A DNA stretch of 21,891 bases, taken from positions 1 through 21,891 of the forward strand of contig JBDRNT010000124.1 of the NCBI GenBank assembly GCA_043810925.1, in the 5' to 3' direction. The position numbers and the translations under genes were made by a program. Under the pieces are notes generated by a model. The model did not search any database. It was not told the DNA's origin and saw nothing but the letters and a program-made list of their open reading frames with translations. The DNA comes from Candidatus Eiseniibacteriota bacterium (lineage in GTDB: Bacteria; Arandabacterota; Arandabacteria; Arandabacterales; Arandabacteraceae). Below, piece by piece: positions 1-21,891 of the stretch (the stretch's first letter is position 1; each line of letters opens with the position of its first letter).

Positions 1-133
1 GTGCAGTGAAACACTGACACCAAAACCTGCGAAGTCCCGGCAATGGCTGGACGCTGATCACTCAGTTATAAGGGGTGAGATCACCCCACCCCGAGGGCGG
101 CGTATGCCCTATTGACAGGTGCCTCTTAATGGG

Positions 134-153
134 TGACCCCATTTTGACCCCCA
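134..153 (-). repeat. Two tandem TGACCCC(C)A motifs (TGGGGTCA on - strand)
   Basis: TGACCCCA at 134-141 and TGACCCCCA at 145-153. The same motif occurs three times in the opposite orientation at 21618-21650. Confidence 0.5.
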
Positions 154-159
154 TTTATC

Positions 160-188
160 TTGACGTGGGGGAGCGGGACTCGTATAAA
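160..188 (+). promoter_or_regulatory. Sigma70-type promoter of the ArsR gene
   Basis: TTGACG (160-165), 17-bp spacer, TATAAA (183-188). TCGTATAA direct repeat at 180-187 and 194-201 overlaps the -10 box (candidate operator). RBS GGAGGG at 209-214. Confidence 0.7.
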
Positions 189-218
189 CGTATTCGTATA
201 AGTGAATCGGAGGGAACG

Positions 219-758
219 ATGATTGAAGCAAGGCTATTCCAGGCACTTTCGGATGCTACGAGGCTTAAGATCCTCTCGCTGCTGGCCCGGGAGCCCCTGA
301 ATGTATCGCGTATGGTACGCGAGCTGGGTTATGCGCAACCTGCTGTATCCAGGCATCTTAGGGTCCTAAGGGAAGTCGACCTGATCCGTGATAAACGGCT
401 CGGCAAAGAGGTCGAGTACTCACTCAATCACAGTCAGGTCAGCGGTGCCGCCGCGTATCTTAAGAGGCTTGCCGAGACGGTGTCGGTTGCGCCTGAGGAG
501 GAGGCGGTGGGTCGAGGAGCGCCAGGCGGGGACATGGGTGGCAGCGATCAGAAGGCGAAGGGCCGGCGGGCACGAAGACCTGGGGCTACAGGGATTCCAT
601 CGGGCGCGGGGGCCCGAAGGAAGAACGGCGTCGGGCACAGGGCGGAGACGGCTAAGCCCGGACCGGAGGACGGCCCCGGGGAGCGCCCGGCACATGATGA
701 GGCGGAATATGCTATCGAGCGCAGGGACGATGATGGGGTGGATGATTTCCTGCTTTGA
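219..758 (+). CDS. ArsR/SmtB-family winged-helix transcriptional regulator with low-complexity C-terminal extension (179 aa)
   Basis: LFQALSDATRLKILSLL...AQPAVSRHLRVLRE.DLI...RLGKEVEYSL is the ArsR HTH signature. Start moved from 75 to ATG 219 because of the RBS and upstream promoter. Confidence 0.9.
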   Translation: MIEARLFQALSDATRLKILSLLAREPLNVSRMVRELGYAQPAVSRHLRVLREVDLIRDKRLGKEVEYSLNHSQVSGAAAYLKRLAETVSVAPEEEAVGRGAPGGDMGGSDQKAKGRRARRPGATGIPSGAGARRKNGVGHRAETAKPGPEDGPGERPAHDEAEYAIERRDDDGVDDFLL

Positions 759-761
759 GCT

Positions 762-789
762 TTGACAAGCGACGCTCGTGTGATTTAAT
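762..789 (+). promoter_or_regulatory. Sigma70-type promoter of the Na/Pi transporter gene
   Basis: TTGACA (762-767), 16-bp spacer, TTTAAT (784-789) preceded by an extended -10 TG (781-782). RBS-like AGAGGGGA at 803-810. Confidence 0.55.
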
Positions 790-814
790 CCACGTGAACG
801 CAAGAGGGGAGCTC

Positions 815-2899
815 TTGAGGAAACATAAAAAGCCACTGGTTCTAATCTCACTCACTGCGTTCTTACTCGTTTACTACTTCCTGTTTTCCTTCTCTTCATC
901 CGAGGCCGGGCCCGAAGCAAGTTCAGTCAAGATGGAGCAGACTCATTGCTTCGATCAACTGAGAGTTGTCCTAAAGGGAACCGGGCAGGAGGGAAGAGCG
1001 GGCACGTGGCTCGGCGATCCATATGAGGTTGAAGTTTTTGACTCTGCGGGGAAACCGGTAAGCGGCGCAACTGTGGAGTTCTGGATCGAAGACGGGTCAG
1101 GTGCCAGCCTCAGCAATGCAACCGCAGCGACGGACACAAACGGTGTTGCCTTAACGGAGGTCAAACTGGGTAGTGAGATGAAGGAATACACGATCAATGC
1201 CTTCATCAAACACCCAACCCTCGGAAGTGGTGTGGTGAGCTTCGTTGCCCGGTCCTACGATGTTAAACGGATCATATTCTGGCTTATCGGTGGCCTTGGT
1301 CTTTTCCTCTACGGTCTTTCGACGATGTCTTCAAGTCTTCAGAAGGCCGCAGGCCGGGGGCTTAAGAACATCCTCAAGTTGCTTACAAGCAACCGGTTTG
1401 TCGCAGCCGGCATGGGAGCGCTGATCACAGCTCTCATTCAAAGCAGCAGTGCAACCACTGTGATGGTCATCGGTTTTGTGAACGCCGGGCTGCTCCAACT
1501 CCAGAAGGCGATAGGCGTCGTTATCGGAGCCAATATAGGTACGACCATAACAGGCCAGCTGATCGCCTTTAAGATCGACAAATTCGCGCTACCGATCATC
1601 GGCATTGGATTCGCTGTCATAGTGTTGTCCAAACGCAGGCAGACGCGACTCTGGGGAGAAGCGATTCTCGGTTTCGGGCTTCTGTTTCTTGGTCTCTATA
1701 TAATGAAGCAGGTGCTCACCCCGCTTGGCGGAAGCAACCTCTTCCGGAGTTTCTTCATAACCTTCAGCGAGCGGCCGATCCTGGGCGTTCTTGCCGGCAT
1801 GCTGGCGACGATGATGATCCAGAGCAGCAGCGCCACAGTCGGTCTTACGATGGCTCTTGCAGCGGCGGGGCTCATAGACTTGAGGGGTGCGATCTGTCTT
1901 GTCCTGGGTGAGAACATCGGTACGACCATAACCGCTCAGATAGCGAGCATTGGTTCAAACCGCGTGGCAAGGCGGGCGGCATGTGCCCACACGATGTTCA
2001 ATGTGCTGGGAGTTGCGGGTATGGTGATCGTGATGTATTCAACTTCCTTCTATGTCCGGCTTGTCGAGTTGACCTCGGGAGACATAATGCGCCAGGTGGC
2101 GAACTCGCACACGCTCTTTAATGTCGCTAACGGCATCGTCTTCCTGCCGCTCACGGGCGTGCTTCGAAGAGTCGTTGAGAAGATCGTACCCGGTGGTGAT
2201 GAAGATATGCCGATCGAGTGCAAATTCCTCGAGCGGCACTTGCTCGAGACTCCGCTTGTTGCCCTGGAGCAGGCCAAGAAGGAAATTGTGAGGATGGCTG
2301 AAGCCGCACGGCTTGCGGTCATGGCTGCGACGAGGTCGTTCTTCGATGATGATGACGCGGCACTGAAGCGAGTCCATATGCTCGAGGAGGGTATCGACAA
2401 TCTCCAGCGTGAGATCACGCATTACCTCGTTGAGCTGGCAAAGCGGAATCTGACCGAGATTGAATCCGAACAGCTGCCCGTCTTGCTTCACACGATCAAC
2501 GACATAGAACGAATAGGCGATCATGCCGAGAACATAGTCGAGATCGCAGAGAGAGGGAAATTCCGGCATGTAGAGCTCGACGGCAAGTCGGTCGAAGAGC
2601 TCAAGGCTATGGCGGGCGAGGTTGATCATATGGCGGAGCATGTGATCAAGGCTTTCGCCTCAGACGATACCGAGGAAGCCCGCAAAGCACTTGCAATCGA
2701 GGACAGGCTTAACCAACTTCATATTGAGATGCGCCAGGGCTATGCGATGCGCCTTGGTAGAGGCAAGGTGCCCGCGTCGGGAGGGCTCATCTATTTTGAC
2801 ATGGTTATGAACTATGAGAAGATGGGTGACCATTACACCAACGTGGCGCAGGCGGTGTTGGGGGAGCTCCAGTGGGATAAGGGTGTGAAGGCGAGGTAG
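815..2899 (+). CDS. Na+/phosphate cotransporter (NptA/YjbB-like) with N-terminal Ig-like domain and C-terminal PhoU-like domains
   Basis: Two QSSSAT and two GxNIGTTIT motifs, GGLGLFLYG, PhoU-like DIERIGDHAENI and YEKMGDHYTNV. TTG 815 preferred over 755 because of the RBS and promoter. Confidence 0.92.
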   Translation: MRKHKKPLVLISLTAFLLVYYFLFSFSSSEAGPEASSVKMEQTHCFDQLRVVLKGTGQEGRAGTWLGDPYEVEVFDSAGKPVSGATVEFWIEDGSGASLSNATAATDTNGVALTEVKLGSEMKEYTINAFIKHPTLGSGVVSFVARSYDVKRIIFWLIGGLGLFLYGLSTMSSSLQKAAGRGLKNILKLLTSNRFVAAGMGALITALIQSSSATTVMVIGFVNAGLLQLQKAIGVVIGANIGTTITGQLIAFKIDKFALPIIGIGFAVIVLSKRRQTRLWGEAILGFGLLFLGLYIMKQVLTPLGGSNLFRSFFITFSERPILGVLAGMLATMMIQSSSATVGLTMALAAAGLIDLRGAICLVLGENIGTTITAQIASIGSNRVARRAACAHTMFNVLGVAGMVIVMYSTSFYVRLVELTSGDIMRQVANSHTLFNVANGIVFLPLTGVLRRVVEKIVPGGDEDMPIECKFLERHLLETPLVALEQAKKEIVRMAEAARLAVMAATRSFFDDDDAALKRVHMLEEGIDNLQREITHYLVELAKRNLTEIESEQLPVLLHTINDIERIGDHAENIVEIAERGKFRHVELDGKSVEELKAMAGEVDHMAEHVIKAFASDDTEEARKALAIEDRLNQLHIEMRQGYAMRLGRGKVPASGGLIYFDMVMNYEKMGDHYTNVAQAVLGELQWDKGVKAR

Positions 2900-2915
2900 G
2901 AGGGGCACCGCACGG

Positions 2916-2943
2916 GAGATCGCCGCGCTTCGCTCGCGATGAC
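2916..2943. repeat. Short REP-like element GAGATCGCCGCGCTTCGCTCGCGATGAC
   Basis: Reverse complement GTCATCGCGAGCGAAGCGCGGCGATCTC reads VIASEARRS and resembles, from memory, the dispersed GTCATTGCGAGCGAAGCGAAGCAATCTC-type intergenic repeat. Single copy in this window. Confidence 0.55.
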
Positions 2944-2997
2944 ATGGACGGGAAGAGGCCGTCGGGCGCAGAGGCCAGACGCTACAGGGACACAAAG

Positions 2998-4371
2998 ATG
3001 GTGGAAAAGTTGAAGGGCACGGTTCTCCTGGTGGACGATGACGCACCGGTCAGGGATTCGCTCCGGAAGGTGCTTGAATACGTAGGGTATACGATAAGCG
3101 AGGCTAGCGACGGCCGCCGGGCGCTTGAAACACTCAAGCATGAAACCCCGGATGTTGTGCTGCTTGACATCAAGATGCCGGGTATGGATGGGATGGAGGT
3201 CTTAAAAAGGATTGTCCAGAACGACTCGGCGCTTCCGGTCATTATGATCTCCGGTCACGCCACGATTCAAACAGCAGTCGAGGCCACCAAGACGGGTGCG
3301 TTCGACTTCCTTGAAAAACCACTCGACCGGGACCGCGTACTCCTCACCGTAAGAAACGCAATCGCCGGCCGGCGGCTCTTTTCTGAAAAGGCCCGGCTCG
3401 AAGAAGACCTTACCAAGGAATTCCGGATCATCGGTGAGAGTCCGGCGATAAAGGAACTGCTTAAGACCATCGAGAAGATCGGACCCACGCAGGCGCGTGT
3501 CCTCATAACAGGCGAGAACGGTGTGGGGAAGGGGATCATCGCCCGCGCGATCCACAAGGCATCAGCCAGAGCAGACGCACGGTTCGTCGAAGTCTGCTGC
3601 GCGGCGATACCGGATGATCTCATTGAGAGCGAACTTCTGGGTTACGAGAAGGGCGCGTTCACCGGGGCCATCGCGAGAAAGCCCGGCCGCTTTGAGATGG
3701 CCGACAGTGGCACCATATTTCTTGATGAAATCGGTGACATGAGCCCGAAGGTGCAGGCCAAGGTGCTCCGGGTGCTCGAGGAGAGCGAGTTCGAACGCGT
3801 CGGGGGCACTGAAACGATTACGGTCGATGTCAGGGTGGTCGCTGCAACAAATAAGGACCTGCGTGCGCTTATAGATGAAGGCAAGTTCCGTGAAGACCTC
3901 TTTTACAGGTTAAACGTTGTACCGATGGAGATCCCGCCCTTGAGACGGCGGAAGGAAGATATACCGGTCCTGGCCGAGTACTTCCTTCAGGTTTACTGCG
4001 AGATGTACGGTCTTAAGCCCAAGAAGCCCGATCGCGCGGTCATGGAAAGACTGGTCGGGTACTCGTGGCCCGGGAACGTACGTGAACTGAGAAACATCAT
4101 CGAACGGATGGTCATAACCTCAGAGGCCGAGCATCTTAAGGTCGTGGACCTCCCGCCCCTGGCGGAGGGAGCGCTCCTGAAGTCATCGGATTACGGCGAT
4201 GTTACGACCTATGAGGAATTCAAGGGCGTCTCGGAGAAGGCGTTCCTCGAGCGGAAACTGGGTGAGAACAACTGGAATATCTCCAAGACGGCCAAGATCC
4301 TCGGTATGCAGCGAAGCAATCTCTATAAGAAGATGCAGAAACTCGGCATCGATACCCCGCACAAAAACTGA
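2998..4371 (+). CDS. Sigma54-dependent response regulator, NtrC/NtrX-like (REC-AAA+-Fis HTH)
   Basis: Receiver LVDDD...LLDIKMPG...FLEKP, Walker [10 protein letters not shown], intact GAFTGA, Walker [43 protein letters not shown] 2998 follows AGGGA. Confidence 0.93.
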
Positions 4372-4373
4372 TC

Positions 4374-5555
4374 ATGTTTGATATCAAAGGCTGGGTGCGT
4401 CTGGGCGAGGGTGAAGACAGCCGTATACGTGACGGTCACCTCTGGATCTACCGCAATGAGATCACCGACACGGGCGGCGACTTCAGTGACGGCGATATCG
4501 TCTGGGTTGAGGATTCCAAGCGACGCAAACTGGGCTCGGGTCTTGTAAATCTCCAATCACTTATCTCGGTACGGATGCTCTCGCGAGGTGCAAGCGATCC
4601 CTTCAGTCAGGCGGCTTTTTCCGAGCGCCTCGATCGGGCCGTCAAGCACAGAGAGCATCTCACCTGCGACGCCCGGCGGCTCGTAAATGCCGAGGGCGAT
4701 CTGCTTCCCGGGCTCATCGTCGATCAATACCGTAATGTTGCAGTCCTGCAACTCCAGGTGCTTGCCTGGGAGATGCGGAAGGACTTCGTCATTGCTGAGA
4801 TCGAGCGGGTAACCGGCGCGGAGACGGTTATCTTGAAAAACGAATCCCCGGCAAGGAAGGCCGAGGGACTCGACAGGTATACCGAGGTTGTGAAGGGCAC
4901 TCTCGATGGTAATGTAGTGATTACCGAGCATGGACTCACAATCGAGGTTGATGTCCTGTCGGGCCAGAAGACGGGCTTTTATGTCGACCAGCGTGACAAC
5001 AGGCGCCTTGTGCTCCCGTACGTAAGTAAAAGACGCGTACTTGATTGCTGCTGCTACACCGGCGCGTGGTCGCTTATGTGTAGAAAGGCCGGGGCAACGC
5101 ATGTAAGGGGCGTCGATGCTTCTCAGGCGGCGGTGGATCTCGCCCGGAGAAATGCTCAGGCTAACGCCATGGGTGACGCAACGGAGTTCACCGTCGGCGA
5201 TATCTTTGACGACCTCCAGCACCTGGCGGCAGACAGGGAGAAGTTCGGTGCGATCGTTCTTGACCCACCCTCCCTTGCCAGGACGCGGAAGGCGATTACC
5301 GGCGCAGAGCGCGGCTATACCCACCTGAACAAACTCGCGCTCGGGCTCTTAGAACCGGGCGGAGTACTTGTCACCTGCTCGTGCTCCCATCACATATCGG
5401 CCGACAGGTTCCGGGAGATCCTGATGAAAGCTGCCTCGCTCGCGCGAAAGCGTGTGGCCCATATAAAGACCGGCGGCCAGCCCGAGGATCATCCCTCACT
5501 CCTGGGTCTTCCCGAGACCAACTACCTCAAATGCATGGTCTTGCAGGTCCCTTAA
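4374..5555 (+). CDS. rlmI: RlmI/RlmK-like class I SAM-dependent rRNA methyltransferase (PUA + MTase)
   Basis: GHLWIYRNEI, RLVNAEGDLLPGLIVDQY, GQKTGFYVDQRDNR, VLDCCCYTG, IVLDPPS, LVTCSCS, QPEDHP...ETNYLK. Confidence 0.85.
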   Translation: MFDIKGWVRLGEGEDSRIRDGHLWIYRNEITDTGGDFSDGDIVWVEDSKRRKLGSGLVNLQSLISVRMLSRGASDPFSQAAFSERLDRAVKHREHLTCDARRLVNAEGDLLPGLIVDQYRNVAVLQLQVLAWEMRKDFVIAEIERVTGAETVILKNESPARKAEGLDRYTEVVKGTLDGNVVITEHGLTIEVDVLSGQKTGFYVDQRDNRRLVLPYVSKRRVLDCCCYTGAWSLMCRKAGATHVRGVDASQAAVDLARRNAQANAMGDATEFTVGDIFDDLQHLAADREKFGAIVLDPPSLARTRKAITGAERGYTHLNKLALGLLEPGGVLVTCSCSHHISADRFREILMKAASLARKRVAHIKTGGQPEDHPSLLGLPETNYLKCMVLQVP

Positions 5556-5750
5556 CTCCAAGCACCGGGCGGCTGCGGCAAACACTCTGACGCAGTTTCA
5601 CCGGCGGCCTTGTCGCACCGGTAGATTACCTCGCCCTGAGAACCGGCCACGTCTTCAGAGACTGAAGCAGCTCCTGGGTGAATGTCTGAGCGCGTGGTCC
5701 TGTAGGGCACTGTCGTTACTGGCGAAAAGAGGAGGACGAGACAGAAAGAC

Positions 5751-5798
5751 TTGACCTTCTCTTGAGACATAGTTAACATACATACATCTATGTATGTA
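5751..5798 (+). promoter_or_regulatory. Efflux operon promoter with overlapping AcrR-like operator
   Basis: TTGACC (5751-5756), 17 bp, TAACAT (5774-5779). Perfect palindrome TACATACAT-CT-ATGTATGTA at 5779-5798. Confidence 0.85.
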
Positions 5799-5822
5799 AC
5801 GAATCCCGTTTAGGCAGGTGAC

Positions 5823-6440
5823 GTGATGAGACGAACCAAGGAAGAGGCTGAGCAAACGAGGCAGCATCTGATGGATGTGGCCCTTCGAGTCTTCAGCACA
5901 AGAGGCTACTCGGCCGCCCGCCTGTCGGACATAGCGGCTGACGCAGGGGTGACCCGGGGCGCCGTTTACTGGCACTTCGGCAGCAAGAAGGGCCTGTTGT
6001 TTGCCATCCTGAAGGAGATGGCCAACCCCCACATCCAAACGGCGATGGAGGTGCTTGAATCGGAGCTGGAGCCCGGACGGAAGATCCGCGAGATGGTCTG
6101 TCGTGTGATGGACGCCACCGACGAAAGCGAAGCGTTCCTTGCACACCGCCAGCTGGCCATGCGCTTCATGGTTGAGAGTCCCGGGGGTTTTGAAGAATTC
6201 CACAAGCACGTCTCCCGGGAGACCGGAAAACTGACCAGGCTGCTTCTGGGTGTGATCCGCGAAGGTCAGAGCAGGGGAGAGATCAGATCCGATGTAGATG
6301 CAAAGATCATAACCGGCACCATCGGGGCGGTCCTGCGCGGCTCGGCCATGATGAAGAGTGTTCGGCATCTGGATCTACTGCCCAGGGGCACATCCCGGAA
6401 GGTGGTGGACCTGGTGATGAAGGGGCTCGAACCACGATGA
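5823..6440 (+). CDS. TetR/AcrR-family repressor
   Basis: RRTKEEAEQTRQHLMDVALRVF...IAADAGVTRGAVYWHF closely matches the AcrR N-terminal HTH. First gene of the efflux operon. Start may be ATG 5826. Confidence 0.92.
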   Translation: MMRRTKEEAEQTRQHLMDVALRVFSTRGYSAARLSDIAADAGVTRGAVYWHFGSKKGLLFAILKEMANPHIQTAMEVLESELEPGRKIREMVCRVMDATDESEAFLAHRQLAMRFMVESPGGFEEFHKHVSRETGKLTRLLLGVIREGQSRGEIRSDVDAKIITGTIGAVLRGSAMMKSVRHLDLLPRGTSRKVVDLVMKGLEPR

Positions 6441-6507
6441 AAAACTCAACACAGTTTTCCACCGGATTGATGGAGCTTACAGATAAAGACTTCCTGGAAG
6501 GAGTGAC

Positions 6508-7593
6508 ATGATGACAGCTACGTGGACATCTGCACGCAGGCCCGGCAAGACCGGGATACGTGTCTCTGCGGTGTACTTGCTCCTGGGAATCGGCATCATG
6601 TCCATGCTGGCAGGATGTGGCGGTTCCGAAGGTGAATCCAAGAGCATGGAACAGATTCATGCGGAGGAGGGCGTGCCGGTAAGGGTAGAAGTTGTGACGC
6701 TGAGGCCCTTTATCATCGAGCATGCCTATAACGGAGTTCTCACCGGTGAGCTTGAATCAAGTGCGAAGTCAGAGATCAGCGGCACGGTGGAGCGCATCTA
6801 CTTCAGGGTGGGAGACCGCGTGAGCGAGGGCGAGGTTGTCGTGACATTCCCCACAGACAATCCTGCGGCCCAGTACTTCCAGGCCAAGGTTTCCTATGAG
6901 AATTCGGCTGCATCCCTGGAGCGAATGGAGACTCTCTACCAGGATGGCGGCATATCCAAGCAGGACCTCGACAACGCCAGGACCCAGTATGAGGTCGCCA
7001 AGGCGAACTGGAATGTTGCGGAGCAGGCGGTCAAGGTTGAAGCGCCCTTAGGCGGCATCGTTACTCAGCTCAACGTCAGGGAAAGCGACAACGTTGAACC
7101 CGAAGAGATTCTCTTCACAGTGTCTCAGGCGCGACGGCTTAAGGCCCGCCTATGGGTGCCGGAAAGCCAGATTGCCGATATGGCCGTTGGCGCGGGTGCA
7201 ACGGCGACCTGGGGACGCACCACCCTCGATGGGGAGGTTACCCAGGTGGATATGTCACTTAACTCCAAAACACAGGCCTTCGGGGTGTTCGTCGAATTCG
7301 ATAACCCCGATCTCCTGGTCATGAGCGGGGTCAATGCCGAGATCAAGGTCTTGATACCGGCAGGCTCCGATGCCGTTGTGGTCAGCCGCCGTAGCTTGAT
7401 GAGGGAAGATGGCGGGTACTTCGTGTATGTTGCTCAGGGTTCGGTGGCGCGAACGCGGGAGGTCGTACCGGGAAGGTCCCAAGGCCTCGACGTGGAGATT
7501 GTCTCGGGGCTTGAACCCGGAGATGTTCTCGTCACCGAAGGGCAGATGCTGCTCGAGGACGGCGCAAAGCTCAACATAGTAGAGCAGAAGTGA
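6508..7593 (+). CDS. RND periplasmic adaptor (membrane fusion protein), lipoprotein
   Basis: Lipobox LAGC, SEISGTVERIYFRVGDRV, VEAPLGGIV, VEIVSGLEPGDVLVTEGQ. Directly upstream of the RND gene. Confidence 0.93.
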   Translation: MMTATWTSARRPGKTGIRVSAVYLLLGIGIMSMLAGCGGSEGESKSMEQIHAEEGVPVRVEVVTLRPFIIEHAYNGVLTGELESSAKSEISGTVERIYFRVGDRVSEGEVVVTFPTDNPAAQYFQAKVSYENSAASLERMETLYQDGGISKQDLDNARTQYEVAKANWNVAEQAVKVEAPLGGIVTQLNVRESDNVEPEEILFTVSQARRLKARLWVPESQIADMAVGAGATATWGRTTLDGEVTQVDMSLNSKTQAFGVFVEFDNPDLLVMSGVNAEIKVLIPAGSDAVVVSRRSLMREDGGYFVYVAQGSVARTREVVPGRSQGLDVEIVSGLEPGDVLVTEGQMLLEDGAKLNIVEQK

Positions 7594-7605
7594 GGATGAT
7601 GAGCG

Positions 7606-10600
7606 ATGTTCTTATCAGATCTATCGATTAAGAGGCCGGTCCTGATCAGCATGGTGCTGGTGGTGTTCGTGCTTTTTGGAGCCCTCGCGTACTTCAGCCT
7701 GAACCTCAATCTGGTGCCTGAGGCTGAATTCCCATTTATCACGGTTCAGACCATATATCCCGGTGCCGGACCCCGGGAAATCGAGACCCAGGTGAGCAAG
7801 CGTATAGAAGATGCGGTCTCCACGATCAGCAAGATTCAGGAGATTGTGTCCTACTCGATGGAGGGAGTGTCGTACGTCACCATCATGTTCGACCTCGGCA
7901 AGGACATCGATATCGCCAACCAGGAGGTAAAGGATAAGGTCGACGGCATCTTGAGCTTCCTGCCGGATAACAGCGAGCCGCCCATCATCCAGAAATTCGA
8001 TATCGGTGCCATGCCCATCCTGGATATCGTGCTGGCCGGAAACCTGGAGCCGACGGATCTCTATGATATTGCCGACAAGCGACTCCGGGACCGCTTCAGC
8101 CAGATCGAGGGTGTGGCCAGGGTGGATATCACGGGGGGCGAGGAGCGGGAAATCCGCATCGAGTTCGAGAACCGGATCGTCTTCCAGAACTCGATCTCAC
8201 TGGTGCAGCTGGCCGGCCTGCTCCAGGCGCAGAACCTCGACATGCCCGGCGGCCACTTCGCACAGCGTGACCAGGAGTACTCAGTCCGTCTGAAGGGTGA
8301 AGTCGGGGATATTCGGACAATCGGCGCCCTCAAAGTCCCCACGGAGTATGGACCCAAGCGGGTGGCCGACATAGCGACCATATATGATACCGGTGCCGAG
8401 GTCAGGACACGCACTTCCTATTTCGACAACGTCTCACAGGAGAGGAAGGACAATGTGATTCTCCTCAGCCTGGTGAGAAGCTCCGACGGCAACACCGCAC
8501 GCATAGCCCGGGCTGTGAAGCAAGCATTGCCGGAGATGGAAAGCGAGCTCCCGGCCGGCAGCAGTCTGGTACTTGTCGGCGACGCCTCCCGCGTGATCGA
8601 GGGATCCGTCAACGATACCCTGACCAACATCTTACTGGGTGTGGCCCTTACCGGGCTGGTCCTGCTGTTCTTCCTCCATGACGTGCGCTCGACAGTCATC
8701 GTGGCACTCTCGATGCCCATGTCGATCCTCTCGACTTTTCTTCTCATGCAGATCTCAGGCTTTACTCTGAATCTCTTTACCCTGATGGGAATCTCAACTG
8801 CGGTCGGTATCCTTGTCACCAACTCCGTCGTGGTGCTTGAGAACATCTTCAGGCACAAGCAGATGGGTCATGGCCGGGAGGAGTCCGCTTCAAAGGGGAC
8901 GGCTGAGATCGCCGTGGCGGTGATTGCCTCCACAATGACCAATATAGTTGTTTTTCTTCCCATCGCCTTTATGACCAGCATGATAGGCATGTTCTTCAGG
9001 GAGTTCGCACTCACCGTGGTGTTTGCGACCCTCTTTTCCCTCCTCATGTCATTCACGCTCACACCCATGATGGCATCGCTCATCCTGAAGGAGGGCAGTG
9101 CAAAGAAGAACCGCATAGGAACCGTGCTCGAAGGCTTATTCAGCCGCCTCGAGGCGAGCTACCGGGACGCACTGTCATACGTGATCGGCAATAAGAAGCA
9201 TAGCGCCCTGGTCGTCGGGGCTGCGGTCGCTATGTTCATCGCAAGTTTGGGGCTTGCCTCGAAGGTCAGTTTCGAGTTTGTCCCTACAATGGACGAGGGG
9301 GACATAAAGATCGAGGTGGAGATTCCACTCGGGGCCAGCCTGGATGAGACGGCCAAGCTCCTTGAGGAAGTAGAGAACCGGGTGCGTGAACACCCGGAGG
9401 TCAAGCATTTGATCACCACGGTCGGCAAGTTGTCCGACCTGGACATAGGAACGAACATGGCCCGTATGGACATCAAACTTGTGGATGCCGGCGAGCGGGA
9501 TATCTCCACAGACGGAGTGGTCGGAATTGTCATACGGGACCTGTCAGACATTCCCAATGCGCTGATCAGGGTAGCTGCACTCAGCTCGATCGGTGGTGGA
9601 GGGGGTGCTCCTGTCACCTTCAATCTCATGGGCCAGAATGTCGACACCCTGGAGGTCTACCGGCAGGAGGTGTTGCGGCGAATCAGGGACGTTGACGGGC
9701 TGGTCAACATCAACACGAGCTCAAGGCCCGGCAAGCCCGAGATCACGCTTACGCCGGACTGTGAGAAGCTCGCTGCGGCCGGCCTCAGGGTTTACGACCT
9801 CGCCATGGCGTTAAGGGGTGCGATCGAAGGTCTGGTTGCGACCTCCTACAGGGATCAGGGCGAGGAATACGATATTCGGGTTGCTATGACCGATCAGTCG
9901 GTGGACACGCCGGGAGAGGTGGGGAACATCTCCGTGGTAGGGCCGGAAGGTACGTACCGGCTCTCCCAGCTGGCGGACATCGAGTTTACGGAAGGCTACA
10001 GCAGGATACTCCGTATGGACAAGTACAAACTGGTTGAATTCGGCGGCGACATCGCTCCCGGCTATGTGTTGGGCGACGTCACGGGCGAGATCGATCGCAG
10101 GCTCGAGGGCTTGACGATGCCGACCGGCTACAAGGTTGAATGGGGAGGGATGGCCGAGCATATGCAGGAGACCACGGCGGATATGCTGCGCACCTTCCTG
10201 CTTGCTCTTGTCCTGACCTACATGTTGCTGGCCGCCATTCTGGAAAGCCTGACCCAGCCGCTTCTGATTCTGGGGACCGTACCCCTCGCGCTGATAGGCG
10301 TTCTTGCAGCGGTCGTGATCACCGGCGTCTCGATGAGCGCGATCTCAATGATGGCCGTTGTGATGCTGCTGGGGATAGTGGTCAATAATGCGATTCTCAT
10401 GCTGGACTATACCAATACGCTTGTGCGCAGGCGGGGGAAGAGCTTGAGGGAAGCTCTGCTCGAAGCCTGCCCCACGAAACTGAAGCCCATCATAATGGCA
10501 TCCAGTGCGATCATACTGGGGATGCTCCCCATGGCGCTCGGAGTCGGTGACTGGGGACGTGAGATCAGGCAACCTATGGGTATCGTGAGCATTGGGGGCG

Positions 10601-10698
10601 TGGTCGTCTCGACGATCCTCACGCTCTTCGTGATTCCCGCCCTTCACTATCTGACGTCGAGGCGGAAGAGGTCGCAACATGACGTGGCCGGAGACTGA
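7606..10698 (+). CDS. RND efflux permease (AcrB/AcrD/AcrF family)
   Basis: 1030 aa, SIKRPV start, TIYPGAGPREIETQV, FVPTMDEG, PMALG.G...RQPMG, STILTLFVIP. Two hydrophobic TM bundles separated by large loops. Confidence 0.95.
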   Translation: MFLSDLSIKRPVLISMVLVVFVLFGALAYFSLNLNLVPEAEFPFITVQTIYPGAGPREIETQVSKRIEDAVSTISKIQEIVSYSMEGVSYVTIMFDLGKDIDIANQEVKDKVDGILSFLPDNSEPPIIQKFDIGAMPILDIVLAGNLEPTDLYDIADKRLRDRFSQIEGVARVDITGGEEREIRIEFENRIVFQNSISLVQLAGLLQAQNLDMPGGHFAQRDQEYSVRLKGEVGDIRTIGALKVPTEYGPKRVADIATIYDTGAEVRTRTSYFDNVSQERKDNVILLSLVRSSDGNTARIARAVKQALPEMESELPAGSSLVLVGDASRVIEGSVNDTLTNILLGVALTGLVLLFFLHDVRSTVIVALSMPMSILSTFLLMQISGFTLNLFTLMGISTAVGILVTNSVVVLENIFRHKQMGHGREESASKGTAEIAVAVIASTMTNIVVFLPIAFMTSMIGMFFREFALTVVFATLFSLLMSFTLTPMMASLILKEGSAKKNRIGTVLEGLFSRLEASYRDALSYVIGNKKHSALVVGAAVAMFIASLGLASKVSFEFVPTMDEGDIKIEVEIPLGASLDETAKLLEEVENRVREHPEVKHLITTVGKLSDLDIGTNMARMDIKLVDAGERDISTDGVVGIVIRDLSDIPNALIRVAALSSIGGGGGAPVTFNLMGQNVDTLEVYRQEVLRRIRDVDGLVNINTSSRPGKPEITLTPDCEKLAAAGLRVYDLAMALRGAIEGLVATSYRDQGEEYDIRVAMTDQSVDTPGEVGNISVVGPEGTYRLSQLADIEFTEGYSRILRMDKYKLVEFGGDIAPGYVLGDVTGEIDRRLEGLTMPTGYKVEWGGMAEHMQETTADMLRTFLLALVLTYMLLAAILESLTQPLLILGTVPLALIGVLAAVVITGVSMSAISMMAVVMLLGIVVNNAILMLDYTNTLVRRRGKSLREALLEACPTKLKPIIMASSAIILGMLPMALGVGDWGREIRQPMGIVSIGGVVVSTILTLFVIPALHYLTSRRKRSQHDVAGD

Positions 10699-10751
10699 CG
10701 ACTTGAGTTATAGGAACATGCATCTGTAGGGCCAATACCGGAGGCTTGAGA

Positions 10752-12077
10752 ATGAAGCGGATCATCCTAGTTACCGTCGGCATGCTGCTGGTCTTTGGTC
10801 AGGCCAGAGCGAAGGAAACCATCGATCTGGACCGATACTTGTCTCTTGTTGTCGCGAACAGCAGGGCCCTGAAGCTGGCCGGCAGGGAAAGAGCCATGGC
10901 CGAAGCCAAGAAGAAGGAAGCCACGTCGGGGGCGCTTCCCCACATCTTCGCCGAAGCCGGATACGTGCGCAACTTCACCGACACCTATATGTTTGTGGAC
11001 CAAGGAGCTTTGAGTAGTGGAGAGAGTGGTGGGGGGGGCGATCTCCGGTTCAAGATCACCCGGTCCAATGAGTTCAGCGCAAGTGCGGTCCTGAACCAGG
11101 CGATCTTCAATCCTGCCGTTATATATGCCATCAAGGGTGCGAAGCAATATGAACAGATTACGGACTTTGTCTATGACTCGAGTCACCAGATGATCATAAC
11201 GCAGGCCAAGTGTCTCTTCTACCAGGCGGCCCTGATGGAAAAGGTCTGTGAGGTCCGGATCTCCACTGAAGACAGTGCGCATGACAACTACCTCAACATG
11301 AAGAGTAAGTTCGACGCGGGAGTGGTCTCGGAGTTCCAGCTCCTGCAGGCAGAGGTGCGTTGGAAGAACGCCGTCCCCGACACGGCCAAGGCCAGACGGG
11401 ATTATGATCTTGTCCTGAATAACCTGAAGACTTTGGCGGGCATACCGGTCCCGGACAAGATCAGCCTTGTTGTCTCGATGGACGAGTATCCTGAACTGCC
11501 GAACAGGCTGGATCTGGAGGCGGTGCTGGCACGCCGGCCCGACTACAATACGCTGATCATGGAGGAGAAGCTGAATGAGACCAACATCAAGGCTAATCGC
11601 TCCGCCTACTACCCCACCCTGAACGGCAGCCTGATCGGGGCGTTCAGCTCACAATCGGACGAGTGGCGGTTCGACCAGGAGAACACGATCTGGAGCGGCA
11701 CCCTGAGCCTGTCCATTCCGATCTTCCTGGGCGGTTCCACTCGTGCCCGGGTGCAGCAGGCAAGGATCGGTCTGGAGAGGAGCCGGATAAGGATCGAACA
11801 GGCGCGAGATGATATCTATAATGAGCTTGCCAACATCCACCTGTGGCTTGAGGAAGCCCATGGGCGCATAGCGTCCGCCGAGGTCACCCTCGCCAGTGCC
11901 GAAAGGGCTTTCAGTATTGCCGAGACAACCGCGAGGAGCGGCCTCACAACCCAGCTCGAGCTCAAAGACACCCGGCTGGACCTTGATGAGGCAAGGCTGA
12001 ACCGCAACCTGGCTATATTTGACTACCTCGTAGCCTACTTCGAATGGGAACGGGCCACCGGCGAGAGGGACCTCTGA
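10752..12077 (+). CDS. TolC-family outer membrane factor
   Basis: Signal peptide ending ARA, KFDAGVVSEFQLLQAEV, AYYPTL, LSIPIFLGG, SGLTTQLEL. ATG 10752 lies 7 nt after GGAGG. Confidence 0.92.
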   Translation: MKRIILVTVGMLLVFGQARAKETIDLDRYLSLVVANSRALKLAGRERAMAEAKKKEATSGALPHIFAEAGYVRNFTDTYMFVDQGALSSGESGGGGDLRFKITRSNEFSASAVLNQAIFNPAVIYAIKGAKQYEQITDFVYDSSHQMIITQAKCLFYQAALMEKVCEVRISTEDSAHDNYLNMKSKFDAGVVSEFQLLQAEVRWKNAVPDTAKARRDYDLVLNNLKTLAGIPVPDKISLVVSMDEYPELPNRLDLEAVLARRPDYNTLIMEEKLNETNIKANRSAYYPTLNGSLIGAFSSQSDEWRFDQENTIWSGTLSLSIPIFLGGSTRARVQQARIGLERSRIRIEQARDDIYNELANIHLWLEEAHGRIASAEVTLASAERAFSIAETTARSGLTTQLELKDTRLDLDEARLNRNLAIFDYLVAYFEWERATGERDL

Positions 12078-12320
12078 AAACTGTAAAGGCAGAGCGAGGG
12101 GCCGATGATCTGTAGCTCATGAAGCCAGTGACGGGCGAGGCAAGTCTGGTGGCGCGGGAGGAGGCGACTCACGCCACCCGTGGATTCTTCATCACTCTGA
12201 GGTCGCCCAAGCCACGGCAGCCTTGCTCTTCGGGCTTCCCCCGGGACATTCCAATCTACAACTGCGGGTGTATTGTCCGAAGTTCCCTTAAGGATCCCCG
12301 AATCATATTTAGAACACTAA

Positions 12321-12337
12321 TGTGTCGCTCGGACACA
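12321..12337. promoter_or_regulatory. Candidate enhancer (UAS) palindrome TGTGTC-N5-GACACA
   Basis: Perfect 6-5-6 palindrome about 140 bp upstream of a -24/-12 promoter. Confidence 0.5.
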
Positions 12338-12476
12338 CGAAACGGTTGGGCCGGGCAATACTGCTAGCATATTCCCTATATGAAGAAAGTTCGCATCCCG
12401 TCCTAACATCTTTATCTATAGCCGGTTAGCGCGGGATGCGGCCCGCCTCCGGACAAGCCTCCGTCGGGGTCTTCGA

Positions 12477-12492
12477 TGGCACAGCCTATGCA
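12477..12492 (+). promoter_or_regulatory. Sigma54 (-24/-12) promoter
   Basis: TGGCAC-AGCCT-ATGCA with GG-N10-GC spacing. Followed by RBS GGAGG (12517-12521) and ATG 12528. Confidence 0.75.
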
Positions 12493-12527
12493 AGTAAGGG
12501 TAGACGTGCATTAGATGGAGGTTGACC

Positions 12528-13283
12528 ATGAAGCGAATGTGGATGACAGCAGCGGCGGCGGTGACGGTCGGCTCCATGGTACCTGTCATGGTTTTCGGGA
12601 CGGTTCCTCACGAAGCCGGAGCCCAACCGCTTCTAATAGATGGTGAGCGACTCAAGTTTGAAATCCTCTACGGTTCCATTCCTGCCGGGCATGCTTGGCT
12701 CGAAGTCACGGGCGAGACCGGTGACGACGGCGAGGTCTTCCGCATTACATCGACTGCACTGTCCAACGATGTCATATCTATCTTCTTCAGGGTTGAGGAC
12801 CGGATTGAATCGGTGGTTGATGCTGCTACGTTTGAGCCAAGGTATTTCGAGAAACGTCTTAAGGAGGGACCGTTCCGGAAGCATGAACAAGTCTACTATG
12901 GTGACGGCGTGGTGCGATCGGGTGACGGGGCGGTTGAGGTAGAGCCAGGCACGATGGACATTCTCTCGGCGCTTTACTATGTAAGGGGCCAGGACCTCCG
13001 TGTCGGTGAGGACGTAAGCGTAAGCACCTTCGACGGCGGGACGTGTTATAACGCCCGGGTCAAGGTGTTGAGGAAGGAGACGGTCCGGACCGGCAATCGC
13101 AGCTACGACTGCGTGGTCATAGAGCCCGAGCTCGTTGATGGGCCGTTTGCCAGGACGGGTAGGATCCTCATATGGCTGACCGATGACGCCTTGAGGCTCC
13201 CTGTATTGATGAAGAGCAAGGTCAAGATAGGCAGTTTCGTGGCGCGGCTGGTGGGCTCCACGCATACTGGAGGTGCATCATGA
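12528..13283 (+). CDS. Exported DUF3108-like protein
   Basis: Signal-like N-terminus, GERLKFEILYG.IPAG.A.L, FFRVEDRIES, DILSALYYVR, IWLTDDALRLPVLMKSKVKIGS. Confidence 0.8.
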   Translation: MKRMWMTAAAAVTVGSMVPVMVFGTVPHEAGAQPLLIDGERLKFEILYGSIPAGHAWLEVTGETGDDGEVFRITSTALSNDVISIFFRVEDRIESVVDAATFEPRYFEKRLKEGPFRKHEQVYYGDGVVRSGDGAVEVEPGTMDILSALYYVRGQDLRVGEDVSVSTFDGGTCYNARVKVLRKETVRTGNRSYDCVVIEPELVDGPFARTGRILIWLTDDALRLPVLMKSKVKIGSFVARLVGSTHTGGAS

Positions 13284-14107
13284 GAAAACTCTGGGTCTGT
13301 CTCGGGTTGCTGGCAATGGTGGTTTATGTGGGCGGTTGCGAGACGTGCGACACGTGCTATGACAACTGCCGTGATGAATGCTACGACGACCAGCCACCGG
13401 CCGTTCCGACGGGTGTGGCATCTATAACCGGTGACAACTATGTGGTCGTTTACTGGGATCCCGTCGTTGAGGATGACCTGGCCGGCTATGGTGTGTATCG
13501 CTCACGCTATGACCTCGGACCGTACCACAGGATCGGGGATGTGAGCTGGGATGAGGAGACCGAGTTCTGGGACTATGACGTGACCAACGGTCTTACCTAT
13601 TTCTATGCAGTCGATACCTATGATTTTAACGGCAACGAAAGTGTCTTAAGTTACGAGATGGTGGACGATACGCCTAGACCCGAGGGCTGGGGCCTCCAGC
13701 TCTTTACGACGGCCTTCGATGCCGATGAATCGGCAATTGCGATAAAGCCCGAAGAGGGATATGACACGATCATCCTCCTCAACTACCAGGATGCGTGGGC
13801 CCAGTACTACCTCGCGGTCGACGGCGAGGGTCTCTTAAGATTCGTCCCCAAGAACGGCAACCAGATTCAGGACTACGGCTATACCGGCAATCCCGATGTG
13901 GTAGACGAGGCCCCCATCGACGGGTGGTCACATTCGGCCACGGGCGTCGAGGTGATCGAAGGCCACACCTATGTCTTGAGGACCACGTCGGGCTACTACG
14001 GCAAAATACATGTGGATACCGAGGGACCCAACTGGGTCATGGTTTACTGGGCTTTCCAGGGCAAGCGCTGGTCAACGGAGCTTGCGCCTCAAGGCCGAGG
14101 CGCGTGA
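13280..14107 (+). CDS. Lipoprotein with fibronectin type III-like domain and Cys-rich N-terminal linker
   Basis: Lipobox VGGC, FN3-like PPAVPTGV...VYWDP...DLAGYGVYRS...YFYAVDTYDFNGNES. ATGA overlap with the upstream gene and RBS GGAGGTG. Confidence 0.8.
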   Translation: MRKLWVCLGLLAMVVYVGGCETCDTCYDNCRDECYDDQPPAVPTGVASITGDNYVVVYWDPVVEDDLAGYGVYRSRYDLGPYHRIGDVSWDEETEFWDYDVTNGLTYFYAVDTYDFNGNESVLSYEMVDDTPRPEGWGLQLFTTAFDADESAIAIKPEEGYDTIILLNYQDAWAQYYLAVDGEGLLRFVPKNGNQIQDYGYTGNPDVVDEAPIDGWSHSATGVEVIEGHTYVLRTTSGYYGKIHVDTEGPNWVMVYWAFQGKRWSTELAPQGRGA

Positions 14108-14128
14108 CTCTATTAGGGGGTGAAGACG

Positions 14129-15442
14129 ATGGCTAGAAAGTGGCTGATGCTGGGGGTGGCGGTTGCGGTCATCATGTCCTGGTCAGGCGTCCGGGCGGGT
14201 ATAACCGGAGGCTCTCCGAGTGTCAAGATCTGGACGGACAAGGGTGATGCCAGCGTCTACAGGCATGGTGAGGACGTGGAGGTGTTCGTGCGCGCGGACA
14301 CCGACTGCTATGTGATCGTCTATGAGATCGATACCGACGGTTATCTGCGGGTTCTCTATCCGTATGACTGTGAGGATGACGGTTACATGAGCGGCGGCAG
14401 GATCTACAGAATCGGCCGAGGGGGTCACAGCCGCTACTATGTTACCGGTCCGAGCGGTGTCGAATACGTCCATGTGGTCTCATCATTTAAGCCCTTCAGG
14501 CAGCTCTACTGGCATGGCTGTAACGGCTATGAGAACTACGCGTACGATCTCACATGGCGCGGGTTCAGCGACTACTGGGGATGTGCGCTGCCCCCCAGGG
14601 TGTACGGCGATCCCTTTATGGCGATGCAGTCGATCGATGAGTTCATTTGTCTGGACGGACTCGAGACCGGTATGGTCTGGGCCGATTTCACATACTTCTA
14701 CGTGGATGAGCGGGTTCAGTATCCGCGCTATGTATGCTATGACTGTCACGGGTTTCATCCGAGCTTACGACCGTACCATCATGTGTGCAGCGGATTTTCG
14801 ATAACCTTCATCGACTGCGATCCGTGCTACAGGCCGTGTTCGTGGTGGTGGTGGTGCTCGCCGAAGCGGGTCTACTGCGGTCCGAGATATGTCTGCAATC
14901 GGAAGACCTCATGCGGCGGTGATTACCCGAGCCAGTACAAATGGAAGTCGCGGACCGAGACGGTTGACTCAAGAGAAACCTTAAGTTCACGCCAGCCCGT
15001 CAAGTTTAAGGACGGCGATGTCATTGACGGAGTGCGTGTGAAGGCGAGGGAGGCCAACCGGGACTTCGATCTTTACTCACGAGCCGGTGACAGGACTCCC
15101 GTGAGGTATAAGGGTGAGGTCGAGGATAACGAGGCCAGGGTGCGAAAGGCGATTACCGATAAGCCCGAAGGCCGAACCAAAGTCCACGAACGCGAGGGCG
15201 AGTCCGTCAAGGTGCGCAAGGTCGAGAAGAGCCTGCCCAAGGTGCGCAAGGTGGAGGCTAAGCCGGCCAGGGTGGAGAAGGTGGAAGAGCCGCGGCGTAA
15301 GCCTGAGAAGGCGCCGAAGACCGAGGCTAAGCAGGTCAAGATCAAGAACTCGAACAGATCGACGAAGAAACAGGTCGCACCCAAGGTGCAGACCAAGAAC
15401 CAGGGGAGATCACCAGCAACAAGGAGGCGTATATCGAAGTGA
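14129..15442 (+). CDS. Exported DUF4384-like protein with Cys/aromatic-rich middle and basic low-complexity tail
   Basis: Signal peptide ending VRA, VKIWTDKG...YRHGEDVEVFVRADTDCYVIVYEIDTDGYLRVLYP, CYDCH, K/R-rich C-terminus. ATG 14129 follows GGGGGTG; GTG 14120 is an alternative start. Confidence 0.75.
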   Translation: MARKWLMLGVAVAVIMSWSGVRAGITGGSPSVKIWTDKGDASVYRHGEDVEVFVRADTDCYVIVYEIDTDGYLRVLYPYDCEDDGYMSGGRIYRIGRGGHSRYYVTGPSGVEYVHVVSSFKPFRQLYWHGCNGYENYAYDLTWRGFSDYWGCALPPRVYGDPFMAMQSIDEFICLDGLETGMVWADFTYFYVDERVQYPRYVCYDCHGFHPSLRPYHHVCSGFSITFIDCDPCYRPCSWWWWCSPKRVYCGPRYVCNRKTSCGGDYPSQYKWKSRTETVDSRETLSSRQPVKFKDGDVIDGVRVKAREANRDFDLYSRAGDRTPVRYKGEVEDNEARVRKAITDKPEGRTKVHEREGESVKVRKVEKSLPKVRKVEAKPARVEKVEEPRRKPEKAPKTEAKQVKIKNSNRSTKKQVAPKVQTKNQGRSPATRRRISK

Positions 15443-15508
15443 CGAATTAGACTTCAGGGGATTGGCGCTGCTTCATCCAGACGGGCGCTTTTGGTGGCCT
15501 GTCAAAAG

Positions 15509-15563
15509 CACCGGCTCGGGGCGACCGAACAGGGGCGGGACCCCCGAGCCCGGTGTCTTTTTT
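15509..15563 (+). terminator. Probable intrinsic terminator of the three-gene operon
   Basis: CACCGGCTCGGGG (15509-15521) pairs with CCCCGAGCCCGGTG (15542-15555, one bulge), followed by TCTTTTTT. Confidence 0.7.
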
Positions 15564-15757
15564 GTACACATGTGCAGTCCTTTGCGTATAATTGCGGATA
15601 GATGATACTCTATAAGGTGTCATTAATCCGTATATAGGTAGTTAGTTTCATTAATCTCGAATGCCTGCCTGATAATCCCGGATGGTGATCTGCTACAAAC
15701 TTATTGATATATAGATTTACATAGGTATCATGACTTTATGGAATAGAAGGGTTCGAT

Positions 15758-15777
15758 GTGTGCAACATTTTGCACAC
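15758..15777. promoter_or_regulatory. Palindromic operator GTGTGCAA-CATT-TTGCACAC
   Basis: Perfect 8-4-8 palindrome. The same core recurs at 15955-15972. Confidence 0.75.
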
Positions 15778-15906
15778 CGGCCCGTTTCACATCATAGCTG
15801 CCTCACAGTCGTCATGGATGTCACCACGCCGGGGTCAAGTGATCTCGGATCGGGGTGGGTCACTCTCCACGGTCTAAGATATGTCATTGCCAATCGCTAA
15901 TAATAG

Positions 15907-15935
15907 TTGACAATTACGACCAGAAGGTATACACT
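15907..15935 (+). promoter_or_regulatory. Sigma70-type promoter of the kinase-regulator operon
   Basis: TTGACA (15907-15912), 17 bp, TACACT (15930-15935). Confidence 0.7.
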
Positions 15936-15954
15936 TATCTGTCTGCACGATGTA

Positions 15955-15972
15955 TGTGCAAGGCATTGCACA
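15955..15972. promoter_or_regulatory. Palindromic operator TGTGCAA-GGCA-TTGCACA
   Basis: Perfect 7-4-7 palindrome between the promoter and the kinase start codon. Confidence 0.75.
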
Positions 15973-15989
15973 CGGGAGCGTGGCGCACC

Positions 15990-18900
15990 ATGAGTAGCAT
16001 GCTGGATGATCTCTTTCGGTTTCCAGTCCACGAGTCTGCAGACCGCGAATTCGTAAGTCACGTTCTCGCGCGGTTTACGGTACCTGCCATGGTGGTTGAC
16101 GCGCGACTGCATATACGTCTAAGCAACCTCCAGGGTCGGGAAATGCTCCTTAAGCTCCAACCCGGCAAGGAGGGCGCGCGTGGCCAGCGCAGTCTGACTG
16201 CTTTCCCTGCATCGATAAAGGATGATGTGAAATCGTGTCTTAAGAGTGGCAGAGCTGTGGTCCGTAGCGGATTCGAAATCCCTGTGTTGCATCGAAAGCC
16301 TGTTGACGTGCTCATGTGCCCGGCCCGCATCGAGGATACCGATCTGTGCATGATGATCATGCTTCGGCCGAGTCTTAGCCGGGACACAGGCGCGGAGGGC
16401 ACGTTCGACCGGTTGCTGGCAAGTTTCGATGTTGCCGCAGTCTTCATCGACAAGGACATACGCGTACAGCGATTCAACCGACCCTATCTGGCTGCCTTCG
16501 CGCGTAAGCCCGAAGAGGTCACTGGGGTAAGAGTGTCACAGCTCTACATCGGTGAGCAGTCGGAGGTTCTTGAGAACCAGATTCGCCATCTCATGAAGGC
16601 GGGCGAGGCCAGGATAGCGACAGCCGAGATCCTTCCCACCGCCAAGATGGGTGTCGTCTCAACTCCACTGGCAGCCTGGCCGTTCTACGGCATAGACGGG
16701 AAGTGCCGGGGTTTGCTGGCCCTGATGGAGCCTACCCCCATGGCTCTTGCCGGTGTCGGAGCGGACGATGTGAAACAGAGGTTGTTCGGACAGGTCGTGG
16801 AGCTGATGCGCAATGCCGTTGTCGTCACGCATCTTGATGGCCGGATCCTGGTCATGAACAGGGGCGCACAGATGCTGGTCGGGCCCGACACCGAGATCGG
16901 CCGGACTGATTTTAAGTCGGCGGTCCCGTGGAGTCACCCTGAGATAGTCCAGGGTCTTTACGACGACGTCCGGAAAGGCTCGGGCTACTCGTCCGTCTTG
17001 ACAGACATAGACACACCCGGAGGCAAGCGGCTCCTTCATGTCAGAGCCTACGGAATTACGGAGCTGGGGGACATTACCTCGGAGGTCGTATTTCTTCTTG
17101 AAGATGTCACGGAAGAAGAGCAAGTCAGGAACCTCCTCTCCGAAACCGCGAGGAGCCTTGCGGACGAGAAGGCGCTGATGGATAAAGCAGTTGAACACTC
17201 TGATGTCAATTTCATGGTCGTGGCAAGGGACCTGACCATTCTGAAAGTGAACGATCTGACTGCGAAGAAGTTCAGGATGCCGGCGGAAAGCCTGGTCGGC
17301 CAGAAACTGCACGAGTTCCACCCGAATGTCCAGAAGAGCGGGATAGCTGCCAGTCTCAAGGAGGCGATGGACACTAACCGTGAGATTCACCTGCCCGACT
17401 TCCGGCATATCACAAGGCACGGAACCGAGTTGCTTGTTGATTTTTGCGCAATACCGGTGAGATTCAATGGCGAAGAAGCGTGCATGTTGATCGTAAACGA
17501 TGTTCCCGCCGGGAAGCGTGCCGATCTCCGAAGCCCATCCAGGGACCGGCTCTATGAGAAACTGCTCAACAATGTCGAAGAAGGAGTTATTGTTTACGAT
17601 AAGGACCTCCGGGTCTTTGACTGTAATCACGTGGTCGTCGCGATGGCCCGCACCGCGGGGGAGAAGTACGCCCAACTCACCAAGGAGGATCTGGTCGGCA
17701 AGCACATCAGCGATGTGATGAATATCGAACAGGCCGACCTCATGCTTGATTGTCTCCGCCGGACAATTGACTCGGGGAAACCCGTCAGGACAGGCCGCGT
17801 GCGGCTTTCACGGAAGCACAATGATGACGAGTGGTATGCGGACATCAGTTTCATACCCCTGCTCCCCGGTGAAGGACCTCCCGGTGGAGTGATTGGAATG
17901 GCACGGTTCTCCACAAAAGAGAAACGTCTCGAACAGAAGCTCGAAGATTACACTGCCAATCTTGAAGAACTTGTCACAGACCGGACGCACGAGTTGACCT
18001 TGGCGAATACCCTGCTGGAGACCACGGTTGACAGAGTCGAGTCGGTGGCCAAGTCCGGAATGATCTTAAGTACACTTAAGAATATTGAATCCGTGATGAC
18101 CTCGTTTCTTAAGGAAGCCAGAGAGGTGCTCGCTGCAGACTTTATCAGCGTTGCCCTTGTCGAGAGTGTTCCGGGAACATCGAAGACCACCTACTACTCC
18201 TCAGGTTCGGCACCACCATCCGGTACGATCCCCGCCGAGGTCATAGAAAGAGGCCTGTCGAGACTGGTGCTGGCGGCGAGTCCGCCCGGCGAGCCCCGGC
18301 TTCCCAGGCCCAATGTTCTAACCATGGATTTCGCTGTCGGGCGCAACCGCGCACTGCTTCTTGCATGGAAAGCCGAAGGGGAATTCACCTCGATCGATGG
18401 GAACCTGGGCGGGCTTCTGTGTACGCAGCTCAGCTTCTCTATGCCCATAACCACCTATTTGAGTGACTTAAGAAGAGAGCGGGATAGATCCCAGTGTTTG
18501 CGCCAGATCGCCTTCCGGGCAGCGGGGGTGGCATCCGTGTCCGGGGCGATACGGATTGTTGCTGAGGAGATCTCGAGAACCGTGCCGGCAGATCGTTTCT
18601 TCTGGCTGGTCTCCAATAACGATACTGATTTCTGGGTGAGTGAGATCTACTCCGGCGCCGGTACGGAAACCAGAGAAGCCAGACGGGTTGGCCAGGGTAA
18701 GCCTGAGTGTCTGGTCTCGGTGCTTGACGCATGTCATGACTCGCACAAGCTCTTCTGCGACAGGTTCCCGCGGTTCGGGACGAGTGATTTCAGTCCCAAC
18801 ATACCAGCGGAAGGTGTGAAGCCGTGCCCGTTTGTGGGGGATGGTGTCGGTGAGGACCTGGGCGTGTGCCTCAGGGGCCTGCTTCAGAACGCCGGTTTCC

Positions 18901-19763
18901 TGGGTGGGACTGAGGGAACGCTGGCTGTTGTGCCTGTTACCCTGTCATCGCAGTCCTGGGGAATACTCTGCGCATGCAGTGATGTGGGCTCCAGGTTCTC
19001 ACGGGAGGACAGCTGTTTCATGTGTCTGGCGGCGGCCACAGTGGGACATATGCGGCAGGCGGCCGACGCGGCAAGCAACGCGCGTAGACTCGAGACCGCC
19101 GGTCAGACCGTGAGCGAGCTGGCGCACGATCTTAAGTACCCGCTTATGAAGCTCAAGGACTCTATTGCCAATATCACATGCTGCAATAAGAGCACGGTAC
19201 AGAAAGATCCGGGGCTGGGGAGCATAGCGCGGGAGATTGACAACCTGAACCTCCTTGCTCAAGAGCTCATCGATATCTCGAATGTGGAGAGCCATAATTA
19301 CAGGATTGTCGATGTGATCGAGGTGCTGGATCACTGCATCTCGCTCACCTCGACCGATCTGGCGGCAAGATCGGTCAAGATCGAGAGGCGGGGTGATGGT
19401 GCGGTACTTCCCGCGATCTTCGTGAATCCGAAGGACCTGAAGACGGTCTTCCTCAATGTGCTCACAAACTGCATTGATGCAGCCGGTGAGCAGGGTGATG
19501 TCACTATAGATGTAAGACAGGACGGAAGAAGGGCAGGTTCTGAGACTGTGTGCGTCACTTTCAACGATTCCGGCCCGGGTGTTTCTGAGGTCGAAATGGC
19601 GAGGATCTTTGATCCGTTTTACAGCAGAAAGGATGGCGGCAGCGGTCTGGGCCTCTTTTCTGCGAAGAAACGCGCGAACGCCAACGGTGGCGATGTGATC
19701 TGTGAGATGGGGGAAAACGGCAAGTCACGATTCGTGATCTGGTTCCCACTGGCTTCCGGATAG
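15990..19763 (+). CDS. Soluble multi-PAS sensor histidine kinase with GAF-like regions
   Basis: About five PAS-like repeats (e.g. AAVFIDKDIRVQRFN, VVVTHLDGRILVMN, GVIVYDKDLRVFDCN), coiled coil LEELVTDRTHEL, H-box ELAHDLKYPL, N-box VFLNVLTNCIDA, DSGPG, IFDPFYSRK, GSGLGL. No obvious TM helix. Start placed at ATG 15990, downstream of the promoter. Confidence 0.9.
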   Translation: MSSMLDDLFRFPVHESADREFVSHVLARFTVPAMVVDARLHIRLSNLQGREMLLKLQPGKEGARGQRSLTAFPASIKDDVKSCLKSGRAVVRSGFEIPVLHRKPVDVLMCPARIEDTDLCMMIMLRPSLSRDTGAEGTFDRLLASFDVAAVFIDKDIRVQRFNRPYLAAFARKPEEVTGVRVSQLYIGEQSEVLENQIRHLMKAGEARIATAEILPTAKMGVVSTPLAAWPFYGIDGKCRGLLALMEPTPMALAGVGADDVKQRLFGQVVELMRNAVVVTHLDGRILVMNRGAQMLVGPDTEIGRTDFKSAVPWSHPEIVQGLYDDVRKGSGYSSVLTDIDTPGGKRLLHVRAYGITELGDITSEVVFLLEDVTEEEQVRNLLSETARSLADEKALMDKAVEHSDVNFMVVARDLTILKVNDLTAKKFRMPAESLVGQKLHEFHPNVQKSGIAASLKEAMDTNREIHLPDFRHITRHGTELLVDFCAIPVRFNGEEACMLIVNDVPAGKRADLRSPSRDRLYEKLLNNVEEGVIVYDKDLRVFDCNHVVVAMARTAGEKYAQLTKEDLVGKHISDVMNIEQADLMLDCLRRTIDSGKPVRTGRVRLSRKHNDDEWYADISFIPLLPGEGPPGGVIGMARFSTKEKRLEQKLEDYTANLEELVTDRTHELTLANTLLETTVDRVESVAKSGMILSTLKNIESVMTSFLKEAREVLAADFISVALVESVPGTSKTTYYSSGSAPPSGTIPAEVIERGLSRLVLAASPPGEPRLPRPNVLTMDFAVGRNRALLLAWKAEGEFTSIDGNLGGLLCTQLSFSMPITTYLSDLRRERDRSQCLRQIAFRAAGVASVSGAIRIVAEEISRTVPADRFFWLVSNNDTDFWVSEIYSGAGTETREARRVGQGKPECLVSVLDACHDSHKLFCDRFPRFGTSDFSPNIPAEGVKPCPFVGDGVGEDLGVCLRGLLQNAGFLGGTEGTLAVVPVTLSSQSWGILCACSDVGSRFSREDSCFMCLAAATVGHMRQAADAASNARRLETAGQTVSELAHDLKYPLMKLKDSIANITCCNKSTVQKDPGLGSIAREIDNLNLLAQELIDISNVESHNYRIVDVIEVLDHCISLTSTDLAARSVKIERRGDGAVLPAIFVNPKDLKTVFLNVLTNCIDAAGEQGDVTIDVRQDGRRAGSETVCVTFNDSGPGVSEVEMARIFDPFYSRKDGGSGLGLFSAKKRANANGGDVICEMGENGKSRFVIWFPLASG

Positions 19764-19788
19764 ACTTGGAGGAGAGGAACTGCCTGAA

Positions 19789-21174
19789 ATGCCTAGGAAG
19801 GTCCTGATAGTCGACGACAGACTTGAAAGCCTCTGGAAGTGCGCGGATCTCTTCCGCGAGCGCGGCTTTGAAATCGCAACCTGCAGGCAGTCGGACAAAG
19901 CGCTTGGAGTATTCGATGAGTACAGGCCGGATGTTGTACTGCTTGATATCAAGATGCCCGGAAAGAGCGGGTTCGAGATCTTAAAGGAGATAAGGGAGAA
20001 GGACAGAAGGGTCTGTGTCGTGATGCTTTCGGCCTTCGGTGACTCCGCGACCGTGGTCCGGGCCATGAAGCTCGGCGCCGACAACTTCGCCGAGAAGAGT
20101 TCTGATCCTGAGAAGATCCTGATTGTGGTCGAGAAGGAACTCAAGCAGAAAGAAATGGAAATGGAGATCGCGCTTCTCAAGGCCGAACAGGGCAAGGGAC
20201 CCGTGGGTGTGGATCACATAATCGGCCGGAGTGAGGCGATCCGCAGGGTAAAGGAGAGCGTGCTCAAGTATGCCGACAGCGACCTGGCCGTTCTGCTTAC
20301 GGGTGAAAGCGGGGTCGGCAAGGATCTGGTGGCGGGTGCGATCCATAGCGAGTCGAGACGCAGCGGTAAGCCGTTTCAGAATCTGTTGTGTCCGGGAATT
20401 GCCGCGACGCTCTTTGAAGCGGAGCTCTTCGGATCCGAGCGGGGTGCTTTCACCGATTCCTACAGGACCAGGAAGGGTATCATCGAAAGTGCAGGGGCCG
20501 GTACCATTCTTCTTAACGAGATAGTCGACATTCCGACATATGTCCAGGCCAAGCTCCTGCTGATTCTCCAGACAGGCGTATATATGCGCGTAGGCGGGGA
20601 AGGGAAGACCCTTCAGAGCAAGGCACGCTTCATCGCAGCAACCAACGCCGACGTGAGAGACGCTCTCAGGACCAAGAGACTGAGGGAGGATCTCTTCTTC
20701 AGGCTGAACGAGGCCCCGATGGAGATTCCACCTCTCAGGGAGAGGCGCGAAGACATATCGCTTCTTGCCCAGCACTTTATCAGGATGGAATCCCGAAAGC
20801 TGGGCAGGTCGGAGATAGAGCTCTCGGATAAGTCGATGGGGTTCCTTGCGGAGTACGACTGGCCCGGCAACGTGAGGGAGCTTGAAACCCTGATGAGGGC
20901 GGTTGTGGCCGGTGGAAGTGAAGACGTGATCATGGGCAGGGCGTTTATGACCAGGGACAGGGATTCCGATGAGGAAAACGGTTTGGGCTCCCGGCTTAAG
21001 GATGCTATCAGGAAAGAGACGGAATCCATCGAGAAACACAGGATCGCTCAGGCGCTTCACAGGTTCGGCGGGAGCCGGAAACGGGCTGCCGAGTACCTGG
21101 GCATCAGCTACCGGAGCCTCCTGTTTAAGATGAAGCACTACAGTCTGAGAGATGAGCTACCAAGTGTGCAATAG
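19789..21174 (+). CDS. Sigma54-dependent response regulator (REC-AAA+-Fis HTH) with variant motifs
   Basis: LIVDD...LLDIKMPG, Walker A LTGESGVGKD, GAFTDS, Walker [50 protein letters not shown] upstream. Confidence 0.92.
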   Translation: MPRKVLIVDDRLESLWKCADLFRERGFEIATCRQSDKALGVFDEYRPDVVLLDIKMPGKSGFEILKEIREKDRRVCVVMLSAFGDSATVVRAMKLGADNFAEKSSDPEKILIVVEKELKQKEMEMEIALLKAEQGKGPVGVDHIIGRSEAIRRVKESVLKYADSDLAVLLTGESGVGKDLVAGAIHSESRRSGKPFQNLLCPGIAATLFEAELFGSERGAFTDSYRTRKGIIESAGAGTILLNEIVDIPTYVQAKLLLILQTGVYMRVGGEGKTLQSKARFIAATNADVRDALRTKRLREDLFFRLNEAPMEIPPLRERREDISLLAQHFIRMESRKLGRSEIELSDKSMGFLAEYDWPGNVRELETLMRAVVAGGSEDVIMGRAFMTRDRDSDEENGLGSRLKDAIRKETESIEKHRIAQALHRFGGSRKRAAEYLGISYRSLLFKMKHYSLRDELPSVQ

Positions 21175-21202
21175 CATTCACAGAGGTGAAAAGGCTTGCA
21201 GA
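21165..21202. promoter_or_regulatory. Tandem degenerate TGTGCAA-N4-TTGCACA sites (candidate enhancer)
   Basis: TGTGCAA-TAGC-ATTCACA (21165-21182) and GGTGAAA-AGGC-TTGCAGA (21185-21202), 20 bp apart. Confidence 0.6.
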
Positions 21203-21302
21203 CATTCGGGTGCTTTGGGCGCTCTTTGGAGGAACTCCTGATGACCTGTCTCTGCGGTTTTCAGGCTACCGGTGGAGATTTCAGCCGGTTGACGTTGCCG
21301 CA

Positions 21303-21315
21303 TAACACATTGGTA
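21303..21315 (-). promoter_or_regulatory. IHF-like binding site
   Basis: Minus strand reads TACCAA-TGTG-TTA, one mismatch to WATCAA-N4-TTR, next to an A-tract and between the candidate enhancer and promoter. Confidence 0.5.
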
Positions 21316-21399
21316 TATAAAAAAATAGATACAGATAGATTGTTTGTTGGTGTGGGACGCCTGGCTGATTCACGGCACGTGAGACTGCAAGACCTCGTC

Positions 21400-21415
21400 A
21401 GGCACAGAAGATGCA
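21400..21415 (+). promoter_or_regulatory. Sigma54 (-24/-12) promoter candidate
   Basis: AGGCAC-AGAAG-ATGCA with GG-N10-GC spacing. GGCACAG-N3-ATGCAAG is shared with the promoter at 12477. A weaker GG-N10-GC lies at 21362-21377. Confidence 0.6.
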
Positions 21416-21417
21416 AG

Positions 21418-21614
21418 CCCTTGAGATCGACGATTCCTCACAGGACCAAGTGTGCGGTCTCAGGGGTGCCGTCACGCTCCATGTCCAGCGGGGCACGCCA
21501 GTGCCCCGGTTGGGCATGATTGACTCGTGGGACGCAATAGGTCATACGTCTGACCTAGGGAAGCTGCTGCGCTTCTATCCGGCGGGGGGCAGGCCACTGC
21601 CCCCTTTTCCCTTT
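21418..21614 (+). ncRNA. Candidate sigma54-dependent small RNA (5' end uncertain)
   Basis: Five consecutive hairpins, no RBS-supported ORF, bounded by a -24/-12 promoter and an intrinsic terminator. Confidence 0.5.
21585..21614 (+). terminator. Intrinsic terminator
   Basis: GGGGGCAG-GCCA-CTGCCCCC followed by TTTTCCCTTT. Confidence 0.75.
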
Positions 21615-21617
21615 GTA

Positions 21618-21767
21618 TGGGGTCAAAGCTGGGGTCACCTGATGGGGTCAGGCTTTGAATTCTGGAATTAGGGTTCACACCGGGACTGGCGTGGAGTAGC
21701 CAGGTTCTGGCTCCGCCGCAGAATGGGGGAACCGCACGAGAGCCCAATTCCAGAATTCAAAGCCTGA
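21618..21767. repeat. REP/REPIN-like element: three TGGGGTCA copies plus a perfect 22-bp inverted repeat
   Basis: TGGGGTCA at 21618, 21630 and 21643. TCAGGCTTTGAATTCTGGAATT (21648-21669) is the exact reverse complement of 21746-21767. Confidence 0.8.
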
Positions 21768-21891
21768 TAATCATAAAGAGGCACCTCCAGAGCATTCCAA
21801 GAGAGATTTCTCTCTGGTATGCTCTGGTTTACCACCAACCAAAGGAGGTGCCCTATGGAATTATACGGTGGATTGGATGTTCATTCAAGCA
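21768..21891 (+). mobile_element. Left end of an IS110/IS1111-family element (truncated by window end)
   Basis: Structured ~87-nt leader followed by a transposase start. The boundary is inferred from where the inverted repeat breaks off. Confidence 0.65.
21855..21891 (+). CDS. IS110-family DEDD recombinase/transposase, first 12 codons (partial)
   Basis: RBS AAAGGAGG then MELYGGLDVHSS, matching the IS110 N-terminal Y-x-G-[IL]-D-[VL]-H motif that carries the first catalytic Asp. Only 12 residues are visible. Confidence 0.75.
   Translation, partial: MELYGGLDVHSS

Follow-up and report, generated by a model that had tools for sequence, protein, structure and literature searches.

A Predicted Sigma54-Dependent Small RNA Beside a PAS-Kinase/bEBP Operon of Candidatus Eisenbacteria, With the Kinase Translation Start as Likely Target

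Introduction

What is the output of a two-component system whose activator gene is followed by enhancer-like sites, a sigma54-type promoter and about 190 nt that end in a terminator? The question is raised by a stretch of 21,891 nucleotides (contig JBDRNT010000124.1; here called the window) from the 3.85 Mb, 91.74% complete genome of an uncultured member of Candidatus Eisenbacteria. The genes and sites follow each other in the order kinase, bEBP, tandem palindromes, IHF-like site, GG-N10-GC promoter, ~190 nt and terminator (Table 1). An earlier note, made from the letters alone, had taken this arrangement for a candidate undescribed signalling module with a small RNA as output, and all features listed there were located again by sequence reading. 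Here, positions 21427-21614 are judged to be probably a trans-acting base-pairing small RNA, in which the neighbouring PAS-kinase/bEBP system would have its main and perhaps its sole sigma54 output.

Table 1. Predicted features of the kinase-bEBP-small RNA locus, in window positions.
Feature	Position	Strand	Basis
Perfect palindrome TGTGCA-N6-TGCACA, upstream bEBP-type site	15759-15776		Exact genome match
Sigma70-like promoter of the kinase-bEBP operon, TTGACA, 17-nt spacer, TACACT	15907-15935	+	Predicted, consensus match only
Second perfect palindrome, candidate autoregulatory operator	15955-15972		Exact genome match
Kinase translation start region, SD GGAG through -1	15975-15989	+	Complementary to small RNA linker
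Multi-PAS histidine kinase, 1,257 aa	15990-19763	+	Pfam; start from tblastn alignments
Response-regulator bEBP, receiver + AAA+ sigma54 activator + Fis-type HTH	19789-21174	+	Pfam, translation
Tandem enhancer-like sites	21165-21203		Sequence reading; same form and spacing in relatives
IHF-like site	21303-21315	-	One mismatch to YAANNNNTTGATW; between enhancer-like sites and promoter
Sigma54-type promoter, -24 GGCAC, -12 TGCA	21400-21415	+	Sequence and conservation
Predicted small RNA, ~188 nt, long form	21427-21614	+	Conservation, fold, model R1; 5' end inferred
5' domain, helix GACG/CGUC around CCUC...GGGG hairpin, near-invariant UCCUCA	21429-21473	+	Consensus fold, pair counts
Near-invariant linker/seed GGGGUGCCGUCACGCUCCAU	21463-21482	+	Invariant columns; ACGCUCC unpaired in consensus fold
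Hairpin 2, long G+C-rich stem	21481-21517	+	Both-side changes in 8 of 16 pairs, 18 sequences
Second, degenerate linker motif CGCUUCUAUCC ahead of the terminator	21562-21581	+	Conserved in long forms
Intrinsic terminator	21584-21614	+	9-pair stem (21584-21605), then T run

Regulatory Genes and Promoter Architecture

Pfam assigns several PAS domains and HATPase_c to the kinase, besides a weak match to GAF. Its open reading frame spans 15855-19763, and the earlier start at 15855 was corrected to the ATG at 15990, because tblastn alignments of the orthologues begin with residue 1 at that codon. The bEBP shows receiver, Sigma54_activat and HTH_8 domains and shares 46-57% identity with its orthologues outside the genus. 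In place of GAFTGA, the loop expected of a sigma54 activator, it carries GAFTDS, a point against the sigma54 reading; GAFTGA, GAYTGA, GAFTDA or GAYTDA were found in the orthologues. The genome encodes rpoN and four HU/IHF-family genes.

Sigma54 promoters carry GG at -24 and GC at -12 exactly 10 nt apart, near TGGCAC-N5-TTGCW, and bEBP activator sites lie 80-300 bp away, often with an IHF site in between. The window locus agrees with this pattern both in the GG-N10-GC spacing of its promoter (aGGCAC-N5-aTGCA) and in the position of its upstream sites. All 10 aligned sequences have a GGCAY-N5/6-TGC promoter, and the promoter is conserved in G005, G010, G013 and G014 as well. The first enhancer-like site (21165-21182, TGTGCA-N6-TTCACA) contains the bEBP stop codon, the second one occupies 21186-21203, and the distance from centre to centre is 21 bp. 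Each of the 15 loci that include the end of the bEBP gene has such a tandem, alike in form and spacing; it directly follows the stop codon in 11 of them and lies up to ~110 nt downstream in L025, L027, L030 and L035. The IHF-like site was read on the minus strand against the IHF consensus YAANNNNTTGATW; its TAA-N4-TTG(A/G) block is kept in the clade with long-form RNAs, with perfect matches in G011 and L027. Overall, bEBP orthologues are followed by the same palindromes, IHF-like site, promoter and RNA core, which speaks against a chance arrangement; the terminator is kept in long-form RNAs only. Transcription of the RNA and its dependence on the bEBP are inferred.

Only two exact copies of the palindrome TGTGCA-N6-TGCACA exist in the 3.85 Mb of the genome. 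Since both copies flank the sigma70-like promoter of the kinase, the sequence suggests that the bEBP operon is autoregulated through them; the palindrome at 15759, already part of the stretch described in the earlier note, is therewith reassigned to a predicted pair of autoregulatory sites. An equivalent of this upstream site, ~200 nt before the kinase start, is visible in G001, G007, L025 and G002. Counted from the predicted start of the kinase transcript, the downstream copy would cover about +14 to +31, and a palindrome or near-palindrome just before the kinase SD was found in 13 of 13 lineages with a usable start region. The relatives also carry an equivalent of the kinase promoter (TTGACA/TTGATT-N17-TAnAnT). 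When palindrome sites were checked for a sigma54-like promoter on the matching strand and no more than 600 nt away, the one at 21400 was the only one to turn up; the C167 site has one weaker match on the minus strand.

Distribution of the RNA and Its Downstream Context

At the predicted transcription start, 14-17 nt beyond the -12 GC, conservation of the RNA sets in. The core of ~95 nt, built of two hairpin domains, retains 79-86% DNA identity across genera, compared with only 46-57% identity of their bEBP proteins, and DNA matches in this range were obtained in 9 of the 12 other genomes of the family. With model R1, which gives the window RNA 101.3 bits, a single copy was detected in each of 11 genomes out of the 16 of the order, and 8 metagenome contigs were matched; G005, G010, G013 and G014 have diverged copies in the corresponding position. 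Two further hits were discarded as chance, a pattern match in Labrys miyagiensis (13.8 bits with the model) and a match in G016 (14.5 bits, in coding-like sequence with no adjoining bEBP). The RNA lies 244-368 nt behind the end of the bEBP in 15 of 19 loci, the remaining four having at most 303 nt of upstream DNA, and kinase orthologues precede it wherever the DNA reaches that far. By sequence comparison, the RNA family occupies one small order of Candidatus Eisenbacteria and always adjoins the kinase-bEBP pair. The Rfam comparison proposed in the earlier note was run and assigned the RNA to no known family: no match reached the gathering score over the whole window, and at E values up to 10 none in 21100-21891 exceeded its threshold (best hya, RF02992, 25.7 bits versus 56.8).

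Equivalents of the long-form terminator were found in G001, G007, G011 and L025, the motif GUCACGCUUCU(A/G)UCC is conserved in the other long forms, and weak second R1 matches lie downstream of the core in L039, L035, L025 and L042. In short-form RNAs, hairpin 2 is followed by no more than a weak U tract, which may allow read-through into the next gene.

Such read-through would fit a 5' leader that acts in cis on the downstream gene, usually an ABC transporter ATPase, in the manner of an attenuator or riboswitch; the sigma54 promoter would then be a second, signal-dependent promoter of that operon, and a free trans-acting RNA would not exist. In 12 of 15 loci an ABC ATPase gene does lie within 1.1 kb downstream, and in short forms the next promoter follows within ~10 nt. 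However, the long forms end in strong terminators (G+C stems, then 4-7 U), and a separate conserved TTGACA-N17-TAnAnT promoter lies between RNA and ABC gene. Moreover, the RNA keeps its place beside the bEBP even where something else lies downstream, namely in G008/L028 (an AlaX-like ORF by translation) and in the window (a repeat element at the contig end, a degraded copy of which gave no Pfam match). The ABC start region was also dismissed as a pairing target, with no consistent complementarity to it (3 of 12 loci reached by at most 8 of 300 shuffles). We therefore regard a cis-acting leader as unlikely and keep to a trans-acting RNA.

Predicted Pairing of the Linker With the Kinase Start Region

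If the RNA acts in trans, its near-invariant linker is a candidate seed. It is kept in f2 (G013, G014, G015) and in G010, and G005 carries a shorter diverged form, UGCCGUCACGCUC. Among 3,536 candidate start regions, taken from a crude ORF-plus-SD finder, that of the kinase ranks first for linker complementarity, a complementarity which had been noticed before the ranking. With a 24-nt seed the kinase reached -31.6 versus -30.1 for the next start region, with an 18-nt seed -30.5 versus -26.3; with the 13-nt core alone it ranks 4. Most of the start regions that rank next are false starts inside genes, such as those in PGK-, FolP- and kinase-like ORFs (by translation). The start region of the bEBP cistron ranks only 1107-2192. 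In a whole-genome duplex scan beyond start regions, which G+C-rich coding sequence dominates, the kinase site was not among the top 40, and duplex folding of the whole RNA against leaders was uninformative.

The pairing was then compared across 13 lineages. Ten of them keep GGAGCGU ahead of the kinase start codon, and in 10 of 13 the RNA pairs with the start region of its own kinase at -25.4 to -35.0 kcal/mol, values reached by at most 3 of 1,000 shuffles. In G002 and G004 a U in the RNA (GUUAC) faces an A in the mRNA (GCGUA), where lineages of the window type have C and G. The predicted pairing of linker and kinase start thus shows compensatory changes and is kept in 10 of 13 lineages. It is absent in G005, G013 and G014, where the energies are only -6.7 to -14.6 kcal/mol and 293-730 of 1,000 shuffles do as well, and the kinase start region of G010 lacks GGAGCGU. 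Because G010, G013 and G014 keep the linker without a complementary kinase start, the kinase cannot be the target that holds the linker invariant, and other mRNA targets probably exist. The earlier reading as a small RNA is hereby extended by a likely target, the kinase translation start region, which had been missed.

For the 5' end of the RNA as a seed, no start region stood out, the kinase ranking 1819. Exact 13-mers complementary to GACGAUUCCUCAC at C52 and C157 were dropped as probable chance, because they lie between convergent genes or before frames of 10-27 aa and 11-mers of this kind are common.

An RNA that serves mainly as decoy for an RNA-binding protein recognising a repeated (G)UCACGCUYC-N3-UCC before a G+C hairpin would explain why the linker is invariant even without a complementary kinase start region; the match to the kinase leader would then be secondary or coincidental. 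The motif is present twice in long forms, and CsrA is encoded in the genome. Short forms, however, have a single copy, and no candidate binding protein is known. CsrB/RsmZ-type CsrA sponges carry many GGA motifs, mostly in hairpin loops, whereas only three GGA motifs were counted by eye in the 190 nt of 21425-21614, none in a conserved loop, in line with the earlier statement that the RNA does not resemble a CsrA sponge. The rank of the kinase start region and its covariation with the RNA further oppose a decoy, which we hold to be as improbable as the cis-acting leader; base pairing remains the preferred mode of action.

Fold, Covariation and Coding Potential

The fold of the 190-nt stretch has a z-score of -3.18, equalled by 1 of 200 shuffles. 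For the covariation test, a check proposed in the earlier note, 18 distinct sequences were used in an alignment fitted to the structure of the model. In these, 96.7% of cells were paired versus 91.9% in shuffles, and 10 of 29 pairs changed on both sides versus 4.3 in shuffles. Covariation score, share of cells paired and either count of both-side changes were reached by 0 of 500 shuffles, the count of further pair types by 2 of 500; slid controls paired 38-55% of cells. Helix 2 says little about structure because it is almost invariant. Together, covariation supports the fold, and G-U pairs fix the RNA strand as plus.

A DNA-level regulatory sequence or a remnant, conserved without a functional RNA, would agree with the fact that transcription was not observed in the only runs holding the stretch, three runs of one study labelled metatranscriptomic and rated probably DNA. 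It is very unlikely in view of the strand-specific G-U pairs, the compensatory substitutions within hairpin 2, the 3' terminators and a conservation that starts just downstream of the conserved sigma54 promoter. The same runs contain a relative ~90-95% alike, with a 190-nt contig on 21423-21610 (X1) and a 251-nt contig on 21374-21608 (X2), and no contig of this organism was found there on the bEBP gene. The contig ends are suggestive, yet they were not counted as evidence because contigs cannot show RNA ends.

That the stretch encodes a small protein is the least probable of all readings: an 86-aa frame (21411-21671) and a 107-aa frame (21196-21519) are open in the window, but neither has a Pfam match, the former is closed at +59 in a same-genus relative, the 18 sequences share neither a frame across the core nor a start codon, indels of 1-2 nt sit in hairpin loops, and substitutions keep base pairs. 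The ~190 nt pointed out in the earlier note thus contain no conserved frame, and promoter and hairpins are conserved behind orthologues. The predicted sigma54-dependent small RNA beside its activator is supported by the conserved promoter and enhancer layout, the covarying hairpins, the lack of a shared frame, the long-form terminator and the constant linkage to the bEBP.

Proposed Circuit and Comparison With Known Systems

The following circuit is proposed. The phosphorylated bEBP would bind the two tandem TGTGCA-N6-TGCACA-like sites over its own stop codon, an IHF/HU-type protein would bend the ~200 bp between sites and promoter, and the bEBP would open the sigma54 promoter at 21400-21415. 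The RNA is predicted to fold into a 5' stem-loop domain, the near-invariant linker GCCGUCACGCUCC and a long G+C-rich hairpin, to which a second linker-like motif and a terminator are added in the genus of the window. The linker may pair over Shine-Dalgarno and spacer of the kinase mRNA, which would lower kinase synthesis and give a negative feedback; a second feedback would act through the bEBP sites flanking the sigma70-like promoter of the kinase-bEBP operon.

In Vibrio quorum sensing, where a feedback of this design is known, qrr1 likewise adjoins luxO. According to excerpts of the published work, LuxO represses its own transcription, and the Qrr RNAs repress both the translation of luxO and luxMN, the latter encoding the receptor kinase LuxN (PMC3130561, PMC3262071). 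By analogy, a response-regulator bEBP and a sigma54 small RNA are common to both, with three predicted elements here: bEBP sites at the own operon promoter, a small RNA that adjoins the bEBP gene, and pairing of this RNA with the kinase start. In contrast to LuxO-Qrr, the RNA matches no Rfam family in sequence or structure and belongs to another phylum, a cytoplasmic-looking multi-PAS kinase takes the place of the phosphorelay, one RNA copy per genome was found, Hfq was not found in the 91.74% complete genome, and the predicted feedback hits the kinase cistron rather than the bEBP cistron. Whether the order evolved a complete LuxO-Qrr-like circuit independently of Proteobacteria and apparently without Hfq, with a single sigma54 output, double negative feedback and an invariant seed controlling a wider order-wide regulon, appears to us an evenly balanced matter. 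If true, bEBP, neighbouring sigma54 small RNA and sensor feedback would form a recurrent design reached in distant phyla, and the covariance model would serve to annotate the RNA family in metagenomes. The locus offers a compact testable circuit of operator sequence, sigma54 promoter, small RNA with defined seed and predicted target with natural compensatory variants, which could be set up in E. coli with no need for a culture of the organism itself.

For Myxococcus, the source excerpt places pxr downstream of the sigma54-dependent response regulator gene nla19, with a 262-nt intergenic region containing a predicted sigma54 promoter, and describes Pxr as an RNA of 108 nt with three stem-loops (PMC5568312). 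The gap of 252 nt and the RNA of 95-190 nt with several stem-loops found here are similar to what that excerpt gives. No homology was detectable and no Rfam family reached threshold, the presence of a Pxr model in the library being unconfirmed. An excerpt of another report states that the Pxr targets remain unknown (PMC11928866), whereas a candidate target is predicted here. As the layout resembles LuxO-Qrr and Nla19-Pxr, the locus represents a new RNA family of a known kind; of the "undescribed signalling module", the novelty of the RNA family stands and that of the system does not. In the literature, the matches listed by a full-text search on the phylum name are ecological or genomic surveys, with no regulatory RNA of Candidatus Eisenbacteria among them.

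Small RNAs are also made from sigma54 promoters under nearby-encoded two-component bEBPs in Pseudomonas (CbrB-CrcZ) and in enterobacteria (GlrR-GlmY). CrcZ acts via A-rich repeats that sequester Hfq/Crc and GlmY by protein mimicry; unlike these, the RNA described here shows neither kind of motif, the earlier note having rightly missed A-rich CrcZ-type repeats in it, and is predicted to pair with a start region instead. The rhizobial small RNA NfeR1 and the NtrBC bEBP two-component system regulate each other in a double-negative feedback, as an excerpt of the source describes (PMC10746234); compared with that account, both the regulatory sign and the gene layout appear to differ here.

The RNA family and its fold

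The source genome is a metagenome assembly of 3.85 Mb in 185 contigs (91.74% complete), and the window is its entire contig C124. The comparison set comprised 16 genomes of the order, the window's own counted, and 2 more in the class. Using 21175-21650 as query, a DNA search found matches in 9 of the 12 other genomes of the family and none outside it (10 of 41 genomes in all, the window's own counted). A genome of the same genus aligned across nearly the whole query, and the main matches in the other relatives were confined to 21401-21521 with 79-86% identity, although in G007 and G011 the second linker motif and the terminator were also matched, weakly and over short lengths. All 10 aligned sequences carry the GGCAC/TGCA promoter, followed by about 12 variable bases and a conserved block of about 90 nt, and the flanks could not be aligned. 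The first conserved base lies 14-17 nt beyond the -12 GC, so that conservation begins at the expected transcription start.

The folding energy of 21425-21614 was -90.7 kcal/mol versus -75.2 +/- 4.9 in shuffles (z = -3.18). RNAalifold gave a 5' domain with a GACG/CGUC helix around a CCUC...GGGG hairpin, then a single-stranded linker and a 16-pair hairpin (hairpin 2). As several conserved pairs are G-U, the RNA was assigned to the plus strand. A covariance model built from the 10 aligned sequences found exactly one copy in each of 11 of the 16 genomes of the order, and a 25-nt pattern search added 8 metagenome contigs; one of its ten matches, an unrelated Labrys, was discarded. Over 18 distinct sequences 96.7% of the cells pair and 10 of 29 pairs show changes on both sides, although we are aware that this alignment was fitted to the covariance model, which somewhat favours structure. 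In 500 shuffles the covariation score, the fraction of paired cells and the two counts of both-side changes were never reached, and the count of further pair types was reached in 2. With 3' partners slid, pairing fell to 38-55%. Hairpin 2, with 8 pairs, accounts for most of the covariation; helix 2 hardly varies and is thus constrained as sequence. The covariation behind bEBP orthologues, suggested as a check by the earlier note, hence supports the fold within the limits of a model-fitted alignment.

No Rfam family matched the window at gathering thresholds, the RNA stretch included, and a permissive scan of 21100-21891 returned chance-level matches only. The best of these, the hya motif at 21500-21569 (25.7 bits, E 0.045, threshold 56.8), was taken as chance. 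The stretch was judged non-coding: in the same-genus relative the window's 86-aa frame (21411-21671) is interrupted at +59, the 18 sequences share no frame that runs across the RNA core from a common start, and neither window ORF over the stretch has a Pfam match. Hfq was not found in the genome at its completeness of 91.74%. CsrA is encoded, and the RNA holds only 3 GGA motifs, few as had been noted before. A full-text literature search for "Eisenbacteria" gave surveys among the matches listed, none of them on regulatory RNA. The small RNA proposed in the earlier note is thus a conserved, covarying, non-coding element beside the bEBP gene, with the transcript itself predicted from sequence. 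Among the sequencing runs listed as containing the stretch, none is recorded as RNA. We regard the RNA family as real, conserved and so far undescribed.

Synteny, architectures and breadth

In 15 of 19 loci a bEBP orthologue ends 244-368 nt ahead of the RNA; the remaining 4 offer no more than 303 nt of DNA on that side. Kinase orthologues lie upstream of the bEBP wherever the DNA extends far enough. Outside the genus the bEBP proteins are 46-57% identical, so the RNA is far better conserved than its neighbour. Two architectures were observed. Short forms measure about 95 nt and stop at hairpin 2, where the U tract is modest; directly next to them comes an ABC ATPase gene preceded by a conserved TTGACA-N17-TAnAnT promoter. 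Long forms of 190-250 nt, the window's included, have extra variable hairpins, a strong terminator and a second copy of the linker motif, GUCACGCUUCUAUCC, which reads CGCUUCUAUCC in the window. A different gene stands next to the RNA in G008 and at locus L028, and in the window REP-like palindromes and then a multi-copy repeat ending the contig follow; the RNA therefore travels with the bEBP and not with the downstream gene. The leader of the ABC ATPase gene starts with a conserved GGAACUUUU after the sigma70-like promoter (L033, L031, L036, L034, L042 and other loci).

Genomes missed by the model were examined by inspecting the DNA behind the bEBP. More diverged copies were found there in G005 and G010 (genus g5), and G013 and G014 of the sister family have an unchanged linker and a 5' extension of roughly 35 nt. 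In the sister family (loci L062 of G013, L064 of G014 and L024 of G015) the sigma54 promoter is shifted upstream by about 45 nt, which gives the RNA an additional 5' hairpin, and hairpin 2 has an insertion of about 16 nt. Being present in 15 of 16 genomes, the RNA family is order-wide; it was not found in G012 (57% complete), and neither of the two genomes from the neighbouring order yielded a credible match.

Kinase, bEBP and predicted sigma54 control

By Pfam, an ORF of 1,302 aa encodes several PAS domains, a weak GAF match and HATPase_c. Since orthologue alignments begin at the ATG at 15990, the kinase was taken as 1,257 aa. The bEBP of 461 aa has receiver, Sigma54_activat, AAA lid and HTH_8 domains, and its sigma54-contact loop (residues about 219-224) reads GAFTDS, with GAFTGA, GAYTGA, GAFTDA or GAYTDA in orthologues. 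The elements that the earlier note had read behind this gene, namely two palindromes, an IHF-like site, a GG-N10-GC promoter and a terminator, are all present.

Features between the bEBP stop codon and the RNA terminator
Feature	Position	Description	Basis
bEBP stop codon	21172-21174	TAG	
Two palindromes at bEBP stop	21165-21182, 21186-21203	centres 21 bp apart	read in sequence
IHF-like site	21303-21315		read in sequence
Sigma54-type promoter	21400-21415	aGGCAC-N5-aTGCA	read in sequence
Terminator	21584-21605	9-pair stem, then T run	terminator scan

Tandem sites of the form TGTGCA-N6/7-TGCACA, about 21 bp apart, occur in every locus that holds the bEBP end. In most of these loci they stand directly behind the stop codon, and in L025, L027, L030 and L035 they lie as far as about 110 nt downstream of it. 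The long-form clade shows a TAA-N4-TTGA block about 100 bp upstream of the promoter, and rpoN and four HU/IHF-family genes are encoded in the genome. From this complete and conserved promoter architecture, control of the RNA by sigma54 and the bEBP is predicted.

Only two exact copies of the palindrome TGTGCA-N6-TGCACA exist in the whole genome (3.85 Mb), at 15759 and 15955. Both copies flank a sigma70-like promoter (TTGACA at 15907, 17-nt spacer, TACACT), the second covering about +14 to +31 of the predicted kinase transcript, and relatives show equivalent kinase promoters and palindromes. Of the palindrome sites checked, the one at 21165 alone is accompanied on the matching strand by a sigma54-like promoter (at 21400) no more than 600 nt away; near a site on contig C167 a weaker match occurs once, on the minus strand. 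Genome-wide the motif is matched 463 times. This distribution would fit a bEBP that has the RNA as its only sigma54 target and regulates its own operon.

The kinase start region as a predicted target

The linker GGUGCCGUCACGCUCC is complementary to the start region of the kinase, GGAGCGUGGCGCACC-AUG (15975-15992), through 11 pairs, a one-base bulge and then 4 pairs. This start region was ranked among 3,536 candidates, which a crude custom finder had drawn from ORFs that carry an SD-like motif and reach 100 aa or more. It came first with a 24-nt seed (-31.6 versus -30.1 for the next) and with an 18-nt seed (-30.5 versus -26.3), and fourth with a 13-nt core. The bEBP start region ranked 1107 or lower, and other RNA segments did not single out the kinase. 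We are aware that the match had been noticed by eye before ranking; allowing for the roughly six segment-gene combinations inspected, the chance of rank 1 is roughly 0.002.

When the RNA of each lineage was paired with the kinase leader of that lineage, 10 of the 13 gave energies between -25.4 and -35.0 kcal/mol, values that no more than 3 of 1,000 shuffles reached. The distal part of the mRNA site varies among lineages with complementarity kept. Where the RNA reads GUUAC for GUCAC, the mRNA has a compensatory GCGUA in G002 and G004, a wobbling GCGUG in G006 and a mismatched GCGUU in shifted register in G008. No such complementarity was found in G005, G013 and G014 (-6.7 to -14.6, reached by 293-730 of 1,000 shuffles), and the leader of G010 is without the complementary motif. 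G010, G013 and G014 nevertheless keep the linker, which would make kinase feedback a feature of most of one family and argues that some other shared target or partner must hold the linker invariant. Overall, the kinase start region is predicted as a specific feedback target of the RNA.

Comparison with known systems

In the LuxO-Qrr system, LuxO is a repressor of its own transcription, and both luxO and the receptor operon luxMN are repressed by the Qrr RNAs (PMC3130561, PMC3262071). The layout of that system matches the bEBP-RNA locus of the window, as does that of Nla19-Pxr, where a gap of 262 nt and a sigma54 promoter precede a 108-nt RNA of three stem-loops (PMC5568312). The earlier note had proposed a candidate undescribed module; this stands for the RNA family, but not for the kind of system. 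The RNA family is new, and the design of the circuit is already known in kind.

Neighbouring features of the contig

REP-like palindromic units form an inverted pair at 21627-21672 and 21740-21767 and occur scattered across 10 or more of the genome's contigs; in G001 and G009, units like them come after the RNA terminator. The multi-copy repeat at 21746-21891 is placed between the two arms of this pair and recurs, with an identity of 99% or more, at the ends of contigs C95, C87, C151 and C64. The contig stops inside an ORF of this repeat (from 21856, MELYGGLDVHS...), whose product we take to resemble an IS110-type transposase at its N-terminus, but Pfam gave no match for a degraded copy in C101. 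At the other end, 75-4371 holds an ArsR-type regulator, a Na/Pi cotransporter fused to PhoU domains and a second response-regulator bEBP (2944-4371), possibly a separate sigma54 unit linked to phosphate.
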